A stretch of 64,000 nucleotides of DNA. It comes from Patescibacteria group bacterium (GTDB lineage: Bacteria; Patescibacteriota; Minisyncoccia; Phycocordibacterales; JACOZG01). Of the stretch, positions 1-64,000 are shown piece by piece. The stretch spans positions 81,321-145,320 of the forward strand of contig JBBTQW010000002.1 of NCBI GenBank assembly GCA_038065495.1. Reading direction: 5' to 3'. Made by a program: the position numbers and the translations under genes. The notes below the pieces were generated by a model, which was given only the letters and a program-made list of their open reading frames with translations, was not told where the DNA came from and did no database searches. Positions within the stretch are counted from its first letter, which is position 1, and every line of letters begins with the position of its first letter.

Positions 1-206
1 CGTTTAATGATTTGCGCAGTACTAACGAATCGCTTCTGTCTGTCAAAACTAACGAAACAATGAAAGTGTTGACTGTTGTCGCTTTTATTTTTCTCCCACT
101 CAACTTAGTCGCACAGATCTATGGCGAGAGCAAGACCACATTTGTGCTCATGATTATCTTGCTAATTACTGGCATCTGGACGGCTAAATCCAAAAAATGG
201 CTCTAA
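1..206 (+). CDS. C-terminal fragment of a CorA-family divalent-cation transporter (5' end lies outside the window); canonical G-M-N loop replaced by G-E-S
   Basis: Frame is open to the window edge. Translation ...VLTVVAFIFLPLNLVAQIYGESK...ILLITGIWTAKSKKWL matches the CorA TM1 / YGMN loop / TM2 / basic KKWL tail architecture. Confidence 0.5.
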   Translation, partial: FNDLRSTNESLLSVKTNETMKVLTVVAFIFLPLNLVAQIYGESKTTFVLMIILLITGIWTAKSKKWL

Positions 207-1306
207 CTCTATTTAACACGCTTACCAAGCAAAAAGAAATTTTCACGCCCAGTTCACCAGAACTGGTGACTATCTACGCCTGTGGTCCCACGCCTTATGA
301 TTACGCCCACATTGGCAATCTTAGAACTTACGTTTTCAACGACACGTTAAGACGCGTTTTAGCTTTCAATAATTATCAGGTTAAGCAAGTGATGAACATT
401 ACCGATGTTGATGACAAGACTATAAAAGCTAGTCAAGCACAAAATATCTCACTGAAAAATTTTACGCAAAAATTTGAAGATTTATTCTGGCTAGATCTCT
501 CAAAATTAAATATTCTCAAGCCAAATATTACACCACACGCAACTGATTATATCCAGCAGATGATCAGCTTAATCGAGACTCTAATAGCCAAAAAAGCGGC
601 CTATACTGCCCCAGATGGGGTCTATTTTGCTCTAGGACAAGCGGAAAAGTACAGGCAGTTATCTGGTCGTCCCAAGCCCGAAACGGCCTCCCAGAGCGAA
701 GATTTCGCTTTATGGAAATTCTGGAAAGAGGAGGATGGCGAGGTGGCTTGGGATGCACCCTTTGGCCGTGGTCGGCCGGGTTGGCATCTAGAATGTTCCG
801 CGATGATTGAGAGCGAGATTGGCGAAACAGTAGATATCCACACTGGCGGCGTTGATCTCATTTTCCCGCATCATGAGAACGAATTAGCGCAGAGCGAAAG
901 TGCTCATGCTGGCGCGCCACTCGCCCGTTATTGGCTCCACGGCGGCTTTGTGAACGTGAGTGATGAGAAAATGAGTAAAAGCTTAAATAATTTTATTACA
1001 CTCAAGAGTTTAGAAGAAAAAAATATCACTCCCCTCGCCTATCGTTACTGGTTACTGCAAGCCAAGTATCGCACGACAGTAAACTTTACTTGGGAAGCTG
1101 TCCAAGCCGCGCAAACTGGTTATGAAAGGTTGATGAAAAAAGTGAAAAGCTTGCCAGAGGGTGATGAAGTAAATCAGGAACTGAAACAGCAATTTCTGGA
1201 CGCAATCAACGATGATTTAAATACAGCAAAAGCGCTGACTATTTTACCTGACAATCAGAAAACTTGGCGCGAGTTTGATAAAGTTTTGGGGTTGGGTTTG
1301 ATTTAA
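197..1306 (+). CDS. cysS: cysteinyl-tRNA synthetase (class I; short form, 369 aa)
   Basis: N-terminus YACGPTPYDYAHIGNLRTYVFNDTLRR (HIGH-type motif) and KMSKSLNN motif; aligns with the CysRS catalytic core. Confidence 0.85.
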   Translation: MALTLFNTLTKQKEIFTPSSPELVTIYACGPTPYDYAHIGNLRTYVFNDTLRRVLAFNNYQVKQVMNITDVDDKTIKASQAQNISLKNFTQKFEDLFWLDLSKLNILKPNITPHATDYIQQMISLIETLIAKKAAYTAPDGVYFALGQAEKYRQLSGRPKPETASQSEDFALWKFWKEEDGEVAWDAPFGRGRPGWHLECSAMIESEIGETVDIHTGGVDLIFPHHENELAQSESAHAGAPLARYWLHGGFVNVSDEKMSKSLNNFITLKSLEEKNITPLAYRYWLLQAKYRTTVNFTWEAVQAAQTGYERLMKKVKSLPEGDEVNQELKQQFLDAINDDLNTAKALTILPDNQKTWREFDKVLGLGLI

Positions 1307-1310
1307 GAAA

Positions 1311-1352
1311 GAAAAAGCCCCGCACCTGCCAAGTAAGCAGGTCGGGGCTTTA
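1311..1352. terminator. bidirectional intrinsic terminator between convergent cysS and pyrH
   Basis: Inverted repeat gccccgcacctgc ... gcaggtcggggc, flanked by an A-run on one side and TTT on the other. Confidence 0.6.
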
Positions 1353-1379
1353 GTTTGAAACCAACAAGACGAGAAACGA

Positions 1380-2150
1380 TTACACACAGGTGTGGACACG
1401 AAGTTCGCCAACAGGATCAGTGTGGATGATCGTACCGATTTCTCCATGCCAGGCCAGAGCCAGAGCATTGACATCATACCCTTGATCACAAACTCTGATA
1501 TCAATCGCCCGGCGTAAGCACAGCTCCACGGCACCCAGATCCATCACCCCCAGCCCCCTTTCGATCATCTCCGCGTGGGAGAGACTGGGAAAAAACTCCG
1601 GCATTGATCGATCCGTAGTCACCTGGGGTTTCTTGGGATCAGAGCTAAAAACTCCTCTCACGTTGGTGGCCTTGATGAGGAGATCAGCATCAATGTCGAC
1701 GGCCAGTTGAGCCGCAGCTGTGTCGGTGCTAACCCCTCCGACACCGGTCCCACCACCAAGAATGGCGATAGAGTACCCAGGCGACTGAGTGACCCACAGA
1801 TCCAATAGGCTTTGGTAATTGAGAACCAGCGCACTTGTGGCCTCAAAGCGAGAGAAAACTAAGGCTTCTCTGCCTTGTTCTTTCAAAGAGTCAGCCAACA
1901 CTTTAGCGTTGGCCAAACTCCCCATCATACCGGCGATGTCGGCCACTTCTTGGCTAATGCCAATATCTTTGGCCTCTCGGCCGCGGATAAAGTTACCGCC
2001 ACCGATTACCACCGCAATTCTCATTCCTCTCTCAACATTACAAAGCCTGGAGATCTGCAAGACCAGACTGCCGATCTTGCTGCGATCCAATGGTCTCACA
2101 CCACTGCCCATAGCCTCACCAGAGACTTTCACTACAACGTGCTTGCTCAT
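1380..2150 (-). CDS. pyrH: uridylate (UMP) kinase
   Basis: MSKHVVVKVSGEAM..., GGGNFIRG motif. Start placed at the internal ATG, which has an AAAGGAG RBS 7 nt upstream; the longer ORF-track start is probably spurious. Confidence 0.85.
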   Translation of the reverse strand: MSKHVVVKVSGEAMGSGVRPLDRSKIGSLVLQISRLCNVERGMRIAVVIGGGNFIRGREAKDIGISQEVADIAGMMGSLANAKVLADSLKEQGREALVFSRFEATSALVLNYQSLLDLWVTQSPGYSIAILGGGTGVGGVSTDTAAAQLAVDIDADLLIKATNVRGVFSSDPKKPQVTTDRSMPEFFPSLSHAEMIERGLGVMDLGAVELCLRRAIDIRVCDQGYDVNALALAWHGEIGTIIHTDPVGELRVHTCV

Positions 2151-2298
2151 CTGCTTAACTCCTTTCCGAGTCAAAAAGGTTACAAAATTGCCAAAGAACG
2201 AGCCTCCAAAAGATAACCCTAGCATATCCCCAACTTATTCCCAAATTGGCCGGGGAACCGCTTGTGCTAGATTTTTCCCATAATGCTAGAATAGCCAC

Positions 2299-3660
2299 AT
2301 GGCTGTAACTACCAAATCTTGGACGCAGACCGGTGTGCGCTTGCCGCCGCAGGATCTCTTTGCCGAACAAGCCGTGCTGGGCTCACTAATGCTCAAGCCG
2401 GATGGCCTGCACGAGATTGATGGCTTACTCGAGCCGATGGACTTTTATGCAGAAAAACACAGACGGATTTATCGCGTGATGTGGGAACTGGGAGAGAAGC
2501 ACGAACCGATTGATCTGGTCTCGGTGACCAGCGCGCTCAAGACTAATAAAGACTTAGAACAAATCGGCGGCTCTAATTATCTCACCGAATTGGCCAGCGC
2601 TGTGCCCTCGGCCGCGAACATTAAATATTATGCGGAAATAATTAAGCAGAAGTCAGCGCGCAGAAAGCTGATTAACTCGGCTGAACAGATTACGGAATTG
2701 GGTTATGACGAACACGAAGAATTAGACAACGTCTTTGACCGCGCGCAACATGCTATTTTAAACATCGGGCACTTCTCCAAGAAAGCGTTTGTACATCTTA
2801 AGGATACATTGAGCGAAGCTTGGGAACGCTTTGATAAACTGCAAAAATCTGATGGCGAAATGCGCGGCGTGCCAACTGGCTTCCGCGATTTGGATAATAA
2901 ACTCTCTGGCTTGCAGAACTCTGATCTGATTATCTTGGCGGCGCGGCCATCGATTGGTAAAACATCGCTGGCGCTGGATATTGCACGCAACGCGGCCTGC
3001 TTGCACGGTAAATCGGTTGGCATCTTCTCACTCGAAATGAGCTCGCAACAGTTAGTCGACAGAATGCTCGCGGCGGAGAGTCGTGTAGACTCGTGGCAAT
3101 TGCGCACTGGTAAAATTAAACATGATGATGACTTTACTAGATTAAGAGATGCAATAGACAGACTAGCCACAGCGAAAATTTTTATTGACGACGAAGCTTC
3201 TAATAACATTAGCAAAATGAAATCCGTGGCAAGAAAGCTCAAGGCCGAGAAAGGTCTAGACTTGATTGTGGTAGATTATCTCCAACTGATGATCCCGCGG
3301 AAAGATAGTGACTCGCTGGTGCAACAAGTCACCGAAATTTCCCGCTCGCTCAAGGGCCTGGCCCGCGAACTAGAAGTGCCGGTGCTGGCGCTCTCACAGC
3401 TTAATCGTAATGTGGAACAGCGCGGCGGCAAGCCAAAATTGTCTGACTTGCGTGATTCCGGCTCGATTGAGCAAGACGCCGACGTGGTGATGTTTATCCA
3501 TCGTGAGGATAAGATGAACGAAAATTCGGAGAAGAAAAATATCGCGGACATTATTATCGCCAAGCATCGCAATGGCCCAACGGGTGAGATCCAGCTCTAC
3601 TTCGACGATGCGCGTGTGAGCTTCCACACTTTAGAAAAGACCGACTTTGGTGGCTTCTAA
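2299..3660 (+). CDS. dnaB: replicative DNA helicase DnaB
   Basis: DnaB N-terminal domain (LPPQDLFAEQAVLGSLML), Walker A ARPSIGKTS, RecA-like C-terminal domain. Confidence 0.9.
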   Translation: MAVTTKSWTQTGVRLPPQDLFAEQAVLGSLMLKPDGLHEIDGLLEPMDFYAEKHRRIYRVMWELGEKHEPIDLVSVTSALKTNKDLEQIGGSNYLTELASAVPSAANIKYYAEIIKQKSARRKLINSAEQITELGYDEHEELDNVFDRAQHAILNIGHFSKKAFVHLKDTLSEAWERFDKLQKSDGEMRGVPTGFRDLDNKLSGLQNSDLIILAARPSIGKTSLALDIARNAACLHGKSVGIFSLEMSSQQLVDRMLAAESRVDSWQLRTGKIKHDDDFTRLRDAIDRLATAKIFIDDEASNNISKMKSVARKLKAEKGLDLIVVDYLQLMIPRKDSDSLVQQVTEISRSLKGLARELEVPVLALSQLNRNVEQRGGKPKLSDLRDSGSIEQDADVVMFIHREDKMNENSEKKNIADIIIAKHRNGPTGEIQLYFDDARVSFHTLEKTDFGGF

Positions 3661-3666
3661 AAAAAC

Positions 3667-4299
3667 ATGCCAGACAACTTGATGCAAGAATTGACTGATA
3701 GCTTCCAACGCTTCCCCGGGATCGGCCCACGGCAAGCTAAGCGTTTTGTTTATTATCTGCTCCACGCCTCCAACGGCACAGCCAACAGATTATTAGAACA
3801 AATTGCCAAACTGCGCCAAGGCGCGGCGCGCTGTAGCGAGTGTCAGAGATTCTATTTTTTAACTAATAACAAAACTAGTCAGATAATTTGTGACATTTGT
3901 CGTGACGAAAATCGTGATGCTAATTTGCTGATGCTAGTCGAAAAAGATATAGATTTAGAAAATGTGCTGAAAACTGGCACATATAATGGCCAGTTTTTTG
4001 TGCTTAGCGGTTTAATCAAAATCTTAGACAAACAACCGGTGGAAAGTATCAACGGTTTAGAACTATTAAACCGAGTGAGAAAATTAGCACCAAATAGCGA
4101 GATAATCGCGGCTTTATCAGCGAATCAAGAAGGCGACCACACAGTTGATTTTCTCAAAAAATATCTAGAAGAAATAATAGCCAGAAATCAGCTCAAGTTC
4201 AGCACTCTTGGCCGTGGTCTCTCCACCGGTGTGGAAGTGGAATATTCTGATGCCGACACGCTCAAGAATGCGCTCAAGAATCGTGAGGCAAGAAGTTAG
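3667..4299 (+). CDS. recR: recombination protein RecR
   Basis: FPGIGPRQAKRFVYYLL HhH motif, C4 zinc finger (CSECQRF...CDICRD), Toprim-like C-terminal domain. Confidence 0.85.
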   Translation: MPDNLMQELTDSFQRFPGIGPRQAKRFVYYLLHASNGTANRLLEQIAKLRQGAARCSECQRFYFLTNNKTSQIICDICRDENRDANLLMLVEKDIDLENVLKTGTYNGQFFVLSGLIKILDKQPVESINGLELLNRVRKLAPNSEIIAALSANQEGDHTVDFLKKYLEEIIARNQLKFSTLGRGLSTGVEVEYSDADTLKNALKNREARS

Positions 4300-4304
4300 T
4301 ATTT

Positions 4305-4634
4305 TTATTTAATACTCAAGATTTCTACTTCCGTGTAAGGCTGCCGGTGTCCCCTTTTCACACGATAACGAGTTTTGTTCTTGTACTTAAAGACGAGCAA
4401 TTTGTCGTGACGATCATCAGCCACGCGCTTGGCGGTCACCTTAACGCCGGCAAGAGCTGGCGTGCCGAGCTTGGTCTCTTTACCATCGCTAGTGAGCAAA
4501 ACCTCGTCGAAAATAACCTCGCTACCCTCTGACTTAACATCAGTTTTAGCCAGTTTTTCCACCTTCAGCTTATCGCCCGGAGCGACCAAATACTGCTTGC
4601 CGCCGGTCTTGATTACCGCAAATTTCATAGTCAT
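4305..4634 (-). CDS. rplU: 50S ribosomal protein L21
   Basis: MKFAVIKTGGKQYLVAPGDKLKVEKL is the typical L21 N-terminus. The true start may be the third codon (ATG at 4628). Confidence 0.85.
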   Translation of the reverse strand: MTMKFAVIKTGGKQYLVAPGDKLKVEKLAKTDVKSEGSEVIFDEVLLTSDGKETKLGTPALAGVKVTAKRVADDRHDKLLVFKYKNKTRYRVKRGHRQPYTEVEILSIK

Positions 4635-4691
4635 AGTGGGGATAGTTTAGCAGATTTGACTTTGGCCGTCAATATAATAAGCTAAAGGTTC

Positions 4692-5765
4692 ATGATCATC
4701 AAAGTTTACAATAAAAAGTTCGAAACTTGGGCTTATCTGGTGATAGATAGTTTAAAATTAGGTCCAGGCAAGGGCGGCATCCGCATGACGCCAAGCGTGA
4801 CCGAAGAAGAAGTCTCGCGTCTCGCCCGGGCGATGACGCTTAAGAACGCGCTGGCTAATATCCCCTTTGGTGGTGCTAAGTCTGGTATCACTTTTGATCC
4901 AAAAATTCACACCAGCAAAGAAAAAAAAGAAATTGTGGAATGGTTCGCGCAAGAACTAAAACCCCTACTCGTTCACAGTTACATCGCCGGACCGGACATC
5001 AACATGACGGAAAAGGAGATGCAATGGTTTGTGGAAGCAGTAAAGAATAACCGCGCGGCAACAGGTAAGCCGAAAAAATTAGGTGGTTTACCGCACGAGC
5101 TGGGCAGTACTGGCTACGGCGTGGCCCAAGCGGCTAAACTAGCACTAGAGTTTAAAAAAATCCCGATCAAGCAAGCTAGCATTGCAATCGAAGGTTATGG
5201 CAATGTGGGTGTTTTTGCTCATCAATTCCTGCAAGAGATGGGCGCGAAGGTGGTCGCCGTATCTGACTCACGTGGCGCAATTTATCTCGAAACTGGTTTG
5301 GATTATAAAAAGTTAGTGAAAATTAAAAAGCAAACTGGTTCTGTCGTTAATTACGCTAATCTTGATAAAAATAGCAGAAAGTTAAGCAATTCAGCCATCT
5401 TTACTCTACCGGTGAGCGTGTTGATTCCGGCGGCCTTGCCAGACGTGATTAATGCCAAAAATATTGACGAAGTAAAAGCAAAAATAATTGTGGAAGGCGC
5501 CAATATCCCAATGCGCGAAGAATTTGAGAAAATTCTGCATCAGCGCGGCGTGCTAATTATCCCCGATATTATTGCGAACGCCGGTGGCGTGATCTCCTCT
5601 TATGCCGAACACAAAAACTTTACGGCAGAAAAAATGTTCAAATTAGTAGCAGAAAAAATTTCTGCCAGCACTCGCGCGCTCTTGCGAGCACTAGCTAAAT
5701 CTAAGAAAACGCCACGCGAGATTGCTTGGCAATTAGCAGAGAAAAAGCTAGGCTCCAAACTCTAA
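4692..5765 (+). CDS. Glu/Leu/Phe/Val dehydrogenase-family protein (leucine/valine dehydrogenase-like)
   Basis: LGPGKGGIRMTPSVTEEEVSRLARAMTLKNA...GGAKSGI matches the LeuDH/PheDH catalytic lysine region; Rossmann motif GYGNVG. Confidence 0.7.
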   Translation: MIIKVYNKKFETWAYLVIDSLKLGPGKGGIRMTPSVTEEEVSRLARAMTLKNALANIPFGGAKSGITFDPKIHTSKEKKEIVEWFAQELKPLLVHSYIAGPDINMTEKEMQWFVEAVKNNRAATGKPKKLGGLPHELGSTGYGVAQAAKLALEFKKIPIKQASIAIEGYGNVGVFAHQFLQEMGAKVVAVSDSRGAIYLETGLDYKKLVKIKKQTGSVVNYANLDKNSRKLSNSAIFTLPVSVLIPAALPDVINAKNIDEVKAKIIVEGANIPMREEFEKILHQRGVLIIPDIIANAGGVISSYAEHKNFTAEKMFKLVAEKISASTRALLRALAKSKKTPREIAWQLAEKKLGSKL

Positions 5766-6073
5766 TCCCCGCCCGCCAACCGCTGTTGCATTGCCTCCAG
5801 CGCGCCGAGAGCTGTCTTGCCGGTGCGCTTTTCTTGTTCTAGAAGTTCTTGTTTTACCCGCTCACCACCCCGATTGTAACCACCCGTTCGGCCAGCAGAA
5901 CGCACTACCCTGTGGCACGGGATATGTGGATCGTGATTACGCGCCATAATGCGCCCCACCGCACGCCAAGCCCGTGGTGAGCCAGCTGCCTCCGCCACTT
6001 CGCGATAATTCATTACTTTGCCAGGCTTGATCGCCTTAACGACTTGATGCACTTTTCTGACAAATTCACTCAT
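5762..6073 (-). CDS. methylated-DNA-protein-cysteine methyltransferase DNA-binding domain protein (Ogt C-domain only, 103 aa)
   Basis: Active-site motif PCHRVV and winged-helix context (YREVAEAAGSPRAWRAVG). Confidence 0.75.
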   Translation of the reverse strand: MSEFVRKVHQVVKAIKPGKVMNYREVAEAAGSPRAWRAVGRIMARNHDPHIPCHRVVRSAGRTGGYNRGGERVKQELLEQEKRTGKTALGALEAMQQRLAGGD

Positions 6074-7115
6074 TTTCCAAATCTGGCTTGTCTAAAACTA
6101 ATGTCTCCATGCTGGAAGTCTCGCCCGTCACCCGTGCCACATCTTTATCAATCTTTTTCAGCTCTTTATACGCCGAATTATAGTGACTAACCGTTGTCCC
6201 CAAGCTTGTGCCAAGTTTGCCGAAATATTGCTCATAAGCCGCGATGTGCTTGCCCAAGTCTTCCACTCTGTCCCGAATCACCTTCGCTGATTCTTCTATT
6301 TGCAACGCCTTCAAGCCCTGCAGAACTGTCTGCAAGTAAGCCAAGAAAGATGTGGGCGAGACAATAATCACGTGTTTATCTTTGAATGCATACTCAATTA
6401 GATCTCTAGTATTTATTTTCACCGAACCAACTTGCGCGACTAATAAGTCATAATAAATCGCCTCGTGGGGAATAAACATGAAGGCGAAGTCCATCGTGCC
6501 CTCGCTCGGTTTGACATATTTACTCGTCTCATCAATTCTGTTCTTCAAATCAGACTTAAATAATTTCTCTAGGCGCTCCCGCTCCACCGGATCGCGTTCT
6601 TCGGCTAGTCTATTATAATTCTCGAGCGAAAATTTTGAGTCAATGGGAATAATTTTCTCTTTTACAAAAACCACCGCATCCACAATCGTGCCGTCTTTGA
6701 ACGGATATTGCATCTGGTAAGAACCAGTTGGTAAAACATTTTTCAGCAAAGTTTCGAGATAATATTCGCCAAGAATACCGCGCTGTTTGGGATTTTTCAA
6801 AATATCTTGCAAGCTCTGGAGTTGATCCGCGAAATTTTCCACGCGCTTCTGGCCTTCACCCACCTTCACCAGCTCGCTCGTGATATCGCGAATCATTTTA
6901 TTAGACTCGCTAGACTGACTCTGGAGCGAAGTGTGGAGAAACTTGCTCGACTCGGTGAGCTTGCTATCCAGCACGCGCGTGAGCTCATTGAGCTGATTCT
7001 GGAGCAAGATTAGCGCTTGATTATCCCCCGCCGGCTTCGGCTTATTCTGCGCCAAGAACCAAGCGATTCCGCCACCCACGAGCAAAGCAATAATTACATA
7101 CAAAATTGTCGCCAT
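6066..7115 (-). CDS. rmuC: DNA recombination protein RmuC
   Basis: N-terminal TM helix and coiled-coil region; C-terminal block GILGEYYLETLLKNVLP...QMQY...DAVVF...IPIDSKF aligns with the RmuC family. Confidence 0.6.
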   Translation of the reverse strand: MATILYVIIALLVGGGIAWFLAQNKPKPAGDNQALILLQNQLNELTRVLDSKLTESSKFLHTSLQSQSSESNKMIRDITSELVKVGEGQKRVENFADQLQSLQDILKNPKQRGILGEYYLETLLKNVLPTGSYQMQYPFKDGTIVDAVVFVKEKIIPIDSKFSLENYNRLAEERDPVERERLEKLFKSDLKNRIDETSKYVKPSEGTMDFAFMFIPHEAIYYDLLVAQVGSVKINTRDLIEYAFKDKHVIIVSPTSFLAYLQTVLQGLKALQIEESAKVIRDRVEDLGKHIAAYEQYFGKLGTSLGTTVSHYNSAYKELKKIDKDVARVTGETSSMETLVLDKPDLENE

Positions 7116-7170
7116 ATTTCGCTAGTTTAGCATGAATCCCGCTTTGGCGGGAAGATTTTTCAGGCAAAGA

Positions 7171-7204
7171 AAAAGCCCCGCACCGATTGGATCGGATTGG
7201 GGCC
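7171..7204 (-). terminator. intrinsic terminator downstream of the 7227..7808 gene
   Basis: On the minus strand: hairpin gccccaatccgat/atcggtgcggggc (with an internal loop) followed by TTTTT. Confidence 0.5.
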
Positions 7205-7226
7205 CTGAAGTCACAAAGTAGACTGC

Positions 7227-7808
7227 CTACTCGACTTTGGGAGAACTTTTTTGGAGTTTTTTCTTAACGTCTTGCCTGATCCGTTCTTCTTCCTTATTGA
7301 CAAACTCCTCCAAAGAGAATGCCACCGGAAGCTTGTAGATGGTGATACGCGTCTCCAACAAGGGCTTGCGGACGGAAACTACATATCTTAGGCTGGACAG
7401 TTGCTGTTGCGATGCTAAACACAGCAGGGCTTGTTCGACCGTCTCTCCGCCTGTCCACTCTCTGAACCAACTTGATGGTCGGAAAAGAGAAAAGTTTACG
7501 CGCTCAAGTATGCTTGGTAATAACTTGCGGAGAATAAACCCATCTTTACCAATGCAGAAAAACTGTTGTGAACCATAAGAAGAGGGAGCGTACGCCATAT
7601 ACTCAAGATCAAAGTTAATATACCCTGTCGAGCGCAGGACATCGAGGTCTAACCGTTCTACCCTGATCTTAAGGTACTTGAGATCCTTTGGATTGATCTC
7701 CCCCAGCCATTTTCGCAAAAATGGAAACTCCGCGATGTATTCTTCGTTTGCAACTTGTAAAGGACTCTTCGACATTTGAAGCTCCTTGTGGCACCGCCAC
7801 ATTTTCAA
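7227..7808 (-). CDS. hypothetical protein (about 180-193 aa, no recognisable domain)
   Basis: Long ORF between rmuC and obg with its own downstream terminator. The start may be the internal MSKSPLQ methionine. Confidence 0.45.
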   Translation of the reverse strand: MKMWRCHKELQMSKSPLQVANEEYIAEFPFLRKWLGEINPKDLKYLKIRVERLDLDVLRSTGYINFDLEYMAYAPSSYGSQQFFCIGKDGFILRKLLPSILERVNFSLFRPSSWFREWTGGETVEQALLCLASQQQLSSLRYVVSVRKPLLETRITIYKLPVAFSLEEFVNKEEERIRQDVKKKLQKSSPKVE

Positions 7809-7922
7809 GATAAAGCACCGCCTTACCTTGGGGAACTATCCACGAGTAATACCCGCGGATTCTCGCCCAAAAACACATCGTTTTCAGGTCTAAACTAAGC
7901 CTAGCATACTAACTATCTTGTG

Positions 7923-8891
7923 TCAAGCCCCCTTCTCTTTTCCTATTTTATTCAAAACTTTCTTCACTTGTTCTAGACTATCCAGATCAAAAACGGAAAT
8001 CGCCATCGCTTTGACTTTCAACTTCGCTAATTTGGCGAGTTTAGCTTTCACTTCAGTTTTCTCTAATAAATCAGTTTTATTTAAAAATACATGCTCCTGC
8101 TTTTTTATTAATTCCGGATTATATTGTTTTAATTCTTGTCTAATTATTTTATAATCCCGCGCCACGTCATCAGATTCGCCAGAAATAATGTGGAAAATCG
8201 TTTTCGTGCGTTCAATGTGTCGCAAAAACTTAATGCCCAATCCCCGACCCTCGCTCGCGCCCTCAATCAAGCCCGGCAAGTCAGCGAGAATCAAACCGTA
8301 ATAAGCGCCCAAGTGCGGCTCGAGCGTAGTGAACTGATAATTTGCAATTTTGCTCTTCGCATTTGTTAATTCATTAAGCAAACTCGATTTGCCAGCATTC
8401 GGTAAACCAACTAGGCCAATGTCAGCGATTAGTTTTAATTCTAATCTTAGTTCAAATTCCTCGCCCGGCAAACCAGGCTGGAACTGTTTCGGCGAAGTAT
8501 TGATAGAAGAACGGAAGAGAAAGTTCCCCTTCCCACCCAAGCCACCCTTCGCTACCAAGACTTTCTCACCAATCTTGACCAACTCTTGGTCGAAGCCGGT
8601 CGTAAGATTGTGGATCACCGTGCCCACCGGCATCTTGAGCAGAATATCCTTGCCCGTGTGGCCATCGCGATATTGTCTCTGCCCGTTCTCGCCGTTCTCG
8701 GCCTTCTTCTGCTTCTCGAAGCGGAACTGCGCCAATGCACCGATATCGCTAACCGCCTCGGCAAACACGCTCCCGCCCAAGCCGCCACTACCACCAGTCG
8801 GTCCTAGCGCCAGCTTATTGCGTTCAAAAGCGACCGAGCCACGCCCGCCGTGTCCGCCGGCTACTCTAATCTTGATATCGTCAACTAACAT
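7923..8891 (-). CDS. obg: GTPase Obg/CgtA (short form, 322 aa)
   Basis: Gly-rich Obg fold (GGHGGRGSVAFERNK...GGSGGLGGSV) and G domain (GLPNAGKSSLLN, DLPGLIEGASEGRGLG). Confidence 0.85.
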   Translation of the reverse strand: MLVDDIKIRVAGGHGGRGSVAFERNKLALGPTGGSGGLGGSVFAEAVSDIGALAQFRFEKQKKAENGENGQRQYRDGHTGKDILLKMPVGTVIHNLTTGFDQELVKIGEKVLVAKGGLGGKGNFLFRSSINTSPKQFQPGLPGEEFELRLELKLIADIGLVGLPNAGKSSLLNELTNAKSKIANYQFTTLEPHLGAYYGLILADLPGLIEGASEGRGLGIKFLRHIERTKTIFHIISGESDDVARDYKIIRQELKQYNPELIKKQEHVFLNKTDLLEKTEVKAKLAKLAKLKVKAMAISVFDLDSLEQVKKVLNKIGKEKGA

Positions 8892-9002
8892 TGTAACCAG
8901 AGCATACTGGAAGTGGTGCTGTAAGTAAACAGGCCCTTCTTCGTCTAAACTAGAGTATGTTCAGAACAATTAAGAAATTATTATTAATCTTTAGTCACAA
9001 CT

Positions 9003-9155
9003 ATGCTCACGAATATCGCCATCGTTTTAGTAGTTCTCTGGGTGCTCGGTTTCTTTGGTTTCCATATTATCGGTTGGTTTATTCACCTCTTACTAGTCGT
9101 CGCGATTATCCTCTTTCTGCTCCGTATCATTAGAGGCGAGAATCCGTTGAAGTAG
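9003..9155 (+). CDS. lmo0937-family small membrane protein (50 aa)
   Basis: Not in the ORF track (under 60 aa). ATG..TAG ORF translating to MLTNIAIVLVVLWVLGFFGFHIIGWFIHLLLVVAIILFLLRIIRGENPLK, the typical two-TM pattern of this family. Confidence 0.5.
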   Translation: MLTNIAIVLVVLWVLGFFGFHIIGWFIHLLLVVAIILFLLRIIRGENPLK

Positions 9156-9208
9156 ATAGAAAAAAAATAGATTTTGTCATTTTAACCCAAAAATGATAGA
9201 ATGCCTGT

Positions 9209-9418
9209 ATGAATTTTGAAGAATTTTTACAAAAAGTAGCCCCAAAAGTTGGTCCTAATGGGGCATTTAGTCTAGCTAGGGACGCGCGTATAACCGCTTT
9301 GGAAAAAATATTAAGTAGTAAACTAAATATCCAAAAAGAAGAAATTGATAAGTCTGTGGACGAAGAATTAGAGAAGTTAGCTACAAATATTCTTAAAATG
9401 CCGCCACTGCCTAATTAG
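9209..9418 (+). CDS. hypothetical protein (69 aa), AT-rich
   Basis: ORF in an AT-rich segment next to tRNA-Glu; no recognisable motif. Confidence 0.35.
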   Translation: MNFEEFLQKVAPKVGPNGAFSLARDARITALEKILSSKLNIQKEEIDKSVDEELEKLATNILKMPPLPN

Positions 9419-9422
9419 AATC

Positions 9423-9989
9423 ATGAGTAAAAAGATTGATTACTACGAGGATTTCCTGAGAGTTATAGGCGAGCGAGATAGGATTATAAGAGAAAATAAA
9501 AACAAACAACTAGTTTTTAGTTTAATAGCTTCGATTATCTCAATTCTAGCTCTTGCGTTTTTTTCGACTAGCTCTGGTGTATCTCTTTTCTTAAGCCCCG
9601 TATTTAAAAGCGAGGATCCCGCCACTCAGGAATTAGCAACAAAAGTAGACCGACTGCAAATCGATATTACCAACATTAAGAAATTATTTAACAACACCAA
9701 CGTTCCCTCTTTTAATTATCTAAATTCCAAACTCGTATCGATTGAACAAAAAAATGAGTACTTATACAACACCATCTTAGAAAACCCAGATAACGCCATT
9801 ACACCAATCATACTCAGAAAGGAGCAGAACAATTTAGACCAAAAAATTGAAGACTTAAGAAATCGTGTTGATACAACTAACAGTTGGCTTTTTGGAATAA
9901 TTGCGACTCTTGTCGTGGCAATAATTCTATTTCTTGGAAAACAAATTTTGACGTATTTTTCTAAGGAAAAAAACTCTATCAGAGAGTAG
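9423..9989 (+). CDS. hypothetical membrane-anchored coiled-coil protein (188 aa), AT-rich
   Basis: One TM helix (LVFSLIASIISILALAFF); sits 4 nt after the previous ORF, suggesting an operon. Confidence 0.4.
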   Translation: MSKKIDYYEDFLRVIGERDRIIRENKNKQLVFSLIASIISILALAFFSTSSGVSLFLSPVFKSEDPATQELATKVDRLQIDITNIKKLFNNTNVPSFNYLNSKLVSIEQKNEYLYNTILENPDNAITPIILRKEQNNLDQKIEDLRNRVDTTNSWLFGIIATLVVAIILFLGKQILTYFSKEKNSIRE

Positions 9990-10008
9990 TCCCAGAATAT
10001 TCAGTTTT

Positions 10009-10080
10009 GTGACCCTACAGGGAGTCGAACCCTGCTTCTAGCCTTGAGAAGGCTATGTCCTAGCCGATAGACGATAGGGC
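10009..10080 (-). tRNA. tRNA-Glu (anticodon CUC)
   Basis: Reverse complement folds as GGCCCTA/TAGGGTC acceptor, GTC/GAC D-stem, anticodon arm TAGCC-TTCTCAA-GGCTA, T-arm CAGGG-TTCGACT-CCCTG, discriminator A. CCA is not encoded. Confidence 0.8.
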
Positions 10081-10117
10081 CCCGATTTTGTTAAACGAAG
10101 TTTCTACAAAATCGAGG

Positions 10118-10154
10118 GTCCGCGATCCTCGACTTTAGTCGGGATCGGGACCAA
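10118..10154. repeat. left arm of a two-block inverted repeat flanking the GIY-YIG gene
   Basis: gcgatcctcga ... tcgggatcggga. Its reverse complement recurs at 10421-10458 (12/12 block plus a 9/11 block). Confidence 0.6.
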
Positions 10155-10166
10155 GTACCCATATTA

Positions 10167-10406
10167 TTACTTTTTTAGTAATCTTTCAATCGCCGCACGA
10201 CTTTTCCACTTTTTAATCTGGTATTCACGACCTTGAGCCAAAGATCTGTTTTGGTAGGTTTCCGAGTAAATAAGCTGACAAGGTAAATTATTTTTTGTTG
10301 ATTTTACTTTCCCATTCTGATGCTCAGTTAATCTTTGTTCTAAATTACCAGTGCTTCCAGTGTAATATGATCCATTACTCAGTTTTAGAATGTAAGTGGA
10401 ATACAT
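10167..10406 (-). CDS. GIY-YIG nuclease-domain protein (about 80 aa)
   Basis: MYSTYILKLSNGSYYTGSTGNLEQRLTEHQ is the GIY-YIG motif. Start chosen at the ATG with an AAGGAAAG RBS. Confidence 0.75.
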   Translation of the reverse strand: MYSTYILKLSNGSYYTGSTGNLEQRLTEHQNGKVKSTKNNLPCQLIYSETYQNRSLAQGREYQIKKWKSRAAIERLLKK

Positions 10407-10418
10407 TTTTATCTTTCC

Positions 10419-10460
10419 TTTCCCGATCCCGATTCTTCGAATCGTGGATCGAGGATCCAC
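10419..10460. repeat. right arm of the inverted repeat flanking GIY-YIG; also contains the local palindrome cgtggatcGAGgatccacg
   Basis: tcccgatcccga (reverse complement of tcgggatcggga) and ggatcgaggatcc. An adjacent second hairpin gacgttaa...ttaacgtc overlaps the murF stop codon. Confidence 0.6.
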
Positions 10461-10475
10461 GACGTTAATGTTTAA

Positions 10476-11765
10476 TTAACGTCGGGACCAGTTTTCGTCT
10501 TGCCTGACAAGTAATTTACTTTTCTCTTCTGGTTGCGCCATAATCTCCTCCACCACGCGCTCCATGCGCAGTGATTGCGAACCTTTTACGAGAATCACAT
10601 CAGCTGGCGCAATAAAGTTCTGCAGAAACTCGCCAGCCTGGCGCGAATCATCGAAGTGATAAACATTTTTCTTGCCCATTTTTTTCTTCATCGCTTCTTC
10701 CACGGCAAATTTCATCCGGAGTCCGACAGTCACCAACACGTCCGAGACGCGCGAAGCCAGAATCCCCACTTTCCGGTGCTCATCTATCGTATATTTGCCA
10801 AGTTCGAGCATATCACCCAACACTGCGATCTTCCGGCCAGTAATTTGCAAGCTGTTGAGAGTCTGGAGCGCCGCTTCTATTGCCGCCGGCGAAGCATTGT
10901 ACGTATCGTCAATAATTAGCGTTTCTTTAATTCCAGCTAGCAAGCGCATCCGGCCAGGCGGTGTGGTGAGGGTTTTGAGCGCTTCGCTCGCGCTCGCTAG
11001 ACTCATCCCCTGCGCCACGGCCGCGGCGGCAGCCGCAAGCAGCGCGTAGAGCTGGTGCTCTCCGAGCACGCCGTGGAGCTCAAACTTAACGCTCTCGCCG
11101 GCATAAGTAATCTGCACACTCAAGCCAACTGGCTGATTTTCATAAATAATTTGCACATCAGACGCCAGCAAATCAGAACCCGTTTGGAAGCCGTAGCTTA
11201 ACTTTCTCGCCTTCAAGCCATCAGCTAAATCGCGAATTTTTTCGTCGTCATGATTATAAATGACCAAACCCGATTCACTTACCGCTTGCGCGAGCAACCA
11301 CTTTTCTCGCGTCACCTCTTCGGCGGATTTAAAAAACTCCACATGCACTGGCACTTCCGGCAAACGGGTAATCACAGCCACGTCCAGCTTGAGCCAGCTC
11401 ACCAAGCGCGCCACATCGCCCGGGTGCTGAATGCCCACTTCTAACACCAATAATTCCGGATAATTAGTTCTAAACAGAATTAAACCCAAACCTTCGATAA
11501 TATTCTTCAACCACAAAACTAGATTCCACCAAGCGTTATCGCAATTTAAGATAGTGAGCGGCAAACCAATCTCGTGATTAAAGCTCTTCTGACTCGCTCT
11601 CAATCTAAATTTACCAGAGAGGACAGTCGCAATCGCATCTTTTGTACCCGTCTTGCCCACACTGCCAGTGATGGCAATGATTTTGGGCTGGTACTTTTTT
11701 AAGACCAATCTCGCCTCCCAGCGGAGAATCGTCGTGATGAGAAATCTAGCGGTCTGGCGGAACAT
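10476..11765 (-). CDS. murF: UDP-N-acetylmuramoyl-tripeptide--D-alanyl-D-alanine ligase
   Basis: KIIAITGSVGKTGTKD P-loop and Mur ligase middle and C domains; sits in the dcw cluster. Confidence 0.85.
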   Translation of the reverse strand: MFRQTARFLITTILRWEARLVLKKYQPKIIAITGSVGKTGTKDAIATVLSGKFRLRASQKSFNHEIGLPLTILNCDNAWWNLVLWLKNIIEGLGLILFRTNYPELLVLEVGIQHPGDVARLVSWLKLDVAVITRLPEVPVHVEFFKSAEEVTREKWLLAQAVSESGLVIYNHDDEKIRDLADGLKARKLSYGFQTGSDLLASDVQIIYENQPVGLSVQITYAGESVKFELHGVLGEHQLYALLAAAAAAVAQGMSLASASEALKTLTTPPGRMRLLAGIKETLIIDDTYNASPAAIEAALQTLNSLQITGRKIAVLGDMLELGKYTIDEHRKVGILASRVSDVLVTVGLRMKFAVEEAMKKKMGKKNVYHFDDSRQAGEFLQNFIAPADVILVKGSQSLRMERVVEEIMAQPEEKSKLLVRQDENWSRR

Positions 11766-13464
11766 TGTAGTAGTTTAGCAAAAATTTCGTGAGCTTCATA
11801 AAGGGCTCGGTGAGCGTGGCCGAGGCGTAAGGCGCGCCTTGCGGATGGAGTTGGTAGAGAAAAACGAGAAATCTAGGATTAGAAGCCGGGAAATAGCCAA
11901 AGAATGAGTGGAGAAAATAATCTGGATCATAGCTATTTGCCCCCGGACGAACCTGTTGGGCTGTTCCCGTCTTGGCCGCCACGCTGTAGCGTTCGTTCTT
12001 GTGCTGACCACCAAGTAGCGCTGTATCTACAACAGTCACGAGCATTTGAGTAATAGTTTTGCTAGTTTCAGGTTTAAGCACTTGCCGGATTATTTCTGGC
12101 TTGATGACTTGTGTGAGTTTAGAATTATTGCGGCTGATCTCGGTGACCACATGCGGCTTCACCAGCACACCGCCATTACCGAGCACGGCGAGCGCTCGAG
12201 CCATCGTAATGGGCGTAACGGCCAAACCTTGGCCGAAAGCAGCCGTAGCGTACTCAATATCTCGCGTGCTATTTAAATTAGTAATCAAATTATTAACTTC
12301 GCCGGGCAGATCTATGTTAGTTTTCTCAGCCAAGCCATACTTGAACATATACTCACTAAACTTGATGCGGCCAAGCTTTTGCATCGCAAACACCGCGCCG
12401 GTATTAAGCGACTGATTAAGCACTTCTTGCATCGAGACTGTTCCCCTGCTTTTGAAATCAAAGTTGTTGATCGTTTTGTTGTTCAGCATCAGCGTGCCAG
12501 CGTCAAAATATGTCGTGCTGGGTTTAACCACGCCCGCGTCCAGCGCCGCCGCCATGGTGAGGGGTTTAAAGATTGAGCCCATCTCGTAAACTCTCTCTAC
12601 CAGTGGATTGGCGAGAATATTGAGATTATCTTTTTTACCACCAGGGTCAAAGTCTGGTAATGCCGCCATGGCGAGCACAGCGCCCGTGTGCGGGTCCAGA
12701 ATAATCCCACCGACCGTCTCCGACTGCCATTTGCTCTTGATCAGCGCCAGTTCTTGCTCCAGAGTTTCTTGCACTGTTGACTCAATACTCGTCACAATAT
12801 CCGCCTCGCTGGTATTGACCGCCTTGCCCCAGAGCGATCCGCCAAAATCAGATAAGACTTCTGACAAAAAGCTGACAAAAGTTTTATCTGATTCACGTTT
12901 TAGCAGACTCTCATACTGCTTTTCCAAACCATAACTGCCCACACCTTCGTAATTTAAGAAGCCCAGGGCATGTGCTGCCGTAGCACCAGCGGGATAAAAC
13001 CGCCAGCGTGTTTTGTACAAGTTTACACCTGATAATTTTAGACTTTTTATTTTGTCAGCTGTGGCTTGATCTAATCTCGTCGCAATTTCCTCATACGGAT
13101 CAGTGCTCTTGCTGGCTTTGGCGATGAAACTCTCGTGATCTAGTTCTGGCAAGATATTAACTAGCTTGCTGTAAATATTTTCTAAATCTGGACTCGCGCT
13201 AGAAATTAGCGTGGGATTAAGCGCGAGGATAAAACCGTCACGCATAGTGGCGGCAGAAACAAGTTGCGCATTTTGTTGCTTAAAGAAAATTGTACCACGA
13301 TCACTAAGTTGCCCCGCCGGACGCTGATATTGCCTATCAGCTTTATCAGCATAAAAGTTATTCTTGATTAGTTGCAAAAAAAAGAGCCGGCTCACTAGAA
13401 CCAGAATCATAATGAAAATTATCAGCGACAAGAGCCGTACTCGACCAGTAAAATTAACAGACAT
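11746..13464 (-). CDS. ftsI: peptidoglycan D,D-transpeptidase FtsI (class B PBP)
   Basis: N-terminal TM helix, SxxK (SIFKP), SxN and KTGTA motifs; dcw cluster position. Confidence 0.85.
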   Translation of the reverse strand: MSVNFTGRVRLLSLIIFIMILVLVSRLFFLQLIKNNFYADKADRQYQRPAGQLSDRGTIFFKQQNAQLVSAATMRDGFILALNPTLISSASPDLENIYSKLVNILPELDHESFIAKASKSTDPYEEIATRLDQATADKIKSLKLSGVNLYKTRWRFYPAGATAAHALGFLNYEGVGSYGLEKQYESLLKRESDKTFVSFLSEVLSDFGGSLWGKAVNTSEADIVTSIESTVQETLEQELALIKSKWQSETVGGIILDPHTGAVLAMAALPDFDPGGKKDNLNILANPLVERVYEMGSIFKPLTMAAALDAGVVKPSTTYFDAGTLMLNNKTINNFDFKSRGTVSMQEVLNQSLNTGAVFAMQKLGRIKFSEYMFKYGLAEKTNIDLPGEVNNLITNLNSTRDIEYATAAFGQGLAVTPITMARALAVLGNGGVLVKPHVVTEISRNNSKLTQVIKPEIIRQVLKPETSKTITQMLVTVVDTALLGGQHKNERYSVAAKTGTAQQVRPGANSYDPDYFLHSFFGYFPASNPRFLVFLYQLHPQGAPYASATLTEPFMKLTKFLLNYYNVPPDR

Positions 13465-13496
13465 GGCTCCAGATTAGCAAATTACTCTAGCGCAGA

Positions 13497-13826
13497 CTAG
13501 GGTAACGCAACTTTCGTGTTCAATGCCACCACACCACCAGCGAGTGGCCGGGCGAAAATGACGCTCCCAGCAGCATCGTGGAAGCCGAGCGCATAAGCTC
13601 TGTCGAGCGTTACGCCACCAGATAGAGCCAAATATTCTGTTTCTAATGAGACAACGGCGCTCTGGCGTGTGGCCAAGTCGTCCAGCGCGCGCTGACGGCC
13701 CACGAGGTTGAAGACTACGCTATTGACGAGGCAAATATAGAGCACAAAGAGGGCTACCACGCCGCTGGCGAGTTGCTTAAAGAGTCGCTCTTGTTGATAA
13801 ATTTTATTAATATTTCCCGCTGTCAT
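13497..13826 (-). CDS. ftsL: cell division protein FtsL-like
   Basis: 109-aa single-TM protein between rsmH and ftsI. Confidence 0.6.
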   Translation of the reverse strand: MTAGNINKIYQQERLFKQLASGVVALFVLYICLVNSVVFNLVGRQRALDDLATRQSAVVSLETEYLALSGGVTLDRAYALGFHDAAGSVIFARPLAGGVVALNTKVALP

Positions 13827-13830
13827 CTTT

Positions 13831-14733
13831 TTATATTTTTTTAATAATCCTTAATTGCGCACTGCGTGATCTGGGATTTTGTAATGTTTCAGCTCTAGCT
13901 GGTTTAACTGCATGTTTAGTGAGAATCTCGCCACTATTTTCCTCTGCTTTAGCTTTGTAGAAGTCTTTGACAATCTTGGCCTCCAAACTGTGGAAACTGA
14001 TCACGGCCAATCGGCCGTTCTTCTCGTCTAGCTTTTGCCACACTGCATCTAATCCAGCTTTCAGCGCGCCCAGTTCGTCGTTTACAACAATCCGCAAAGC
14101 TTGGAAAGTTTTAGTCGCAAAGTGTAACTTTCTCGCCTTACTCCGGTACCAAGCTGGTACGGCATTCCTGATTATTTCCAGCAAGTCAGCCACTGTTTCG
14201 ATTTTTTTATTTTGCCTCTGCGCTACAATTTCTCTGGCAATTCTTTTAGCAAAGCGTTCTTCGCCATAAGCGTAGATCACGTCAGATAAAGTCTCTTCTC
14301 GCCAGTGATTCACAACCTCACTAGCCGTTAATTCAGGATTTTCACTAAAGCTCATCAGCAATTTCTCGTCTAATTTCTGAAACGAGAATCCCCGGCCCGA
14401 TTCTTCCAATTGCTGCGAACTCAAACCGAGATCAAATAACGCCGCATCTAACTTATTAATTCCCGCTTGTTCTAGTAATTCTGCTAAATTTCTAAAATTG
14501 CTATTTAACAAAATTATTTTTGCGCCGGTGTTTGCTTTTTCGAGATTAATTTTTGCTTCGGCAATAGCGTTCTTATCAGCATCAATGCCAACTACTGTTC
14601 CTGTTTTGCCAACTTGTTTCGCTAGTTCCACAGCATGTCCAGCGCGGTTTAGAGTAGCATCAAGTACTGTCTCACCAGCTTGAAGATTCAAACCTGTCAA
14701 AACTTCTTGTAAAAGAACTGGATCGTGTTTCAT
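13831..14733 (-). CDS. rsmH: 16S rRNA (cytosine1402-N4)-methyltransferase RsmH/MraW
   Basis: MKHDPVLLQEVL N-terminus and SAM-binding fold; follows mraZ. Confidence 0.9.
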   Translation of the reverse strand: MKHDPVLLQEVLTGLNLQAGETVLDATLNRAGHAVELAKQVGKTGTVVGIDADKNAIAEAKINLEKANTGAKIILLNSNFRNLAELLEQAGINKLDAALFDLGLSSQQLEESGRGFSFQKLDEKLLMSFSENPELTASEVVNHWREETLSDVIYAYGEERFAKRIAREIVAQRQNKKIETVADLLEIIRNAVPAWYRSKARKLHFATKTFQALRIVVNDELGALKAGLDAVWQKLDEKNGRLAVISFHSLEAKIVKDFYKAKAEENSGEILTKHAVKPARAETLQNPRSRSAQLRIIKKI

Positions 14734-14757
14734 CAGAATTAGTTTCAGAAAAACAGT

Positions 14758-15192
14758 TTAGAACACTCCAATCTCGCCTAACTTTTCTGCCAGGGCATCG
14801 GCTTGCTTCTCCACGTTCTGTTTGTAAGCTTGCCAACGCTCTTCGTCCCAGATTTCCAAGCGAGAGTGCACACCAGCGATCACCGTTTTGGTCTGCAAGC
14901 CCGCGAATTGCCGCAAGTAATCAGGCAAGAGGATGCGACCCATGCTATCCACTTCGCACTCCGCCGCGCCACCGAGCATAAACCGGTTGAAGCTTCTGGT
15001 ATCTGCTCGCAACATGGATAAGCTAGCCAGCTTTTCCGAGATCCTCTTCCACTCCTTGAGCGTGTAGACAAAGAGACAATTATCCAAGCCTGGCGTAATC
15101 ACCACCTGACGACCCACCTCCTTGCGCCATTTGGCGGGTATTGCCAGGCGCTTTTTGTCGTCAATCGTGTGTTTGTGTTCGCCAATCAGCAT
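14758..15192 (-). CDS. mraZ: transcriptional regulator MraZ
   Basis: MLIGEHKHTIDDKKRLAIPAKWR matches the duplicated MraZ motif. Start placed at the internal Met. Confidence 0.85.
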   Translation of the reverse strand: MLIGEHKHTIDDKKRLAIPAKWRKEVGRQVVITPGLDNCLFVYTLKEWKRISEKLASLSMLRADTRSFNRFMLGGAAECEVDSMGRILLPDYLRQFAGLQTKTVIAGVHSRLEIWDEERWQAYKQNVEKQADALAEKLGEIGVF

Positions 15193-15226
15193 ATTTCGAT
15201 TTCCCACTTCTCCCCACTTACCTACT

Positions 15227-15255
15227 ATTCTATCCCACCCATCACCATTTACCAA
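15227..15255 (-). promoter_or_regulatory. candidate sigma70 promoter of the dcw operon (TTGGTA-N17-TAGAAT on the minus strand)
   Basis: Hexamers read directly on the minus strand about 30 nt upstream of the mraZ start. Confidence 0.3.
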
Positions 15256-15295
15256 CCCGAGTTATCCACAGTTCCCCAGTACTGTTTTTTAGACA

Positions 15296-15325
15296 AGAAA
15301 AAACCACTACTCTAGTGGTTTTTCG
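15296..15325. terminator. bidirectional intrinsic terminator after the HlyD-like gene
   Basis: aaaaaccacta-ctc-tagtggttttt: 7-bp stem flanked by an A-run and a T-run. Confidence 0.6.
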
Positions 15326-15344
15326 AGAAATTATTTTAAAAATT

Positions 15345-16883
15345 TTACGGCAACACGATCTCGTCTCCCAAATTTAAGCCACTCACAATCTCCACTTGGC
15401 CGTCAGAAGCGCGCAAACCGGTCGTCACTTTTACTTCTTCATTTTCGCCATTAGCATTCTGACGCGTCACCATCGCCTCGGCACCAACAAACTTGATTGC
15501 TCGCGTGGGCACGGCCAGCACTTGCGCTCGCTGGCCAGTTACCAGCTCAATATTGGCCGTCATGCCGGAGCGGATTCGGGCGTCACTTTCGGCAAAAGTG
15601 AGAGTAATTTTGTAAGTCGGTACACCCTCCAAGATCGTCTCCGCCGGATCAATCGCGGTGACAGTGGCCTCAAACTTGGCCGCATCGCCGTAAGCGTCGA
15701 GTAGCACAGTCGCCTTGTCACTCAATTTCACTTTCGCAATATCAACTTCTGGCACATTAGCTTCCACAATCAGTTGACCATCAGTAATCAAGCCCACCAG
15801 CGCCGTGCCGGCGGTGGCAAATTCGCCCACGCGCGCTTCTTGTTTCGTTACAATGCCAGAGAACGGCGCGCGGATCGCGTAATCAGCGAGCTTGGCTTGC
15901 GCGTTTTGCAAACTATTTTTCTTCTCGTTCACCACTACCGCTTGCGACTCGAGGCTGAAATTATTAGTGCTACTGTTTAATCTCTCCTGACTAATCGTGC
16001 TGGTAATCGCTCCGAGCTCGGCCACGTAGCTATTGATCGTCTGCAATTGTGTGCCTAGCCGCGCCCATTGCTCGGCGACTAGATCTGCCTGTAGCGATGT
16101 CCAATCGCCAGAAACTGATTTATCGTGGAAATATTGCACGAGATCTCGTCCCAATTTGATCAACTCACTCAACTGCTTGAGCACTTGGTGAGTATCAGTG
16201 ATTATTTTTTCGTCTAGAACAGTGTCGGTGACATTAGCCTGATCGCGTTGCTGATAAAGCGCAAACAACTTAGCGTAATTATTTTTTAGAATATTATATT
16301 GTTGCTTGGCCGTGCTTGGCACCGAGCGAAATTTGGTCTCATAACTGCTAACCACCGTGGCGTAATAAGTGAGATTATCACCGCCGATGGTAGAACTAGT
16401 GAAGTCGCTATCGAAAAAAGTGTGATTGACCGAATCCAGAATATCGCCCGCCTCGCCAAAGACGCGCACCAGCACGCTCAAGCCATCCTGCCGCGCTTTG
16501 TCTAGTTTGTTGGTGACGAACTGACCAGTGCTGGGGTGCTCCAGCTTAGCAAGATCAACTTGCGCTGTCTCCAGTGCTGCCTGGGCGTCATTGACCGCCT
16601 GGACGGCGTCGCGGCTATCTAGCCGCGCCAGCACGCTGCCAGCTGGCACTTGCTCGCCCACCGCGCGCTCAACAGCCACAATAAAACCGCTTTGCTTAAA
16701 CGCGAGATCAGCTTTTTGGTTCGCCTTCACTTTGCCAATCACGCTCACGCGCTCTAATAAATCAGTTTTGGCAACTGTAAAAGCGCCAGCATCGCTGTTA
16801 GTATTGCGAGTGAAGAAAAAAATTGCCAGTAAAATAATTACAACAACAGCAATCCCCGTCCAGAGTAATTTTTTATTTTTCAT
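15345..16883 (-). CDS. HlyD/membrane-fusion-family periplasmic adaptor protein
   Basis: N-terminal TM helix, long coiled-coil, beta-barrel/lipoyl-like C-terminal region typical of efflux or type I secretion adaptors. Confidence 0.65.
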   Translation of the reverse strand: MKNKKLLWTGIAVVVIILLAIFFFTRNTNSDAGAFTVAKTDLLERVSVIGKVKANQKADLAFKQSGFIVAVERAVGEQVPAGSVLARLDSRDAVQAVNDAQAALETAQVDLAKLEHPSTGQFVTNKLDKARQDGLSVLVRVFGEAGDILDSVNHTFFDSDFTSSTIGGDNLTYYATVVSSYETKFRSVPSTAKQQYNILKNNYAKLFALYQQRDQANVTDTVLDEKIITDTHQVLKQLSELIKLGRDLVQYFHDKSVSGDWTSLQADLVAEQWARLGTQLQTINSYVAELGAITSTISQERLNSSTNNFSLESQAVVVNEKKNSLQNAQAKLADYAIRAPFSGIVTKQEARVGEFATAGTALVGLITDGQLIVEANVPEVDIAKVKLSDKATVLLDAYGDAAKFEATVTAIDPAETILEGVPTYKITLTFAESDARIRSGMTANIELVTGQRAQVLAVPTRAIKFVGAEAMVTRQNANGENEEVKVTTGLRASDGQVEIVSGLNLGDEIVLP

Positions 16884-18348
16884 TTTTTGGTTTTAGCGTG
16901 GGGAAGAAAATTACTTCTTTGATATTACTCGTGTCAGTAAAAAGCATTGCGAGACGATCAATACCGATGCCAATGCCACCATTAGGCGGCATTCCGTATT
17001 CCATGGCCTCAAGATAATCCTGATCGCTTGGCGAAATTTCACCTTCACCGCCTTCTCTTTTTTGATCTTGCTCGCGATAACGTTCTGCCTGCTCCACGGG
17101 GTCGTTTAATTCGCTAAAGGCATTGACCATTTCTAGACCCACGATAACTAACTGGAAACGGTCAATAAAACGCGGGTCATCTGCTTTGCGCTTAGCAAAT
17201 GGATTGAACCCCACGGGGTAGTCAATGATAAATGTCGGCTGGAGAAGCTTTGGTCGGCAAACTTTTTTGTAAATATTGTCCATAATTTTCTCTGTCGCTT
17301 CGCTCGGTTCCACCGCCACGCCAAGCTGGGATGCCTTCAATTCAAGCTCGCGACGAGTTGCATTGGCCGGATCAGGGATCAGCGCGTAACGTTTGAGCAG
17401 GTCAAAAAAGCCAACAACACTAAATTTTGGAGCAAAATTAATTTTCTCATTGTTGTACTCTAGAGTGTCTGTGCCAAAAATTGCTTTTACCAAATACTTG
17501 AATAGCTTTTCCACAAACTCACGCTGACTGGTCGCGTCGGCATAAGCCTCTTGCGACTCCAACATCGTAAACTCCGGATTGTGTGTGGTATCAATACCTT
17601 CGTTGCGAAAGATCCGGCCAATCTCATAGACTCGATTGAGACCTCCCACCAACAGCTTTTTGAGATAAAGCTCTTGAGCAATCCGCAGATTAAAGTCCGT
17701 GTCGAGAGCTTCGTGATGGGTCACAAAAGGCCGGGCCGTGGCTCCACCAGCCAGAGCTTGGAGAATTGGTGTTTCTACTTCCAAATACCCGTGTTGATTA
17801 AAAAATTTCCTGATCGCAGTAATTAGCCGCGATCGTGTTTCCAATTTGGTTCTAACTGGAGGCGACATCATTATATCCAGATAACGCCGCCGGAATCGCT
17901 CTTCCACATCTTGCAAACCGTGCCATTTATCCGGCAAGGGTCGCAAACTCTTGCCGAGTAGACGCCAAGTTTTTACGGCTAAACTCTTCTCTTCTCTTTT
18001 TGTGATAAACAAACTGCCGCTGGCTTCGATAAAATCGCCAACATCTATAACGTCACGAAAAAGTTCAAATAATTTTGCGTCCATTTCGTCACTTTTCGCC
18101 ACTAACTGCAATTTTTCCGTGCCGTCATCTAAATCGAGAAATAAAATAGAACCTTGACCACGGATTGCCCGTACGCGCCCGGCCACTGTCAGCGCTTTTT
18201 TGCGTTTGCTAAGTTTTGTAAAATCAGATAAAACCTGCGTGAGAGAAAAATCTTGCTGTGCGCTCACCGGATAAGCCTCGGCGCCATGCTCGCGCCAGAG
18301 CGCTAATTTGCGCAAACGCTCGGTCCGCAATTCTGCTAGCGATGCCAT
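16873..18348 (-). CDS. lysS: lysyl-tRNA synthetase (class II)
   Basis: OB-fold N-domain; class II motifs FRNEGIDTTHNPEFTMLE and GIGIDRLAMLF. Confidence 0.9.
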   Translation of the reverse strand: MASLAELRTERLRKLALWREHGAEAYPVSAQQDFSLTQVLSDFTKLSKRKKALTVAGRVRAIRGQGSILFLDLDDGTEKLQLVAKSDEMDAKLFELFRDVIDVGDFIEASGSLFITKREEKSLAVKTWRLLGKSLRPLPDKWHGLQDVEERFRRRYLDIMMSPPVRTKLETRSRLITAIRKFFNQHGYLEVETPILQALAGGATARPFVTHHEALDTDFNLRIAQELYLKKLLVGGLNRVYEIGRIFRNEGIDTTHNPEFTMLESQEAYADATSQREFVEKLFKYLVKAIFGTDTLEYNNEKINFAPKFSVVGFFDLLKRYALIPDPANATRRELELKASQLGVAVEPSEATEKIMDNIYKKVCRPKLLQPTFIIDYPVGFNPFAKRKADDPRFIDRFQLVIVGLEMVNAFSELNDPVEQAERYREQDQKREGGEGEISPSDQDYLEAMEYGMPPNGGIGIGIDRLAMLFTDTSNIKEVIFFPTLKPKNEK

Positions 18349-18369
18349 TTTGTTTTTAAAAAAATTAAA

Positions 18370-18837
18370 CTAGTCTATGCTAACCACTTTGTAACTCACT
18401 TTGCCTTTTGGTGTCTGCACCAGCGCTTCTTCCCCCTTTTTCTTGCCCAGCAGAGCCAAACCCAGCGGCGACTGGCCGGAAATCTTGCCGCTCGCCACGT
18501 CTGCCTCCTCCGAGCCCACAATCGTCAGTTTACTCTTCTTGCTGTCACTCTGCTTTTCTACCGTCAGAGTTGAGCCAATTTCCACCTCTGCACTGTGGTG
18601 TAGCGCCATGATCTGGGAAGTCTTGAGCAAATTCTCCAGCTGGCTAATCCGATCCTCAATTTCCGCCTGTTCTTCACGCGCCGCGTGATACTCTGCATTT
18701 TCTGATAAATCGCCCAGAGACTTGGCAAACTCCAACCGTTCTGCCACCTCCTTGCGCCGCGTCATCTTGAGCTCGCTTAGTTCGGCTTCCAGCTCCGCAA
18801 ATTTCTCTTTACTCAAGTAGTCTGTATTCATAGGCAT
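18370..18837 (-). CDS. greA: transcription elongation factor GreA
   Basis: Coiled-coil N-domain (LGDLSENAEYHAAREEQ) and FKBP-like C-domain. Start placed at the internal Met. Confidence 0.8.
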   Translation of the reverse strand: MPMNTDYLSKEKFAELEAELSELKMTRRKEVAERLEFAKSLGDLSENAEYHAAREEQAEIEDRISQLENLLKTSQIMALHHSAEVEIGSTLTVEKQSDSKKSKLTIVGSEEADVASGKISGQSPLGLALLGKKKGEEALVQTPKGKVSYKVVSID

Positions 18838-18954
18838 GTTATTGGTTATAAACAGTCCGACTATTCTAAACCAAAAAGCTTTTTTAAGCAAGAAAAAAGC
18901 CTCGTGCTCGCCTATTTAGATAGACGAACCGAGGCTCTGGATCAAGATTTCACG

Positions 18955-19179
18955 CTACTTCTGCCCAGCTCGCGACTCAGCTTCGGCAATGGATTCTGCC
19001 CGATTCCGCCAAAGAAACCGAGTACGATTCAAATCACTAACACGAGTGACGTGACCAGGGCAATCCTCATTACCACACAGTGGCCCCGCCAGCATATCTC
19101 CCTCGTTCTCTCGTATTTGCGATCCATCCCATAAAGCCCAACAATTATCGCACTCATAAGTACCAATGTACGCCGACAT
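18955..19179 (-). CDS. small Cys-rich (zinc-ribbon-like) hypothetical protein, 74 aa
   Basis: CDNC ... CGNEDC cysteine pairs; ORF only, no known family recognised. Confidence 0.35.
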   Translation of the reverse strand: MSAYIGTYECDNCWALWDGSQIRENEGDMLAGPLCGNEDCPGHVTRVSDLNRTRFLWRNRAESIAEAESRAGQK

Positions 19180-19271
19180 ACTTAAACCTCCAATTTTTTG
19201 AGAAAAGTTTAGAAGAAAAAAGAGCCTCTGGAATCAACTATACACCGAATTGCTTATTTGTAAAATAATTT

Positions 19272-20921
19272 CTAACTCTTAAAATATTCTGGCGCATTGG
19301 TGCGCATCCAGTCAAAGACTTGCCGCATCACGTAAGTGGCGCCAATGAGGTTAGTATGCGAACCTTTTTCCATCACAATTGTAAACGCGTAGCGCGGATT
19401 ATCGTAGGGGAAAAAGCCCGCTACCCACGAGTTCACAAACTGCTTGCTGGCGCCCAGCTCGGCGGTACCAGTTTTACCCGCCACAGCTAGATCAGTCATG
19501 TTCAAGCCAACAGCCGTCCCCTCGCGCACAGATAAGCGCATGCCCTCGCGCACAATCTGGAGATTATCATTATCAAGCCCGGGAATCGTTTCCCACATTG
19601 GCGAGGCGCCAGGCTCGGTAGCTGTGAGCGTGGGTGTGACAAGATGTCCACCGTTGGCAATCGCCGCAATCGCCCGCACGATCTGTAGCGGCGTGACTTG
19701 GAAGCCATATTGACCGATAACCGTGTGATAAGTATTGCCGAGCAACCAATCGGCGCCGTCAAAGTTCTCACGCTTCCACTCCGGCGTGGGCACCGCGCCG
19801 GCCGCTTCGCCAGCGAACTGACTGCCGGTCTTCTCGCCCAAACCAAACAAGTGCGCATATTGATCAATTTTCGCGATGCCCAAACCTTTTTGATCAGCGT
19901 ACCCGCCGCCAATCGCATAAAAATAGACATCAGACGAAACAGCAATTGCGTGACGCAGATCGACCCAGCCATGCGCCTTCCAGTCTTTAAAGACAGTTGG
20001 CTTATCGGGAAAGTACGGATTAGGAATGCTAATCTGCCCAGTGCTCTCAATTTGCTTGTCGGGCGAGATCAATTTTTCTGTCAGCGCCGCTGTGGCCATA
20101 ATCGGTTTGATGATCGAGCCAGGCGTGTACAAACCAGCCACCGCGCGGTTTAAGAACGGATGACGTTCATCTGTTATAAAAGAATTTATTTTAGTTTTAT
20201 CAACGCCAGCGACAAGAATATTCTGATCATATTCTGGATTATTGACCAGCGCGATAATCTCGCCAGTGCTCACGTCCAGCATCACACCGGAGCCAGCCAC
20301 AAACTTGCCGTCACTGACCAGGCTATCAATTGCATGATAAAACGCGCTCTGGAGCCGAGCGTCTACAGCAAGCGTGAGATTCTCACCGGCCACTGGCGGC
20401 TCGAGTAAATAATCCGAATGCGGTTTACCCGCCACGTCCACTTCTTCAATTTTAATTCCAGGCGTGCCACGGAGTAGCAAGTTAAAAATCTTTTCCGCGC
20501 CATCACGGCCGATCAGTTCATCAGCGTCAAAGTTTTCTTCTTTTACTTCTGACTCTTTTGGCTTGCTAATGTAGCCAACCAAGTGCGCAAAACCGGGTTG
20601 AGTGATGTAACGCCGACCGTGATCGTTCCAAGCTAGTTCTGTACCCAATCGATCCGTAATAATTCCTCGATCTGCGAAAATATCTAATCTTCTTAGTGTG
20701 TTGTTCGCACTGCGCGTCGCTAATTCTTCGCCATTTACAATCTGCAACTGCAAAGTCCGGCCAAAAAAGATCAAAACTACCAGCAACAAACTGGCTGTGA
20801 GCCAAGAGAAAGCACGCCGACCAATCGGCCGCTCGATCTGCCCTTCAAATTGTTGTTTATCGAAAGAAGGTAAATTGCTGGCATCGAGCAAAACTTCTTC
20901 TGGATCTAAATATTTCTTCAC
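19272..20921 (-). CDS. mrdA: peptidoglycan D,D-transpeptidase MrdA (PBP2)
   Basis: N-terminal TM helix, SxxK (SIIKP), SSD, KTGTAE motifs; directly follows mreBCD. Confidence 0.85.
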   Translation of the reverse strand: MKKYLDPEEVLLDASNLPSFDKQQFEGQIERPIGRRAFSWLTASLLLVVLIFFGRTLQLQIVNGEELATRSANNTLRRLDIFADRGIITDRLGTELAWNDHGRRYITQPGFAHLVGYISKPKESEVKEENFDADELIGRDGAEKIFNLLLRGTPGIKIEEVDVAGKPHSDYLLEPPVAGENLTLAVDARLQSAFYHAIDSLVSDGKFVAGSGVMLDVSTGEIIALVNNPEYDQNILVAGVDKTKINSFITDERHPFLNRAVAGLYTPGSIIKPIMATAALTEKLISPDKQIESTGQISIPNPYFPDKPTVFKDWKAHGWVDLRHAIAVSSDVYFYAIGGGYADQKGLGIAKIDQYAHLFGLGEKTGSQFAGEAAGAVPTPEWKRENFDGADWLLGNTYHTVIGQYGFQVTPLQIVRAIAAIANGGHLVTPTLTATEPGASPMWETIPGLDNDNLQIVREGMRLSVREGTAVGLNMTDLAVAGKTGTAELGASKQFVNSWVAGFFPYDNPRYAFTIVMEKGSHTNLIGATYVMRQVFDWMRTNAPEYFKS

Positions 20922-20923
20922 AG

Positions 20924-21193
20924 TTAGATTCTAACATTTTGATGCAACTCGCGCGCCAGCAAGAGCAAGATCACAGCAAAAATTGTCACCGGAAGTGTGA
21001 GCCGTAGCGGCCCAGCCAAACGCGCGCTGTAAGTGAGATCAAAAAGTAGAGCAATAAATAATAGCGCGTAAAAATCCGGATAAAATAAAATTAAGCCAAA
21101 AATGGCGAGCACGATCAACCACCACGGCAGCCACCACACGCCCAAGAGCAAAACTAAACTAATTATTATCTTGTTTCTGTAAGATAGAGACAT
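20924..21193 (-). CDS. mreD: rod shape-determining protein MreD-like
   Basis: 89-aa polytopic membrane protein between mreC and pbp2. Confidence 0.55.
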   Translation of the reverse strand: MSLSYRNKIIISLVLLLGVWWLPWWLIVLAIFGLILFYPDFYALLFIALLFDLTYSARLAGPLRLTLPVTIFAVILLLLARELHQNVRI

Positions 21194-22001
21194 ATTTGAG
21201 ACTATTTGCGTCTAGTGGTGCTCGGAGATAGAGCGTTTGCTCAGTTTTATTGGCTTCACTCTCCACTGCGCCAACTATTGCGACTAACCAATCCTGGCTA
21301 GCGCTCGGCACAATTGCTCGCTCGCCCACCGCCACGCTCAAGCCGCGCGGCACGGTAGCGATAAAATTGCCGCCACCACGACCAAGCAGTGTAACTGGCA
21401 CGCGCGCCTCGCCCAAGAGCGCTGGGGTAGTAAGACCAGCGAGCGTGAGTAATCTAACGCGACTGGTCGCACCGGTAACCTGCACAACAGCGCCAAGCCA
21501 GACGTGATCAAGCGTGGTGATCCAGTCATTAATTTTTATTTCCGGCTGACTATTGGCACTCCCCAGATCAAGTGTCAGCACATCAAACGGACCCGAATGC
21601 TCTGCACCCAAAGAGCGAGCGATTAATTGTGTTGATTTATTTTGTTCAAGAATTTTACCAGCACTGGCCCGCAAGCTTTCGTTATCTTTCTGCAATTGCT
21701 CACTCTGTGTGGCCAATAAATTAGCGCTGGCTAGTTTGAGTTGCAAATCTTGATTCTCTAAAATTAGTTTATTTTTATCAGCAAAAGCGACCGTAAAACC
21801 TTGCCAGATACTGGCAACATTCGTACCGATATTCCAGAAAGGTCGAGCGACACTTGTAGCCACGCCAGCGCCCAGCTGATGAATCCCCGCACCAGCAAAA
21901 ACTAAAACCACCAAGACAGCTATTAAGCCCAGAGTCAGCTTGAGCGACTTTTCACGCCGGCCATTATCCTGGCGTCTATTTGGGAGGGAGCTCATTGTCA
22001 T
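21159..22001 (-). CDS. mreC: rod shape-determining protein MreC
   Basis: N-terminal TM helix and coiled-coil, beta-rich C-terminal domain; follows mreB. Confidence 0.7.
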   Translation of the reverse strand: MTMSSLPNRRQDNGRREKSLKLTLGLIAVLVVLVFAGAGIHQLGAGVATSVARPFWNIGTNVASIWQGFTVAFADKNKLILENQDLQLKLASANLLATQSEQLQKDNESLRASAGKILEQNKSTQLIARSLGAEHSGPFDVLTLDLGSANSQPEIKINDWITTLDHVWLGAVVQVTGATSRVRLLTLAGLTTPALLGEARVPVTLLGRGGGNFIATVPRGLSVAVGERAIVPSASQDWLVAIVGAVESEANKTEQTLYLRAPLDANSLKYVSILQKQDNN

Positions 22002-23028
22002 CAGTAATTAAAATATCGCGGAAATGGTCAAGATCTTCCAAGATCACGCCCGTACCGCGCACCACAGACGTAAGTGGATCATCCGTGAGATGAATCGGAA
22101 TTTTTAGTTCACTAGCCAGCAACTCCGGCAAACCTTGGATCAGCGAGCCGCCACCTGTGACCACAATCCCCTTGTGCATAATGTCAGAAACAACTTCCGG
22201 CGGCGTCGCTTCCAGCACTTCCTTCACCGCATCAACCAGCAGAGAAATAGAATCACTAATCGCCTCGCGAATATCGGCATCAGTAATCACTACCTCTTTG
22301 GGCAAACCAGTCACCAAGTCACGCCCACGAATCGTCGCATCTTGGGTCTCGCGCCGCTTCTGCACCGAGCCAATCGCAATCTTCACTTCTTCGGCCGTCT
22401 TCTCGCCCAGCAAAATTTTAAATTCATCACGCACATAAGCCACAATATCTTGATTCAATCTATTACCCGCGATCCTCAAATTTTTCGCCTGCACAATCCC
22501 ACCCAAGCTAATCACCGCAATGTCCGTTGTACCACCGCCAATGTCTACAATCATATTGCCCACCGGATCATGCACCGGCAAGCGGATCCCGACCGCTGCG
22601 GCCATCGGCTCCTCCACAATGTGCACGACGCCGGCACCAGCATTCTTGGCCGCATCACGCACAGCTCTAATCTCCACATTAGTGATCCCCGACGGCACAC
22701 CAATCACCACTCTTGGCCGGAGAAACTTCTTAGTCGAATCTTGGGCGACCTGACGCAAGAAATAAGCGAGCATCTCTTCGGCCACTTCAAAGTTCGAAAT
22801 CACGCCATCCACCAGGGGCTTGACTACCGTAATGTGCGTGGGCGTGCGGCCAACCATCTGCTTGGCGTCATTACCGATCGCCACCACGCGGCCGGTTTTC
22901 TCGTTAAGCGCCACCACCGATGGCTCGTTGATTACGATCCCGCGCTCTTTCACATACACCAGCGTATTGGCTGTGCCCAGATCGATGCCAATGTCATTAG
23001 AAAATAATTTATAAAAGCGCTTAAGCAT
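21976..23028 (-). CDS. mreB: rod shape-determining protein MreB (actin homologue)
   Basis: IGIDLGTANTLVYV, DIGGGTTD and GGGSL motifs of the MreB/HSP70 actin fold. Confidence 0.9.
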   Translation of the reverse strand: MLKRFYKLFSNDIGIDLGTANTLVYVKERGIVINEPSVVALNEKTGRVVAIGNDAKQMVGRTPTHITVVKPLVDGVISNFEVAEEMLAYFLRQVAQDSTKKFLRPRVVIGVPSGITNVEIRAVRDAAKNAGAGVVHIVEEPMAAAVGIRLPVHDPVGNMIVDIGGGTTDIAVISLGGIVQAKNLRIAGNRLNQDIVAYVRDEFKILLGEKTAEEVKIAIGSVQKRRETQDATIRGRDLVTGLPKEVVITDADIREAISDSISLLVDAVKEVLEATPPEVVSDIMHKGIVVTGGGSLIQGLPELLASELKIPIHLTDDPLTSVVRGTGVILEDLDHFRDILITDDNELPPK

Positions 23029-23036
23029 TATTTAAT

Positions 23037-24290
23037 TTATTTTGCCAAAAATCTAATTAATTCTGTTTCGTCAATATTAGTTACTTCTCCAGTCTGCCGA
23101 TTTTTAAATTCTAATTTACCAGCCTCTAATGTTTTACTGCTGACTACAATCCGATTTGGCAAGCCAATCAAGTCCGCATCCGCAAATTTCTCTCCCGCCG
23201 GTGCGTCGCGATCATCGAACAAAACTTCAATCTTATTCTGCACTAATTTTTGATACAGTTTCTCACTAGCTTGTTTAACTTCGTCACTTTTGCCAGCCAG
23301 CGAAATTAAGTGAACCGAGAAAGGCGCGACACCTTCTGGCCAAACTAAGCCATTCTCGTCGCTCAAGACTTCGGCAATTGTGGCGAGCAAGCGACTTGGG
23401 CCCAGACCATAACTGCCCATCCAGACCGGCTGTTCTTTCCCTTCGGCGTCAAGAAAATTTAGTTTCAGTGGCTCAGAAAATCTGGTCCCGAGCGAGAAAA
23501 TATTGCCGACCTCGATTGCCTTGTGCGGCACTAAATCCTCTTTTTTTAAACCTAATTCTTCTAGCACTTCTGGCGTCGCCACCTCGATATTCACGGCCAG
23601 CTTCTCATCAGCTGATAAGTAAATCGTGTCTTCGCCGGCTTCAGAAAGTGTCTGGAACTCGTGACTATACTTCGAGAAAGCGCCGCCAGAAGCGAAAGTT
23701 AAGTAAGTTCTGTCACCCAAGCCAACTTGTTTAAAAATATTCTGATAAACGAGCAAAACTTGCTGATAAAATTCTTCCTGCTCTGTTTGCGTGGCATGAA
23801 AAGAATATAAATCTTTCATCAAGAATTCTCGACCGCGCATCAAGCCCGATTTTGCTCGTGTTTCGTTTCTAAACTTAGTCTGGATCTGATAAATCGCTCT
23901 GGGTAAGTCGCGATAAGATTTAATGTGATCGCGTAATAAATTAGTCAGTGGCTCTTCGTGGGTAAAGCCTAAACCAAGTTCACTCTCGTTTTTTAATTTA
24001 GTTTTGAACCACACGTCCACTTCCTGATCATTCCAACGACCACTCGCCTGCCAGATTTCTGGATTCTGCAAGGCCGATAAATTTACTTCCACCGCACCTA
24101 ATTTATTCATCTCACTTCTAATCAGTCTGTTTATCTTTTCTAGCGTCTTTAAGCCCAGCGGCAAGTAACTATAAACTCCGGCCAATTCTTTGTGCACAAA
24201 GCCGGCTCTAATCAGTAACTGCGCGTTTTTGCTAACCTCATCCTTCGGCGCCTCGCGACGCGTTTTCGTAAAGAGTTGTGATTGTTTCAT
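23037..24290 (-). CDS. proS: prolyl-tRNA synthetase (417 aa, lacks the bacterial INS editing domain)
   Basis: Class II core MKQSQLFTKTRREAPKDEVSKNAQLLIRAGF... plus a C-terminal anticodon-binding domain. Confidence 0.85.
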   Translation of the reverse strand: MKQSQLFTKTRREAPKDEVSKNAQLLIRAGFVHKELAGVYSYLPLGLKTLEKINRLIRSEMNKLGAVEVNLSALQNPEIWQASGRWNDQEVDVWFKTKLKNESELGLGFTHEEPLTNLLRDHIKSYRDLPRAIYQIQTKFRNETRAKSGLMRGREFLMKDLYSFHATQTEQEEFYQQVLLVYQNIFKQVGLGDRTYLTFASGGAFSKYSHEFQTLSEAGEDTIYLSADEKLAVNIEVATPEVLEELGLKKEDLVPHKAIEVGNIFSLGTRFSEPLKLNFLDAEGKEQPVWMGSYGLGPSRLLATIAEVLSDENGLVWPEGVAPFSVHLISLAGKSDEVKQASEKLYQKLVQNKIEVLFDDRDAPAGEKFADADLIGLPNRIVVSSKTLEAGKLEFKNRQTGEVTNIDETELIRFLAK

Positions 24291-24310
24291 GGTGAGGCTA
24301 GTTTAACGCA

Positions 24311-24347
24311 AAAAAAGAGCCCCCGCAAACACTTGCAAAAGGGGCTC
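24311..24347 (-). terminator. intrinsic terminator on the minus strand, downstream of the 24436..24663 ORF
   Basis: gagcccc...ggggctc stem; the plus-strand A-run (24311-24316) gives a T-run after the hairpin on the minus strand. Confidence 0.6.
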
Positions 24348-24435
24348 AAGAAAATCTATTAAGCCGGCGAGCAACAAAAAGGGCCCGCCACACACGTGAC
24401 GAGCCCAGCATCGCCTTCACCAACCCTGGCTTAGG

Positions 24436-24663
24436 CTAGCAGAAACACTCGGGAGTTGTTTTTTCTTTGGGAACTGCAAAACCAAACACAATCTGTTCGC
24501 CGGGGCGAGAAGCTCTTTTCTTAGCTTTGGCTTGCTTCTGTTGCGCTTCCCGACGTTTATGGACTGACTGAAACAAGATGTTGACGATCCTCACTTCAGC
24601 ATCGCCGACAGTGGTTGTGTTCGATCTCCCGAAAGAACTATTTGTTGGCTTTGTTTTCTTCAT
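24436..24663 (-). CDS. hypothetical basic small protein (about 75 aa)
   Basis: ORF between rseP and the terminator; GAAAGGA RBS-like sequence upstream of the internal ATG; no recognised family. Confidence 0.35.
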   Translation of the reverse strand: MKKTKPTNSSFGRSNTTTVGDAEVRIVNILFQSVHKRREAQQKQAKAKKRASRPGEQIVFGFAVPKEKTTPECFC

Positions 24664-24701
24664 AACCAACCATCCTTTCTGATTAGAACTATATCACAAA
24701 G

Positions 24702-25808
24702 CTATTTTAATAGCAAGCGCGCAATATCGCCGTAAGTGACCACCGCCATCAAGAGCAAGAGCAAACCAAAGCCAACCAGATTTAGAGTGTTAGCAACTTG
24801 CGGCTTGATCGCCGAGCCTTTGATTTTTTCTATTAACAAAAACAACAATCTGCCGCCATCGAGCGCCGGGAAGGGCAACAAATTTAGCACGGCTAAATTT
24901 ATAGATATAAAAGCCGTGAACGAAAGCAAGTAAACCCAACCGAGACTGGCCGCATCGCCGACTAAGCCAGCCAAGCCCACCGGCCCGGTGATATTCTCCA
25001 GCACTGGTTGGCCAGCAAAAGCTTGTTTAATTAAATCAAATAAACCAACGACAGTAGCGATAGTGATGTCAGAAGTTAGCACTGCGCCACGAGCAAAGGC
25101 CGGGAACAAGCCAAGTTTAGAAGTAATCACTTCTTCCAAACCAATGCCAATGATGGCCCGTGATTCTGAATTAGTTGGATCAATTTGTGGTTGAACAGTA
25201 ATTTTCTGTTCAGTTCCGGCTCGTTTAATCACTAAATCTAGATTTTGCGCCGGATGTGCGGCCATAAAGTCAGCCACAGTTTTTGGCTCTAGTTGCTCTG
25301 GCTGTTTTTGTAAACTGTCAGTTAAGCTCACAATTTCGTCACCAAGCTTGAGGCCAGACTTTTCTGCTGGGGAATCAGTTTTGACTGTTGTAATTAGTAA
25401 GCGCGACTCGCCAGTCAAGCCCGCTGGTGCCTCACTACTCGCCACTGGCAAGCCGGACATCAGGCCAATGCTCAAGAAGAGCCAAGCCAGAATCAAATTG
25501 CAAACCACGCCAGCGACAAGAACTAAAGCCTGCTGATATCTTGGTCTATTTATCAAACTCCGCGAGGCGTCAAAACCGGTGAGCGCTTCTTCGTCTGGAT
25601 TCTCGCCAAAAATTTTCACGAACCCACCAAATGGTAACCAGTTTAAAGAATAAGTAGTTTCCCCACGCTTAAAACCGAAAACGCGCGGTGGGAAGCCGAG
25701 GCCAAACTCGTCCACACGCACACCACACTTCTTGGCCACGATAAAATGCCCAAACTCGTGCGAGAGAATCAGCACGGCGAGAACAATAATAAAAATAATT
25801 ACAGACAC
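24702..25808 (-). CDS. rseP: RIP zinc metalloprotease RseP (site-2 protease)
   Basis: HEFGHF zinc motif in TM1, PDZ domain, LDGG motif. Confidence 0.85.
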   Translation of the reverse strand: MSVIIFIIVLAVLILSHEFGHFIVAKKCGVRVDEFGLGFPPRVFGFKRGETTYSLNWLPFGGFVKIFGENPDEEALTGFDASRSLINRPRYQQALVLVAGVVCNLILAWLFLSIGLMSGLPVASSEAPAGLTGESRLLITTVKTDSPAEKSGLKLGDEIVSLTDSLQKQPEQLEPKTVADFMAAHPAQNLDLVIKRAGTEQKITVQPQIDPTNSESRAIIGIGLEEVITSKLGLFPAFARGAVLTSDITIATVVGLFDLIKQAFAGQPVLENITGPVGLAGLVGDAASLGWVYLLSFTAFISINLAVLNLLPFPALDGGRLLFLLIEKIKGSAIKPQVANTLNLVGFGLLLLLMAVVTYGDIARLLLK

Positions 25809-25826
25809 AAAATATTTTTTACTAAA

Positions 25827-26378
25827 CTAACTCCCAATTTCCGTCTCTTTGCGCGCTTTCATTTCGTCTATTTTTGCACTTTCTGCATCCACAATTTTCT
25901 GCAATTCTTCTTTCAACCTAAACTTATCGTCTTCGCTAATTTCTTTATTCTTTTCTTTTTCTTGAATCTCATTCCAAGTTTTTTCCCGTTCTTTCCGGAG
26001 CGAGATTTTTGCTTCTTCAGATTTTTCGTGAGCGAGTTTAAGTAAAATCTTGCGTTTATCAGCCGTTAATTCTGGGAAAATCACACGGATCGCCGTGCCG
26101 TCTGTGGTGACAGACACGCCAAGATTTGCAACTTGAATAGCCTGCTCCACGCCTCTGACTTGCGACTGATCCCACAAGCCAATCTTGAGCGTCCGCACAT
26201 CCTCCACGCCAATCGCGCCCACGCTCTTGAGCGGGACCCGCGCGCCGTAGCTCTCCACTTGCACGCTATCCAAGAGCGCTGGCGTGGCTCGACCCGTCCG
26301 AATGCTCGCAAACTCCCGCCCGAGCCAATCCTCGATCTCGGTAATCTTATTTTTTAAACTAGCAAAGTTGTAACTCAT
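25827..26378 (-). CDS. frr: ribosome recycling factor
   Basis: Full-length match to the Frr pattern (…ASIRTGRATPALLDSVQVESYG…). Confidence 0.9.
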   Translation of the reverse strand: MSYNFASLKNKITEIEDWLGREFASIRTGRATPALLDSVQVESYGARVPLKSVGAIGVEDVRTLKIGLWDQSQVRGVEQAIQVANLGVSVTTDGTAIRVIFPELTADKRKILLKLAHEKSEEAKISLRKEREKTWNEIQEKEKNKEISEDDKFRLKEELQKIVDAESAKIDEMKARKETEIGS

Positions 26379-26406
26379 AAAAATTATTCTACCAGATTTT
26401 TAGACA

Positions 26407-26436
26407 AGAAAAAAGGCGCACCGCTAGGGATGCGCC
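26407..26436 (-). terminator. intrinsic terminator on the minus strand after the 26474..26977 transcription unit
   Basis: ggcgca-ccgctaggga-tgcgcc hairpin; the plus-strand A-run gives a T-run after the hairpin on the minus strand. Confidence 0.6.
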
Positions 26437-26473
26437 TTGGAGATTTTGCGAAAACCTGCCTAAAAACATTGCC

Positions 26474-26977
26474 CTACGAGCCCCACCGAGAGTGACGACT
26501 GTTACGTACCTCCCAGGAATTCCGGCACATTTGCCGAGGATATGAACCCATCTTCGCAAACTTGTCTGCCAACTCCTGGAAAGTGCCCTTCTCCCGTGCT
26601 GAGACCCAAGAATGTATCCGAGGTGGGCAACTTATTTTAACTGGCCGAACCCATCCGTGCCTGCCCCGGTTATGACCCCACAGCCATCGATACCCTTTAT
26701 AAGATATCTTGAGCTTAGAAACAAAGTGTTGTTCGGGACTGTATCGCACCTCAGGAAGAGACGATCCGGTGGCCACAACACGAATACCGCCACCAAACAA
26801 AACGACTCGCCAATGTAATTCGTCGATCAATGTCCATGCTGGAGCAGAAGTATACTTAATTTGTTTGGGGAAGAACATAGGTAGTTCAACTTCCTTTTCT
26901 GCGCGAACCTGATCAATGGCGATCAAGCTTTGTTTGATAACCTGAATTACAAATTCAGGAAGGACGATAGTAGTCAT
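26474..26977 (-). CDS. hypothetical protein. The N-terminal ~95 aa look protein-like; the C-terminal ~70 aa (W/R/H-rich, GC-rich DNA) look non-coding, so the 3' part may instead be a structured RNA.
   Basis: ATG preceded by an AAAGGTGG RBS and a consensus promoter. Only one frame is open, but the 3' half has aberrant composition (…YRWLWGHNRGRHGWVRPVKISCPPRIHSW…). Confidence 0.4.
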   Translation of the reverse strand: MTTIVLPEFVIQVIKQSLIAIDQVRAEKEVELPMFFPKQIKYTSAPAWTLIDELHWRVVLFGGGIRVVATGSSLPEVRYSPEQHFVSKLKISYKGYRWLWGHNRGRHGWVRPVKISCPPRIHSWVSAREKGTFQELADKFAKMGSYPRQMCRNSWEVRNSRHSRWGS

Positions 26978-27082
26978 AACGACCACCTTTCTTCCGTACT
27001 GATAACACGGACAATTCGATGCGCAAATAACGCACCAACTCTTAACTAAATTGTGAAAGAACGCCTCTCACTTCCAACCCCC

Positions 27083-27110
27083 ATTATAGCAAATGGGTAG
27101 AAATTGTCAA
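27083..27110 (-). promoter_or_regulatory. near-consensus sigma70 promoter (TTGACA-N16-TATAAT on the minus strand) driving the 26474..26977 unit with a ~100-nt leader
   Basis: Reverse complement reads ccccTTGACAatttctacccatttgcTATAATggggg. Confidence 0.6.
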
Positions 27111-27130
27111 GGGGTAAAAAGTGCTTATTC

Positions 27131-27856
27131 TTAGCCCTGCTTTAGCACCGGCAAAATGAGCGCAATGTGTTGCAGAACTAATCTAGAAGCGCCAGATGGA
27201 TGTGATAAGTGCTCGCGGCCAGCGCGGATTTCGGCTAGAGCGAAGATTAATTGCTCACTCGCCTCTTGTGGTTTGAGTATTTTTGCTAAAGCTTGCTCGA
27301 GATTATTTAAAAAATCCAAACTCACGCCTTTGTGATTATCTTCGTTATCGTCTAGTAATTTTTCGAGATATTTTAATCTCACTTCTGGATTATTTTTGAT
27401 AAAATCTAATATTTCTGTTTGCTCTATTTTTTCTTCTGTTTTATTTTCAGTTTTTTCCGGCAAAATTAACTTTTCTAAGCGAGATAAAAGCGTAGGCAAG
27501 AGCAAGCCAGAATTACTTGTCCCCAAGATGAAAACTGTGCCGAGTGGCGGTTCTTCGAGGATTTTCAATAAAACATTCTGCGCTTCGGGCGTGATGCTCT
27601 CGAACCAGATCAGAATAAACTTTTTATTTTCTACATCACTCGCTCGCCCACCACGTTCGCGAATCTCGCGCGCTTCGTTGATGCCAATAATGCCAAAAGT
27701 CCAATTCTCTATTTTATTTTTTTCCTCGTTGAGTAGCAGAGAATCAGGCAAGCCAGACCAAACTTCTGTCGTGCTAGTGACGAGATAAGCGTGATGCTTA
27801 AAATCAGTTTTTGGAGATGATACTCTTTTTGTAGACATTGAGATGCTCCAGCGCAA
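27131..27856 (-). CDS. holB: DNA polymerase III delta-prime (HolB)-like clamp-loader subunit, short form
   Basis: HAYLVTS..., the ILEEPP sensor-motif region and AAA+ lid. The start may be the internal MSTKRV methionine. Confidence 0.6.
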   Translation of the reverse strand: MRWSISMSTKRVSSPKTDFKHHAYLVTSTTEVWSGLPDSLLLNEEKNKIENWTFGIIGINEAREIRERGGRASDVENKKFILIWFESITPEAQNVLLKILEEPPLGTVFILGTSNSGLLLPTLLSRLEKLILPEKTENKTEEKIEQTEILDFIKNNPEVRLKYLEKLLDDNEDNHKGVSLDFLNNLEQALAKILKPQEASEQLIFALAEIRAGREHLSHPSGASRLVLQHIALILPVLKQG

Positions 27857-28817
27857 TGCCGGTGCCGTTGACGACGCAGTAGAGCGGATCGGTGGCCACG
27901 CGCGCTTTTACTCCAGTGCGCCGGTAAACCAGTTCTGCGAGGTTAGATAACTGCGCCGAGCCGCCGGTCATAATCACGCCGTGGTCGATGATGTCACTAG
28001 CCAGCTCGGGTGGAGTGTCTTGGAAGACGCTCTTGATTGCTTTCACAATTTCGCGTAATTCATTATCAATCGCTTTTACAATCTCATTCGTTTTTACTTC
28101 CGCTGATCTGGGTAGACCGGTGAGGAAGTCGCGGCCTTTGATGGTATAAGATTCTTCGTTCTCAATCGGCACGGCGGAACCAATTTTGATCTTCACTTCT
28201 TCCGCCGTTTTATCACCAATCGCGAGATTGAAAGTTTTTTTGATGTAATCCGTAATCGCCTGATCTATCTTATTGCCCGCGTACTTTACAGACGTAGAAG
28301 CCACGATGCCGCCCAAACTAATTACCGCCACATCGGTAGTACCACCGCCAATATCGCAAACCATATGACCTCTTGGCTCATAGATCGGAATGCCCGCGCC
28401 GATAGCGGCCAAAATTGGCTCTTTAACGACGTAAGCATTCTTCGCGCCCGCTTTGAGTGCTGCTTCTATAACAGCTCGCCGTTCCGTACTCGTCACACCG
28501 GCGGGGACAGAGATCATCACGTCTGGTTTGAAGAAGTTAAACTTGCCGATTGCTTTATTGATATAGTAACGCAACATTACTTCTGTCACTCGGTAATCCG
28601 CAATTACGCCGTCCTTCATCGGCCGATAGGCGGTAATATTATCCGGCGTTTTGCCGATCATCTCTTTGGCCTCAAGACCAACGGCTAAGACTTTATTATC
28701 AAGTTCTGAAACGGCAACAACCGACGGCTCGTTTAAGACAATTCCTCGTCCGGGGACGAAGACGAGCGTATTGGCTGTGCCAAGATCAATGCCCAATTTT
28801 TTGACCCAAAAGCTCAT
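27804..28817 (-). CDS. mreB: second MreB/Mbl-family actin homologue (paralog)
   Basis: LGIDLGTANTLVFV, DIGGGTTD and MTGGSA motifs; clearly distinct from the 21976..23028 copy. Confidence 0.85.
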   Translation of the reverse strand: MSFWVKKLGIDLGTANTLVFVPGRGIVLNEPSVVAVSELDNKVLAVGLEAKEMIGKTPDNITAYRPMKDGVIADYRVTEVMLRYYINKAIGKFNFFKPDVMISVPAGVTSTERRAVIEAALKAGAKNAYVVKEPILAAIGAGIPIYEPRGHMVCDIGGGTTDVAVISLGGIVASTSVKYAGNKIDQAITDYIKKTFNLAIGDKTAEEVKIKIGSAVPIENEESYTIKGRDFLTGLPRSAEVKTNEIVKAIDNELREIVKAIKSVFQDTPPELASDIIDHGVIMTGGSAQLSNLAELVYRRTGVKARVATDPLYCVVNGTGIALEHLNVYKKSIISKN

Positions 28818-28866
28818 GCCTGACAGTGTATGGCTTTTTCGCCCTTTTTACAATATAGTGAGGCTC

Positions 28867-30792
28867 ATGAAAATCGTCACAGTCATCCCCATTTCTCGAG
28901 GTATTTTTCGCGAATATCTCACTTATTTTACAGCGCAAGAAGTGGAAGCTGGCGACTTGGCAAAAATTGTGGTGAGAAACAAGGCAACTAGTGCTTTGAT
29001 CATCAAAACCGAATCACTAAGTAATTCTGCTTCCACAAAAAGCGAGCTAAGATCAGCCGAGTTTAAATTAAAAAAACTGGGTCTAGTTATTACTAAACAG
29101 TTTCTGGATAAGCAAGTAATTAACGCGGCACAAGAAACCGCTGATTATTACGCGAGTAGTCTGGGTGTGGTGCTAAAAAGTTTACTGCCGCAAGCTTTGC
29201 TCACGAATAACAAAACCCGCAAAAATAATAAAAAGACAGAAACAGAATTAGCTAAATCAGAAACAGGGAAAGCAGAGATCAAGACAGAAAAGTTAGCTTT
29301 GCAAGATAGCGACTTGGAAAGATTAACTTATTACAAAAGTCTGATCCGCGAGGAATTTGCCAAAAAGTGTTCGGTCCTGATCTGCTTTGCCAGCTTGGCA
29401 GAACTGATGAATGCGAAAAATATTCTCGAAAAAGGCATCAGCGCTTACACTGTAATTTTACACAGTCAGTTGAGTCCAAAAGTTTTCCTTGAGACTTGGC
29501 ACGAGGCTGTTACAAATAAACATCCAGTTTTGATCTTAACTACCGTTTCTGGCTTAACTCTGCCCCGCAACGATTTATCGACAATAATTCTAGAACGGGA
29601 AAGTGCGGCGGCTTATCGCGGTTTCGCCCGGCCATTTATTGATTATAGATACTTTGCCGAAAAGCTCGCGCAAGCGAAAAGTTTAAAATTAATTTTGGGT
29701 GATATTTTATTGCGACCAGAGACTGGTTATAGATTAGAAAATCGAGAAATTATGCCAGTGCAAGCGCCACGCGCGCGGCTGGCCAGCTTGAACGAAACAA
29801 AATTATTGAATGTGGCTGGCAGTGATATTTTGACCACAGAAGTAAAAAGTTTAATTGCTGAAACTAATCACAGCCACGAGAAAATTTTCTTGCTGGCGAA
29901 CAGACGCGGCTTAGCGCCACTGATTGTGTGCGACGACTGCGGCCAAGCCATGCTCTGCGGCAACTGCGGCGCGCCGGTAGTGCTCCATCAGGCAGAAAAA
30001 GCTCAACAAGGCATCAAAGAGACCACTATTTTCCGCTGTCACCAGTGCGGCGAGACTAGAACGTCAGAAGAAAAGTGCAAACACTGCCAGAGTTGGCGCT
30101 TGCGGGCGCTAGGTACAGGAATTGAGAAAGTGGCCGCAGAATTGAAGACACTAGCGCCACACCGCGCGATCTTCCAGCTCGATAGCGATCATATTAAGAC
30201 CTACAAACAAGCGAGTGACTTAATGACTAAATTTTATCAGAGCCAGAATGGCATACTGTTGGGGACAGAAATGGCGCTAAATTATTTAGCAGAAGCCGAA
30301 AAAGTAGCGCACAGTGTGGTAGTAACCGTTGACGCAATGCTCGCGCTACCAGACTTCCGCATTAGCGAGCGCGTCTTTACGCTCATCTCGCGCCTGCGTG
30401 CACTAACGAGCAAAACGCTCTTGATCCAGACCAGGCAGGAACAAAATGAAACACTAGCGCAAGCCGAGCGCGGCAATTTATTAGAATTTTACCGGAGCGA
30501 AATTGCTCTGCGTGAGAAATTAGTTTATCCGCCATTCTCGCTACTCATCAAGATCACACGCGAGGCAACGACAACCGAAAATCGTCAGATTTTTAAGCTC
30601 TTAGCGCAACGTTTAGAAAAATACGAGCCAGCGGTTTATCCGGCTCTGCACCAGCCCGGCAAGCACATCTCGCGTTTAAATTTATTACTCAAGTTAAAAA
30701 CAAGCAACTGGCCGGATGCTGAACTTGCGAACAAATTAAAAGCCTTGCCGCCAGACTTTGTTATCCATGTTGACCCAGAATCAGTTTTGTGA
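28867..30792 (+). CDS. priA: primosomal protein N' (PriA)-like; Cys-rich zinc-binding region retained, helicase Walker A and B motifs apparently absent
   Basis: N-terminal 3'-DNA-binding-domain pattern (MKIVTVIPISRGIFREYLTYF...GDLAKIVVRNK) and CDDCGQAMLCGNCGAP...CHQCGE...CKHCQ zinc fingers. Start set at the ATG after a GTGAGG RBS, because the ORF-track start overlaps mreB. Confidence 0.6.
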   Translation: MKIVTVIPISRGIFREYLTYFTAQEVEAGDLAKIVVRNKATSALIIKTESLSNSASTKSELRSAEFKLKKLGLVITKQFLDKQVINAAQETADYYASSLGVVLKSLLPQALLTNNKTRKNNKKTETELAKSETGKAEIKTEKLALQDSDLERLTYYKSLIREEFAKKCSVLICFASLAELMNAKNILEKGISAYTVILHSQLSPKVFLETWHEAVTNKHPVLILTTVSGLTLPRNDLSTIILERESAAAYRGFARPFIDYRYFAEKLAQAKSLKLILGDILLRPETGYRLENREIMPVQAPRARLASLNETKLLNVAGSDILTTEVKSLIAETNHSHEKIFLLANRRGLAPLIVCDDCGQAMLCGNCGAPVVLHQAEKAQQGIKETTIFRCHQCGETRTSEEKCKHCQSWRLRALGTGIEKVAAELKTLAPHRAIFQLDSDHIKTYKQASDLMTKFYQSQNGILLGTEMALNYLAEAEKVAHSVVVTVDAMLALPDFRISERVFTLISRLRALTSKTLLIQTRQEQNETLAQAERGNLLEFYRSEIALREKLVYPPFSLLIKITREATTTENRQIFKLLAQRLEKYEPAVYPALHQPGKHISRLNLLLKLKTSNWPDAELANKLKALPPDFVIHVDPESVL

Positions 30793-30821
30793 GATAATTA
30801 CGAAATAAAAATAAAGAAATT

Positions 30822-31340
30822 ATGCAAAAGATAGTCCAAAAAGATGCGGCAGTTTTGAGACAAATTGCTAAAGCGGTTACTAGACCAGAATTCAATTCGC
30901 CAGCGCTCAAGACGCTCTTGCGTGACATGAGCGCGAGTCTAGCACAGGAACCGGACGGCATCGCTCTCGCTGCGCCCCAGATCGGCGTGAGTAAGCGCGT
31001 CTTCATCGTCTCTCACAAAATTTCTGGCGAGAATAATGAGAAGACAGAAGTAAGGCCAGATCTCGTCTTCATCAATCCGGTGATTACTAAACTGTCAAAA
31101 AAGAAGAAGTTGCTCGAAGAAGGTTGTTTATCTGTCCGGCCAATCTATGGCGAAGTCGCCAGAGCTGAGAAAGCGAGCGTAGAAGCTTATGATGAAACCG
31201 GTCAGAAATTTACACGTCACGGTTCTGGCTTGCTCGCGCAGATTTTTCAACACGAAATCGATCACTTGAACGGGATTCTGTTTATTGATAAAGCTGAAAA
31301 CTTGCACGAAATCTTGCCAGAGGAACTAGAAAACAGCTAA
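30822..31340 (+). CDS. def: peptide deformylase
   Basis: GIALAAPQIG, EGCLS and QHEIDHLNG motifs. Confidence 0.9.
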   Translation: MQKIVQKDAAVLRQIAKAVTRPEFNSPALKTLLRDMSASLAQEPDGIALAAPQIGVSKRVFIVSHKISGENNEKTEVRPDLVFINPVITKLSKKKKLLEEGCLSVRPIYGEVARAEKASVEAYDETGQKFTRHGSGLLAQIFQHEIDHLNGILFIDKAENLHEILPEELENS

Positions 31341-31355
31341 AAATAAAAATCTAAA

Positions 31356-32207
31356 ATGCTTAATTTTGCTTTCTTCGGCACAGATGAATTCGCGGTTGGA
31401 GTTCTAGAACAGTTGAAAAATAAAAATTTCCTGCCGAGTTTGATCATCACCACGCCAGATAAACCCAAAGGCCGGAAATTAGTGCTCACTCCCCCACCAG
31501 TCAAGATCTGGGCGGAAAATAATAAAATAAAATATTTACAACCAGAAAAATTAAAAGAGTTTAAATTAGAAAATAATTCAGAAAATAGTTTTGAAATTTT
31601 TGTCGTCGCTTCTTATGGCAAAATAATTCCCAAAAATATTCTAGATTTGCCAACGTTTGGCACGCTCAATCTTCATCCTTCACTGCTCCCGAAATATCGC
31701 GGACCCACGCCAATCCAAACGGCAATCTTAAATTCTGACAAAGAACCAGAAACTGGCATAAGCGTGATGCTCGTAGATGAAGAAGTCGATCACGGACCAG
31801 TGCTAGTAGCTGCTAGCTGTGAGCTTGGAGCGATGAGCTTTCTGAAACTTAGAGAAAAATTAGCCAAGCTCGGCGCGGACTTGCTTGCCGAGGTGATGCC
31901 AAAATGGACTGCCGGAGAAATAGAAGCGCAAGCACAAGATCACGCGCAAGCGACTTTCACAAAAAAGATAAATAAATCAGCTGGCGAAATAATTCTAGAC
32001 GAAAAAAATAGTGAAATAAACTACCGAAAATTTCTCGCCTACACGCCATGGCCGGGCATTTACTTCTTCGACCAGCAAAACAAGCGCGTGAAAATTACAG
32101 CTGCGAGTTTAGAAAACAATGTTTTTGTAATAAAAAAGGTCGTCCCGGAGGGACGACCTGAGATGCGTTGGGAGGATTGGGAGCGAGGATTAGCTAGAAA
32201 CTACTGA
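31356..32207 (+). CDS. fmt: methionyl-tRNA formyltransferase
   Basis: Formyltransferase N-domain (FFGTDEFAV, SLLPKYRG) and C-terminal tRNA-binding domain; follows def. Confidence 0.85.
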   Translation: MLNFAFFGTDEFAVGVLEQLKNKNFLPSLIITTPDKPKGRKLVLTPPPVKIWAENNKIKYLQPEKLKEFKLENNSENSFEIFVVASYGKIIPKNILDLPTFGTLNLHPSLLPKYRGPTPIQTAILNSDKEPETGISVMLVDEEVDHGPVLVAASCELGAMSFLKLREKLAKLGADLLAEVMPKWTAGEIEAQAQDHAQATFTKKINKSAGEIILDEKNSEINYRKFLAYTPWPGIYFFDQQNKRVKITAASLENNVFVIKKVVPEGRPEMRWEDWERGLARNY

Positions 32208-32951
32208 ACGGGAACGCAAGTGCCCGAGGAGGCGGTCGCGATCCGTCCAATCGACGCAGAGCCTGCAGTCGCCCGAGGCATAGAGCACGAACGGCACACG
32301 GCCATCTGAGTAACGGGAACCGGCACAGAGAGTCCAGTTCTCGATGTCTAAATGCCTACCCGTCTCCCAGTGATAGAAGAGTTCCAGCAAGAGCCGCTCC
32401 AGCAGAGTCATGCCCAAATGGTCACGCGACTGAAGGTCATCAGCCGAGAGATTTTTATTCTCCTCATCGGCCTCCACTCGATCGCGGATCCAGATGGCGT
32501 AGTTCTGGGTGGGCTCACGGTCATTGTGGACAATTGCTCCGTTGAGATCCTCCGTCCAGCGCCAACTGGGGAAACTCTTGGCACAGATGCCGAAAACTTG
32601 ATTGCAATCCAAGCCCTTCAGCACCACCACGAGCCGGTAGAAACCCGCTCGCCTCAATGGCACTCGGAGCTTCTTGAACTCCGCCCGCAAAGTGCTCGAC
32701 TTGATGCCGAAGACGAGACGATAGAAGTTCTGCCAGCGCTCGAGCCACTTGTCCCGCGCCAGAATAGCCTTGACCGGCGCACTGGGATCAGATCTCGACT
32801 CCAGCTTCAGCCAGCAAGTCTCCTTGCGGAGAAACTTCTTGCCTTCGGCGAGCCACAGTTCGCCATCCTCGCCCGCCAATCTCTCTTCCAATTCCGCTCT
32901 CAGTCCCTGCACCGCAGAGAGTGGGAGCCTGCCGAGCATGTGCTTAGACAT
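32190..32951 (-). CDS. hypothetical protein (about 254 aa), GC-rich relative to flanks; no recognised domain
   Basis: Start set at the ATG with an AAGGAAGGAG RBS 6 nt upstream. The 3' end overlaps the convergent fmt by 18 bp. Composition is visibly GC-richer than its neighbours. Confidence 0.5.
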   Translation of the reverse strand: MSKHMLGRLPLSAVQGLRAELEERLAGEDGELWLAEGKKFLRKETCWLKLESRSDPSAPVKAILARDKWLERWQNFYRLVFGIKSSTLRAEFKKLRVPLRRAGFYRLVVVLKGLDCNQVFGICAKSFPSWRWTEDLNGAIVHNDREPTQNYAIWIRDRVEADEENKNLSADDLQSRDHLGMTLLERLLLELFYHWETGRHLDIENWTLCAGSRYSDGRVPFVLYASGDCRLCVDWTDRDRLLGHLRSRSVVSS

Positions 32952-33067
32952 GGTCAGCTCCTTCCTTGTGAAAGGTCTAATCTCGGTCACTGCCGAGCCA
33001 GTTGTCCCGCAACACGCGAGGACCTCAACCCCCATTATACACCCAAGCGCTCCATTTTGTCAATCCC

Positions 33068-33721
33068 CTACTTAATTTCCACTTTTTCGATTTTCACATC
33101 TTCTAATGGATGCGCGTTTTCGTTCACTTTCACCTGTTCGATTTTATCGACAACTTCCATGCCGGCAATTACTCGCCCGAAGGGCGTGTGCTTGCCGTCC
33201 AGCCAGTCCGTGGCTGGCGCGGTGATGATGAAGAACTGCGAGCCGTTCGTATCTGGCCCGGCGTTCGCCATCGCGAGAATCCCACGCACTAATTTAGTAT
33301 CGTTACCGGCAAACTCATCGGCAAACTTGTAGCCCGGATCGCCCGTGCCGTGAATGGCAAAATTACTTGGTTGAGACTTAGTGAGTGGATCGCCACCTTG
33401 GATCATAAAAGTCTTAATAACTCTGTGGAATAAAGTGCCGTCATAAAAGTTACGTTTAGTTAACTTTAAGAAATTTTCAACCGTCTTGGGTGCTTTGTCG
33501 GCAAAAAGCTCAAGCGTAATATCGCCCAGATTGGTGTGGAGAATAACTTGTGGATTTGTGTTCATGTTAGTTTTAGTATCTTTAATTTTTTCTATTTTTT
33601 CTTGCTGTTCGGGTCTTTTGGGATCAGTGTGGCTTTTTTTATAGTTATAATTGTTGTACCAATTCCAAGCAAAGACCACGACAACAGCCAGAACAATTAC
33701 ACCCAAAATTTTGTTATTCAT
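33068..33721 (-). CDS. ppiB: cyclophilin-type peptidyl-prolyl cis-trans isomerase, membrane-anchored
   Basis: N-terminal TM helix; HRVIKTFMIQGGDP and following cyclophilin motifs. Confidence 0.85.
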   Translation of the reverse strand: MNNKILGVIVLAVVVVFAWNWYNNYNYKKSHTDPKRPEQQEKIEKIKDTKTNMNTNPQVILHTNLGDITLELFADKAPKTVENFLKLTKRNFYDGTLFHRVIKTFMIQGGDPLTKSQPSNFAIHGTGDPGYKFADEFAGNDTKLVRGILAMANAGPDTNGSQFFIITAPATDWLDGKHTPFGRVIAGMEVVDKIEQVKVNENAHPLEDVKIEKVEIK

Positions 33722-33742
33722 AATTTTTTATAATTTTATTTC

Positions 33743-34123
33743 TTACTGTCTCTTCCACGGATTAATACTTCTTAACATGTTCTTGATTCTCCGCCCACCG
33801 CGGCGCAAGAGTGTGTGACGTTTGCCATGCCAACGTTTGATCTCGCTAATTATCTCGTCCTGCATTTCGTCAATCGCCGCGTACAGGTCGTCCTTATTAG
33901 CACTCGCGTGGAGACTCCGACCACTGAGTAGAATGGTTATTTCGGCCTTGAAAAAGTCGCCATTCTTATGATGTTGTGTGGTTTTGGCCAAGTTTACCTC
34001 CGCCCGGGCAATTGCTCGCTCAGACTCCGTAATAAACTTCTCGACGTGGGCCAATTTCTCATGCAAATAAGCCTCCAGCGCGTCTGTGAGCTCGAGGCCA
34101 GTCGTTTTGATATTTATATTCAT
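33743..34123 (-). CDS. hpf: ribosome hibernation promoting factor (HPF/RaiA family)
   Basis: MNINIKTTGLELTDALEAYLHEKL... matches the S30AE/HPF family. Confidence 0.8.
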   Translation of the reverse strand: MNINIKTTGLELTDALEAYLHEKLAHVEKFITESERAIARAEVNLAKTTQHHKNGDFFKAEITILLSGRSLHASANKDDLYAAIDEMQDEIISEIKRWHGKRHTLLRRGGRRIKNMLRSINPWKRQ

Positions 34124-34611
34124 AAAGTTAGTATAACAAAAACCAGCGCTATCAGTAAAATTTGCAAAAACGGACCCAAGATCATTCTCTTATTTAGGCG
34201 CCAATCAGTGTGAATCCAAACATGGAACTTCTGCAACAATTTGAGTACTGGCCACTCTAATTTAAAATAAGCAAATTGCAGAAAGTCTGGCAAAACAGCA
34301 CCGATTAAGCCCCAAATCACCGCACTATTTAACTGCCAAGCTAAAAAATTAACAGCGAAAAGTAAAACTAGCAAGCCGAGCAATAAATCTAAAAATATTT
34401 TCGCGAGATCAAAAACGAAATCGCGATTAATGGCCATGCGCGGATCAAGCGGATTCTCCGGATCAAACTTGTGTGTCCGTAACGGATAATCCCAATGCGG
34501 GACTGCATCGAGCAAAAAGTGTGATAAAAAGCCGGAGAGAAAGGCTAGCGCCGGGTTGCTAATAACTTGCCCAAGTGCCGCGCCAGTAATAAGATGTGTG
34601 GCTAGAACCAT
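34120..34611 (-). CDS. membrane-bound metal-dependent hydrolase (DUF457/YdjM-like)
   Basis: Polytopic protein with an H-x3-D-x3-H motif (SHFLLDAVPH). Confidence 0.5.
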   Translation of the reverse strand: MVLATHLITGAALGQVISNPALAFLSGFLSHFLLDAVPHWDYPLRTHKFDPENPLDPRMAINRDFVFDLAKIFLDLLLGLLVLLFAVNFLAWQLNSAVIWGLIGAVLPDFLQFAYFKLEWPVLKLLQKFHVWIHTDWRLNKRMILGPFLQILLIALVFVILTL

Positions 34612-34629
34612 GTTTTTGTTTTTAAAAAA

Positions 34630-35910
34630 TTATTTAAACTCCTGTTGACCAACTGGATTACAAACCGGGCAAGATTCTGACAAAACATGTGTCTCGCCGA
34701 AAGCGAGCAAAGCCTGACGAAATGGCAAAATGGAAATAAAATATCTAAAATCAGCTAGCCGACGAAATATCCAGCCCAAGTAGCCATAGAGCGTGAGGGA
34801 GCCAAGCACTGTCGCCGCCCAGTCCGGGCCAACGGGAATGGACGAAAACGGCACCTCCGGCCGATAAACCCGCACCGCCTGACCAAGTGCAAGCGCTTGG
34901 AAAGCCCGAGCCACGTGGGCGCCATCACGCGCCGCGGTGCTGGCCAGGCCACTGTACTTGGTGGCCGCGCAATCACCAACCACAAACACGTTTGGGATAC
35001 TACTGGTGCCATCCAGGGCAAGCATGGGCCGGAGCGCACCATCCACCAGCACGCGGCTTTTTTTATCAAAGCGTAAACCCGGGACACCAGCCAGCAAACT
35101 GTGAGTTTTGACACCAGCTGTCCAGATGATTGTCTTAGATCTAATCGTCATATCGCCAAGCTCAATACTGTTTACTTCTTCTCGCTTCAAGACTCTGTTT
35201 AAGAACACATTTACACCCAAGCCGTGCAAACGGGCTTTTACTCTCTCCGAAACTGGGGCTGGCAAAGCCGGCAACAATCTGGGTGCGGCTTCGATTAGAT
35301 CTACAGTCACGAGCGCCGGCTCCAAACCGTGCTTCTCGGCCAATCGCCGGCCATAGATCGCTAGCTCACCAGCCAGCTCCACGCCCGAGGCTCCACCGCC
35401 AACCACCACCAAGTGCGCGCCGCAGACTTTGTCATCGCCCGTCGCTGTGCCGGCCGCGCAACTCTGGAATAGCTCATGCAAATGTGATTTTAACTTTAAT
35501 GCTTCGGCAATAGATTTGAAACCAAACGAGAACTCCGGCAAGCCGCTGATACCAAAGTAACTCGTCTCACTGCCCAGCGCAATGACTAAATAATCAAAAC
35601 TGTAACGCGAACCGGATTGGCCGGTTAATATTTTCCCAGCTAAATCTATTTTATTAATCCGGTCGCCAATTATTTCTATTTTTTCTTTCTGTTTATTTTT
35701 CTGATCGCGATAAGGCGCAAAAATTTGTTCCAATGGCACGCACACTTCCAGCGGCGAGCGGCCGGTGACCACACGATACAGCGCCGCGTGATACTCAAAG
35801 TGCGGTTTGTCGCTAATTAGTTTTATCTCAAACTCTGGCAGATTTAACTTGGCTAAATTTAAGGCTGTACTCACACCGCCAAAACCGCCACCGAGAATCA
35901 CAATTTTCAT
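34630..35910 (-). CDS. ndh: type II NADH dehydrogenase (NDH-2; FAD/NAD(P)-binding oxidoreductase)
   Basis: MKIVILGGGFGGV and VVVGGGASGVELAGEL dinucleotide-binding motifs. The upstream in-frame extension in the ORF track is considered spurious. Confidence 0.8.
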   Translation of the reverse strand: MKIVILGGGFGGVSTALNLAKLNLPEFEIKLISDKPHFEYHAALYRVVTGRSPLEVCVPLEQIFAPYRDQKNKQKEKIEIIGDRINKIDLAGKILTGQSGSRYSFDYLVIALGSETSYFGISGLPEFSFGFKSIAEALKLKSHLHELFQSCAAGTATGDDKVCGAHLVVVGGGASGVELAGELAIYGRRLAEKHGLEPALVTVDLIEAAPRLLPALPAPVSERVKARLHGLGVNVFLNRVLKREEVNSIELGDMTIRSKTIIWTAGVKTHSLLAGVPGLRFDKKSRVLVDGALRPMLALDGTSSIPNVFVVGDCAATKYSGLASTAARDGAHVARAFQALALGQAVRVYRPEVPFSSIPVGPDWAATVLGSLTLYGYLGWIFRRLADFRYFISILPFRQALLAFGETHVLSESCPVCNPVGQQEFK

Positions 35911-35989
35911 TACATCTATTTTAGCATAACAAAAGCCGTCTGCAGAAATATTTTTATGAGAAATACTGCGAGACGGCTTATTGCACCCT

Positions 35990-36190
35990 TTAACCGCGCT
36001 GTCCATAAAGTCTCCTCCATGCTTCGCTAAATTTTCCACTCGCTGTGTTGTAGAGTTCTTGCCATTTGGTTTTATCCAACGGCAGTTTACTCACAACATG
36101 CGTAAGGCCATAGGCCCGACGCATAAACGTTTCTTCCACATCATCCAGATCTGCTAGTCTCACAACTTGCACAAACTTGGCTTCGTCCAT
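35990..36190 (-). CDS. small hypothetical protein (66 aa) with a perfect Shine-Dalgarno sequence
   Basis: AAAGGAGGTGA lies 7-8 nt upstream of the ATG; protein-like composition. Confidence 0.5.
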   Translation of the reverse strand: MDEAKFVQVVRLADLDDVEETFMRRAYGLTHVVSKLPLDKTKWQELYNTASGKFSEAWRRLYGQRG

Positions 36191-36285
36191 TTTTCATCAC
36201 CTCCTTTCGGTGTTCAAGAAAAGTTCAAGAGACTAATTTTAGTCTAGCAAATTTAAACTATTCTAGCCAGCCAAAATCGATTTAC

Positions 36286-37149
36286 TTATTTGCGAGCGAC
36301 AAGCACAGATTGAGGATTAAAAACATCTCGTCTATCAGGAAAACCTAAAAATCGAGACTTCGTAACAGTAAATCCAGCTTCTTTTAAAATTTCGTTCCAA
36401 TCCTCAAGGGTTCGATAAGCAAAGGGCACAGGCATGGCTGTCCTCATACTAAATACTCGATTGGCAATCCAATCATTTACACCCACAACCTTGTGGCGTT
36501 CTACTGGATTTAATTTCATGAAATCTTCATACTGATTTTGCCCTAATTCTGGCGGTAAGATTTGAGAATAAGCATCTTCGAGAATGATCAACGTTGCGCC
36601 AGCATTTAGAACTTCATGCAAAGACTGCAAATATCTTTTTTGCTGATCATACTCCATATGATGCAAGACCCAAGTAATAGTGACGATGCCTGGTTTTTCT
36701 TTCGCCACAAAAGATAAAAAATCATTTTCTTGAACTACTTCGAATCTGGCCCCCTCTTTCTTTAGATTTTCCCATTCGGGATTCTGCTTAATATCGATAC
36801 CAACAATTTCACTGTTTGTACCACGATTGATTAAAAGTTTGATTAAAGTGCCAAGACCGCAACCCAAATCGAGAACTTTTCCACCATTCGGCACTTCAGA
36901 GACGATGTATTCAGAAAAATATTCGGGCACTAGCTCGCCAAAAAAGTGTTCCAGCTCAATTTTTCTCAATTCGTCTTTGTGTCTTTCAATAAAAACAGGC
37001 AAATCAAGTTTAGTAATATTTTCCAGAAATTCGCTAATTAACAACTGCGAGAAACCCAAACTGGTCATTGATTCATGTAAATTTCTTACGATAAAATCGC
37101 GCAACTTAGCGTCAGATAAAACGTCTCTGAGCAAATCATGATATTCCAT
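36286..37149 (-). CDS. class I SAM-dependent methyltransferase
   Basis: Motif I VLDLGCGLGT, acidic post-I and motif II regions. Confidence 0.7.
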   Translation of the reverse strand: MEYHDLLRDVLSDAKLRDFIVRNLHESMTSLGFSQLLISEFLENITKLDLPVFIERHKDELRKIELEHFFGELVPEYFSEYIVSEVPNGGKVLDLGCGLGTLIKLLINRGTNSEIVGIDIKQNPEWENLKKEGARFEVVQENDFLSFVAKEKPGIVTITWVLHHMEYDQQKRYLQSLHEVLNAGATLIILEDAYSQILPPELGQNQYEDFMKLNPVERHKVVGVNDWIANRVFSMRTAMPVPFAYRTLEDWNEILKEAGFTVTKSRFLGFPDRRDVFNPQSVLVARK

Positions 37150-37157
37150 AAGAGCAA

Positions 37158-38219
37158 CTATTTTCCTTCGGCAAACTTTTCAACAATCAGTCTCGCCTCT
37201 TGGTCAGTAGATTGTCGAAGTGGATGTTTGAAAAAGTAAGAACTCCACTCTTGATAACCAGAAAGCGAGCGATCTAGAGCCAACTTCATTGCTCTAATTG
37301 CGTCCACCATTACTCCGGCACTGTTCGGACTGTCTTCAACGCTTAACTTAGTTTCTATCTCAAACGGCACATCGCCAAATTGTCGCCCTCTAATATTAAT
37401 GTAAGCAATTTTATTGTCTTTAAGGTGTGGCACATAATCAACGTTACCAAGCTTGATCGCACCAATCTTTCCATGCCAAGCAACGGATTCTGTTTTTGAC
37501 TCGCGCTTAAACTGACACCGTTCCCCAGTCATCATGTTTTCGAAATCCGTGTTACCACCAATATCAAGCTGATAAGTATCGTCAACAGATTGTCCACGAT
37601 CAAGCACAAGTTGGGTCAAGGCGCGATGAACAATAGTCGCTCCTACTTGGCTCTTGATATCGTCTCCAGCACAAGGGATACCTGCTTCGGCAAAACGTTT
37701 CGACCACTTTTCATCGCTAGACACAAATACGGGAATCGCATTGATAAAAGCAATTTTATGTTCTAACGCTTTCTCCGCCCAGAAGTGAGTAGCCTTGATC
37801 GATCCGACTGGCAAATAACTTACCAATATCTCTGCGCCACTTTCCTTCAAAATAGAATCCACATCATTGGGTTGGCTTACAAGCGGAAACTTATCTTGCA
37901 TGTGAGTTGCAATACCATCAAGAATCGGTCCTGCAAATACCCTTACTCCCGTATTTGGAACCTCAGAAAATTTTGTAGTGCAATTTGGTTCAGCAAAAAT
38001 TGCTTCGCCGATATCTTTGCCAACCTTGTTGGCGTTAACATCAAAAGCAGCAACTATTTTGATATCTCTAATTAAGTAACCACCAAAATTATTTTTCATT
38101 AGTCCCACAACTGGCTCAGATTTTTCGTCCACATTTTTATAGTATTCAAGTCCCTGAATGAGAGAGCTTGCGCAGTTACCTAAACCAACGATAGCTACTT
38201 TTATTTTTTGATCTTTCAT
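37158..38219 (-). CDS. ino1: myo-inositol-1-phosphate synthase (archaeal/actinobacterial short type)
   Basis: KVAIVGLGNCASSLIQGLEYY N-terminal NAD-binding motif and overall length match the MIPS family. Confidence 0.65.
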   Translation of the reverse strand: MKDQKIKVAIVGLGNCASSLIQGLEYYKNVDEKSEPVVGLMKNNFGGYLIRDIKIVAAFDVNANKVGKDIGEAIFAEPNCTTKFSEVPNTGVRVFAGPILDGIATHMQDKFPLVSQPNDVDSILKESGAEILVSYLPVGSIKATHFWAEKALEHKIAFINAIPVFVSSDEKWSKRFAEAGIPCAGDDIKSQVGATIVHRALTQLVLDRGQSVDDTYQLDIGGNTDFENMMTGERCQFKRESKTESVAWHGKIGAIKLGNVDYVPHLKDNKIAYINIRGRQFGDVPFEIETKLSVEDSPNSAGVMVDAIRAMKLALDRSLSGYQEWSSYFFKHPLRQSTDQEARLIVEKFAEGK

Positions 38220-38266
38220 TATTTTTATAATAACAAAAAAAACTGCTTCACTAAAATATTCTAGCT

Positions 38267-39472
38267 TTAATCAACAAACGTGAGCGCGTGACCAGTTTTA
38301 TTACCCCGCCCCGTGCGGCCAATGCGATGGACATAATCCTCATAAGTCGCGGGCAAATCATAGTTGATCACGTGACTGACATTATCAATATCTAGACCAC
38401 GCGCGGCTACATCTGTCGCCACTAAGATCTGACTGTGATTACCATCAAACTGGCTTAGCGCGCGCTGACGCTTAGACTGATTCTTGTTACCGTGAATCGC
38501 TTCGGCTTTGAAGCCACGTTTAATTAAATCTTGCGAGAGCCGCTCCACGCCATGTTTCGTCCGGCCGAAAATTAAAACTTTGCTGAAATGCGACTGGATG
38601 AGTAAATTATGCAAGACTTCGATTTTCTCTTCGCCCCGCTTCACACGCACCACGTCTTGATCAATATTCTTGGAAGTATCACCGGTTTTGACAGAAATCG
38701 TGACCGGCTCTTTGAGAAATTCGCGAATCAGTTTATCTAATTCTGGCTTGATAGTAGCTGAGAATAATAGAGTCTGCCGTTTGGCCGCCATCTGCGACAT
38801 AATAAACCGCATGTCATTAACAAAGCCCATGTCGAGCATTCTGTCTGCCTCATCCAAAACAATAGTGCCGAAAGTTGGCAGTTTCATCACGCCGCGCTCC
38901 ACCAAATCTTTTAACCGGCCCGGTGTGCCGATCACAAAGTTGTGTGGCCGGCGGAGATTAGCGATTTGCTGACCAATCGACGCGCCGCCAACAGTACAAA
39001 CCGAGAAAACGCGCAAAGCACCACGGAAAGCAGCAAATTCTTCGTTAATCTGAATTGCTAATTCCCGCGTGGGCACTACGATCAAGACCCGTTCGCTAGA
39101 ATTAACCAGCACTTTGTTGAGAAGTGGAATCAAGAAAGCCGCTGTCTTGCCGGTTCCCGTATTGGCAATCCCCACCACATCCGAGCCGGCGAGAATAACC
39201 GGGATCGCCTGATCTTGGATTGGTGTCGTTGCTGTGTAACCTTTTGTTAGAATATTGCGTTTAAGTTCCGGACTAATCGCAAAATCAGTAAATTTATGTT
39301 TAGAAGCATAAGCCTTCATCTCCGCCACTGGTTCGGCCTTGCGGATAAACCGCGCTGGATTGATTGCCGGCCCACCCCGGAACCCGCCCCGACCACCACT
39401 TGGCCGGCGAGAATAACCGCCAGGCGGGCGGCTACGACCTCTATAACTACCGTGATTATTACGCTGATACAT
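38267..39472 (-). CDS. DEAD-box ATP-dependent RNA helicase with an RGG-rich N-terminal tail
   Basis: Q-motif, GTGKTAAF, PTRELA, DEAD, SAT and HRIGRTGR motifs. Confidence 0.9.
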   Translation of the reverse strand: MYQRNNHGSYRGRSRPPGGYSRRPSGGRGGFRGGPAINPARFIRKAEPVAEMKAYASKHKFTDFAISPELKRNILTKGYTATTPIQDQAIPVILAGSDVVGIANTGTGKTAAFLIPLLNKVLVNSSERVLIVVPTRELAIQINEEFAAFRGALRVFSVCTVGGASIGQQIANLRRPHNFVIGTPGRLKDLVERGVMKLPTFGTIVLDEADRMLDMGFVNDMRFIMSQMAAKRQTLLFSATIKPELDKLIREFLKEPVTISVKTGDTSKNIDQDVVRVKRGEEKIEVLHNLLIQSHFSKVLIFGRTKHGVERLSQDLIKRGFKAEAIHGNKNQSKRQRALSQFDGNHSQILVATDVAARGLDIDNVSHVINYDLPATYEDYVHRIGRTGRGNKTGHALTFVD

Positions 39473-39513
39473 ACTTAACTTCAGTATATATTAGTCTAGA
39501 TTAGATGTCAAGG

Positions 39514-40488
39514 TTAGAGTCCGCGATAGACGATAGCCGAGATATCAGCGATCACTTGTTGCAATTGCCCAAAGTCCTGCCCCTTGGTCATTACACAGAG
39601 CAAATAAGGCCTGGTGGGATAATAAACAACGCCACAGTCGTGGAGCTCACGAGAGATTACTTGTCCGAGAGCGTCGGTGCTGGTATGTTCGCCAAATTTA
39701 TGAGCCACCACTATATCTGCCGGTACACCGGCCACTAGACCATGCTTGAAGGTAGTGAGGGAAAGGAGCTGGAGAGCATACTCCGATAGACCCCGTGGCA
39801 GATAAGTAGAACTAAAGAGTGTCCGGATAATTTGAGAGAAAACCTGTGGTGACATGTAATCAACCGTATCAGCTGTTGGTGGCGGTGGGATCTTGAGGCC
39901 TTTAAAGACTTCGGCCAAAGCTTGTTTATGCTGATCAAACAGAAGCCCGAGGGCCACATTATCGGAGTCGACGATCATTGCTTCAATCAATTGTTTGATA
40001 GTATAGCGACCGTCTGCTAAAACATGACTGGGTGGATAATGCTGACCAAAATCAGTTTTGTTTTTATAATACAATTCCTCTGTCAGGATATCTGGATTAG
40101 TGCTGGCCGCCTTGAGATACCAGAGCATCACCGCCACCTTAAGCATACTCGATGGGCCATAGAGCCACGTCTCATTTACCCCAGTCCACCGGCCAAAGTT
40201 GAGGTCACGAAAATAAACGGAAATTGATTCGGCCTTACCCTCTCTGGTGGCCTTGTGCACAAACTGCTCGATTTGGCTCTTGAGTGCCGCATACTCCGGC
40301 GACTCACGTGGTATGTCAACGAGCAAAAGAGGTCGGATAAAATGATATTGGCTAGAATCCTCCCGTATCTGTACTAGCGGATTAGGTTGGTGCGAGACAT
40401 ACCAGACACGGAGAAACCAGCCAAGCACAGTACCAACTATCAAAGTAGTCAGAGCAACTTGCCACCAAACTAGACGCTTAAACATCAA
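39514..40488 (-). CDS. class A beta-lactamase-fold serine hydrolase (PBP/beta-lactamase-like), membrane-anchored
   Basis: SMLK (SxxK), SDN loop (DSDNVA) and a KFG triad variant; N-terminal TM helix. Confidence 0.6.
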   Translation of the reverse strand: MMFKRLVWWQVALTTLIVGTVLGWFLRVWYVSHQPNPLVQIREDSSQYHFIRPLLLVDIPRESPEYAALKSQIEQFVHKATREGKAESISVYFRDLNFGRWTGVNETWLYGPSSMLKVAVMLWYLKAASTNPDILTEELYYKNKTDFGQHYPPSHVLADGRYTIKQLIEAMIVDSDNVALGLLFDQHKQALAEVFKGLKIPPPPTADTVDYMSPQVFSQIIRTLFSSTYLPRGLSEYALQLLSLTTFKHGLVAGVPADIVVAHKFGEHTSTDALGQVISRELHDCGVVYYPTRPYLLCVMTKGQDFGQLQQVIADISAIVYRGL

Positions 40489-40515
40489 GCCTAGTTTAAC
40501 AAAAAATCACTCTGC

Positions 40516-40543
40516 TTGACAATTTAACTCACTCGACTATACT
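40516..40543 (+). promoter_or_regulatory. near-consensus sigma70 promoter (TTGACA-N16-TATACT) with no downstream ORF
   Basis: Hexamers read directly from the sequence; predicted TSS near 40550. Confidence 0.5.
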
Positions 40544-40549
40544 TATAGT

Positions 40550-40722
40550 GTAAGTTCATTGGGCATGTGAGAATGATCGTTGATAGATAGAGTTATCTTC
40601 TAGTTTTCCAATCAGTTCAGCTGTTTACCCATAAACCATAACTCTCTCTTCTCTTCGACTTCATTTCCCTCTCATCCCCAATCCACTTACACCCCCTCGT
40701 CGCTTCGGCACGAGGGTTTTTT
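40550..40722 (+). ncRNA. candidate small RNA (about 170 nt), pyrimidine-rich 3' half with CCUC/CUCU motifs
   Basis: Bounded by the promoter above and a UUCG-loop intrinsic terminator; no ORF longer than a few codons; lies between two minus-strand genes. Confidence 0.4.
40694..40722 (+). terminator. intrinsic terminator (ccctcgt-c-gc-UUCG-gc-acgaggg + TTTTTT)
   Basis: Plus-strand hairpin with a T6 tail. It cannot serve the adjacent minus-strand gene, which ends at 40731. Confidence 0.6.
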
Positions 40723-40730
40723 CATGTTAA

Positions 40731-41309
40731 TTAACGACTTTCTCCTTCGAAGTCTTGGGCCACTTCGCCAAATTTCAAAGTCACGGGATCAAGCTTGAGC
40801 CAGACACTCTCGCCGACCGAAGGCGCCACTGTCATCGGCTCATCTGGTTTACGCACAGCGTAATTGACCACAATCACATTGTCTCTCAGCGTTTCTCGCA
40901 CTGTTACACCCTCATCAAGATTGACCGACTGCGGCGCAATCCGATCGCCCAAAAAGTAAGAATCAGAACCAACGTGGCCATTGACTGTATCCAGCACGGC
41001 TACGACGTAGAAAAATGTTCCGCTGCCGCCGCCAGTTTGAGTGACCAAGAACACCAAATCTTCTCGGCCATCATTATCCAAGTCGTGTTTAAGTTCGTGA
41101 CCAAAATAGCGGGTAGTAATTTTTGCTCCGGGGATCGAGGCCAGTGCGACTTCCGCCACGCCATCCACCAGCGTAACTGGTGTATTCTCGACTTTAAACG
41201 TTGCGTTGCGCGCATCGAAATTTGCAGAGTTCTCTGACCAGCTAAAACAAATAGCGATAGCAACAACAATGCTAACTACAATAATTAGATAGACGATACT
41301 CTTTTTCAC
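40731..41309 (-). CDS. hypothetical membrane-anchored exported protein (192 aa)
   Basis: N-terminal TM/signal anchor and a DLDNDGREDLVF calcium-binding-like motif; no family recognised. Confidence 0.45.
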   Translation of the reverse strand: MKKSIVYLIIVVSIVVAIAICFSWSENSANFDARNATFKVENTPVTLVDGVAEVALASIPGAKITTRYFGHELKHDLDNDGREDLVFLVTQTGGGSGTFFYVVAVLDTVNGHVGSDSYFLGDRIAPQSVNLDEGVTVRETLRDNVIVVNYAVRKPDEPMTVAPSVGESVWLKLDPVTLKFGEVAQDFEGESR

Positions 41310-41381
41310 GTATCCTGAATTATATCTAAATTAAAACTTTTTTGTAATGCCACTGTTGCGCCGGCGTCTTAGCTAGAGAAG

Positions 41382-41564
41382 ATGACTGATATTATCCATG
41401 CCGATATCTTCTTCTTTGTGGCAACGCTCGCGCTCATCGCCATTAGCGTTCTCGTAGCGATTGCCCTGACTTATTTGATTATCTTACTCCGCCGTCTCAA
41501 CCAGACTAGCAAAGATGCCGCCAATATTGTGTCGCGAATCAAGAAGTTTTTTAAAAAGCGTTAG
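41382..41564 (+). CDS. small membrane protein (60 aa)
   Basis: Single TM helix (FFFVATLALIAISVLVAIALTYLIILL) with a basic C-terminal tail. Confidence 0.4.
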   Translation: MTDIIHADIFFFVATLALIAISVLVAIALTYLIILLRRLNQTSKDAANIVSRIKKFFKKR

Positions 41565-41602
41565 AAATTATTAAGAAATAAGACAAAAATAAAAAGAAAA
41601 AT

Positions 41603-41782
41603 ATGAAGAAAAAACCAGAGAAAAAACCAGAGAAAAAACAAAATTATGAGGCGATCACTCACGCCATTGCTGATAAGTACCACGTGCTCAAGCAGGCCAG
41701 CCTGGATGATATTCTCGTCTTTGCCCGCGATCTCAATCACGCTTGGCAGAAGTTGGAGAAAAGCGCCGGCAAGAAGATATAA
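41603..41782 (+). CDS. small basic hypothetical protein (59 aa; MKKKPEKKPEKKQ... N-terminus)
   Basis: ATG..TAA ORF just below the 60-aa track cutoff; tandem 12-bp repeat gaaaaaaccaga x2 encodes the KKPE repeat. Confidence 0.35.
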   Translation: MKKKPEKKPEKKQNYEAITHAIADKYHVLKQASLDDILVFARDLNHAWQKLEKSAGKKI

Positions 41783-41794
41783 CAAGATATAACT

Positions 41795-41941
41795 ATGCCT
41801 GATACAAAATCAAAAGATATTGACGCCGACAACGCTAGCCGAGAGGCCGCTGAGGCCGAGGAGCGAGCCAATGACGCCCACGAAGCCGCTGCCAAAGAGC
41901 ATGAGGAAAAAGCCGCCGAACACGAAGAGAGGAGCAATTAG
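41795..41941 (+). CDS. small acidic low-complexity protein (48 aa)
   Basis: ATG..TAG ORF; E/A-rich (AAEAEERANDAHEAAAKEHEEKAAEHEE). Confidence 0.3.
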   Translation: MPDTKSKDIDADNASREAAEAEERANDAHEAAAKEHEEKAAEHEERSN

Positions 41942-41948
41942 AATTAAC

Positions 41949-42023
41949 TGGCTCCCTGGGTAGGATTCGAACCTACGACCAATCGCTTAACAGGCGACTG
42001 CGCTACCGCTGCGCCACCAGGGA
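41949..42023 (-). tRNA. tRNA-Asn (anticodon GUU), CCA encoded
   Basis: Reverse complement folds as TCCCTGG/CCAGGGA acceptor, GCGC D-stem, GTCGC-CTGTTAA-GCGAT anticodon arm, GTAGG-TTCGAAT-CCTAC T-arm, G discriminator, CCA. Confidence 0.85.
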
Positions 42024-42042
42024 ATAAAAGGAATCGGAAATA

Positions 42043-43074
42043 CTATAACACAACTCCCCCGCCCAAGCATCTCTCGCCAGCGTAGAGTACTAAAGATTGA
42101 CCAGAAGCTAGCGCGCCCGGAGAAACCAAGAAGGTGACCTTATTTTTGTTAATTTTACAATCCAAAAGTTCTCCGCGATGCCTAATCCGCGCCTGATAGA
42201 TCTCACCAGTTTCTGGTCTCGCTAACCAATTAGTATCGACTAGATTAATTATATTATTTTCTAAAACTGGTGGCTGGTCTGACACAATTAAAATATTCCG
42301 CTTCAAATCTTTCCGCACAATATAACCGTGATGACGCTCGCCGATCGTGTAGAACCACACGCCGTCGTGCTGGCCCACCACTTTCTCTTTCCCAGCAACA
42401 ATTTTCACCACTTTACCGGTTTTAGTTTTAATATATTTCTGCAGAAACTTTTTCACATCCAATTTGCCAATAAAACACAAACCCTGACTATCTTTCTTCG
42501 CAAAATTTGGTAGCTTAAACTTTTTCGCTAATTTTCTCACTTCAGTTTTCTGATAATTCCCAACCGGAAACAAGCACTTCTCTAACTGTTCGGGTTTTAA
42601 AGTCCACAAGAAATAGCTCTGATCTTTATTCTTGTCTCTACCCATCGCGAGCGAGAAAATATTTTTATTTCTAACAACTTGCGCATAATGTCCAGTCGCG
42701 ACAAAGTCCGCGCCGTTCTTGATGGCCCAATCGTAAAAAGCGCCGAATTTCACACTTCTATTACATTCAATGTCCGGATTCGGCGTGCGGCCAGCTTTAT
42801 ATTCTCGAATCATATATTTCACCACTTGCTTCTCATATTCTTCGCTCAGATCTATCGTAACAAGTGGAATATCCAAGACTGCCGCCACGCGCATGGCCTC
42901 GCGTCTATCTTCTCTCCAAGTACACTTAAAACCTTCCGGCTCCCAGACTTTGATAAACACGCCGGTCACGCTGTAACCAGCTTGCTTGAGTAGCGCCGCC
43001 GAGACCGAGCTATCCACGCCACCGGACATGCCCACAAAGACTCGTTTATTTCGCTCTCCTTTCTTATTCATCAT
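42043..43074 (-). CDS. mnmA: tRNA-specific 2-thiouridylase MnmA
   Basis: PP-loop VGMSGGVDSSVSA, NPDIECN motif and C-terminal beta-barrel. Confidence 0.85.
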   Translation of the reverse strand: MMNKKGERNKRVFVGMSGGVDSSVSAALLKQAGYSVTGVFIKVWEPEGFKCTWREDRREAMRVAAVLDIPLVTIDLSEEYEKQVVKYMIREYKAGRTPNPDIECNRSVKFGAFYDWAIKNGADFVATGHYAQVVRNKNIFSLAMGRDKNKDQSYFLWTLKPEQLEKCLFPVGNYQKTEVRKLAKKFKLPNFAKKDSQGLCFIGKLDVKKFLQKYIKTKTGKVVKIVAGKEKVVGQHDGVWFYTIGERHHGYIVRKDLKRNILIVSDQPPVLENNIINLVDTNWLARPETGEIYQARIRHRGELLDCKINKNKVTFLVSPGALASGQSLVLYAGERCLGGGVVL

Positions 43075-43091
43075 AATTAAGCTAACATATC

Positions 43092-43817
43092 TTGATGTTA
43101 ATAGTAATCAGCTTGGCGACAGCTATCTTTACTCTACTTGGTGGCTTATTCGCGCTCAAGTTCCGCGATAAACTGCACTTGATTCTCGGCTTCTCGGCCG
43201 GCGCACTCATCGGCGTGGCTTTCTTCGACTTGTTACCCGAAGCTCTCGAGCTTGGCGAGAATTATTTCTCTACTTCGCAAATCACTAGTCTAATCGCGCT
43301 GGGCTTTCTAGTTTATCTAATCTTAGACAGATTAATCTTGCCCCACAGTCATCATCACGATGAACATTGTGAGAACGAGAGTCACCGTGGCCGGTTCGCT
43401 GCCGGCTCGCTCTCCTTCCACAGCTTGCTCGACGGCATCGCGATCGGTCTCGCCTTCCAAGTTTCTAGCGCGGTTGGTTTAATCGTGACTCTCGCAGTGC
43501 TAACTCACAAGTTTCTCGACGGCATCAGCATCGTTAGTTTAATCCTGAAAGACGGCGGTGAGAAGAAGCTAGCCTTCCAGTGGCTAAGCCTCGCTTCCAT
43601 CGCGCCAGTGGTTGGCATCATCTCCACCCTGTTCTTCACTCTCCCACAATCTGCGCTCGCACTGATCCTCGCATTCTTCGCCGGCTTCTTCTTCTACATT
43701 GGTGCCAGCGACTTGCTCCCCGAGAGTCATCACGCTCACCCCACGCGCTGGACAACTCTTGCTACTATTTTGGGCCTTATCGTGATTTACACGGCGGTTA
43801 GTGTGGCTGGGGTTTAG
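43092..43817 (+). CDS. zupT: ZIP-family zinc transporter
   Basis: HSLLDGIAIG and HKFLDGISI metal-binding TM motifs and a His-rich loop (PHSHHHDEH). Confidence 0.8.
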   Translation: MMLIVISLATAIFTLLGGLFALKFRDKLHLILGFSAGALIGVAFFDLLPEALELGENYFSTSQITSLIALGFLVYLILDRLILPHSHHHDEHCENESHRGRFAAGSLSFHSLLDGIAIGLAFQVSSAVGLIVTLAVLTHKFLDGISIVSLILKDGGEKKLAFQWLSLASIAPVVGIISTLFFTLPQSALALILAFFAGFFFYIGASDLLPESHHAHPTRWTTLATILGLIVIYTAVSVAGV

Positions 43818-43848
43818 GAAATTTTGGGAAAATAAAAAAGCCACCGGA

Positions 43849-44181
43849 TTAGGGTGGCTCGACGAAAAATGCTTCCATCATCGTCGTTTTGATTCTAGAA
43901 GAGAGATCTCCTTCGATGATCTTGGGAATAACCTGACTAATCAAGTTCAAGAGAACTCGTGTATCTATCTCTGTGAACTGTTCAGCAGTCCTTCCGGACG
44001 ACTCAAGATCGACAATCTCAAGCTCTAGTTTTTCGAAAAGTTTTCGCGCCAATTTTTCCTCTTTCTTGTAAACCTTGACCTTGCAGAAGGTAAAGGCAAG
44101 AACGAAGAAAATTTCCACCGTCGGATGATTCATATTCATATTAACTCCAATCTTCAAAGACCGTGAGCGGCACGTTGCCAC
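43849..44181 (-). CDS. hypothetical protein (about 96-110 aa)
   Basis: ORF only; start uncertain (possibly MNMNHPTV). Confidence 0.3.
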   Translation of the reverse strand: MATCRSRSLKIGVNMNMNHPTVEIFFVLAFTFCKVKVYKKEEKLARKLFEKLELEIVDLESSGRTAEQFTEIDTRVLLNLISQVIPKIIEGDLSSRIKTTMMEAFFVEPP

Positions 44182-44305
44182 CTTATCTAGTGATAGACTA
44201 CAAAACTACAACACACTGTCAAGTCTTGACAAAATGTGGTGTAATCACGCCACAGGCGGACAAGTTTTCTGGCAATCCTCCTTCGCCAAGGCTACGGCGG
44301 GATAA

Positions 44306-44351
44306 ATAAAAAAAGCGCCTCGGGTTTGTAGCCCGAAGCGCTTGTGATTTT
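44306..44351. terminator. bidirectional intrinsic terminator (A-run, gcgcctcggg/cccgaagcgc hairpin, T-run)
   Basis: Lies downstream of the minus-strand dockerin-like gene. Confidence 0.55.
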
Positions 44352-44395
44352 TCGTCTAGAACCAATCACTGGGATTAGCTCAGACTAGTTTCTCC

Positions 44396-44767
44396 CTAGT
44401 TGAGTAGCAAAGAAACGAAAGTGGGAATGTCAAGTTCCGAGGCCCAGAGACCGCTGGGCGTTCCCTGACCATAAATCTTGGCAAGGACGAAAGCTTGGAC
44501 ATCCAAGCCGTCGATTGCGCCATCGCAGTTCACATCTCCGGAGAGACATTGCGTCATGGCACGGAACAAGAATTCCGAGCCGTGCCAGACAGTGAGACCG
44601 CCGCCAGTTGAGACGCCAGTTATCGGCTGGCACAACAAATGGAACGCTGGTCCAGCCGAGGTCATTGCGCCGCTGGATAGCACGGCATGACGGATCTCGA
44701 TATCGGCTTGAGCGCTGACCGGAAGCAAGCAAGCAAATACACACAAAACGAACAGAAACCTCTTCAC
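44396..44767 (-). CDS. secreted small protein with a dockerin-type Ca-binding repeat
   Basis: Signal peptide MKRFLFVLCVFACLLPVSAQA; DVNCDGAIDGLDVQAFVLAKI matches the dockerin DxNxDGxxxxxD repeat. Confidence 0.5.
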   Translation of the reverse strand: MKRFLFVLCVFACLLPVSAQADIEIRHAVLSSGAMTSAGPAFHLLCQPITGVSTGGGLTVWHGSEFLFRAMTQCLSGDVNCDGAIDGLDVQAFVLAKIYGQGTPSGLWASELDIPTFVSLLLN

Positions 44768-44825
44768 AATTTTAACCTCTTTTCTTTCTTCGTTTGTTTT
44801 GTTTCTAGTTCTTGAGCAACTCAGA

Positions 44826-45548
44826 TCACGGACCGGTTATGGTCAGACCTTTGCAAGTGAGCCATCCGCTGGAACCATCCAGAGTGACGGTCTCCTGCCC
44901 GGCAGAATCGCAGGCAAAGACTTTGCCACTCCCGGCATTATTCCTTAATCCCGCCAACAGTGTCCCATTGGCAGAAAAAACGTTAACGACACCATTGATT
45001 CCGTCGAGAAAGATCACATCAACATTCGCTCCGTTCTTGATAACCAAAGAGCCCGGAGCAGAAGTTTGACCAAGGACAAGATTATTCGGGACCGTCGCGG
45101 CATAAACCGCATAAGGTACCCAAACAAACTGGATTCTTGGCGAAACCGCATTGCCATCGACAGAGAGCTCCAGATAACGATCACTGCCACCGGCAAACGA
45201 GGCAACCTGGACGGTAAACAGTGTGTTAATCACACCGTTGGTGACAGGCACGCTGGCAATGCTGTCTGGCGTCCCAATCACCGCGCCACCCGTTGGAGCA
45301 TTATAGATCGTAAAGGTCAGATCTGCCGGACCGAGCAAAGCCTGTGTGCCATCCATAAGGAGAGCACTGTAGCTAAACTCGACATCACTCACGCTTCTCC
45401 CGCTATTGTTAACAACAACCGCGAGCTTTGGGTCCTGGACCTGAACAGAGCCAGGGCCAGCAATCGCTCTGCTCTGCAGATGGGGAAGCAAAAAAGCTCC
45501 CGCAACGACACAGGCGAACGCAAACGAACCGAAACATTTTCGAACCAT
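44826..45548 (-). CDS. secreted hypothetical protein (240 aa), GC-rich
   Basis: Signal peptide, beta-rich composition, no recognised domain. Confidence 0.45.
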   Translation of the reverse strand: MVRKCFGSFAFACVVAGAFLLPHLQSRAIAGPGSVQVQDPKLAVVVNNSGRSVSDVEFSYSALLMDGTQALLGPADLTFTIYNAPTGGAVIGTPDSIASVPVTNGVINTLFTVQVASFAGGSDRYLELSVDGNAVSPRIQFVWVPYAVYAATVPNNLVLGQTSAPGSLVIKNGANVDVIFLDGINGVVNVFSANGTLLAGLRNNAGSGKVFACDSAGQETVTLDGSSGWLTCKGLTITGP

Positions 45549-45613
45549 TTTACTTTCCTCTATCTTTCTTTTTTCCCGCTAGAAGCTTGAGCTTCTAGCT
45601 TTTAGTTTACTGT

Positions 45614-46981
45614 TTACTCACCAACCACAGCCGGCCCACCGTGGGCCCTAATGGTCAGAAGTTTGCTTGTGCTGAACGCGTTTCCTTCCGCAGCCGTGTA
45701 ATGGCCATTAACAACCACAATCAGTCCGCCACTAGCAATTCTCGTGACAGCCTCTGATAGATCAAAGTGTGGCCGGAACACGGTGCCTTCGATATTGTTC
45801 ATTGGCTGTGGGTGATTTCTATCCACCAACCGAAACTCCGCAAAAGAACCTTTCATGTAATTGGCAATATCAGCCTCAAACTGATTATTCTCAAACGAGG
45901 TTCCCTTATTGCCAGCGGGCGGATTACAGCCACCATGCGTGTGGATACCCATCACTAGGCCATTAAGTTCCAAAATGATCGGACTGCCAGAGTTGCCACC
46001 GGTAGTGTTCACTCGATACTCATGATTGATCCAAGAGGAGCTAATCGTATTCTCAGCCACATAAGGACCAGTGGCCGTTTGCCGAGTAAAATTGTCCACA
46101 CCGCTATCGCTACCAAAGCCGGTCACTCGGACAATGCCACCAGCGGCCGGTTTCTCTCGCGTTAAGCGAAAACCAATGCCGTACTTCTGCCAAGGCAGAA
46201 GACCATCACTGTTTGGCCCAATCGAGAAAATGGCATAGTCATTACCCGGCACAGCCGTCTCACCTGGGGAACGAACAATTGCACCAGTGAGATCCACTGG
46301 GAACTGGTCGGCCACTGGTGCCGGATTAATCGTTCCGTCGAGGTCGGAAGCTGGGACAGGTCCAAACTCCGCCACGCCAGAAAGATCCAAGACGCCGTTA
46401 CCGTCAGGATCAACGCAATGCCCGGCACTGAAGACAACTTCTCCCACACCCAGGCCACCACGTGAGCCAATGCCAACGGTAAAGCAAGTGCAAGGCCCAA
46501 GGCCAAGTCGCCCGATTCTGCCGTCGTTAGAAGCCACGCGATCGTCAGGGCCACACAAGCTTCTCTCTACTTGCTCCTGACCTCTTAGACCTTCCAGTAC
46601 TTCATCAACAGACACGGAGATACCTTGCTCGCCGGGCGCCACGTGGAGTTCGATCTCCACCGCATCGCCCTTAAAGAAAGCCGACGCATTGGCCCAGAGA
46701 GCAAGCGCCGTGCTGTCCAACTTCTGCTCCTCCAAAGTTTGGAGACTTCGCAGAATAATGTAGCTGCGCTTACCCAAATTTGCTTTGAGATGAACCCGCA
46801 GCCACGGAGCGCCAACAAATTGTACGGTACCCCCCGAAAAGGGTTTGGTAAATTTGTCGGTGTGATTACCGTGAACTTGTGAGTCCAGGGCAACACAGTG
46901 ATGTGTATACCTCGGTCTTGGCTCACCAAAACTTGGTGAGGCCAAAACCAGAACTAACAACAAACTACTCAGTCTCATCAA
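45614..46981 (-). CDS. secreted trypsin-like (S1 family) serine protease with an N-terminal pro-region
   Basis: Signal peptide; catalytic His (SAGHC) and Ser (TTGGNSGSPI) motifs. Confidence 0.65.
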   Translation of the reverse strand: MMRLSSLLLVLVLASPSFGEPRPRYTHHCVALDSQVHGNHTDKFTKPFSGGTVQFVGAPWLRVHLKANLGKRSYIILRSLQTLEEQKLDSTALALWANASAFFKGDAVEIELHVAPGEQGISVSVDEVLEGLRGQEQVERSLCGPDDRVASNDGRIGRLGLGPCTCFTVGIGSRGGLGVGEVVFSAGHCVDPDGNGVLDLSGVAEFGPVPASDLDGTINPAPVADQFPVDLTGAIVRSPGETAVPGNDYAIFSIGPNSDGLLPWQKYGIGFRLTREKPAAGGIVRVTGFGSDSGVDNFTRQTATGPYVAENTISSSWINHEYRVNTTGGNSGSPIILELNGLVMGIHTHGGCNPPAGNKGTSFENNQFEADIANYMKGSFAEFRLVDRNHPQPMNNIEGTVFRPHFDLSEAVTRIASGGLIVVVNGHYTAAEGNAFSTSKLLTIRAHGGPAVVGE

Positions 46982-47144
46982 TACACCTTCTTTCTTTTTC
47001 TTTTTTTCTAGTTGTTTTTTTGCTTACTTTTACTTCTCAAAACTAATTAAGAAGAATGATTGTCAATGACCTGCTCTCACACATAAATGCGAGCAAAAGA
47101 TCAAAGCCAATCTCAAATTACACCAAAAGACCTATTCCGTCAAA

Positions 47145-47696
47145 TTACGGTAGTTCTAGTAGTTTCTTGAAAATCTCGAAGGTCGTGCGCGCGTCGGCGA
47201 GGGCTGTGTGAGCTGACTGATTCTTGACGCCAAAATATTCGCTCAAAGCCCAGAGGGAGAGTTTCTGCAGTTCCGGCCGCGCGTGCAATTTACCAAAAAC
47301 CATCGAAGGCAAGTCCATCTTGTGATAAAACACTCGCGGCATGATCTTCGTCTCTGCGAAAGCATGCTCTAAGAATGACCAGTCGAAGGTCACATTCTGC
47401 GCCACCACAGTTGTATCTTGAATTTTTTCAGCCAGAGTTTTCATCGCTTGTTCGAGCGAAACAGCAAAAAGCCAATCGCCATCGTTGTAACCATTCACCC
47501 GCAAGGCTTCTGGCTCGGCTTGGTTGAGTCTAGTCGGCTTCACCTTCAGTTCTAGCTCATCGACAATCTCCCATTTTGGCCTGGCACTATCATCCAGTGG
47601 CCGGACGACTAAGCAACCTAATTCGATTATTTCATGCTTAGACGGATCCAGTCCGGTCGTTTCTAAGTCTACGAACGCTAATTTAGTTTTCTTCAT
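47145..47696 (-). CDS. DnaQ-like 3'-5' exonuclease (DEDDh family)
   Basis: Exo I FVDLETTGLDP, Exo II and Exo III HTALADA motifs. Confidence 0.8.
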   Translation of the reverse strand: MKKTKLAFVDLETTGLDPSKHEIIELGCLVVRPLDDSARPKWEIVDELELKVKPTRLNQAEPEALRVNGYNDGDWLFAVSLEQAMKTLAEKIQDTTVVAQNVTFDWSFLEHAFAETKIMPRVFYHKMDLPSMVFGKLHARPELQKLSLWALSEYFGVKNQSAHTALADARTTFEIFKKLLELP

Positions 47697-47712
47697 GTTT
47701 TTTATATTTAAT

Positions 47713-48621
47713 TTAGCGCAGGTATTTTACCTTATTTTGTTTGTGTCCAGCAAAGTCCACGGCATAGTGCGTCTCGCCTTTCCGATCGGCCAAGTAGAAC
47801 CAATAATCAGACTTGGTGGGATGGATCGTGGCCTCAATCGCTTTTAGTCCTGGCGCCACAATCGGCCGCTCTGGCAAACCGCGCTTCTGGTAAGTCACCC
47901 GCGCTACATCTACTTGCAACATCATTTTGTCGTCTAGGCGCTTCCACAAGATTCCCGCGATCAGCTGCCGCGTGGCGTAATCATGCGCTTCTTCTTCCAC
48001 AATCGCCGCCATGTTTAAGATATCTTCCCAATCTCGGCCAGACAAAAGTGACTCGCTGTGCAAGCCGGCCGTTTGCCGCAGAAAGTTTTTCCGCAGAGTT
48101 TCTACTAATTTATCCGCACTAATTTCTGATGGAAAAAAGTAAGTATCCGGAAAATTTTCCGCCGGCTTTTCGTTCAATAAAGCTAGCAGATTCTCTGGCT
48201 CTAGTTTTGTTAATTTATTAAGCAAGATTTGCGAAATTTGTTTGGGTGATGAACCTTCGGGAATCGTCACCTTCACCGGATTAAGCACAAACTGGCCACT
48301 CACTAGCCGTCTGGCAATCGTCCAGCTGTTTAGTTTACTCTCAAACCAATAATCACCCGCTTTAATGCCATCATTCCCGCCAGAAATCCTCACTAACAGA
48401 TTAAATAACAAGCCGGTTTTAATCACATTTTTCTCGGCTAAATTTTCCGTAATTTCTGCCAAACTTGCTCCGTCTGGGATTTCTATTTGTTTATTTTTGG
48501 GGAAATTACTCGGCGCTTGGATGAGCCAGACGAAAATGGCTAACAGTGCAATTAAACCAAGCAAAATCACTTGCTTGCGACGAGTGAGTTTAATTTGGCG
48601 AAGGCTAGAAAAACGACGCAT
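47713..48621 (-). CDS. mltG: endolytic murein transglycosylase MltG (YceG-like)
   Basis: N-terminal TM helix and the YceG domain with a RGLPERPI motif. Confidence 0.75.
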   Translation of the reverse strand: MRRFSSLRQIKLTRRKQVILLGLIALLAIFVWLIQAPSNFPKNKQIEIPDGASLAEITENLAEKNVIKTGLLFNLLVRISGGNDGIKAGDYWFESKLNSWTIARRLVSGQFVLNPVKVTIPEGSSPKQISQILLNKLTKLEPENLLALLNEKPAENFPDTYFFPSEISADKLVETLRKNFLRQTAGLHSESLLSGRDWEDILNMAAIVEEEAHDYATRQLIAGILWKRLDDKMMLQVDVARVTYQKRGLPERPIVAPGLKAIEATIHPTKSDYWFYLADRKGETHYAVDFAGHKQNKVKYLR

Positions 48622-48645
48622 GTTGAGCTAAATAAAATCTAAAAA

Positions 48646-49872
48646 TTAAATTGGCAGATTGGCTGGCGGCTCGGCGCGCTTGGACTCGATCTTGCCCAGC
48701 GTTGGCGTCATCGCGGCACTACCTGGGAAGTGGTAAATTGTCGCTAGTTCCTCGGCACTAAGAGTAAACTGCGCGCCCACATAGGGTGGATAAAAGAACG
48801 CACGTTGGCGATAATTATTAAAGAAAACTGCTTTAAACTTCGCCAAGCTATAGCCACGCCAGAAGGCGCTCCACGGATATTTATCGCTGGTGGTAAAAGC
48901 GGTTTTGAAGCCATTTGAGTCTGCCGCATTGTATTGCTTAAAGATCCCGAGCGTACTCACAACCCTGTTTGGATGATACAGCTCCGGCTTGGCCAAGTAG
49001 AGCGCGCGCAGGCCACAATCAAAGCCGGGCTTGGCCAGCGAGCGCTCGATATCCTCCACCACTTTGCGCTCGCCAGGCGAGAGAATGGTTAGGCCCAAAC
49101 TTTCGTCTTCACCGCCTTTTTTGTCGCGTTGCATAATCTTCTCGATTAACGCTTTACCTTCGTCTTTCCATCCCTGTTTGCCCCACCAAGTGCCAGGCTT
49201 GTGGAAGCGGTCTTTGGCCGCTTGCACTGGGATCTGGATCCACAGTTGCTCACCCGGCTTCATCGAGCCAAGATATTCGAGAACAGCCGTAATGGGATCC
49301 GTGCGCCAAGCGTCGCTCTCACTGTCGCTAGAGATTTTATCTAAGCCATAATTAACGTAAGTCTTGATGGGGTAAGCGTCGGCTTTGCTAAGTTTAAACT
49401 CCGCGCCCCAGAGCTTCCAATCACTGCCGGGCAAGTCATACGGCACATTGTGGACGTAATCTTCCACTTCGTGAATTTCGATTTCTGGATATTGCGCGTA
49501 GAACTGCGCTTCGATTAAATTTTTAAAAAACTTTTGGGCCCAAATATAGAAGTGCACTTCGCCACCAATCGAGACTAGCTCGAGCGATGACCAGGCACGA
49601 GCCTGACCCAGAAACCAAATTTTATAAAAATTATCCCCATCCCAGCCTTGATGCAACGCATTAAGCGCCAGCTCCATCGCTTGTGGCGTTTTCATGAGAG
49701 TCTTGGGAATCTTGATCTCAAGCAAGACAAATTCTGTCTCACCAAGATATTTCGCCCGCGTGTAGTAACGCAAGAGCTTCCACGCTGCCACAAATAGTAA
49801 AACCGGCAGACAGTAAAAAACTATCGGTATACTGATGCTAACAACAGACTGAATTAGCGGCTCAAAAGTCAC
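48646..49872 (-). CDS. hypothetical membrane-anchored protein (408 aa), aromatic-rich ectodomain
   Basis: N-terminal TM helix; W/Y/F-rich soluble domain; no family recognised. Confidence 0.45.
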   Translation of the reverse strand: MTFEPLIQSVVSISIPIVFYCLPVLLFVAAWKLLRYYTRAKYLGETEFVLLEIKIPKTLMKTPQAMELALNALHQGWDGDNFYKIWFLGQARAWSSLELVSIGGEVHFYIWAQKFFKNLIEAQFYAQYPEIEIHEVEDYVHNVPYDLPGSDWKLWGAEFKLSKADAYPIKTYVNYGLDKISSDSESDAWRTDPITAVLEYLGSMKPGEQLWIQIPVQAAKDRFHKPGTWWGKQGWKDEGKALIEKIMQRDKKGGEDESLGLTILSPGERKVVEDIERSLAKPGFDCGLRALYLAKPELYHPNRVVSTLGIFKQYNAADSNGFKTAFTTSDKYPWSAFWRGYSLAKFKAVFFNNYRQRAFFYPPYVGAQFTLSAEELATIYHFPGSAAMTPTLGKIESKRAEPPANLPI

Positions 49873-49893
49873 GCACTAATTATAACACAAAAA

Positions 49894-50949
49894 CTATTTT
49901 GGATTCGAGAAGAGACCAGACTTTTTATCTTCTTTAAAGAATTTAGGATTCTTGAGGTTAACTAAGATAGTATTATCTTTGACATAACGCTCTTTCTTCA
50001 CAGCCGCCATCACTTGAGCTTTCGTCATCGCGCCATTTTTGTCGAGAATTTGCTTAATCACGTCGCGAACAATACCCGGCGTGTAGCCCCAATCGCCAAG
50101 CGCATATAATCCCCGCCCAACGAGCACGAATCTCGGATCTTTAATTAATTCATTGTGACTAGTCGCGGCATTAGTTTTGCGACCAAAGGTGGCCGTAATC
50201 TCTTTGGCGACTTCGGTAAAGTGCATTGGAGAACCCTTGCGACGCATGACGAGGAAAGCGTAATCTTTGATCCCTCTTACGCGCACATTTGGCGACTTGG
50301 CCAGGCCCCACTCGCCCACCGGACTCAAACCAATCTCTTTGGAGAGCTTGAGCCAGTTCTTGACCTTCTGCCGAGCCATCTCTGGCGAGACGCGTTTATC
50401 CAAACCACTCATAAAGTGCTCCACAATTTTATCTTCAGAAACTAATTCGTTAGTATCGAGAACTTGGCAGAGATTGCGTAGTGACTGATGCACGCCTTCG
50501 GCGAGGCTCGCATCCACCGTCCAACGATGATGGAAATAATCATCTTCTTTTAGTTTCGCAAAAGCGTCGCCGAGCACAAGCAAGAAGTGCACATTATTCT
50601 GGACCACCTGATCTTTAGAAATATGATCAAGAAACTCCTGCTCGTGCACCAGGCCGCCGTAATCTTCCATCACACCCTTGAGCTGGGCAAAGATTGACTG
50701 AGCAGCTGTATTGGCCTCAGACTTCTTGATCTGCGCAATCGTGGCATTCTCAATCTGCCGCACGCGCTCGCGGGTGATGCCATAGATCTGGCCCACCGCC
50801 TCCAGTGTCATCGTCTCTTTCGTCGCCAAGCCATAACGACGCTTAACTACGTCACGTGGCCGCGCCCCAAGGCTGGCCAAAAGCTCTTTTACCACCTCAA
50901 CTGGCTTGAAGGCCATCACCTCTTTTGTTTCTTTGCTGTTGTTATTCAT
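49894..50949 (-). CDS. sigma-70 region-4-like HTH domain protein fused to an unknown ~280-aa C-terminal domain
   Basis: TLEAVGQIYGITRERVRQIENATIAQIKK is a canonical sigma70 region 4.2 HTH; regions 2 and 3 are not detectable. Confidence 0.55.
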   Translation of the reverse strand: MNNNSKETKEVMAFKPVEVVKELLASLGARPRDVVKRRYGLATKETMTLEAVGQIYGITRERVRQIENATIAQIKKSEANTAAQSIFAQLKGVMEDYGGLVHEQEFLDHISKDQVVQNNVHFLLVLGDAFAKLKEDDYFHHRWTVDASLAEGVHQSLRNLCQVLDTNELVSEDKIVEHFMSGLDKRVSPEMARQKVKNWLKLSKEIGLSPVGEWGLAKSPNVRVRGIKDYAFLVMRRKGSPMHFTEVAKEITATFGRKTNAATSHNELIKDPRFVLVGRGLYALGDWGYTPGIVRDVIKQILDKNGAMTKAQVMAAVKKERYVKDNTILVNLKNPKFFKEDKKSGLFSNPK

Positions 50950-53900
50950 GTTTTTATATTATCATAGATTACAAAATTAAGCAAACGTCCTGGGATATAA
51001 ACTACCTTTTTTACCGTTTTATTGTCAAGCCACTTCTGCACTTTAGGGCTCTGTAGAGCCATATTCTTGGCTATTTCTTCTGTTGCTTCTTGCCCGCCAC
51101 TCAACACGATTTTGTCACGAATTATACCATTGACCTGAATCATAATATTTTGCTCACGTGTTGTAGTTTTTTCTCCAGATTCACTCAGTTCTGGCCACTT
51201 CTCTTGATGAATCGAGGTGTTATGTCCCAACTTTTGCCACAATTCTTCTGCGATGTGCGGCGCAAAGGGTGCGAGAAGCTTAAGAAAAACTTCATAATCT
51301 GTTTTACTCACGCCTTCTTTCTCAAAAGTGTTCAACAAAATCATCAAGCCAGAAATAGCCGTGTTAAATTTGAGACTTTCAATATCTGATGTTATTTTCT
51401 GCACCGAATCAGCTAAATTTTCTGCAGTTTTTTCTGACAGATTATCACTCAATTTCCAGACTCTCTCCAAGAATCTTCTTGGCCCAATTATACTTTCTGT
51501 ATTCCAAGCCACCGCTTGCTCAAATGGACCCATGAACATTTCGTACAATCTCAGCGTATCAGCGCCATAAAGTCCCACAATTTTATCGGGATTAATGATG
51601 GTCTCCGGCTTTGACTTACTCATCTTCACTCCACCTTCAGCGAGAATTAAGCCGTGACTCGTACGCTTCTGATACGGTTCAGAATTTGGCACTAATTTGA
51701 GATCAAATAAAAATTTATGCCAGAATCTAGAATAGAGCAAGTGCAGAGTCGTGTGCTCCATGCCACCGTTGTACCAATCCACGCCGCCAAGACTTGTTCC
51801 AGTTTTGCCTAGCCAATATTGCAATTTTTCTTCACTCGCAAATTCTTGAGCATTTTCTGGATCGCAGTAACGCAGATAATACCAGCTTGAACCCGCCCAG
51901 TTCGGCATCGTGTCAGTTTCTCGCCGCGCTTCGCCGCCACATTTCGGACATTTCACATTCACCCACTCACTCACGCTCGCGAGTGGCGATTCGCCGTCAT
52001 CACGGGGTTGATATTCTTTGACTTCCGGCAAAATCACTGGCAAATCACTTTCTGGCACAGGTTGCCAATCACATTTGCTGCAAAAAATCATCGGAATCGG
52101 CTCACCCCAATAGCGCTGTCGCGAAAAAATCCAATCGCGCAGTTTGTAAGTCGTTTTCGCCGTGCCAAATTTCGCGATTATTTTTTCCCGCGCCTCAACA
52201 GAATCTAAGCCGGAGAATTCGCTGGAATTTATCATTACACCTTCGCTAGCCCAAGCATGTTCGGGTTTAAAGAACCGGTCGAGCCACAGCTCGTATTCTG
52301 AACATTTGATATTTTTGTCTTTCGCCAGTTCGTCCCAAGTTAGCCAAACGACTTCATGAATCTGTTTCTCCTCTTCCGACAACTCTTGCTGTTCTTCGTT
52401 CTCTAACTCAAAAACCAGAGCGTGAAAAACCGCTTTTCGGTTCTCGTTCTTGTGATTAGCAAAGAAATGCGACTCGACTGGACCACCTAAAGTTTTCACA
52501 TACTTCACATTTTTATAGCCGGTTTCTTCGGTAATTTCTCTTTTTGCTGCTTCCACCATATCTTCGTCACCCTCGATCCCACCAGTGATAAATGTCGTCC
52601 AGGGAAATTTTTTCCACTTCAAACACAAAACTTTCTGATTTTTGGGATTAATAATTATCGCCTGAATGGCATTTCTCGCTACCGTTTTCACGCCTTCGCG
52701 CGGCGGATCGTGGGTGTCGATCATTTTGGGCGTCACCACTTCTCTAATCGGTAAATTATGTTTCTGCGCAAAAGCAAAATCCCGCTCATCATGGGCCGGC
52801 ACGCCCATCAGTGCGCCGGTGCCCACATCAGACATTACATATTCTGCTTCCCACACTGGAATCTCCTCCCCCGTGGCCGGATTAGTCACATACTGGCCAG
52901 TAAATTTATCGGTTTTGCCAGCAATGGCCAGATAAGTCGCGCCGAAAATCGTTTCTGGCCGAGTGGTGAAGACTTTGATCACCCCACCCGCACCCTCCCC
53001 CAAGGGGAGGGCTAAGTTTATTTGCTCCAAAACTTTTTTAATGTTATTTAAAACCTCTTCGTTGCTGAAACGAATAAGTTTATAGCCGAGTTGTGCCAAA
53101 TATTTTGTTCTTTCTTCGTCAGATTCCTTTTGATAATCATGAACATCCCCGTCAACTTCTACTACCAACATTTTTTCTAGACAAACAAAATCAACAATAA
53201 ATTTTCCAATAATATGTTGGCGGCGAAAGTGGCAACCTAGTTTATTGTCTCTTAATTCTTGCCACAATTTCTCTTCAGCTTCAGTAGGATTCTGACGCAT
53301 ACCCACCGCTTTTTCTTGTAAAGCGCGGTAGGCGACTGGATCAGCAGTTTGATAGCCAAATTCGCCCCACCCATTCCCTCCCCCAAGGGGAGGGTTCTTT
53401 CTCTCTTCCCCCTCTCCTTTGGGGAGGGGGTCGGGGGTGGGGCTGAATGGAAACTCAATCTCCGCTCCCTCACTTCTCCCAATCCAATTTCTCTGCTGGA
53501 TTTTGATTTTTTCTAAATAGTCTACCGTGTCCAGATCTTTATCCAATCTGTCCGCATACTTCGTAATCGCCAGCATCCATTGCTCTTTCTCTCGTTGTTC
53601 CACTTCCGTACCACAACGCTCACACTTACCATCAACCACTTCTTCATTCGCCAAACCAATTTTATCTTTCGGACACCAGTTAATTAGCGTTTTCTTCTTA
53701 TACGCCAAGCCGTGCTGATAGAACTGCAGAAAGAGCCATTGCGTCCATTTGTAATATTCCGGATCAGTGGTGTTGATCTCGCGTGACCAATCAAATGAGA
53801 AGCCAAGCGCTTTGAGCTGTTTACGAAAGTTATCCGTATTTTCTTGCGTCACCAGTGCCGGCGCTTTGCCCGTTTTGATTGCGTAATTCTCTGTTGGTAG

Positions 53901-54161
53901 ACCGAAAGCGTCCCAGCCCATCGGATAGAGCACGTTCTGACCCATCATCCTCCGCTTTCTCGCCAAGATATCCAGCGCCGTATAACTCCGGATGTGACCG
54001 ACATGCAAGCCATCACCAGACGGAAACGGAAACTCCACCAAACAATAAAACTTATTTTTTTCTCCCGCTTCGCTTTTTTCTTGCGCAGAATAAATACCAG
54101 ACTTCTCCCATTCCGTCTGCCATTTCTGCTCTATTTGATTGTGATCGTAAGCTTCAGCCAC
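50946..54161 (-). CDS. leuS: leucyl-tRNA synthetase carrying an in-frame DUF559 endonuclease-fold insertion (1071 aa)
   Basis: HIGH-type motif (HVGHIRSY), CP1 editing motif TTRPETIFGATY, KMSKS and the anticodon-binding domain are all present. About 160 extra residues lie between NWIGRSEGAEIEF and VFTTRPET. Confidence 0.9.
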   Translation of the reverse strand: MAEAYDHNQIEQKWQTEWEKSGIYSAQEKSEAGEKNKFYCLVEFPFPSGDGLHVGHIRSYTALDILARKRRMMGQNVLYPMGWDAFGLPTENYAIKTGKAPALVTQENTDNFRKQLKALGFSFDWSREINTTDPEYYKWTQWLFLQFYQHGLAYKKKTLINWCPKDKIGLANEEVVDGKCERCGTEVEQREKEQWMLAITKYADRLDKDLDTVDYLEKIKIQQRNWIGRSEGAEIEFPFSPTPDPLPKGEGEERKNPPLGGGNGWGEFGYQTADPVAYRALQEKAVGMRQNPTEAEEKLWQELRDNKLGCHFRRQHIIGKFIVDFVCLEKMLVVEVDGDVHDYQKESDEERTKYLAQLGYKLIRFSNEEVLNNIKKVLEQINLALPLGEGAGGVIKVFTTRPETIFGATYLAIAGKTDKFTGQYVTNPATGEEIPVWEAEYVMSDVGTGALMGVPAHDERDFAFAQKHNLPIREVVTPKMIDTHDPPREGVKTVARNAIQAIIINPKNQKVLCLKWKKFPWTTFITGGIEGDEDMVEAAKREITEETGYKNVKYVKTLGGPVESHFFANHKNENRKAVFHALVFELENEEQQELSEEEKQIHEVVWLTWDELAKDKNIKCSEYELWLDRFFKPEHAWASEGVMINSSEFSGLDSVEAREKIIAKFGTAKTTYKLRDWIFSRQRYWGEPIPMIFCSKCDWQPVPESDLPVILPEVKEYQPRDDGESPLASVSEWVNVKCPKCGGEARRETDTMPNWAGSSWYYLRYCDPENAQEFASEEKLQYWLGKTGTSLGGVDWYNGGMEHTTLHLLYSRFWHKFLFDLKLVPNSEPYQKRTSHGLILAEGGVKMSKSKPETIINPDKIVGLYGADTLRLYEMFMGPFEQAVAWNTESIIGPRRFLERVWKLSDNLSEKTAENLADSVQKITSDIESLKFNTAISGLMILLNTFEKEGVSKTDYEVFLKLLAPFAPHIAEELWQKLGHNTSIHQEKWPELSESGEKTTTREQNIMIQVNGIIRDKIVLSGGQEATEEIAKNMALQSPKVQKWLDNKTVKKVVYIPGRLLNFVIYDNIKT
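52993..53011. repeat. 19-bp near-palindrome ccctcccccaaggggaggg (copy 1), flanking the DUF559 insertion
   Basis: Identical 19-mer at 53376..53394; both copies preceded by ccccaccc. On the coding strand it encodes PLP(K/L)GEG. Confidence 0.8.
53376..53394. repeat. 19-bp near-palindrome ccctcccccaaggggaggg (copy 2)
   Basis: Direct copy of 52993..53011. Because the unit is near-palindromic, the pair also acts as terminal inverted repeats. Confidence 0.8.
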
Positions 54162-54188
54162 GGCAATTTTACTTCACCAGCTAGAAAT

Positions 54189-54749
54189 TTACTGATTCTG
54201 ACTTAACTTCTTAATCCCCAACCAGATTAGAGCAATCAGCGCGACCGCGAGGATGATTAAGCGCAAGTAATCGTTCATGTCACTCCAGTAACGAGTAGAG
54301 CCGACGATGAGCGAGACCACGCCGCCAAAGGAGACACCGAGTGAGACGGCGCCCGACTGCGTGAGCCAGAAGCCCGCGCCGAGCGAGAGCAAACCCAGCA
54401 CGATCAGCACAATGAACACGTTGCGATTATAAACTTTGTGCACTTCATTATATTCTTTCGCACAAGTGAAAGTGACATCGCAGTAGCCCTGCGGTTCAGC
54501 CGGCGTGAGCGTGGCTGGCACAGTTACAGGCCGTGGCTCTTTACTGAAGCTTGCGGGAGCGTTCCAAGCACCACCCACGCCCACACAATCCTTCTCATTA
54601 CTTGGCGAAATGTTGACTTGCTTCTGCGGGCAATAAGTGTCCCACGTTGGCTCCTGATAAACCACCTTGGTCGCAAAGTGGAAGAACAAATTGAGCACAA
54701 TAATCAGCGACAAGATTAGTGCCCATTCCAAAATTTTTGAATGTTTCAT
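54189..54749 (-). CDS. hypothetical membrane protein (186 aa, 3-4 TM helices, Cys-containing extracellular loop)
   Basis: TM helices at the N-terminus and C-terminus; no recognised family. Confidence 0.45.
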   Translation of the reverse strand: MKHSKILEWALILSLIIVLNLFFHFATKVVYQEPTWDTYCPQKQVNISPSNEKDCVGVGGAWNAPASFSKEPRPVTVPATLTPAEPQGYCDVTFTCAKEYNEVHKVYNRNVFIVLIVLGLLSLGAGFWLTQSGAVSLGVSFGGVVSLIVGSTRYWSDMNDYLRLIILAVALIALIWLGIKKLSQNQ

Positions 54750-54785
54750 CTCTAAATCTTAACACGAATCAGAAATAGTTCCGAC

Positions 54786-54815
54786 TTGACAGAATTGGCA
54801 CAGTTTGCTAAGAAT
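54786..54815 (+). promoter_or_regulatory. promoter TTGACA-N17-TAAGAAT upstream of alpha-CTD-like gene 1
   Basis: The 20-mer tttgctaagaatgtaagtgg is repeated (19/20) at 55528 upstream of gene 2. Confidence 0.5.
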
Positions 54816-54911
54816 GTAAGTGGTCAAGGTCTTCGAAATTACAGATTGCAACGCGTGTTGTGATCACCAAAATTGGTTAGAGGAACAAAACAGAAAGGTA
54901 CAGGGTAAAAC

Positions 54912-55448
54912 ATGTCCATGGGAATCTACTCCGATGTGACGGCGAAATACGAAACAACGAATCCAGCCACAATACCGCCACTTGAACTCACCTCGAAAGA
55001 CACCGTGTTTCTAAGTGAGATAGCGGGTAATTGTGAGCCCATCAACGAACACTCGGTGAGGATTCTCGTTCTTGTTGGACGTCGAGTCAGGAAAGAACAC
55101 GAGAGGTTGACTCTCCTTTCGGATCAAAGAAAAAAGTCTCACGAAGCAGAATTGGTTGCATTGAGAGAAACACACGAGGGTAGATTAGAATTGTTGAAGG
55201 TTCAACACGCAGATGAGGTTGGGAATCTCAAAAGGCAGCTATTCAACTCTCACAAGTCCATCTTCGAGATTGAAATCCAATTCACGGCTTCACAAAAACG
55301 CAAGCTGCAGAGAGCTGGCCTCGCTCGTCTCTATGACTTCACCCAGAAAACATGGGACGAAATCAAGCAACTGCTTGGCACGAGAAAGGCTGACCTAATC
55401 GGCCAAGTACTTATCCTTCGTGGCCTTCAGTTCAAGAAATGCCGGTAA
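54912..55448 (+). CDS. protein with a C-terminal RNA polymerase alpha-subunit CTD-like HhH domain (178 aa)
   Basis: C-terminus SQKRKLQRAGLARLYDFTQKTWDEIKQLLGTRKADLIGQVLILRGLQF aligns with the alpha-CTD pattern (L.RAG.....D..Q.T..E...L.G..K.........L...GL.F). Confidence 0.55.
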   Translation: MSMGIYSDVTAKYETTNPATIPPLELTSKDTVFLSEIAGNCEPINEHSVRILVLVGRRVRKEHERLTLLSDQRKKSHEAELVALRETHEGRLELLKVQHADEVGNLKRQLFNSHKSIFEIEIQFTASQKRKLQRAGLARLYDFTQKTWDEIKQLLGTRKADLIGQVLILRGLQFKKCR

Positions 55449-55455
55449 CCAATCA

Positions 55456-55493
55456 ACCACCAGAGCGCAACGCGCTCTGGTGGTCTTTTTATT
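55456..55493 (+). terminator. intrinsic terminator (accaccagagcgc-aac-gcgctctggtggt + T-rich tail)
   Basis: 13-bp perfect stem followed by cttttatttcc. Confidence 0.7.
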
Positions 55494-55510
55494 TCCAAGA
55501 ATTTATCTGC

Positions 55511-55540
55511 TTGACAAAGTTAGCCCAATTTGCTAAGAAT
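55511..55540 (+). promoter_or_regulatory. promoter TTGACA-N17-TAAGAAT upstream of alpha-CTD-like gene 2 (duplicate of 54786..54815)
   Basis: Same hexamers and the same downstream GTAGGTGG motif as copy 1. Confidence 0.5.
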
Positions 55541-55582
55541 GTAGGTGGCAATAGTGCCTTTTGACAGAAAGTAGGTAGACAC

Positions 55583-55846
55583 ATGAAATCTGGGTCCTCA
55601 CTGCAATCGTTATTCATGGTAAAGTGTCTGGTTGACGAACTAATTCTCGACCGACCAATTACTGAATTGGGATTATACCAAAGAGCAGAAAACATTCTGA
55701 GATCAGTCCATATCGACACCATCAGAAAGCTCACCCAAAGCTCTGAACGTGTGTTTCTCTCCTACCGTGGGGCAGGAACAACCTCACTGAAAAGTATCAA
55801 GCGTGAGCTAAACAAACTGGGTCTTTCGTTGCAACAAGAAACCTAA
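55583..55846 (+). CDS. standalone RNA polymerase alpha-CTD-like HhH domain protein (87 aa)
   Basis: ITELGLYQRAENILRSVHIDTIRKLTQSSERVFLSYRGAGTTSLKSIKRELNKLGLSL matches the alpha-CTD consensus (EL.L..RA.N.L....I.T...L....E......G..SL..IK..L...GLSL). Confidence 0.6.
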   Translation: MKSGSSLQSLFMVKCLVDELILDRPITELGLYQRAENILRSVHIDTIRKLTQSSERVFLSYRGAGTTSLKSIKRELNKLGLSLQQET

Positions 55847-55868
55847 GATCAATTAGCTCGATATTCGT

Positions 55869-55900
55869 AACCGGAGCACACGCGCTCCGGTTTTTTATTT
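55869..55900 (+). terminator. intrinsic terminator (aaccggagc-acacgc-gctccggtt + TTTTTTATTTTT)
   Basis: 9-bp stem plus a long T tract. Confidence 0.7.
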
Positions 55901-55961
55901 TTCTAAATTTTGAATTCCAGAACCCGCCTTCGCTAAAGCTACGGACGGGCAAGCATCGCCG

Positions 55962-56951
55962 TCAGATTTTAAACTCAATTACATCTCCGTCACTCACCAC
56001 ATAATCCCGCCCAACCGTACGCCAAGTTTTGCCGGCCAGTAAATCTGGCCAAGTAATCACTTCCGCTTTGATAAACTTTTCTTGGAAGTCGCCATGGATC
56101 GCCGTGCCAGCCTCGGGCGCCGTCCAGCCTTGCTTGATCGTCCAAGCCCGCGTTTCGTCCTCGCCAGTGGTAAAATATGTGGCTAAGCCGAGCAAAGCGT
56201 AACTCTGTTTGATGAGCTCATCCAAGCCGGTGTTGAAAATCGCATCAACTTCCACCCACTTCGCGCCTTGTCCGGCCATCAGATTTTCTAAAGCTTTCGT
56301 ATCCGCTTTGGCGCCAGCCGCTTCGGAATTATTGAAAACATAGAGCATCGGCTTGGCGGTGAGCAAGTGCAAACTCTTGAGCAAGATTTTTTCTTCTTTA
56401 TCTAAACTTAATTCTGACACTAACTTTCCCTGTTTTAAAATTTCTTCAAGTTTTTTCAACAACTTTTCTTCAAGAACTGCCTCTTTATCACCCCGACGCA
56501 CATCTTTCCCAATTGTCATCAAGCGCTTTTCAACTGTTTGCAAATCTGCGAGCGCTAATTCTAAATTGATAGTTTGCACGTCATCCAGTGGAGAGACTTT
56601 ATTATGCACATGGATAATATCTTTATCGTCGAAAATCCGCACCACCTCCGCAATCGCATCCACTTCGCGAATGTGCGAGAGGAATTTATTACCCAAACCC
56701 TCACCACTCGCCGCGCCCTTCACCAAGCCAGCGATGTCTACGAATTCGATCACCGCTGGCACTGTCTTGGCTGACTTGGAAAAATCTGACAATTTCTGTA
56801 ATCTCTCATCTGGCACCGGCACCACGCCCACACTCGGATCGATAGTACAAAATGGATAATTTTCTGCCGGAACAGACTTCTTCGTGAGCGCATTGAAGAG
56901 CGTGGACTTCCCCACATTTGGCAGGCCGACAATGCCGATTGAGAGCTTCAT
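55962..56951 (-). CDS. ychF: ribosome-binding ATPase YchF (Obg-family GTPase, short form)
   Basis: MKLSIGIVGLPNVGKSTLFNALTK G1 motif, DIAGLVKGAASGEGLGNKFL, and a TGS-like C-terminal domain. Confidence 0.85.
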   Translation of the reverse strand: MKLSIGIVGLPNVGKSTLFNALTKKSVPAENYPFCTIDPSVGVVPVPDERLQKLSDFSKSAKTVPAVIEFVDIAGLVKGAASGEGLGNKFLSHIREVDAIAEVVRIFDDKDIIHVHNKVSPLDDVQTINLELALADLQTVEKRLMTIGKDVRRGDKEAVLEEKLLKKLEEILKQGKLVSELSLDKEEKILLKSLHLLTAKPMLYVFNNSEAAGAKADTKALENLMAGQGAKWVEVDAIFNTGLDELIKQSYALLGLATYFTTGEDETRAWTIKQGWTAPEAGTAIHGDFQEKFIKAEVITWPDLLAGKTWRTVGRDYVVSDGDVIEFKI

Positions 56952-56990
56952 GTTGCTAAATATGCCTTATTTCCAGCTAAAGTTCAAGCA

Positions 56991-57034
56991 AAAAAAAATA
57001 AACCCCGTTCGCGATGCTGTGCATCGGAACGGGG
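56991..57034 (-). terminator. intrinsic terminator on the minus strand after the PEP-CTERM gene
   Basis: ccccgttcgcgatgc-tgt-gcatcggaacgggg, a ~14-bp stem; the plus-strand A9 run gives a T-run on the minus strand. Confidence 0.65.
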
Positions 57035-57080
57035 CGGTGTGGTTCAAATCAGTGTCAGATTATGATCAGGTGATTTGAGA

Positions 57081-57794
57081 TTAACAGAAAGATCTGCGCC
57101 GGCGAGGAAACAGAGGGAGTGAACCCAATCCGGCGATTGCCAGCGTCGCTGGTTCCGGCACCGGGCGATAGTCATAAGTGACTTTCGCGGTCAGGTTGAG
57201 AACCGGGTTCTCCACCTCTAGTTGCCACGAATCGGGCACATACGGCCCGAAGTTCGCCGTCTGGAAGATCACGTCCGGCGTGAACATGAAGTCCGCTGTG
57301 CCTGCGCCCAGATACGCCGCAAGCGGCTGAGCAGGATGTGAGACGGTCAATGTGGCATACGAGACGGTGCCAAAGTTGTGACCGTCTGGGCCAGAACTCT
57401 GGAAAACATCGTTATTACCACCATCGCCGTCATCCGGAGTAAGTGGGACCGAGGCTGTGTTCACAATCTTGGTATCGCCACTCGCGAGGCCGGCCGGGCC
57501 AGTCACTGACCACGAGCGAATCAGCTGACCTTGGACAAACAACTGCTGACCATGGTCAAACGGATCGTCGTTATCGGCCTGCAGATCCACCGAGCCATCA
57601 TGGCAAAACTCCACCAGCACACCGACCAGCTCGCGCGTGCCACCCATGTCGTCGAACTTGGGGACACTCACCACCACGCTCGGCTGGAGCGCACTCTCGA
57701 ACGAGTTCGATCCACTCACCATGTACGAATCCGCGCGCGCCGCGCTGGCCGTGAGCAACACGGCGACCATCCCCACCAAACTGGGAACTTTCAT
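57081..57794 (-). CDS. secreted protein with a C-terminal PEP-CTERM sorting signal
   Basis: Signal peptide MKVPSLVGMVAVLLTASAARA; C-terminus PVPEPATLAIAGLGSLPLFPRRRR (PEP motif, TM helix, Arg cluster). AAGGAG RBS before the internal ATG. GC-rich. Confidence 0.6.
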   Translation of the reverse strand: MKVPSLVGMVAVLLTASAARADSYMVSGSNSFESALQPSVVVSVPKFDDMGGTRELVGVLVEFCHDGSVDLQADNDDPFDHGQQLFVQGQLIRSWSVTGPAGLASGDTKIVNTASVPLTPDDGDGGNNDVFQSSGPDGHNFGTVSYATLTVSHPAQPLAAYLGAGTADFMFTPDVIFQTANFGPYVPDSWQLEVENPVLNLTAKVTYDYRPVPEPATLAIAGLGSLPLFPRRRRSFC

Positions 57795-57910
57795 ACTCAA
57801 ACTCCTTCTTGTCGAAGAACAATTTAGCCGCAAACCCTGCAGCCTTGGGAAGTTAGACGAAAATCTAACCAACTTATACCCTAGCAGATTTGCAAAAACT
57901 TGTCAAATAT

Positions 57911-58132
57911 TTAGCTCTGCTTCAGTTTTTCTAGCTCTGCTTGGTGGGTTAGCATCACTTCCATGGCCGCGGCTTGTTGATCTTGGCCAGACTTCACTTT
58001 TTCTTGTATTTCTTCCGCAATTTGCTTAAAAAGGGCGGGATTCTGCTTCACAATATTCATCACTTGACCGGCTTGCTCCTCGCTCACACCGTGAGATTTG
58101 AGCATTTTCTTCAAGATAAAGTCGCCAAACAT
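57911..58132 (-). CDS. small hypothetical protein (73 aa)
   Basis: ORF only; helical, no family recognised. Confidence 0.35.
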   Translation of the reverse strand: MFGDFILKKMLKSHGVSEEQAGQVMNIVKQNPALFKQIAEEIQEKVKSGQDQQAAAMEVMLTHQAELEKLKQS

Positions 58133-58190
58133 AAGTTTCTAATTTAACAAATATATGCTACAGTGGCAAACGAAAAGTTTTAAAATATTT

Positions 58191-58261
58191 GGGCCTATAG
58201 TATAGCGGTAGAACGGTTCCATGGCATGGAACAGGTCCGGGTTCGACTCCCGGTAGGTCCA
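58191..58261 (+). tRNA. tRNA-Ala (anticodon GGC)
   Basis: GGGCCTA/TAGGTCC acceptor with the G3:U70 Ala identity pair, anticodon arm GTTCC-ATGGCAT-GGAAC, T-arm CCGGG-TTCGACT-CCCGG, discriminator A. CCA is not encoded. Confidence 0.8.
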
Positions 58262-58273
58262 CAGAGTTTCCCC

Positions 58274-60013
58274 CTACTTCACCTCTTTCTCGATATCTTC
58301 GATTTCTTTTTTGATATATTTCTCAGCGGTCCGAAGATTCTTGCGGACACGAGTGAGGATGCGCGCTTCTTCGCGAGTCAAGTCGCGCTTCGTTTTAGCT
58401 TTCTCTAGCAAGCTTAACTGCTTCTCCAGATCTTCGCGCAGGAGATCAAAGGCTTGGCCGATTGACTCTTCTGCCTCATGCACTTCGGCTCGCACCTTGC
58501 GCCGCAGGCGATGTAAAGCGCGCTGGCTGTGCTCGAGCAAGAGCGCGAGTAAGACGAATAGCGCCACAAAAGGAATCGCGACCGAGAGAGCGGAAACAGC
58601 TTTATTGCCCAAGCGCCACCAGGCCGGCGGGCGCACGTTCAGCTCAATCGCCGTGCTGGGCAAACTACTCGCGCCGTCATCGCGTAGCACTCGGGCGGTA
58701 ATCGTATAATTGCCGGCCGGCAGTTTCTCTGGCGAAACAAAAGTAAAGCTGCCGAGGTTATCGCTCTTGATGCTGGCAATTTCGGCTGGATTAGCCCCTT
58801 CTTGCACGCTCACAAGCAAGCCGGTATCGGGATAAGTTTGACCTTTGGCCACCAAATTCTGCCCGGCGAGTAGATCGGTTGGGTAATCCGTCCAAGTTGG
58901 CGAGAGTAGCGGTAGAACCGTGACAGAAATCGAAGAGAGTAATGCATTACCAGCGCGATCGAAAGCGCGCGCGGTAATAGTGTGTGTGCCCGGTGGCAAG
59001 GCTGGCGTGCGATAAACTTCACCACGACCGCCACGCCAAACAGGCAGAGTCTCACTACCCGAACGTAATTCGTAATAATCTAAGCCAGAAGTACTATCGC
59101 TCGCGCTTAAGAGTAATTTAACTTTTGGATCCGTGTCGTCGTCCCGGGCGCTCTCGCGAATAAAGAAATTAGTCGGCTTAGTCGTGTCTATTTGCAGGCG
59201 ATAATGACTCGTCTCACTCCACTCGCCGTTACCCAATTTAGCTTGAACGTGGAAATACCACCTGCCGTCACCCAGATCATCCAAAATTTTCTCGCTCACG
59301 GCTGGCTCATAGAGCACGCTCGCCTCGCCACGCGCTGTTTTATTGACCGCTAGGCGCACCGCACTCGCGCCACTTGGCAAATCCCAGCTCAACTTGGCCG
59401 TGCTGGCACGATACCATTTGTCTTGATCTGGATGCGTGCTGGAAGTAATATTTAAACTATTCTGATCATCTTCAGTTTCAGAAATATCCGGAATTATCGG
59501 CTTGGCGATAGTTGGCTCTGTCGCCGCACCGCCAAGTTGCAAGCTGGCACTACCGGCGCTAGTCAAGATATTACTGCCTTGGCCGTCATTGGCGAGCACG
59601 GCTGGTGTGACAAAACTTAATTTGGCCGAGCCCGCACGCTTGGCTCGGAAGTTGATACTCAAAACTCGGCCAGAATTACCGGTAAAACCGGGATTAAGCG
59701 CCACGCCTTCGAAATTTATTGTTCCCGCAGAATTAGAAAAGCTCGGCTCTTGCACCCACAGGCCGACGACCGAGCCGCCCTTGGAGAGCGAAGTGACTTG
59801 CAAGAGATCAGCGGGGAAAGTGACAACGCCAGAAACAGCGTTCATGGCTTGGTCAGGTGTGGAAACGATTATTGTAACAGCAAAATTCTGACCAGCTGAG
59901 AAATTTCCAGTATTTGGACTAAGACTAAGTGACGCCGCGTGCGCAAAACTTGGCGCTAAAAAAAGAACTGAAGCAAAAAAGATTAAAAATATTTTTGAAA
60001 TAGAAAAATGCAT
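58274..60013 (-). CDS. cell-surface protein: signal peptide, cohesin-like N-terminal domain, Ig-like repeats, C-terminal TM anchor and a coiled-coil cytoplasmic tail
   Basis: SLSLSPNTGNFSAGQNFAVTIIVSTPDQAMNAVSGVVTFPADLLQVTSLS...LWVQEPSFSNSAGTINFEGV resembles the cohesin domains of CPR-type surface proteins; TM segment AIPFVALFVLLALLL near the C-terminus. Confidence 0.5.
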   Translation of the reverse strand: MHFSISKIFLIFFASVLFLAPSFAHAASLSLSPNTGNFSAGQNFAVTIIVSTPDQAMNAVSGVVTFPADLLQVTSLSKGGSVVGLWVQEPSFSNSAGTINFEGVALNPGFTGNSGRVLSINFRAKRAGSAKLSFVTPAVLANDGQGSNILTSAGSASLQLGGAATEPTIAKPIIPDISETEDDQNSLNITSSTHPDQDKWYRASTAKLSWDLPSGASAVRLAVNKTARGEASVLYEPAVSEKILDDLGDGRWYFHVQAKLGNGEWSETSHYRLQIDTTKPTNFFIRESARDDDTDPKVKLLLSASDSTSGLDYYELRSGSETLPVWRGGRGEVYRTPALPPGTHTITARAFDRAGNALLSSISVTVLPLLSPTWTDYPTDLLAGQNLVAKGQTYPDTGLLVSVQEGANPAEIASIKSDNLGSFTFVSPEKLPAGNYTITARVLRDDGASSLPSTAIELNVRPPAWWRLGNKAVSALSVAIPFVALFVLLALLLEHSQRALHRLRRKVRAEVHEAEESIGQAFDLLREDLEKQLSLLEKAKTKRDLTREEARILTRVRKNLRTAEKYIKKEIEDIEKEVK

Positions 60014-60015
60014 GT

Positions 60016-60912
60016 CTATTTATTATACTTCAATCGTGCAAACAACCACAAGCTCGCAATAATCCCCGCTACGAAAATTGCGAGCACGCCCAACTTTTTA
60101 CGCAATGAGAAAGTTGAGACTGGTTCTAATTCTAACTCTGGCGCTGTTTGCGGCTTCTCCACCGAGCTAGGAAAATTATTCTGAGAATTATTTTCTGGAT
60201 TTTTGTTCAGATTCATAGTCACCGGGATCTTTACCTCAGGCAAAACATTTTCTGGTTCTGGCTGGTTAATTACCTGCATCTGGGTTGAGAACAATCTCTG
60301 CCTAATTAAATTAAGCAAATTTAACAATAAATTTCTCAGATTTTCAGAAATTGTCGTAATAGCATTCGTGACGCCGTGGCTGATATTGCCAATAAAGCCC
60401 GAGCCACCACTGGAGCCATTCCCCGATCCTGTTCCGGTTTCTGTCTCCGTCCTGGCCGAAGCTGGTCGCCAGTCAGTCTGGACGGAACAATTGTCACAAT
60501 CAAAAGTCACTCGTCCCACACTATTACCAGATGTCCCAGCCGTACCCGCAAAAACACCATTATCACTGATACTGATGCCGCCTAAGTCGAGCCAGCCGAG
60601 GCCCGAGACCCACGCCGCGCCGCTCAAGCTCCCCTCGCTGGTATTGGCCACGCTCTGGCTAGAATTGCTGGGCTGGAAGTTGATCCAACCATATTTGCTA
60701 CTCCAGCCATAACCGGATAAGCCGGAGTCGGTGACTGTGACACCCACATACTCGTCGCTAGTGTTCGTTGGCGCGAGATTGATCCAACCGAGATTCTCAC
60801 CCCAAGCATAAGCGTGGCTGGCGCTGACCGTCCCCACAGTTTCGGAAGCTAAAGCAGGACTCACCAACGCTAGCGCGAGCAAAAAGATCAAACAGACTTT
60901 TTTAAGGCGCAT
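60016..60912 (-). CDS. secreted, membrane-anchored protein with three GW(I/L)(N/D)(L/F) repeats
   Basis: Signal peptide; repeats WGENLGWINL, YGWSSKYGWINF, AAWVSGLGWLDL; Gly/Ser/Thr-rich linker; C-terminal TM helix. Confidence 0.45.
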   Translation of the reverse strand: MRLKKVCLIFLLALALVSPALASETVGTVSASHAYAWGENLGWINLAPTNTSDEYVGVTVTDSGLSGYGWSSKYGWINFQPSNSSQSVANTSEGSLSGAAWVSGLGWLDLGGISISDNGVFAGTAGTSGNSVGRVTFDCDNCSVQTDWRPASARTETETGTGSGNGSSGGSGFIGNISHGVTNAITTISENLRNLLLNLLNLIRQRLFSTQMQVINQPEPENVLPEVKIPVTMNLNKNPENNSQNNFPSSVEKPQTAPELELEPVSTFSLRKKLGVLAIFVAGIIASLWLFARLKYNK

Positions 60913-61333
60913 GTTGTTCTACTTGTTCTGTTTTATTTTCGGCCTCTGCTTGCACCTGCGCGAGGGGCGCTGTTGTCACAATTTTATCCACCGCCGGCCG
61001 ATACAGCACAGCTAGATGGGCTTGCGGGAAAACAATCACCTTATCGCCGTTCTGAGCTGAACGAAAGAAGTCTTGACCGTTCAATTTTTCGCGATCAGAC
61101 ACCGTGGCCACCACCACACCGGTTTCGTCTGGGATAATCATCAGTCGCGCCAGTGATTTAATTATTTTTGTCGTTTCATTTTTCGCTCGGATTTCCGGAT
61201 CAGTCTGGAGCGTGCGATAGCGTTGATAGAGATAAGCCACCGCTACTAAACACAACACAAGTAACGCAACCAGAATCCGCGTCAAAACCGTTTGTCTGGC
61301 ATTAGTTGTTTTACGATTAGTACTAACAGTCAT
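60902..61333 (-). CDS. hypothetical membrane-anchored protein (143 aa)
   Basis: Single N-terminal TM helix (ILVALLVLCLVAVAYL); no recognised domain. Confidence 0.4.
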   Translation of the reverse strand: MTVSTNRKTTNARQTVLTRILVALLVLCLVAVAYLYQRYRTLQTDPEIRAKNETTKIIKSLARLMIIPDETGVVVATVSDREKLNGQDFFRSAQNGDKVIVFPQAHLAVLYRPAVDKIVTTAPLAQVQAEAENKTEQVEQHAP

Positions 61334-61345
61334 GATCTAAAAATA

Positions 61346-63850
61346 TTAAATAGTTTCTGGGACAACAATTTCTTCTGCTTGTTCAGAATTTTCTGGATTT
61401 TCTGACTTTAGTTCTGGTGCTGGTTCTGGTTTAGTAATAACTTCCGGTTCTGGTTCTGGTTCTGGTTCAGATTTAACTTCCGGCGTCACACTGGCAGGAG
61501 TGACTGACTGATTTAGTTTATCAAAATCTTCGGCCTTCAAACATTTTTCCGTGCCATCTGCTCGTTGCAAACACAGCTCTCTAGTGTGAACTTTCTCAAA
61601 ATAACCAACAACTGCCGTTACTCGCGCGCTGACAAAGTCAGTCACGGGCTTTAAACCTGTTTTAACTTTTTCCAGAATATATTCGCGCGCGTTTCGAGGA
61701 CTTTCCGTACTCACCTCATCCAAATTTAGTGTGAGTCCGCGGCTCTCCAGTGTCTCACCCCAACGCGCTTCTTGCTCTTGCACGGCGCGTACCACCAGCG
61801 CCAAGATCGCCCGGTCATCAATACCGCTAATCTGGCCCTCACCATCATGTGTCGCCAAGTGGTCATCAACTTCGGCAGTATCTTCCGCAATAAAACCGTA
61901 ACGCGTCCGACCGTCGCCCTCGTTGTAGACGAAAGAGACCGGCTCCAGACCGGCTAGAGTTTCTAAACCAGCCACTTCTAGCTCGGCGATATCATGCTTT
62001 GTCGCGCGGGTGGAAGACAAGCAAGCATCAGAGGCGCTGTTATACACAACTTGCTTACTAGAGCTCAAGCACAGCGAGCCAGCGCCAGTAGAGCCAGTGA
62101 GACCGTCGAAGCCGACTGTGCCAGTAACCGAGAGCGTGCGCCACGGCGAGGTGGTGGCCACGCCCAAGTTGCTGCCCACTTGGATATTGCCAGTGAGCGT
62201 AATCGCCGGATTGATCAATTTATCCAACTGACAAGCTGAGCAAGAAACCGTGCCAGTGCCATCAATGCTGTAAGTAGTAGTGGAAGCAGTGGTAATGCCA
62301 TTGAGCGAGAGGCCATTACCAGTGATGGTGATGGGAGCAATAGTACTATCGGGAATTAATTGTGCGCCAGAAACGTATGTGGTGCCACCACCAGTGTGAT
62401 AAAGCGGATAAGTACCACGCATCACACCACCTAAGACCTTCAGATCATCGCCGCCACTACCATTGCTAATACCGTGAGGATAAAGAGCTACTTCCAGCGT
62501 AACCCTAGCCGGAGTACCACCACAACCAGGCATATCAAGGGCGCCTTCGGCATTGGCGTCAAAAACTCTAGCTTTGACATAAAGGTTGCCGCAAGCAACC
62601 TCAATACCACTACCAGTGCCACCGCCTTCGCCACCCATAATAGTATCGGCATATAGATTAACATTGCCATCCGTCACAACGGCGTCATACTCTATGGAAG
62701 AAATATCGCGAGTCACGTGAGCAGTAAATTGCGCACCAGAACCAACCACAATCGCACTGGCATTAGGCGAACCGGCAGAGATTGAGCGAATGCGCTCGGC
62801 TGAGACTGTGACGGAGCTGGCGGCATTGGTGATAGAAAAAGGGGCGTGATCATTACTTCCAGCATTGCCCGCATAAATAAACTGACCGTGGCCACCAATA
62901 GTAGAAGTTGCGGCCCCGTTAGTGCCATTTGCACCATCATCAAAGATCGCCGCGCCAGAACCGGTAAAATAGACTACAGCGCCAGGCTCAAAGTAATAAT
63001 TAACGCCAGTCTTGAGCAGATTACTAGTGTCATAAAAACCCGGGCCAACATAAATAGTGCTGGATGCAGTAGCGTCTTGTTTTGCCTTCTGCAACATCGC
63101 ACCGCGCGCGGCGTTGGTGTCGGAAGAAATATAAGTTTTAGTACTAGTCGGTGTTTGTAGAACAATCGAGCCGGCCAGCGTAGTGGTGGCGGTAAAAGTG
63201 TTGACGCCAGAATAAGAATTGGTGGAAGTGGTACTAACATAGTCTAACCCGGCCGTGGCTACGCTCACGAGGCCAGTGGTGGACTTGAGCAAACCAGAGA
63301 AAGAATTGATGGAAACATTGCCGGTAAGGTTGAGCCCGCCGGAGCCGGCTTGCAAGTTGAGTGCGGTGGCGCCAGTGGTATTGCCAAGCGTGATTGTCTT
63401 GGCGCTGGAGCCGGTGCCAAAGTTTAGAGCACTAGCCGCAGCCGAATCAACCGTCAAAGCACCGCTACCAGTAATCGTCCCGCCGTTGACGCTAATATTA
63501 TTGGCAAAAGTGGTGGAGCCATCGTCGCCAAAGGTGACAAAAGCCGTGCCATTATCTTTGATAATAAAGTCGCCCTGGCCTGCGAGATTAAAAATCAAAT
63601 TAGAATCCGTGGCAGTGTCGGCGAGGGTGAAGGTGAGATCACGATTATCAGTGGTAACAATCGCATTGCCACTGGTGGCGTTATAAACTGCCTGCAAGGT
63701 CGAGCTGGCCACCGTACAGTTGGCAGTGGTTGGCGCACATTCGGGATCCAGCGTCTCGCCCGGGTCATAGGGTTGACCATCCCAAGCGGCAAACACCACT
63801 GAAGTGAGCAATAAACTAGTAACGATGACAGCGATGCCTATTTTCTTCAT
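61346..63850 (-). CDS. secreted beta-helical fibre/adhesin-like protein with an internal peptidase-S74 intramolecular-chaperone auto-processing domain and an acidic EP-repeat tail
   Basis: Signal peptide; long G/T/S/N-rich beta-solenoid-like region; ...TKHDIAELEVAGLETLAGLEPVSFVYNEGDGRTRYGFIAEDTAEVDDHL...ISGIDDRAILALVVRAVQEQ matches the S74/endosialidase-chaperone consensus (LKxNIxxL..LxPVxYxxK...GFIAQEVxxVxPE...VxYxxLxxLLIEAIKEL). Confidence 0.55.
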   Translation of the reverse strand: MKKIGIAVIVTSLLLTSVVFAAWDGQPYDPGETLDPECAPTTANCTVASSTLQAVYNATSGNAIVTTDNRDLTFTLADTATDSNLIFNLAGQGDFIIKDNGTAFVTFGDDGSTTFANNISVNGGTITGSGALTVDSAAASALNFGTGSSAKTITLGNTTGATALNLQAGSGGLNLTGNVSINSFSGLLKSTTGLVSVATAGLDYVSTTSTNSYSGVNTFTATTTLAGSIVLQTPTSTKTYISSDTNAARGAMLQKAKQDATASSTIYVGPGFYDTSNLLKTGVNYYFEPGAVVYFTGSGAAIFDDGANGTNGAATSTIGGHGQFIYAGNAGSNDHAPFSITNAASSVTVSAERIRSISAGSPNASAIVVGSGAQFTAHVTRDISSIEYDAVVTDGNVNLYADTIMGGEGGGTGSGIEVACGNLYVKARVFDANAEGALDMPGCGGTPARVTLEVALYPHGISNGSGGDDLKVLGGVMRGTYPLYHTGGGTTYVSGAQLIPDSTIAPITITGNGLSLNGITTASTTTYSIDGTGTVSCSACQLDKLINPAITLTGNIQVGSNLGVATTSPWRTLSVTGTVGFDGLTGSTGAGSLCLSSSKQVVYNSASDACLSSTRATKHDIAELEVAGLETLAGLEPVSFVYNEGDGRTRYGFIAEDTAEVDDHLATHDGEGQISGIDDRAILALVVRAVQEQEARWGETLESRGLTLNLDEVSTESPRNAREYILEKVKTGLKPVTDFVSARVTAVVGYFEKVHTRELCLQRADGTEKCLKAEDFDKLNQSVTPASVTPEVKSEPEPEPEPEVITKPEPAPELKSENPENSEQAEEIVVPETI

Positions 63851-63855
63851 TCACA

Positions 63856-64000
63856 CTAATTATAACCCACTTTTTTCACATCCCAAAGCTCTTTGCCCAC
63901 ATATTTTTCCACTTTTTCTAAGTCAGTTAATAACTTGGTTTCGGCTGCTTTTTCTTCGTGAGCCAAGTCACGAGTCAGCTTAGCTTGATGTAAGATATTT
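63856..64000 (-). CDS. 3' end of a minus-strand gene running off the window (C-terminal 48 aa: ...AKLTRDLAHEEKAAETKLLTDLEKVEKYVGKELWDVKKVGYN)
   Basis: Frame is open to the window edge and ends at TAG (complement of 63856-63858). Not in the ORF track because less than 60 aa lies inside the window. Confidence 0.3.
   Translation of the reverse strand, partial: NILHQAKLTRDLAHEEKAAETKLLTDLEKVEKYVGKELWDVKKVGYN

Follow-up and report, generated by a model that had tools for sequence, protein, structure and literature searches.

Slx1 is a nuclease that cuts branched DNA. To our knowledge, stand-alone Slx1-like nucleases are widespread, have been represented by structures since 2005 and have no established function. 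Mobile endonuclease ORFs are found in fungal mitochondrial DNA, as at atp6 of Allomyces, where such an ORF is inserted at a conserved gene end together with a foreign copy of that end. The native gene end remains there as a remnant, and short two-hairpin repeats occur in the same genomes. We know of no case in which such fungal mitochondrial double-hairpin elements form the ends of an ORF element.

The Slx1-like bacterial branch has no C-terminal Asn, and UPF0213 proteins have been regarded as products of housekeeping genes that are passed on vertically and whose function is unknown (PMC1564403). We found no mention there of UPF0213 in a mobile context, with a double-hairpin module or nested in tRNA genes. 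SegB of phage T4 is encoded by a free-standing GIY-YIG homing endonuclease gene within a tRNA gene cluster (PMC2330249). In the CPR, GIY-YIG ORFs occur in rRNA-gene insertions that correspond to no group I or group II intron (Tsurumaki et al. 2024, PMC11270868), and the tRNA genes of Patescibacteria carry group I introns at position 35/36 (Nakagawa et al. 2026, PMC13011429). The endonucleases reported in the latter study are of the HNH, LAGLIDADG and PD-(D/E)XK types, and the term GIY-YIG is absent from its text. The literature searched, which did not extend to subscription journals, contains no description of the element family considered here and no paper joining GIY-YIG, Patescibacteria/CPR and tRNA genes in the sense of an element.

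The locus described below lies within a 64-kb stretch of DNA that was analysed as a whole, hereafter the window. We consider it probable that positions 10080–10490 contain an old, eroded copy from a family of selfish elements that are very small, operate at the DNA level and occur in Patescibacteria.

The murF–tRNA-Glu locus and its double-hairpin blocks

All features of the locus are on the minus strand. An intact tRNA-Glu(CUC) gene occupies 10009–10081 (ARAGORN; Rfam RF00005, 52.7 bits). It is identical to the tRNA of the orthologous locus L041; this is the gene that the proposed element targets, or "rescues". Directly 5′ of this working tRNA gene is a double-hairpin block without an ORF, block D (10080–10150), identified from the sequence, a regular-expression match, the DNA fold and alignment; the first two bases of the tRNA double as the final two of the block. 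The GIY-YIG gene follows. Its mechanical ORF extends over 10167–10460 with a GTG start, and its coding sequence is likely to run from the ATG at 10406 to the stop codon at 10167–10169, giving a 79-residue, minimal Slx1-like/UPF0213 nuclease (CDS 10167–10406; Pfam, PDB, AlphaFold, dN/dS). A Shine-Dalgarno sequence, AAGGA, can be read at 10416–10420, 9 nt ahead of the ATG. A sigma-70-like promoter match, TTGAAA-17-TAATAT (10161–10189), lies inside the 3′ end of the ORF and is oriented toward the tRNA; it comes from a consensus scan only and is not evidence of function. The second double-hairpin block, block U (10421–10487; sequence, regular-expression match, DNA fold), overlaps the end of murF (10476–11765; Pfam Mur_ligase_M and Mur_ligase_C), which closes the local dcw cluster (synteny mraZ-rsmH-…-PBP-murF) and the ancestral neighbour of tRNA-Glu(CUC). 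According to the sequence and the ORF list, the final murF codons are TGG TCC CGA CGT TAA (10476–10490, W-S-R-R-stop), and all except the Trp codon are block sequence.

The original prediction placed an ~80-aa GIY-YIG gene with inverted repeats around it beside tRNA-Glu(CUC), and both the 79-aa gene and the repeats are borne out. The repeats are TCGGGATCGGGA, at 10139–10150 and 10421–10432 (12/12 matches), and GATCCTCGA, at 10124–10132 and 10449–10457 (9/9), both inside a 21-nt arm that is 81% complementary. For a 12-mer with at most one mismatch, 0.15 matches are expected per 64 kb, and two matches were seen in 0 of 100 shuffles. The palindromes anticipated at the murF end are present too: TCGTGGATC-GAG-GATCCACGA at 10442–10462 and CGACGTTAAT-GTTTA-ATTAACGTCG at 10460–10484, the latter spanning the stop codon at 10476–10478. 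The pattern of a hairpin with a 9-bp stem occurs in only two places in the window, with 0 expected. The flanks are not, however, the precise pair of terminal inverted repeats around ~340 bp of cargo that had been supposed. Each holds a nested palindromic double-hairpin block; the supposed left arm falls within block D, the right arm and both palindromes fall within block U. Both flanks contain the same block, which is what gives the appearance of a terminal inverted repeat. The flanks also have a direct-repeat register, in which ATCGAGGRTCCRCGA and TCGGGACCA each recur at a spacing of 337, because both are copies of one palindromic module. The TCGGGACCA motif is a block end plus CC; its ends had suggested a hidden tRNA-like gene on the plus strand, and neither ARAGORN nor Rfam found one.

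In the sense direction, block D reads TCCCGA-[TCCCGAC TAAA GTCGAGGA]-TCGCGGA·CCCTCGA-[TTTTGTAGAAACTTCGTTTAACAAAA]-TCGGGG and block U reads TCCCGA-[CGTTAAT TAAAC ATTAACG]-TCGTGGA·TCCTCGA-[TCCACGA TTCGAAGAA TCGGGA]-TCGGGA. As DNA, block D folds at -23 kcal/mol whichever strand is taken (z -5.3 and -5.9). The values for block U are -23.7 and -23.8 kcal/mol (z -6.5 and -7.4), one for each strand. Block D can be aligned with 15 other blocks. The conserved block, of about 60–75 nt, has the form TCCCGA-hairpin 1-TCG(N)GGATCC(N)CGA-hairpin 2-TCGGGA. In the block alignment, 89% of cells are paired and 14 pairs have changed on both sides; compensatory cells number 67, compared with 22 in shuffles, and no covariation is seen at the core N positions. 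The stems are nearly pure Watson-Crick (289 Watson-Crick pairs, one G-T, three A-C), and the hairpins are equally stable on both DNA strands. Judging from the alignment, what is conserved in the hairpins is their structure, at the level of DNA. A four-way cloverleaf fold of the block was considered and set aside; the covariation of columns 47 and 94 (UA in 12 blocks, CG in 4) points instead to two hairpins lying side by side.

A long-range RNA structure ending the dcw operon, the other explanation first offered for the repeats, is not supported. Both the minimum-free-energy and the centroid structures of the 419-nt sense RNA contain local hairpins only. Long-range pairing of the flanks is disfavoured also by the orthologue L041 (86% identical), in which the 12/12 long-range match is down to 11/12 and every local hairpin is retained through compensatory change. 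No terminator or U-tract is found on the sense strand, the sole terminator-like match being on the plus (antisense) strand, and G-U pairs are nearly absent. Rfam searches, of the window at the gathering threshold and of 9900–10700 at E<=10, return tRNA only. Archaeal-type bulge-helix-bulge introns were likewise rejected, as the ends pair flush with the junction, without bulges.

The nuclease and its relatives at other loci

The protein matches Pfam PF01541 over residues 1–70 (56.2 bits, cut-off 22.6, E=4.2e-15), and its PDB sequence matches are 1zg2 (E=3.5e-12) and 1ywl (E=3.5e-10). The fold of the AlphaFold model (pLDDT 91) matches those of UPF0213, Slx1 and I-TevI. Foldseek ranks 1zg2 and 1ywl first, followed by Slx1 (7cq3, rmsd 2.0 Å, 71 columns), with I-TevI behind all of these. 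Residues Y5, Y15, R25, H29 and E61 are invariant in 14 homologues; we take them to be catalytic by analogy with I-TevI and UvrC. The dN/dS ratio relative to L041 is 0.08, and on this measure the nuclease is under purifying selection. With its invariant catalytic residues, low dN/dS and Slx1 fold, the putative nuclease looks active, and no activity has been seen. The protein has the features of the Slx1-like/UPF0213 branch: a single 79-aa domain, no accessory domain and no Asn after E61. Since these 79 residues include no separate DNA-binding domain for a long target, a classic long-site homing specificity is hard to picture. The sole NCBIfam match is sub-threshold, to a group I intron endonuclease family (17.9 bits, cut-off 56). 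A phage origin was considered and rejected (PHROGs, 0 matches; IMG/VR, one relative only). At E<=1e-10, the nuclease branch comprises 3,766 clusters at 50% identity.

Adjacency of murF and tRNA-Glu(CUC) is widespread among related genomes, and the comparison of this junction that had been recommended does reveal empty sites. In L014, L020, L022 and L036, murF is followed after 7–21 nt by tRNA-Glu(CUC), without hairpins; in other relatives, the same gene and block are present at the junction. The conserved target is thus empty or occupied in the manner of homing-type presence and absence. Cassette-less relatives have a murF ending in …EWLNR-stop or similar, and L043 has the ancestral murF end (…W-L-N-R-stop), then a tRNA D-loop remnant and then the block. 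The window MurF is 48–49% identical to those of the cassette-bearing L043, L048 and L058 and 50–52% identical to those of the cassette-less L003–L005; the nearest available cassette-less MurF is 52% identical, no closer cassette-less relative being available. Among cassette-bearing loci, nuclease identity is 65–76%, and the synonymous sites of the murF-site copies are saturated or nearly so. The window copy is old and eroded, with no recent movement shown.

The relatives, all of which are metagenome assemblies, also carry the module elsewhere. In relatives of 59–69% identity, gene and block are found at unrelated tRNA-Glu(UUC) loci, where the first 11–22 nt of the tRNA are copied ahead and the block is cleanly inserted into the copy; the junctions read GGCCCTATCGT-block-CTAACG… in L055 and …GGTTAG-block-GACATC… in L061. 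Across 80 metagenomic loci, tRNA genes of 16 anticodon types lie a short distance downstream of the family gene. A same-strand tRNA starts between -60 and +260 nt from the stop codon in 38 of 76 distinct genes, compared with 34 of 622 control ORFs; ARAGORN finds no tRNA downstream in half of the family loci, several of which are in protein genes. Significant direct repeats surround the gene at 30 of 70 loci. A nested order, namely an outer tRNA half, TCCCGA…ORF…palindrome…intact inner tRNA…TCGGGA, and the other outer tRNA half, is frequent, and is seen with outer 5′ and 3′ halves in L067, L069, L070, L076, L083 and L090, and L060 has several tRNA-Glu fragments with three block copies. In L076, compensatory stem changes distinguish the inner tRNA-Thr from the outer one, and the outer halves in L069 and L070 have substitutions and replaced arms. 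Blocks lacking an ORF stand alone inside tRNA pseudogenes in L069, L083 and L061. The insertion points are loop-coding positions of the tRNA (11/12, 22–25, 35/36 and the T-loop). The idea of a tRNA-flank insertion was therefore right about the association with tRNA and wrong about the flank, the target being the tRNA gene itself.

Copies are also found in the genes for EF-G, transketolase, UvrA and TopA, with diverged duplicated gene ends; at such sites, the host ORF simply terminates within the element. The duplicated ends of EF-G (L077) and TopA (L091) differ mostly at synonymous sites. To judge by their divergence, these two spare copies and the tRNA-Thr of L076 would have been imported. 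At the same three loci, flanking target sequence is seen to have moved with the element, of which the window copy itself gives no sign. The element ends are (G/T)-TCCCGA…TCGGGA-(C/G), with TCCCGA…TCGGGA in 26 junction pairs. No target-site duplication is present, as the host sequence runs across the insert without repeated bases. Elements are 305–335 nt long without cargo and 376–427 nt long with a tRNA, and their only ORF is the GIY-YIG gene, which in canonical copies is exactly enclosed by perfect 11–17-nt inverted repeats joined to the block motifs. The core palindrome has 58 matches in 338 kb of family loci, nearly all less than 200 nt from the ORF, one locus in the window and 0 matches in 299 kb of cassette-less relatives. 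The expectation of further repeat copies is thus met at the relatives' other sites and fails within the 64-kb window, in which neither the repeat nor the nuclease gene recurs. A small mobile or homing cassette, as the original prediction had it, is supported by the empty sites and by the occurrence of gene and module at other sites with duplicated target pieces.

Proposed element and alternative explanations

We propose that the family consists of an ~80-aa Slx1-like GIY-YIG gene and a conserved double-hairpin DNA module. Well-preserved copies are discrete inserts of 305–430 bp, with the ORF in the loop of hairpin 1 and, at tRNA targets, a complete spare tRNA in the loop of hairpin 2. The element sits at loop-coding tRNA positions or at the ends of conserved protein genes; the host copy that it interrupts survives only in halves or as a stub, and function would be retained by the spare. 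In the window, the target would be a tRNA-Glu(CUC) that ancestrally abutted murF. The outer tRNA remnant would have been deleted from this copy, so that murF now ends inside the upstream block. The nuclease may act on hairpin or cruciform DNA of its own ends, of the target or of both, and spread may occur by recombination-dependent copying with the conserved target sequence as homology; both steps are inferred, not shown. Mobility of the window copy is itself an inference from the sequences of its relatives, as the direct hallmarks are missing from it: the outer tRNA remnant is absent, and the 64 kb contain no further copy. No excision product, site polymorphic within a population or enzyme activity has been seen. 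A gene that has acquired a host function could likewise persist for long under purifying selection.

It could be argued that the gene is a resident housekeeping UPF0213 gene and that the hairpins are end, processing or regulatory structures of the dcw mRNA, the nuclease mRNA or the tRNA precursor. Gene, hairpins and position recur in at least four species-level lineages, and purifying selection on the protein is strong. In other bacteria, UPF0213 proteins are commonly encoded by single-copy genes, and the hairpins undergo compensatory change. We nevertheless regard this as unlikely. Block and gene recur at many unrelated loci, in tRNA pseudogenes and at protein-gene ends, and the block is missing from the 299 kb of cassette-less relatives. 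A sense-strand terminator or U-tract is lacking, and the stems have almost no G-U pairs. Moreover, cassette-bearing genomes are interspersed in the MurF tree (neighbour-joining, without support values) and do not form one group.

An intervening sequence acting at the RNA level, removed from the tRNA transcript in the way of the 35/36 group I introns or of rRNA intervening sequences and served by the GIY-YIG protein as homing or maturation factor, would account for insertion in tRNA loops, including 35/36, the reported group I intron site (PMC13011429), and for element ends that pair together and bring the flanks close; GIY-YIG ORFs do occur in the non-intron insertions of CPR rRNA genes (PMC11270868). 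We find it very unlikely all the same. Neither the window nor 15 archetype family loci contain a ribozyme or any Rfam family besides tRNA, the block of 53–88 nt is far below the size of a group I core, and its stems lack G-U pairs. The interrupted tRNA is accompanied by an intact spare, outer halves such as those of L069 and L070 carry substitutions and replaced arms, and the same element also occupies protein-coding genes, whose ORF merely terminates inside it. Finally, it is most improbable that REP/MITE-like blocks moved by another enzyme merely share sites with an independent, tRNA-liking GIY-YIG homing endonuclease: blocks without an ORF do stand alone in the tRNA pseudogenes of L069, L083 and L061, and the window blocks lie outside the ORF and not around it, but in 700 kb examined the core palindrome occurs only beside family ORFs, the canonical inverted repeats and block motifs enclose exactly the ORF, and no transposase or integrase gene recurs beside the loci, known DDE, HUH, Tyr and Ser recombinases being absent.

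If the locus is an eroded copy of a selfish element, it is tempting to go further and to see in the family an unrecognised class of autonomous DNA element, possibly the smallest known, with the Slx1-like ~80-aa nuclease as its sole enzyme. We offer this tentatively, as a possibility that we lean slightly against. The nuclease would then cut its own double-hairpin ends, cloverleaf-prone tRNA-gene DNA or both, and essential conserved genes would be invaded with the damage neutralised by the carried spare copy. If true, this would be the first biological role for at least part of the UPF0213 family. One large branch of the stand-alone Slx1-like nucleases bears the hallmarks of a selfish element whose ends are defined and structured. 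The elements are far below known insertion sequences in size and persist in the tiny, gene-dense genomes of Patescibacteria, by a route in which a working tRNA or replacement gene end is nested inside the broken gene. For annotation, they would account for tRNA fragments, for odd "tRNAs" with hairpin arms and for altered C-termini of essential proteins, the window murF, which ends in block sequence, being an example. The conserved motifs TCCCGA, TCGAGGATCCTCGA and TCGGGA constitute a directly testable enzyme substrate.

Comparison with known systems

The closest proteins are those of UPF0213 (BH0048, PDB 1zg2; EF2693, PDB 1ywl; E. coli YhbQ), which belong to the same family by sequence and fold and share the minimal domain of ~80–100 aa without an accessory domain. 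With SegB-type systems, the family has in common a GIY-YIG gene among or beside tRNA genes, co-spread of flanking target and a patchy distribution. Enzymes of the Seg/I-TevI type, in contrast, belong to the HEase/UvrC branch and have DNA-binding domains, and their genes lack defined element ends, a hairpin module and a position inside the target with a spare copy.

The CPR rRNA insertions come from the same phylum and likewise target a structural RNA gene, although it is rRNA and not tRNA. The 35/36 group I introns share the phylum, the kind of target and the site favoured by several family members, whereas the element has no ribozyme and has a nested intact tRNA and DNA-type palindromes. The Allomyces atp6 case differs in its organellar setting and larger ORFs.

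Conserved hairpin ends, precise insertion without target duplication and ORF-less miniatures recall IS200/IS605 and REP-RAYT, and the use of tRNA genes as insertion sites, where duplication of a segment preserves a working tRNA, recalls tRNA-targeting integrative elements. Unlike these, the family has no HUH, tyrosine or serine recombinase and encodes only a GIY-YIG nuclease. The whole element is 2–3 times smaller than IS200, and whereas integrative elements duplicate the 3′ end of the tRNA, this family duplicates the 5′ half or the whole tRNA.

A nuclease gene between two double-hairpin blocks

The window comes from a Patescibacteria metagenome-assembled genome. The order of genes on its minus strand is mraZ, rsmH, a small ORF, a PBP gene, murF (10476-11765), a GIY-YIG ORF, and tRNA-Glu(CUC) (10009-10081). 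The most likely nuclease CDS, of 79 codons for amino acids, lies at 10167-10406 of the minus strand and has an AAGGA ribosome-binding site at 10416-10420. Every repeat listed in the original prediction was found, as follows: the inverted repeat TCGGGATCGGGA, matching 12/12 between 10139-10150 and 10421-10432; a second one, 9/9, between 10124-10132 and 10449-10457; a palindrome with a 9-bp stem at 10442-10462; and a hairpin with a 10-bp stem over the murF stop codon at 10460-10484. These repeats far exceed what chance predicts.

When read in gene sense, the two flanks are copies of one shared module, which we call a block. The upstream copy, U (10421-10487), reads TCCCGA-hairpin-TCGTGGA·TCCTCGA-hairpin-TCGGGA. 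The downstream copy, D (10080-10150), reads TCCCGA-hairpin-TCGCGGA·CCCTCGA-hairpin-TCGGGG, the last two bases being the first two of the tRNA. The repeats that had been taken for a terminal inverted repeat are real, but the appearance of termini is a by-product, since a doubled TCC(N)CGA / TCG(N)GGA motif underlies both the second hairpin of U and the first of D.

The alternative first raised, that the two flanks pair as a long-range RNA structure, finds no support in folding: the 419-nt sense RNA gives local block hairpins and no long-range stem. As DNA, each block folds into two adjacent hairpins of about -23 kcal/mol, equal on both strands (z -5.3 to -7.4). Sixteen aligned blocks all have the same, invariant anchor motifs, while their hairpins differ wholly in sequence and still pair. 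Of the cells, 89% are paired, falling to 27-56% in shifted registers; 14 pairs have changed on both sides, with 67 compensatory cells vs. 22 in shuffles. Covariation between columns 47 and 94, with UA in 12 blocks and CG in 4, supports two side-by-side hairpins and disfavours a cloverleaf. The 32 short hairpins contain 195 Watson-Crick pairs, 1 G-T, and 3 A-C pairs, and the nine stems that enclose an ORF contain 94 Watson-Crick pairs and no G-T. Stems so nearly purely Watson-Crick, and equally stable on the two strands, argue for palindromes at the DNA level and against an RNA structure.

Family loci, 338 kb in total, contain 58 matches to the core palindrome TCG(N)GGATCC(N)CGA. Nearly all of these lie no more than 200 nt from the ORF, typically either 40-70 nt ahead of the ATG or immediately past the stop. 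The palindrome occurs at one locus in the 64-kb window and has no match in 299 kb of cassette-less relatives; the insert is strictly associated with one nuclease family. It is also discrete and structurally defined. The junctions have G or T directly before TCCCGA and C or G directly after TCGGGA, without target duplication, and the element measures 305-335 nt end to end without cargo, or 376-427 nt when it carries a tRNA.

Related genomes at the murF/tRNA-Glu junction

A scan with one genome per species found 38 relatives of MurF, each at most 52% identical. In many of these, tRNA-Glu(CUC) comes after murF, and the adjacency is therefore ancestral. The presence/absence comparison called for by the original prediction did reveal empty sites: in L014, L020, L022, and L036, just 7-21 nt, free of hairpins, separate the two genes. 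In other relatives the gap holds unrelated genes. Three loci from metagenome assemblies, L041, L043, and L048, have the same junction with the same two blocks, and their nucleases are 86%, 76%, and 67% identical, respectively, to that of the window. The D hairpin of L041 carries a compensatory U-A to C-G swap, which breaks the long-range 12/12 match and keeps the local stem.

L043 retains the ancestral murF end, W-L-N-R-stop, an end of the type also kept by the cassette-less relatives; in L043, next comes TCTAACGGTTAG, which is tRNA-Glu D-loop sequence, and then the block. This stretch is missing from the window, where murF reads TGG followed directly by TCC CGA CGT TAA. It follows that the last three codons and the stop are block sequence. 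The murF end at 10476-10490 thus encodes S-R-R-stop after the conserved Trp, and the same holds for L041 and L048. An essential cell-wall enzyme, the MurF of the window, has a C-terminus supplied by the element.

The MurF of the window is 72% identical to that of L041 and only 48-49% identical to those of L043, L048, and L058. These three bear the cassette, yet the cassette-less L003-L005 match the window MurF at least as well (50-52%). For the nuclease, identity among these cassette-bearing genomes is 65-76%. A neighbour-joining tree of MurF intermingles genomes with and without the cassette. Recurrent arrival at one target, or recurrent loss, would fit these sequence comparisons better than a single ancient insertion, although the tree lacks support values and the point is only suggestive.

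Several other features of this neighbourhood were observed. In the empty-site relatives the tRNA, beginning 7-21 nt past murF, has no space for its own promoter. The 3′ end of the window's nuclease ORF (10161-10189, minus strand) contains a sigma-70-like match directed at the tRNA, TTGAAA-17-TAATAT, which is a consensus match only. Two plus-strand ORFs without Pfam matches, 9209-9418 (69 aa) and 9423-9989 (188 aa), converge on the tRNA, the longer product having one hydrophobic segment near either end; L043 has other unannotated ORFs in their place. In L048, a 588-aa large serine recombinase (Resolvase, Recombinase, Zn_ribbon_recom; 4335-6101) is encoded on the opposite strand, overlapping or adjoining the tRNA-Glu call at 4324-4396. 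That tRNA may also provide an attachment site for a different element, of the integrase type.

Copies at other tRNA genes and at protein genes

The gene and its repeat module occur at other sites, namely, at tRNA-Glu genes (P0006, L058, L061, and L066) and at other tRNA and protein genes. A metagenome scan with protein alignment confirmed at least 336 relatives, this being the number among the first 600 pattern matches, and 80 loci were kept. P0006, a protein from a genome representative, is 68% identical to that of the window. On one side of its gene is tRNA-Ser and on the other a tRNA-Glu(UUC)-msrB pair, and murF is not near; AACCTGTGGCCCTATCGT, upstream of the block, is a copy of the tRNA 5′ flank and first 11 nt, and the intact tRNA begins 15 nt past the stop codon. 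L058, L061, and L066 are arranged likewise, the block being cleanly inserted in the 5′ tRNA copy and the ORF beginning near the anticodon-loop position. The insertion points in these 5′ tRNA-Glu copies are 11/12 (between …ATCGT and CTAACG…) or 22/23 (between …GGTTAG and GACATC…).

Downstream sequence sufficed for 76 distinct family genes. In 38 of these, a tRNA gene on the same strand begins at -60 to +260 nt relative to the stop, vs. 34 of 622 control ORFs. The tRNAs represent 16 anticodon types, for Glu, Ala, Thr, Ser, Pro, Lys, Asp, Tyr, Asn, Phe, and Arg. Usually, the 5′ part of the same tRNA is copied upstream of the ORF (positions 1-11, 1-22, 1-35, or the whole gene), and often a copy of the 3′ part, 36-76, lies downstream of the intact tRNA. 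Flanking direct repeats are significant at 30 of 70 loci. The tRNA-Asn(GUU) and tRNA-Ala(GGC) genes of the window (41949-42023 and 58191-58262) have no block motif or family gene near and are potential targets, unoccupied.

The nested arrangement is clearest in L070, L069, L076, L067, L083, and L090. The interrupted, outer tRNA runs to position 35 (or 24) and is followed by TCCCGA-x-(ORF)-x′-TCGAGGATCCTCGA-y-(intact tRNA)-y′-TCGGGA and then by the remaining outer tRNA; x/x′ and y/y′ are perfect inverted repeats. Miniature derivatives without an ORF exist: the outer tRNA-Ala of L069 has three more such blocks: one within the D-stem, one following the D-arm, and one within the T-loop. L060 has one intact tRNA amid several tRNA-Glu fragments and three blocks. 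Tandem pairs of family nuclease genes (L083, L095, L102, L105, L120, L125, and L136), some with two sets of tRNA fragments, and the two GIY-YIG matches in each of P0015 (214 aa) and P0017 (205 aa), found in the representatives search, look like repeated invasion of the spare copy. Also flanking family nuclease genes are ARAGORN tRNA-Pro calls, in L100 (826-902) and L135 (14-90 and 366-444), with the D-arm replaced by a perfect G+C hairpin (TCCCGCCGGTGGCGGGA or CCCCGCCACAGGCGGGG); these are only predicted tRNAs.

At many family loci that lack a tRNA, the same element sits at the end of a conserved protein gene. In L077 the last 21 codons of EF-G, at its 3′ end, stand on both sides of the element, 76% identical and with mostly synonymous differences. 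The C-terminal end is duplicated at the 3′ end of transketolase (L093, L049) and of UvrA (L111). At the 5′ end of topoisomerase I (topA, L091), a 12-codon stub is followed by the element and then the full gene. Insertion sites are thus loop-coding positions of tRNA genes and ends of conserved genes, with no target duplication. The insert brings a spare copy of the part it interrupts, and this copy is sometimes demonstrably foreign. Since the duplicate gene ends have diverged mostly at synonymous sites, one copy came with the element from another genome. In L076, compensatory changes in the acceptor stem and the anticodon stem distinguish the inner tRNA-Thr from the outer one; therefore, both evolved as working tRNAs in different lineages and were later united.

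The nuclease, a proposed mechanism, and known systems

The nuclease matches Pfam GIY-YIG, and its best solved relatives by sequence are the UPF0213 proteins 1zg2 and 1ywl. The fold of a confident model (pLDDT 91) matches these first, Slx1 next, and then the I-TevI catalytic domain. The protein belongs to the Slx1-like/UPF0213 branch, which has 3,766 clusters at E ≤ 1e-10, nearly all of 80-130 aa; it is not a phage family. The catalytic-type residues are invariant. Purifying selection acts on the nuclease, with dN/dS of 0.08 against L041; between more distant pairs, synonymous sites are saturated. PDB entry titles describe Slx1 as a nuclease of branched DNA. In bacteria, genes of the Slx1-like GIY-YIG type are reported to occur fused to, or beside, COG4123 and TrmH-type methyltransferases (PMC1564403), a second and independent hint that this branch is tied to tRNA biology.

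The proposal that the cassette is mobile is supported, with its anatomy corrected; we consider it probable that the window cassette is a copy of a DNA-level mobile element family. How it moves can be proposed only tentatively, and the following scheme may well be wrong in its specifics. The Slx1-like nuclease would act on the conserved motifs when these are in hairpin or cruciform form, on the target, or on both. An occupied target would then serve as repair template for a break in an unoccupied one, flanking conserved tRNA or gene sequence providing the homology. With homology on one side only, the other end would be joined at the element end, leaving a native remnant. The window copy is an eroded family member. 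It may descend from an old insertion into the murF-adjacent tRNA-Glu(CUC); later, a deletion would have fused murF to the block, removing the outer tRNA remnant, and a second, solo block would have inserted directly 5′ of the tRNA.

The arrangement was not described in the literature searched and, as far as we checked, the element family is undescribed. The element is not a group I intron, though it shares with the group I introns of this phylum the site 35/36, reported for introns in Patescibacteria tRNAs (PMC13011429). GIY-YIG ORFs are also present in non-intron insertions of CPR rRNA genes (PMC11270868). Those insertions may be related to the element. Some mitochondrial endonuclease ORFs leave duplicated gene ends, and the element resembles these as well. 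The element also behaves similarly to a free-standing homing endonuclease gene, such as SegB in the tRNA cluster of phage T4 (PMC2330249). What sets the element apart from homing genes and mitochondrial ORFs is that its ends are defined hairpins, its minimal nuclease comes from another branch, and a spare gene is nested inside it.

Follow-up and report, generated by a model that had tools for sequence, protein, structure and literature searches.

Between the genes for a DNA polymerase III delta′-like protein (holB) and the ribosome recycling factor (frr), the 64,000-nt stretch of Patescibacteria DNA analyzed here (the window) carries a strongly promoted open reading frame with two dissimilar halves. 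The question raised by this locus is whether the 3′ half encodes protein or RNA. A first-pass annotation, made from the letters alone, had offered three readings: a short protein followed by a structured RNA or cis-element, a dual-function transcript, or an unusual Trp/Arg-rich C-terminal domain. Sequence comparison supports the view that the 3′ half is a genuine, very basic Trp/Arg-rich protein segment and not a hidden RNA. We consider it probable that the transcription unit codes for a real small protein and that its gene now fills a hypervariable slot, holding one gene at a time, between holB and frr in one Patescibacteria lineage.

On the minus strand, the region reads as one self-contained transcription unit, consisting of a promoter, a leader of ~99 nt with three hairpins, a protein gene, and an intrinsic terminator. 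In order of transcription, the predicted elements are:

27083..27110, minus strand: sigma-70 promoter, TTGACA-N16-TATAAT with TG extended −10 (12 of 12 consensus positions)
27071..27082, minus strand: transcript start, first ~12 nt (GGGGGTTGGAAG), conserved among relatives (alignments A4 and A5)
27053..27071, minus strand: leader hairpin P1 (GUGAGAGgcguuCUUUCAC), then the conserved CACAAUUU (minimum-free-energy folds, RNAalifold)
27016..27038, minus strand: leader hairpin P2 (9 pairs, 3 compensatory, 0 broken, window versus L007)
26993..27011, minus strand: leader hairpin P3, abutting the Shine-Dalgarno sequence upstream (8 pairs, 2 compensatory, 0 broken)
26983..26987, minus strand: Shine-Dalgarno sequence GGTGG within the conserved AGAARGGTGGTC, with the ATG 5 nt further
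26609..26977, minus strand: coding sequence, residues 1-123, conserved core of a three-member ORFan family (phmmer, BLASTP, codon-position identity, AF2)
26477..26608, minus strand: coding sequence, residues 124-167, lineage-specific basic tail (in frame, without alignable homologue)
26407..26438, minus strand: intrinsic terminator that ends the cassette (10-bp stem, 6-nt loop, T-run)

All sequence features claimed by the first-pass annotation were found where it had placed them or within 2 nt. The promoter is present exactly as described, with TTGACA at 27110-27105, TATAAT at 27088-27083, a 16-nt spacer between them, and the TG of the extended −10 at 27091-27090 (minus strand); a promoter of such quality occurs only once within the 64-kb window. 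The good ribosome-binding site and the ORF are likewise in place. The ORF comprises 167 codons from the ATG at 26977 to the stop at 26476-26474 (minus strand), and this start is confirmed by the homologue P0002, which begins with MTIVNLPEF where the window protein begins with MTTIVLPEF. The terminator, annotated at 26407-26436, has its stem at 26438-26413 and its T-run down to 26407, i.e. its stem edge differs by 2 nt; it lies at a normal distance of 35 nt from the stop codon.

The described change from about 95 protein-like codons to about 70 GC-richer ones with a W/R/H/G-rich translation was also confirmed. GC content is 0.43 in codons 1-95 and 0.55 in codons 96-167; at the second codon position alone, it goes up from 0.36 to 0.57. 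Trp, Arg, and His account for 21 of the last 72 residues, compared with a maximum of 15 elsewhere (12,579 72-residue windows from 41 other ORFs), and the C-terminal half has a pI of 11.4. The in-frame codon-usage score is +0.16 with a clear frame signal in the 5′ half. In the 3′ half it is −0.30 without any frame preference, which lies below the first percentile (−0.05) of 72-codon windows from 37 other long ORFs of the 64-kb window. The GC shift itself is locally ordinary, since nearby 100-nt windows span 0.23 to 0.69. At such a composition, 72 codons would remain free of stops by chance with p = 0.03.

Codon statistics of this kind would be expected if the true protein comprised only ~95 aa and positions 26440-26720 held a structured ncRNA or cis-element, either a divergent housekeeping RNA or a new one, within an accidental open frame (improbable at p = 0.03, yet possible). 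The missing homologue of residues 124-167 and a fold more stable than that of shuffled sequences (z = −2.5) point the same way. This z-score, however, was obtained with the terminator included, and the 5′ half, which is clearly coding, does at least as well (z = −3.1); the halves fold about equally well, and thus no thermodynamic sign marks the 3′ half as special. Searches for known RNAs also speak against this reading. With cmscan and Rfam 15, only three tRNAs reached the gathering score in the whole window. The covariance scan that had been proposed for 26440-26720 was run over 26350-27180, and no family came near its gathering score; at E ≤ 10 with permissive filters, only noise and models resembling terminators (Atu_C9, mmgR) were matched, at scores well short of that threshold. 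The RNA classes covered by the Rfam test (tmRNA, RNase P, SRP, 6S, ROOL, GOLLD, OLE, riboswitches, and leaders) gave no match, and no tmRNA was found by ARAGORN. A conserved housekeeping RNA is further disfavored because nothing at this site can be aligned with relatives that share the flanks. A novel structured RNA was likewise rejected, as homologous loci are conserved at the amino-acid level, with third codon positions at 25% identity, and syntenic loci of close relatives cannot be aligned here. A ~95-aa protein followed by RNA is, in our assessment, extremely improbable.

The amino-acid evidence derives from two homologues. An exhaustive phmmer (HMMER) search against 1.84 billion cluster representatives returned only P0002 (E = 4e-7) and P0003 (E = 1.6e-4), for which pairwise BLASTP gave 9e-17 and 4e-12, respectively. 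Word-indexed protein searches found only the query itself with the single sequence and only the same three proteins with a three-sequence profile. With the family profile, the known L004 contig was the only match among genome contigs, and none was obtained among metagenome and viral contigs. Pfam, NCBIfam, PHROGs, PADLOC, and PDB sequence profiles showed no significant match to the protein, its homologues, or the other genes found at this site (see below). By these searches, P0001, P0002, and P0003 define a tiny new protein family of ORFan type, comprising three clusters among ~15 billion proteins.

The alignment with P0003 reaches residue 123, with the pattern W-x-W … R-P … P-R-x-H-S in residues 96-123; W98, W100, R106, R111, and P112 do not vary among the three family members. 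Over residues 96-123, amino-acid identity to P0003 is 39%, compared with 26% in the N-terminal half, and nucleotide identity at the three codon positions is 0.39/0.61/0.25. With third positions at the random level of 25%, this pattern is a protein signature, although homology extends over just 28 of the 72 residues in question. Composition is shared as well: both homologues are basic and W/R-rich in their C-terminal halves, of which W, R, H, G, and K make up 0.40 and 0.36, versus 0.23-0.25 N-terminally, and position-2 GC is likewise raised in both C-terminal halves. The DNA of the homologues cannot be aligned, yet the W/R-rich composition is common to both, which argues against an accidental frame over RNA. 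The high GC content and non-coding look of the 3′ half can be attributed to the W/R-rich composition, because TGG, CGN, GGN, and CCN codons raise position-2 GC, and to a gene that is foreign to the codon usage of its host genome.

In the AF2 model, the core (residues 1-123, which take in the start of the W/R-rich part) is predicted as a helix and an antiparallel sheet. Strands E88-93 and E96-101 belong to one beta-sheet, the best-predicted block, and the proposed boundary at residues 95/96 would fall between these two strands. The model as a whole is poor (mean pLDDT of 53, and below 45 past residue 103), and fold searches with it returned nothing informative. The protein would thus be pictured as an N-terminal alpha+beta domain continuing into a basic (pI ~11) Trp/Arg/His-rich C-terminal region. 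Of the three original readings, the two that invoke a structured RNA, whether beside the protein or in a dual-function transcript, are not supported, given the empty Rfam and ARAGORN results and conservation that is amino-acid and not nucleotide in kind over residues 96-123, which is in large part the observation that the first-pass annotation had named as a refutation; residues 124-167 have no alignable counterpart. The P0003 alignment and the composition of the homologues favor the third, an unusual Trp/Arg-rich C-terminal region. For sequence scans, the lesson is that a W/R/H-rich and GC-rich tail with non-coding codon statistics turned out to be a real protein segment, and that two very distant homologues sufficed to show its protein nature.

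Residues 124-167 are probably translated because they are in frame, and they could be a functionless read-through extension. In that case, residues 1 to ~123 would be functional, and the last ~44 codons would have been acquired recently through stop loss or frameshift in a decaying accessory gene, with room for a dual-function 3′UTR-like RNA in the tail. We regard this as unlikely. The tail bears a loose likeness to that of P0003 (HS-AEKK … ATLQDLLQG versus HSWVSAREKG-TFQELADKF, both predicted or plausibly helical), and the terminator keeps its normal spacing from the stop codon. Moreover, the gene is identical in three independent assemblies, so no sign of gene decay is seen. Consistent with a functionless tail are the lengths after the conserved R-P (13-35 residues in the homologues versus 55 in the window protein), the low AF2 confidence (34-38), and the codon usage, which is worst in the half to which the tail belongs; a stop-free run of 44 codons is also not significant when taken alone (p = 0.13).

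The suggestion that a leader of ~100 nt could hold a regulatory structure is supported by comparison with the leader at L007, where one of the homologues is encoded. Assuming a transcription start ~7 nt past the −10 box, the leader measures ~99 nt, and the same three hairpins constitute the minimum-free-energy fold in the window and in L007. RNAalifold and pair counts over the two leaders showed that 24 of 24 pairs are kept, 7 of them with compensatory changes, compared with 0-1 in a control in which partners were slid by 1-3 columns. Because the family has three members, the protein alignment and this covariation (n = 2) are both thin. P1 accounts for 7 pairs (2 compensatory, 0 broken) and is weakly terminator-like by pattern scan, and the loop of P3 (GUUAUCAG) resembles that of P2. 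The leader of the third homologue (L004) has hairpins with no recognizable sequence similarity to the other two. When the window and 13 other loci were searched with a covariance model of the leader, no additional copy came up (L004 scored only 18 bits, at a misplaced position). The leader pattern GTTCYTYCACAATT…AGAARGGTGG gave three matches in metagenome contigs, all by chance and inside unrelated coding regions, and none in viral contigs. Two further candidates, a 9-codon GTG upstream ORF in the leader and a long-range pairing of the Shine-Dalgarno region with FFP codons (repeat I1), were dropped because neither is conserved in L007.

Some small basic RNA-binding proteins are controlled through autoregulatory leaders, e.g. 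those of ribosomal proteins. The present unit resembles these in its strong promoter, its hairpins abutting the Shine-Dalgarno sequence, and its small, very basic product; unlike them, it belongs to a family of three members and not to one of universal distribution, and it is not homologous to r-proteins or to leaders in Rfam. The analogy is functional only. By this analogy, we propose as a best guess, with low confidence, that the basic W/R-rich part binds nucleic acid and that the two similar hairpins next to the Shine-Dalgarno sequence act as an operator in translational autoregulation. As the AF2 model is poor and fold searches were uninformative, the arguments for this idea are charge and leader anatomy. 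The family has a three-hairpin leader inherited along with it and would lend itself to a direct test of RNA binding.

A structured RNA just upstream of a small basic protein, under a strong promoter in a variable accessory locus, could also belong to a toxin or defense module in which the leader RNA serves as antidote or sensor (type III toxin-antitoxin or abortive infection), and one homologue adjoins a ParE/YafQ-type toxin-antitoxin pair. We consider such a module highly improbable: apart from a weak hairpin with AAUUU, no terminator separates leader and ORF, the leader lacks tandem direct repeats, and none of the three proteins matches PADLOC, Pfam, or PHROGs. The type III systems ToxIN, CptIN, and TenpIN were rejected on the same grounds (no tandem leader repeats and no Pfam or PADLOC match).

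The accessory nature of the locus becomes evident from its surroundings, of which the following elements delimit the cassette:

27134..27838, minus strand: left flank, DNA polymerase III delta′-like gene (holB-like, 235 aa; Pfam PF13177)
26378..26412, minus strand: right junction, consisting of the T-run, TGGTAGAAT with an extended −10 (26394-26386), 7 nt, and the frr ATG at 26378
25827..26378, minus strand: right flank, ribosome recycling factor gene (frr; Pfam PF01765)

Close relatives keep the gene order MreB-holB-X-frr-rseP, where X denotes the cargo. These relatives are metagenomic contigs from different species-level lineages (67-87% amino-acid identity in holB) and not strains of one population. 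Some of the contigs analyzed come from wells H41 and H51 of the Hainich groundwater aquifer. Across four loci, nucleotide identity in the two flanks ranges from 79 to 96%; the last 300 nt of the holB-like gene are 84-89% identical to L013, L014, and L015, and the first 300 nt of frr are 85-96% identical to relatives. Whatever the cargo, the promoter is kept nearly base for base in L013, L014, L015, L017, L018, L019, and L020. Between these flanks, cargo identity drops to background (0.21-0.49). The cargo has 167 aa in the window, 139 aa in L013, 248 aa in L014, 194 aa in L015/L016, 77 aa in L018, and at least 54 aa in L020. BLASTP and tblastn detected no similarity among these six cargos. For four of the six, soluble-domain annotation is scant or absent, and three of them are membrane proteins. 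In a more distant relative (L022), the site is empty, with a gap of 52 nt between holB and frr. Judging from these alignments, related groundwater Patescibacteria have at least six mutually unrelated ORFans at this strongly promoted holB-frr site, the window gene among them. The homologues of the window protein are encoded at unrelated sites, namely after polA (L007) and beside Rrf2 and STAS genes (L004).

On the left, all alleles diverge abruptly at one common point; the region 27071..27082 marks the left boundary of the variable cassette, because the allele alignment is lost just downstream. At the right junction, L013 and L015 match the window letter for letter, and L014 resembles them. The window and L015 have a terminator in common, with a compensatory change from G:C to A:U, and L013 and L014 carry different hairpins ahead of the same T-run. 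The right breakpoint precedes the hairpin in the window and L015 and follows it in L013 and L014. In the resulting scheme, the conserved backbone would consist of the promoter with the ~12 bases transcribed first, together with the T-run of the terminator and the junction to frr. The leader and ORF, frequently along with the stem of the terminator, would make up the exchangeable cargo. The pattern suggests that cargo may be swapped by homologous recombination in the conserved flanks. No recombinase or integrase gene was found in the neighborhood (fmt, def, priA-like, mreB, holB, frr, rseP, and a tRNA synthetase gene), and no direct repeats flanking the cassette were detected.

By its arrangement, the site appears to be a replacement islet for single genes, of the kind called minimal mobile elements, that is served by a conserved promoter. 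As in the minimal mobile elements of Neisseria (replacement flexible genomic islets), conserved genes, here holB and frr, enclose at least six unrelated single-gene cassettes, one site is empty, and both a mobility gene and flanking repeats are absent. Three differences apply: (i) the comparison was made across species-level lineages of uncultured Patescibacteria and not among strains of one naturally transformable species; (ii) exchange is read from the pattern; and (iii) the conserved flank carries a consensus promoter and ~12 nt of transcript. Because it includes the promoter and transcript start, the backbone would supply transcription to any cargo, and the slot would give high-level expression to whichever accessory ORFan lands there, since cargo appears to be swapped under a conserved strong promoter.

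A fixed strong promoter ahead of an exchangeable, apparently promoterless ORF with a hairpin is also found in the integron platform (Pc, attI, attC). Accordingly, exchange could be site-specific, with the promoter and first 12 bases acting like attI and the 3′ hairpins like attC; the sharp, constant left breakpoint, a hairpin at the end of every cassette, and cassettes fed by the conserved promoter with no other promoter evident would fit. Nevertheless, we judge integron-like exchange to be very unlikely. Only housekeeping genes adjoin the site, without an integrase or other recombinase, and there is a single cassette instead of an array. The hairpins are ordinary, allele-specific terminators of GC stem and T-run, not attC-type imperfect palindromes with core sites, and the right breakpoint varies. 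Direct repeats around the cassette are lacking, and the homologous cassette in L007 has its own promoter. An integron gene cassette was rejected, as the gene tables of L001 and L013-L016 list housekeeping neighbors only and no intI.

Phage morons are reportedly promoter-ORF-terminator units between conserved genes, as defined by Hendrix and colleagues. The window unit is similar in being an autonomous unit of sigma-70 promoter and factor-independent terminator between genes that are adjacent in L022. It differs in that its flanks are cellular housekeeping genes and its promoter is part of the backbone and not of the insert. A phage moron was rejected in view of the cellular core-gene flanks and of searches in viral, phage, and plasmid collections, where neither the gene nor three other cargos tested had relatives.

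A bolder reading, which we hold to be unlikely, is that the holB-frr site functions as a dedicated expression slot for sampling ORFans, an integrase-less functional analogue of the integron platform, and that its occupant represents a new type of small RNA-binding protein, the Trp/Arg-rich part of which recognizes the pair of GUUAU-loop hairpins in its own leader. The promoter and the conserved 12-nt transcript start would then form a landing pad on which promoterless leader-plus-ORF cassettes are repeatedly swapped. If so, the slot would serve to sample accessory ORFans at high expression; most of these would be membrane proteins, perhaps with roles in host attachment or phage resistance.

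As a replacement islet, the locus would be a clear and minimal instance of gene cassettes replacing one another in ultra-small Patescibacteria from groundwater, with a consensus promoter donated by the backbone. Such slots are natural places to search for host-interaction and anti-phage functions in accessory genomes that are almost wholly unannotated. The contigs of L019 and L017 end at the −10 box or at most 15 nt from it, and these breaks at the promoter hint at variants of the site within the same sample.

The locus holds a transcription unit on the minus strand, with the following features read in the window.

Transcription unit and neighboring genes
27110-27105 and 27088-27083, minus strand: promoter, TTGACA and TATAAT with a 16-nt spacer, read from the sequence
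26987-26983, minus strand: ribosome-binding site GGTGG, 5 nt upstream of the ATG at 26977
26977 (ATG) to 26476-26474 (stop), minus strand: ORF of 167 codons
26438-26407, minus strand: terminator, a 10-bp hairpin with a T-run, 35 nt past the ORF stop
Upstream of the ORF: DNA polymerase III delta'-like gene (holB); farther upstream mreB, a priA-like gene, def, and fmt
Downstream of the ORF: frr, rseP, and a class II tRNA synthetase gene

All four elements named in the first-pass annotation (promoter, ribosome-binding site, ORF, and terminator) were found on the minus strand. The locus is a complete, strongly promoted, and terminated transcription unit, and its product is a real protein. In a consensus scan the promoter matched at 12 of 12 positions and carried a TG extended -10; no second site like it was found in the 64-kb window. 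Taking the transcription start about 7 nt downstream of the -10 box, the leader measures about 99 nt. An identical locus occurs in the MAG GCA_964356885.1, from the 0.1-µm fraction of Hainich groundwater, and the flanking delta'-like protein carries the label 'Patescibacteria group bacterium'.

The 3′ half of the ORF had been described as GC-richer and rich in W, R, and H, which holds: GC rises from 0.43 in codons 1-95 to 0.55 in codons 96-167, most steeply at codon position 2 (0.36 to 0.57), and W, R, and H make up 21 of 72 residues, compared with at most 15 in all 12,579 comparable windows. The pI is 11.4 for the C-terminal half and 10.2 for the whole protein. A codon log-odds score trained on 37 further long ORFs from the window gave +0.16 in frame for the 5′ half (-0.52 and -0.84 out of frame) and -0.30 in frame for the 3′ half, which is no different from its other frames and lies below the 1st percentile for 72-codon stretches of those ORFs. 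The 3′ half is compositionally odd, but neither its GC value nor its folding stands out: local GC in 100-nt windows spans 0.23-0.69, and the RNA folding z-scores of the two halves are alike (-2.5 for the 3′ half, -3.1 for the 5′ half).

From this composition the first-pass annotation had proposed a structured RNA, to be sought by a covariance scan. The scan returned no family there: across the window, Rfam 15 at gathering score yielded three tRNAs and nothing else, the region at E ≤ 10 added only terminator-hairpin matches and noise, and ARAGORN found no tmRNA. The protein had no match in Pfam or NCBIfam, and a word-indexed protein search retrieved only itself. Exhaustive phmmer against 1.84 billion cluster representatives detected two remote homologues, P0002 (134 aa, E = 4e-7) and P0003 (158 aa, E = 1.6e-4), the latter aligning as far as residue 123 (YKGYRWLWGHNRG—RHGWVRPVKISCPPRIHS vs. 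YRGAKWQWRGGRAERSRKNWSRPIQLCTRPRYHS). In the three-way protein alignment W98, W100, R106, R111, and P112 are invariant. When codons were threaded through the alignment, amino-acid identity was 39% for residues 96-123 vs. 26% for the N-terminal half; nucleotide identity across residues 96-123 was 0.39/0.61/0.25 by codon position, with third positions at random level. At the sequence level, this pattern, obtained from the comparison of both halves that had also been proposed, is the signature of selection on protein rather than RNA. Both homologues have C-terminal halves that are likewise basic and W/R/H/G/K-rich with GC raised at position 2, so the odd composition is a family trait. At 3′-half composition, 72 codons without a stop have a chance probability of p = 0.03. 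A low-confidence AF2 model places residues 88-93 and 96-101 as neighboring strands of one sheet, its best-predicted block; the boundary drawn at about codon 95 would therefore cut through a domain. We take the 3′ half to be protein-coding up to residue 123 at least. With these searches negative and conservation of protein type up to that residue, a structured RNA is scarcely credible, and the annotation's third reading, an unusual C-terminal region rich in Trp and Arg, is the one the homologues bear out.

Residues 124-167 lack an alignable counterpart in either homologue because these end 13-35 residues past the conserved R-P. The open frame of this tail is not significant by itself (p = 0.13), and the tail may be specific to the lineage or even have no function. 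We regard the latter as unlikely.

The leader had been suspected of holding structure, and comparison with the P0002 locus (L007) agrees. The two upstream regions are recognizably homologous and, folded separately, give the same three hairpins (P1-P3). In the pairwise alignment 24 of 24 pairs are kept, with seven two-sided and two further one-sided changes; when the partners were shifted by 1-3 columns, pairing fell to 34-55%, and only 0-1 pairs were compensatory. The loops of P2 and P3 are alike, both of GUUAU type, and P3 adjoins a conserved AGAARGGUGGUC Shine-Dalgarno block. These two sequences are suggestive of a conserved leader structure, short of proof. Hairpins also precede the Shine-Dalgarno sequence of the third homologue (L004), whose leader shows no sequence similarity to the other two. 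A covariance model of the leader found no further copy in the window or the other loci searched, and when metagenome and viral contigs were scanned for its sequence pattern, the three matches were all due to chance. P1 (27053-27071, minus strand) with its conserved trailing AAUUU(A/U) was flagged as terminator-like, less than 30 nt from the transcription start, and is kept in L007 as GUGUGGGGuuguuCCUCCAC-AAUUUU; a role as a weak early attenuator is conceivable.

Contigs from close relatives were reached via homologues of the flanking delta' protein (67-87% amino-acid identity). Their gene order is fmt-def-priA-like, MreB, holB, [X], frr, rseP, where X is a variable single gene.

Length of cargo X between holB and frr
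Window: 167 aa
L013: 139 aa
L014: 248 aa
L015/L016: 194 aa
L018: 77 aa
L020: at least 54 aa

By BLASTP and tblastn the cargos resemble neither one another nor the window protein, and they have no Pfam or PADLOC match; three contain obvious hydrophobic membrane segments. DNA alignments show near base-for-base conservation of the holB end, the promoter, and the initial ~12 transcribed bases (GGGGGTTGGAAG), and likewise of the terminator's T-run, the TGGTAGAAT box, and the beginning of frr. Between these edges the sequence is unalignable (identity 79-96% in the flanks; 0.21-0.49, i.e. background, in the cargo). The promoter is shown to be conserved backbone, with leader and ORF as exchangeable cargo. 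The window's terminator hairpin recurs in L015, altered by a compensatory change. In L013 and L014 the hairpins differ, and the right breakpoint is therefore not fixed. The slot is also where two contigs stop, L019 (1914-1942) inside the -10 box and L017 (4674-4719) about 15 nt after it, which suggests branching assembly graphs from co-existing cargo variants. In the distant relative L022 (4729-4782) only 52 nt separate holB and frr, which looks like an empty, ancestral state. In another, L021 (GCA_964567265.1, holB identity 31%), the two genes are separated by a GC-rich spacer of 441 nt (4712-5152) without a called gene. It has a promoter-like TTGACA-N17-TATCTT, a terminator-like end, forward-strand ORFs of only 46 and 84 aa, a fold z-score of -2.55, and no Rfam match, and may represent a decayed cargo or an uncharacterized RNA. 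L018 carries ~100 extra bases from the holB stop to the slot promoter (2261-2365), which include inverted motifs (CCCCCTTA…TAAGGGGG) and may represent a small repeat element.

The cargo would be replaced through homologous recombination within the conserved flanks. The right breakpoint is variable, and the locus lacks a recombinase, flanking repeats, and att-like sites. Exchange of cargo by integron-like site-specific recombination is very unlikely, given a single cassette without integrase or attC. The window gene is a member of a tiny ORFan family and the occupant of a replacement slot like that of minimal mobile elements (MMEs). The slot is a new instance of this known genome plasticity, with the twist that here the backbone supplies a consensus promoter.

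The window cargo's homologues occupy unrelated places. In L007 (2415-3208) the P0002 gene directly follows polA and precedes the frame of a hydrophobic peptide of 48 aa, which has a ribosome-binding site to itself; farther on lies a ParE/YafQ-like toxin pair (91 and 85 aa). This is another accessory patch beside a core gene. L004 is a short contig from a bin assigned to Gammaproteobacteria; there the homologue lies between Rrf2-type and STAS genes. No relatives turned up in phage, plasmid, or viral collections. As to function, a type III TA-like or defense module is most improbable, since tandem repeats and PADLOC or Pfam matches are lacking. Our best guess, a tentative one, is a nucleic-acid-binding protein that may autoregulate its translation, because of its pI and conserved aromatic/arginine motif and because the leader inherited along with it has a pair of similar hairpins beside the Shine-Dalgarno sequence.

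Downstream of the cassette, frr looks leaderless (26378-26394, minus strand): it lacks a Shine-Dalgarno sequence, and the extended -10 TGGTAGAAT (26394-26386), directly after the cassette terminator, lies 7 nt before the ATG at 26378. L013 and L015 carry exactly this box, and L014 a similar one. The neighborhood also contains two MreB paralogues, one at 27804-28817 and one ~4 kb downstream of frr (9950-11002 in L001, the contig with the identical locus), the latter followed by mreC and a PBP2-like gene.

Follow-up and report, generated by a model that had tools for sequence, protein, structure and literature searches.

Between two minus-strand genes in the genome of an uncultured Patescibacteria bacterium (Paceibacteria-type) from groundwater lies a spacer of about 242 bp, which we interpret from its sequence, with moderate confidence, as a stand-alone, species-restricted gene for a predicted non-coding RNA of ~173 nt with a double-stranded rod. 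In an initial annotation of the window (the whole 64-kb stretch of DNA analyzed here) the locus had been described as an orphan plus-strand transcription unit without an ORF, and a candidate non-coding RNA of ~170 nt is still the simplest reading of it. The main feature of the spacer, a 145-nt imperfect inverted repeat at 40548-40692, was absent from that annotation. The elements of the locus and its two neighbours are the following:

39514-40485/88, minus strand: gene for a Beta-lactamase2-family serine hydrolase (beta-lactamase-like gene), one flank of the spacer
40493-40522, minus strand: divergent promoter-like site TTGTCA-N18-(TG)TAAACT of the beta-lactamase-like gene, 8 nt before its ATG
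40516-40521, plus strand: -35 hexamer TTGACA of the orphan promoter, unchanged in the variant strain
40538-40543, plus strand: -10 hexamer TATACT, after a 16-nt promoter spacer, unchanged in the variant strain
40550, plus strand: predicted transcription start, a G 7 nt past the -10 box (+/-2 nt), placed by promoter geometry
40548-40596, plus strand: purine-rich 5' arm of the rod (59% purine), identical in the variant strain
40597-40637, plus strand: apex, 41 nt, mostly unpaired and hypervariable; its 4-bp mini-hairpin reads CAGU/GCUG here and CAGC/GCUG in the variant strain
40638-40692, plus strand: pyrimidine-rich 3' arm of the rod (78% pyrimidine, one G in 55 nt), the CU-rich segment of the initial annotation
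40694-40716, plus strand: terminator hairpin CCCUCGU-[C bulge]-GC-(UUCG)-GC-ACGAGGG with a cUUCGg tetraloop, about -14 kcal/mol
40717-40722, plus strand: T6 tract, present on the plus-strand side alone, with the stop codon of the 192-aa gene (40731-40733) 9 nt beyond
40731-41309, minus strand: gene for a 192-aa protein without Pfam match, the other flank of the spacer, convergent to the plus-strand unit

The two flanking genes are both encoded on the minus strand, as annotated previously, and their nearest relatives occur in Parcubacteria/Paceibacteria MAGs. An identical 192-aa protein is encoded on CAYHIU010000001.1 (assembly GCA_964356885.1) and on one Hainich groundwater contig. The 192-aa gene is separated from a tRNA (41952-42023, minus strand) by three tiny genes (41382-41941, plus strand); the products of these genes are a 60-aa membrane peptide, a 59-aa Lys-rich protein, and a 48-aa acidic protein, and no strong promoter of their own was detected.

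The promoter motif reported for the plus strand, TTGACA-N16-TATACT, was recovered at the same position and agrees with the consensus at 11 of 12 sites. Sites with at least 11 matches were found four times on the two strands of the 64-kb window (0.63 expected from Markov shuffles), and the other three are all directly upstream of genes. When at least 9 matches were required, 26 promoter-like sites were located within 150 nt upstream of annotated starts in the window; in 12 of these the -10 box ends 4-11 nt before the start codon, i.e., in a leaderless layout. The distance between the -10 box and the start codon is 8 nt in the beta-lactamase-like gene, 10 nt in the 192-aa gene, and 11 nt in the gene for a DEAD-box helicase. 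From these patterns, the motif appears to be predictive of real starts in this genome, and the genome itself appears largely leaderless (many of its genes look so); an SD-like 4-mer was present in only 15 of the 68 start regions of the window. Because the -10 boxes of both neighbours lie so close to their starts (8 and 10 nt), each neighbour seems to have its own promoter.

The divergent promoter of the beta-lactamase-like gene (40493-40522, minus strand) lies outside the candidate RNA and is listed for context only. It stands back to back with the orphan promoter, the -35 hexamer TTGACA (40516-40521, plus strand) overlapping TTGTCA (40522-40517, minus strand), so that binding of polymerase to the two may be mutually exclusive. 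Elsewhere in the window, the only two promoters that match the consensus at all 12 positions (27110-26977 and 33063-32951, both on the minus strand) share a TATAATGGGGGTTG start region, followed by leaders of 83-106 nt and by ORFs of 167 and 253 aa without Pfam match; the TATAATGGGGGTTG leaders may represent a shared leader or regulatory element.

The terminator described in the initial annotation is present with its UUCG loop and T6 tract, although its stem consists of 7+2 bp with one bulged C and not of 6+3 bp; its orientation for the plus strand was likewise recovered, the U-tract being on the plus side only. Canonical hairpin-plus-U terminators are in use here; apart from this one, all those in intergenic regions of the window lie at the end of a gene on their own strand. 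Since the U-tract side of this hairpin is without a protein gene, its orientation points to an RNA gene. Between promoter and terminator there is no ORF of at least 20 aa on either strand, and small-ORF readings of both strands were rejected; the longest plus-strand frame with a start codon in the candidate RNA has ~7 codons, in agreement with the earlier statement that nothing beyond a few codons is open. The combination of a promoter (at least 10/12), a canonical terminator 70-300 nt downstream, and no ORF was found at this locus only in 621 kb (the window plus related loci, sites inside open frames excluded). With the promoter threshold lowered to 9/12, a few unrelated candidates appeared in addition, of which none is rod-shaped.

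A terminator at 18898 (minus strand) was considered as a second orphan and rejected, because it ends a small 74-aa gene (18955-19179, minus strand). A promoter of its own (TTTACA-N16-TATAGT), a ribosome-binding site (GGAGG), and a strong terminator accompany this gene, which is overlooked by longest-ORF calling because a spurious ORF is open on the opposite strand. Its product is without Pfam match and contains four Cys in two C-x-x-C/C-x-x-x-x-C motifs, which suggest that it is possibly zinc-binding. At 43817-43860, a convergent pair formed by a ZIP transporter gene (plus strand) and a 110-aa ORF (minus strand) has one common hairpin (43839) with a U-tract on the minus side only and the A-tract side for the partner gene, and is thus a local precedent for a gene relying on the terminator hairpin of its partner.

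The foot of the rod is where transcription is predicted to start (~40550), and at its other end the rod stops 1 nt before the terminator stem; the predicted transcript would therefore consist of the rod and the terminator and nothing else. All 41 pairs of the rod are Watson-Crick pairs, none being G-U, and its 22 unpaired bases are without exception pyrimidines when read on the plus strand (U-C, C-C, and U-U mismatches, UCC and CU bulges), for which P is ~2e-7 (0.5^22) at equal base odds. A palindrome under neutral decay acquires mostly G-U and A-C mismatches, via transitions, whereas the eight mismatched positions in the rod would all need purine-to-pyrimidine transversions (P <=1.5e-4). With no G-U pairs and with pyrimidine-only mismatches, the pattern is unlike that of neutral decay and looks as if it had been under selection. 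The predicted fold (-53.9 kcal/mol) has z = -7.7 relative to dinucleotide shuffles; compared with native 145-nt segments of the 64 kb, it ranks in the top 1.7% on the plus strand and in the top 0.6% on the minus strand, and in the top 0.5% when G-U pairs are disallowed. The rod is also the second-longest gapless inverted repeat in the window (arms at most 150 nt apart). A pure Watson-Crick stem is equally stable on either strand, and for this reason the fold alone cannot identify the functional strand; it is the promoter and the U-tract, not the fold, that designate the plus strand.

Other stable folds were noted in the window. Two local folds (10373-10517 and 56993-57250) outrank the rod when G-U pairs are disallowed, one of them close to a tRNA at 10010-10081. 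The strongest fold of the window is a G/C-rich near-perfect palindrome (53362-53445) inside the leucyl-tRNA synthetase ORF (1071 aa; 50946-54161, minus strand), just upstream of a DUF559 domain. This ORF contains in frame two domains foreign to the synthetase, DUF559 (aa 281-385), a Vsr-like endonuclease domain, and NUDIX (aa 497-615), which may reflect the insertion of a mobile element of endonuclease type into an essential gene.

The spacer was found in one other strain only (Logan runs SRR13076587 and SRR13076588; 192-aa protein 97% identical), and the statements on conservation refer to these two strains. The initial annotation had named promoter hexamers that are not conserved in relatives as evidence against its reading; in the sole relative with the spacer, both hexamers are unchanged. 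Over the 138 nt of arms and terminator the two strains are identical, and over the 205 nt of the spacer outside the apex region they differ once, in the promoter spacer. The remaining nine of the ten differences lie within 40607-40643 (37 nt) and comprise seven substitutions, all transitions, and two indels; eight of them are in the apex and the ninth (40643) is on the adjoining 3' arm. Synonymous divergence in the flanking genes is 0.086, 0.053, and 0.25 (the strains overall are about 2-3% apart), and against the lowest of these rates (0.053) the values of 0/138 nt and 1/205 nt have P ~5e-4 and P ~2e-4, respectively, while the apex evolves at least as fast as expected under neutrality (P = 0.003-0.036). 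Promoter, rod, and terminator thus remain unchanged while synonymous sites drift, which makes it unlikely that the spacer is junk. In the variant apex, two changes reinforce predicted pairing: a U-G pair of the mini-hairpin is replaced by C-G and an inserted G adds a C-G pair atop the rod; one change creates an A-C mismatch. Six of the seven substitutions are T/C differences on the plus strand, a bias for which cytosine deamination of an exposed loop on the non-template strand would be a speculative explanation. Divergence along the region is mosaic, with zero differences over 40644-40865, i.e., into the 3' end of the 192-aa gene, and this low-divergence patch could be a recombination tract.

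The candidate RNA belongs to no described family in Rfam 15. Scanning the whole window at the gathering threshold returned three tRNAs elsewhere and no match at the candidate locus, and at E<=10 the 551 nt of 40350-40900 gave one meaningless match to a eukaryotic lncRNA (E about 1). Among relatives of the beta-lactamase-like gene in 56 GTDB genomes (at most 55% identity), and next to its closest relative in the protein database (63%), no comparable spacer was found; homologues of the 192-aa protein at 66-76% identity reside in other gene neighbourhoods, also without a comparable spacer. In related genomes (599 kb), neither blastn nor nhmmer nor a covariance model (R1) derived from the two strains gave any match, and in the 64-kb window these searches showed no second copy of the rod (with the filters of the covariance search off); the covariance model was run on the window plus 72 loci. 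The comparison with Rfam and with related genomes that had been proposed initially has therefore produced neither a family nor a homologue beyond one strain. Two pattern scans of JGI metagenomes (one exact, one partly R/Y-degenerate) were negative, four scans of viral contigs gave one 18-mer match that is without flanking similarity and attributable to chance, and blastn against phage and plasmid collections was negative. Because a match requires at least 14 exact bases, the pattern scans are weak at detecting diverged sequences. In the literature on 6S or other non-coding RNAs in CPR bacteria, nothing relevant was found.

If the locus is an RNA gene, transcription would start at about 40550 from the near-consensus sigma-70-type promoter, the first ~143 nt would fold into the 41-bp Watson-Crick rod with its pyrimidine mismatches and bulges and the variable 41-nt apex on top, and the cUUCGg hairpin with U6 would form the 3' end of the RNA, while the same hairpin would also close the convergent 192-aa gene. 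The rod might then act as a protein-binding or decoy RNA, or as the substrate of a double-strand-specific RNase, and not via a single-stranded seed. The candidate RNA is presumably transcribed. Because the sequence of the rod is conserved and its accessible loop varies freely, we infer that it works through its rod, being recognized as a helix; the absence of G-U pairs, the pyrimidine mismatches, and the variable loop point to helix recognition over base-pairing. To our knowledge, almost nothing is known about the regulatory RNAs of Patescibacteria, the genomes of which are small and streamlined, and if transcribed, this RNA would be one of the few candidate sRNAs in the group, although its restriction to one species limits its wider significance for now.

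The rod could also act as DNA or in a minus-strand read-through transcript, the spacer then containing an intergenic imperfect palindrome (REP/ERIC/Correia-type or mRNA-stabilizing) with a promoter that is fortuitous or borne by the element. Repeats of the ERIC/Correia type can form a hairpin in RNA of either strand and some carry promoters. We regard this explanation as having a small but real chance of being correct: the stem is strand-symmetric and slightly more stable when folded as the minus strand (-45.2 kcal/mol, top 0.6%, versus -41.8 kcal/mol on the plus strand), the unpaired bases in the minus-strand loops are all purines (the more usual loop composition in structured RNAs), and since the hairpin behind the 192-aa gene is not followed by a U-tract on the minus strand, read-through into the rod is plausible. 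It has to be set against this that the palindrome is single copy in 64 kb, that no copy of it turned up in the related genomes (599 kb) or among the metagenome, viral, phage, and plasmid sequences searched, that there is no target-site duplication at the rod ends (CTTATA / CCCCTCG flanks), and that both neighbours have leaderless promoters of their own. A palindrome of this kind would also leave unexplained why the start predicted from an 11/12 promoter matches the foot of the rod exactly and why a U-tract is found on the plus side.

An unlikely explanation, in our view, is a cis-acting module, in which the act of transcription would matter more than the RNA: the strong plus-strand promoter would compete with that of the beta-lactamase-like gene and the transcript would run antisense to read-through from the 192-aa gene, insulating the minus-strand units from each other. 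The overlap of the divergent -35 hexamers (40516-21 versus 40522-17) is consistent with such a role, as are the convergence of the unit on the 192-aa gene with a hairpin common to both, the lack of a conserved accessible loop in the RNA, and the confinement of the locus to this species and position. A by-product transcript, however, needs no 41-bp rod, no non-random mismatches, and no conserved arms.

The preferred reading, a stand-alone gene for a rod-shaped RNA, can be extended to an undescribed type of CPR/Patescibacteria rod RNA, i.e., a strongly promoted helix, studded with pyrimidine-pyrimidine mismatches and topped by a freely varying loop, that in a leaderless, streamlined genome of an ultra-small bacterium would serve as a decoy or scaffold for a dsRNA-binding protein or RNase or as a minimal polymerase decoy; this extension we consider rather doubtful.

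It is improbable that the locus is functionless, with a chance promoter beside a hairpin that serves the 192-aa gene only or, as a variant, with a long leader into the small genes at 41382-41941 (plus strand). A caveat on the promoter is that about 0.6 chance sites of at least 11/12 are expected per 64-kb window, and the three small plus-strand genes are without a strong promoter of their own, as the long-leader variant would have it. Nevertheless, chance is unlikely to bring start, rod foot, and terminator into such register, a terminator of the 192-aa gene would need its U-tract on the other side, and outside the apex the spacer has changed far less than synonymous sites; a long leader would in addition have to pass a strong terminator (-14 kcal/mol, U6) and cross the entire 192-aa gene in antisense.

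Several known types of element were compared with the locus and rejected. Against the antisense RNA of a type I toxin-antitoxin pair, the sole mini-ORF on the minus strand (15 aa, MKSKRRESYGLWVNS) is hydrophilic and is frameshifted by an indel in the variant strain. SRP (4.5S) RNA has a conserved tetraloop and AGCA-type motifs in its apical domain IV; here there is no Rfam match and the variable apex contains neither. An integron attC site (a gene-hairpin-gene layout on the minus strand) was rejected because RYYYAAC/GTTRRRY core sites and a cassette array are absent, and a retron, bridge-RNA, omega-RNA, or CRISPR-type guide because no reverse transcriptase, recombinase, TnpB/IscB, or cas gene is adjacent.

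It is very unlikely that the candidate is a divergent relative of 6S RNA, binding RNA polymerase as a mimic of an open promoter. 6S RNA is near-universal and usually syntenic within a lineage, and no homologues of the candidate were found; 6S models were unmatched both at the gathering threshold (window) and at E<=10 (551 nt), and the apical helix has only 4 bp, with the bulge-like apex being the least conserved part. These points outweigh the suitable size (140-175 nt), the long closing stem formed by paired ends (41 bp), and an open region whose 16-nt 5' side with CC and possible 3'-side hairpin are loosely as in PMC8414754.

Equally remote is a trans-acting base-pairing sRNA whose CU-rich segment would pair with Shine-Dalgarno regions, the function suggested in the initial annotation. 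Its observation that the 3' half is pyrimidine-rich holds (78% pyrimidine, one G in 55 nt, with CUCU/CCUC motifs), and an own promoter and intrinsic terminator without an ORF are the layout typical of such sRNAs. The proposed anti-Shine-Dalgarno seed, however, is the paired 3' arm of the 41-bp helix, facing the GA-rich 5' arm, its bases are mostly paired in the predicted ensemble, and opening any 8-nt stretch of it would cost 6-12 kcal/mol (~0.4 in parts of the apex). The predicted duplex energy of the 3' arm with the 68 translation-initiation regions of the 64 kb (mean -8.6 kcal/mol) shows no excess over shuffled sequences (-8.9) or CDS interiors (-11.3), so the complementarity to ribosome-binding sites that had been expected did not materialize. 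The genome is moreover mostly leaderless with few SD motifs, and the apex, the sole accessible part of the RNA, is the part that varies between the strains (9 positions).

Among known systems, repeats of the ERIC/Correia/MITE-like type resemble the locus in being intergenic imperfect palindromes of ~145 bp that give a hairpin on either strand; the rod differs from ERIC/Correia repeats in that it is single copy in the sequence at hand and its ends match the start and the terminator of a dedicated unit. Bidirectional or shared intrinsic terminators occur between convergent genes, and the locus is similar to them in having one hairpin between converging units, except that the U-tract side here is without a protein gene. 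In canonical 6S RNA, a large central bulge is followed by an extended apical stem with internal loops (PMC8414754). The candidate is like 6S RNA (RF00013) in its paired 5' and 3' ends, its small internal loops, and one larger open region, but its apical stem has 4 bp in both strains, beyond open strands of 16 nt and 14 nt, its open region is variable, and it ends in a separate 3' intrinsic terminator hairpin. With stand-alone sRNA genes it has in common the sigma-70 promoter, the intrinsic terminator, the absence of an ORF, the size class, the intergenic site between unrelated genes, and the restriction to a lineage, which many such sRNAs show; it differs from them in lacking a conserved single-stranded seed, since a single helix makes up nearly all of the body of the predicted RNA, and in that the sequence of this helix, and not that of the loop, is conserved.
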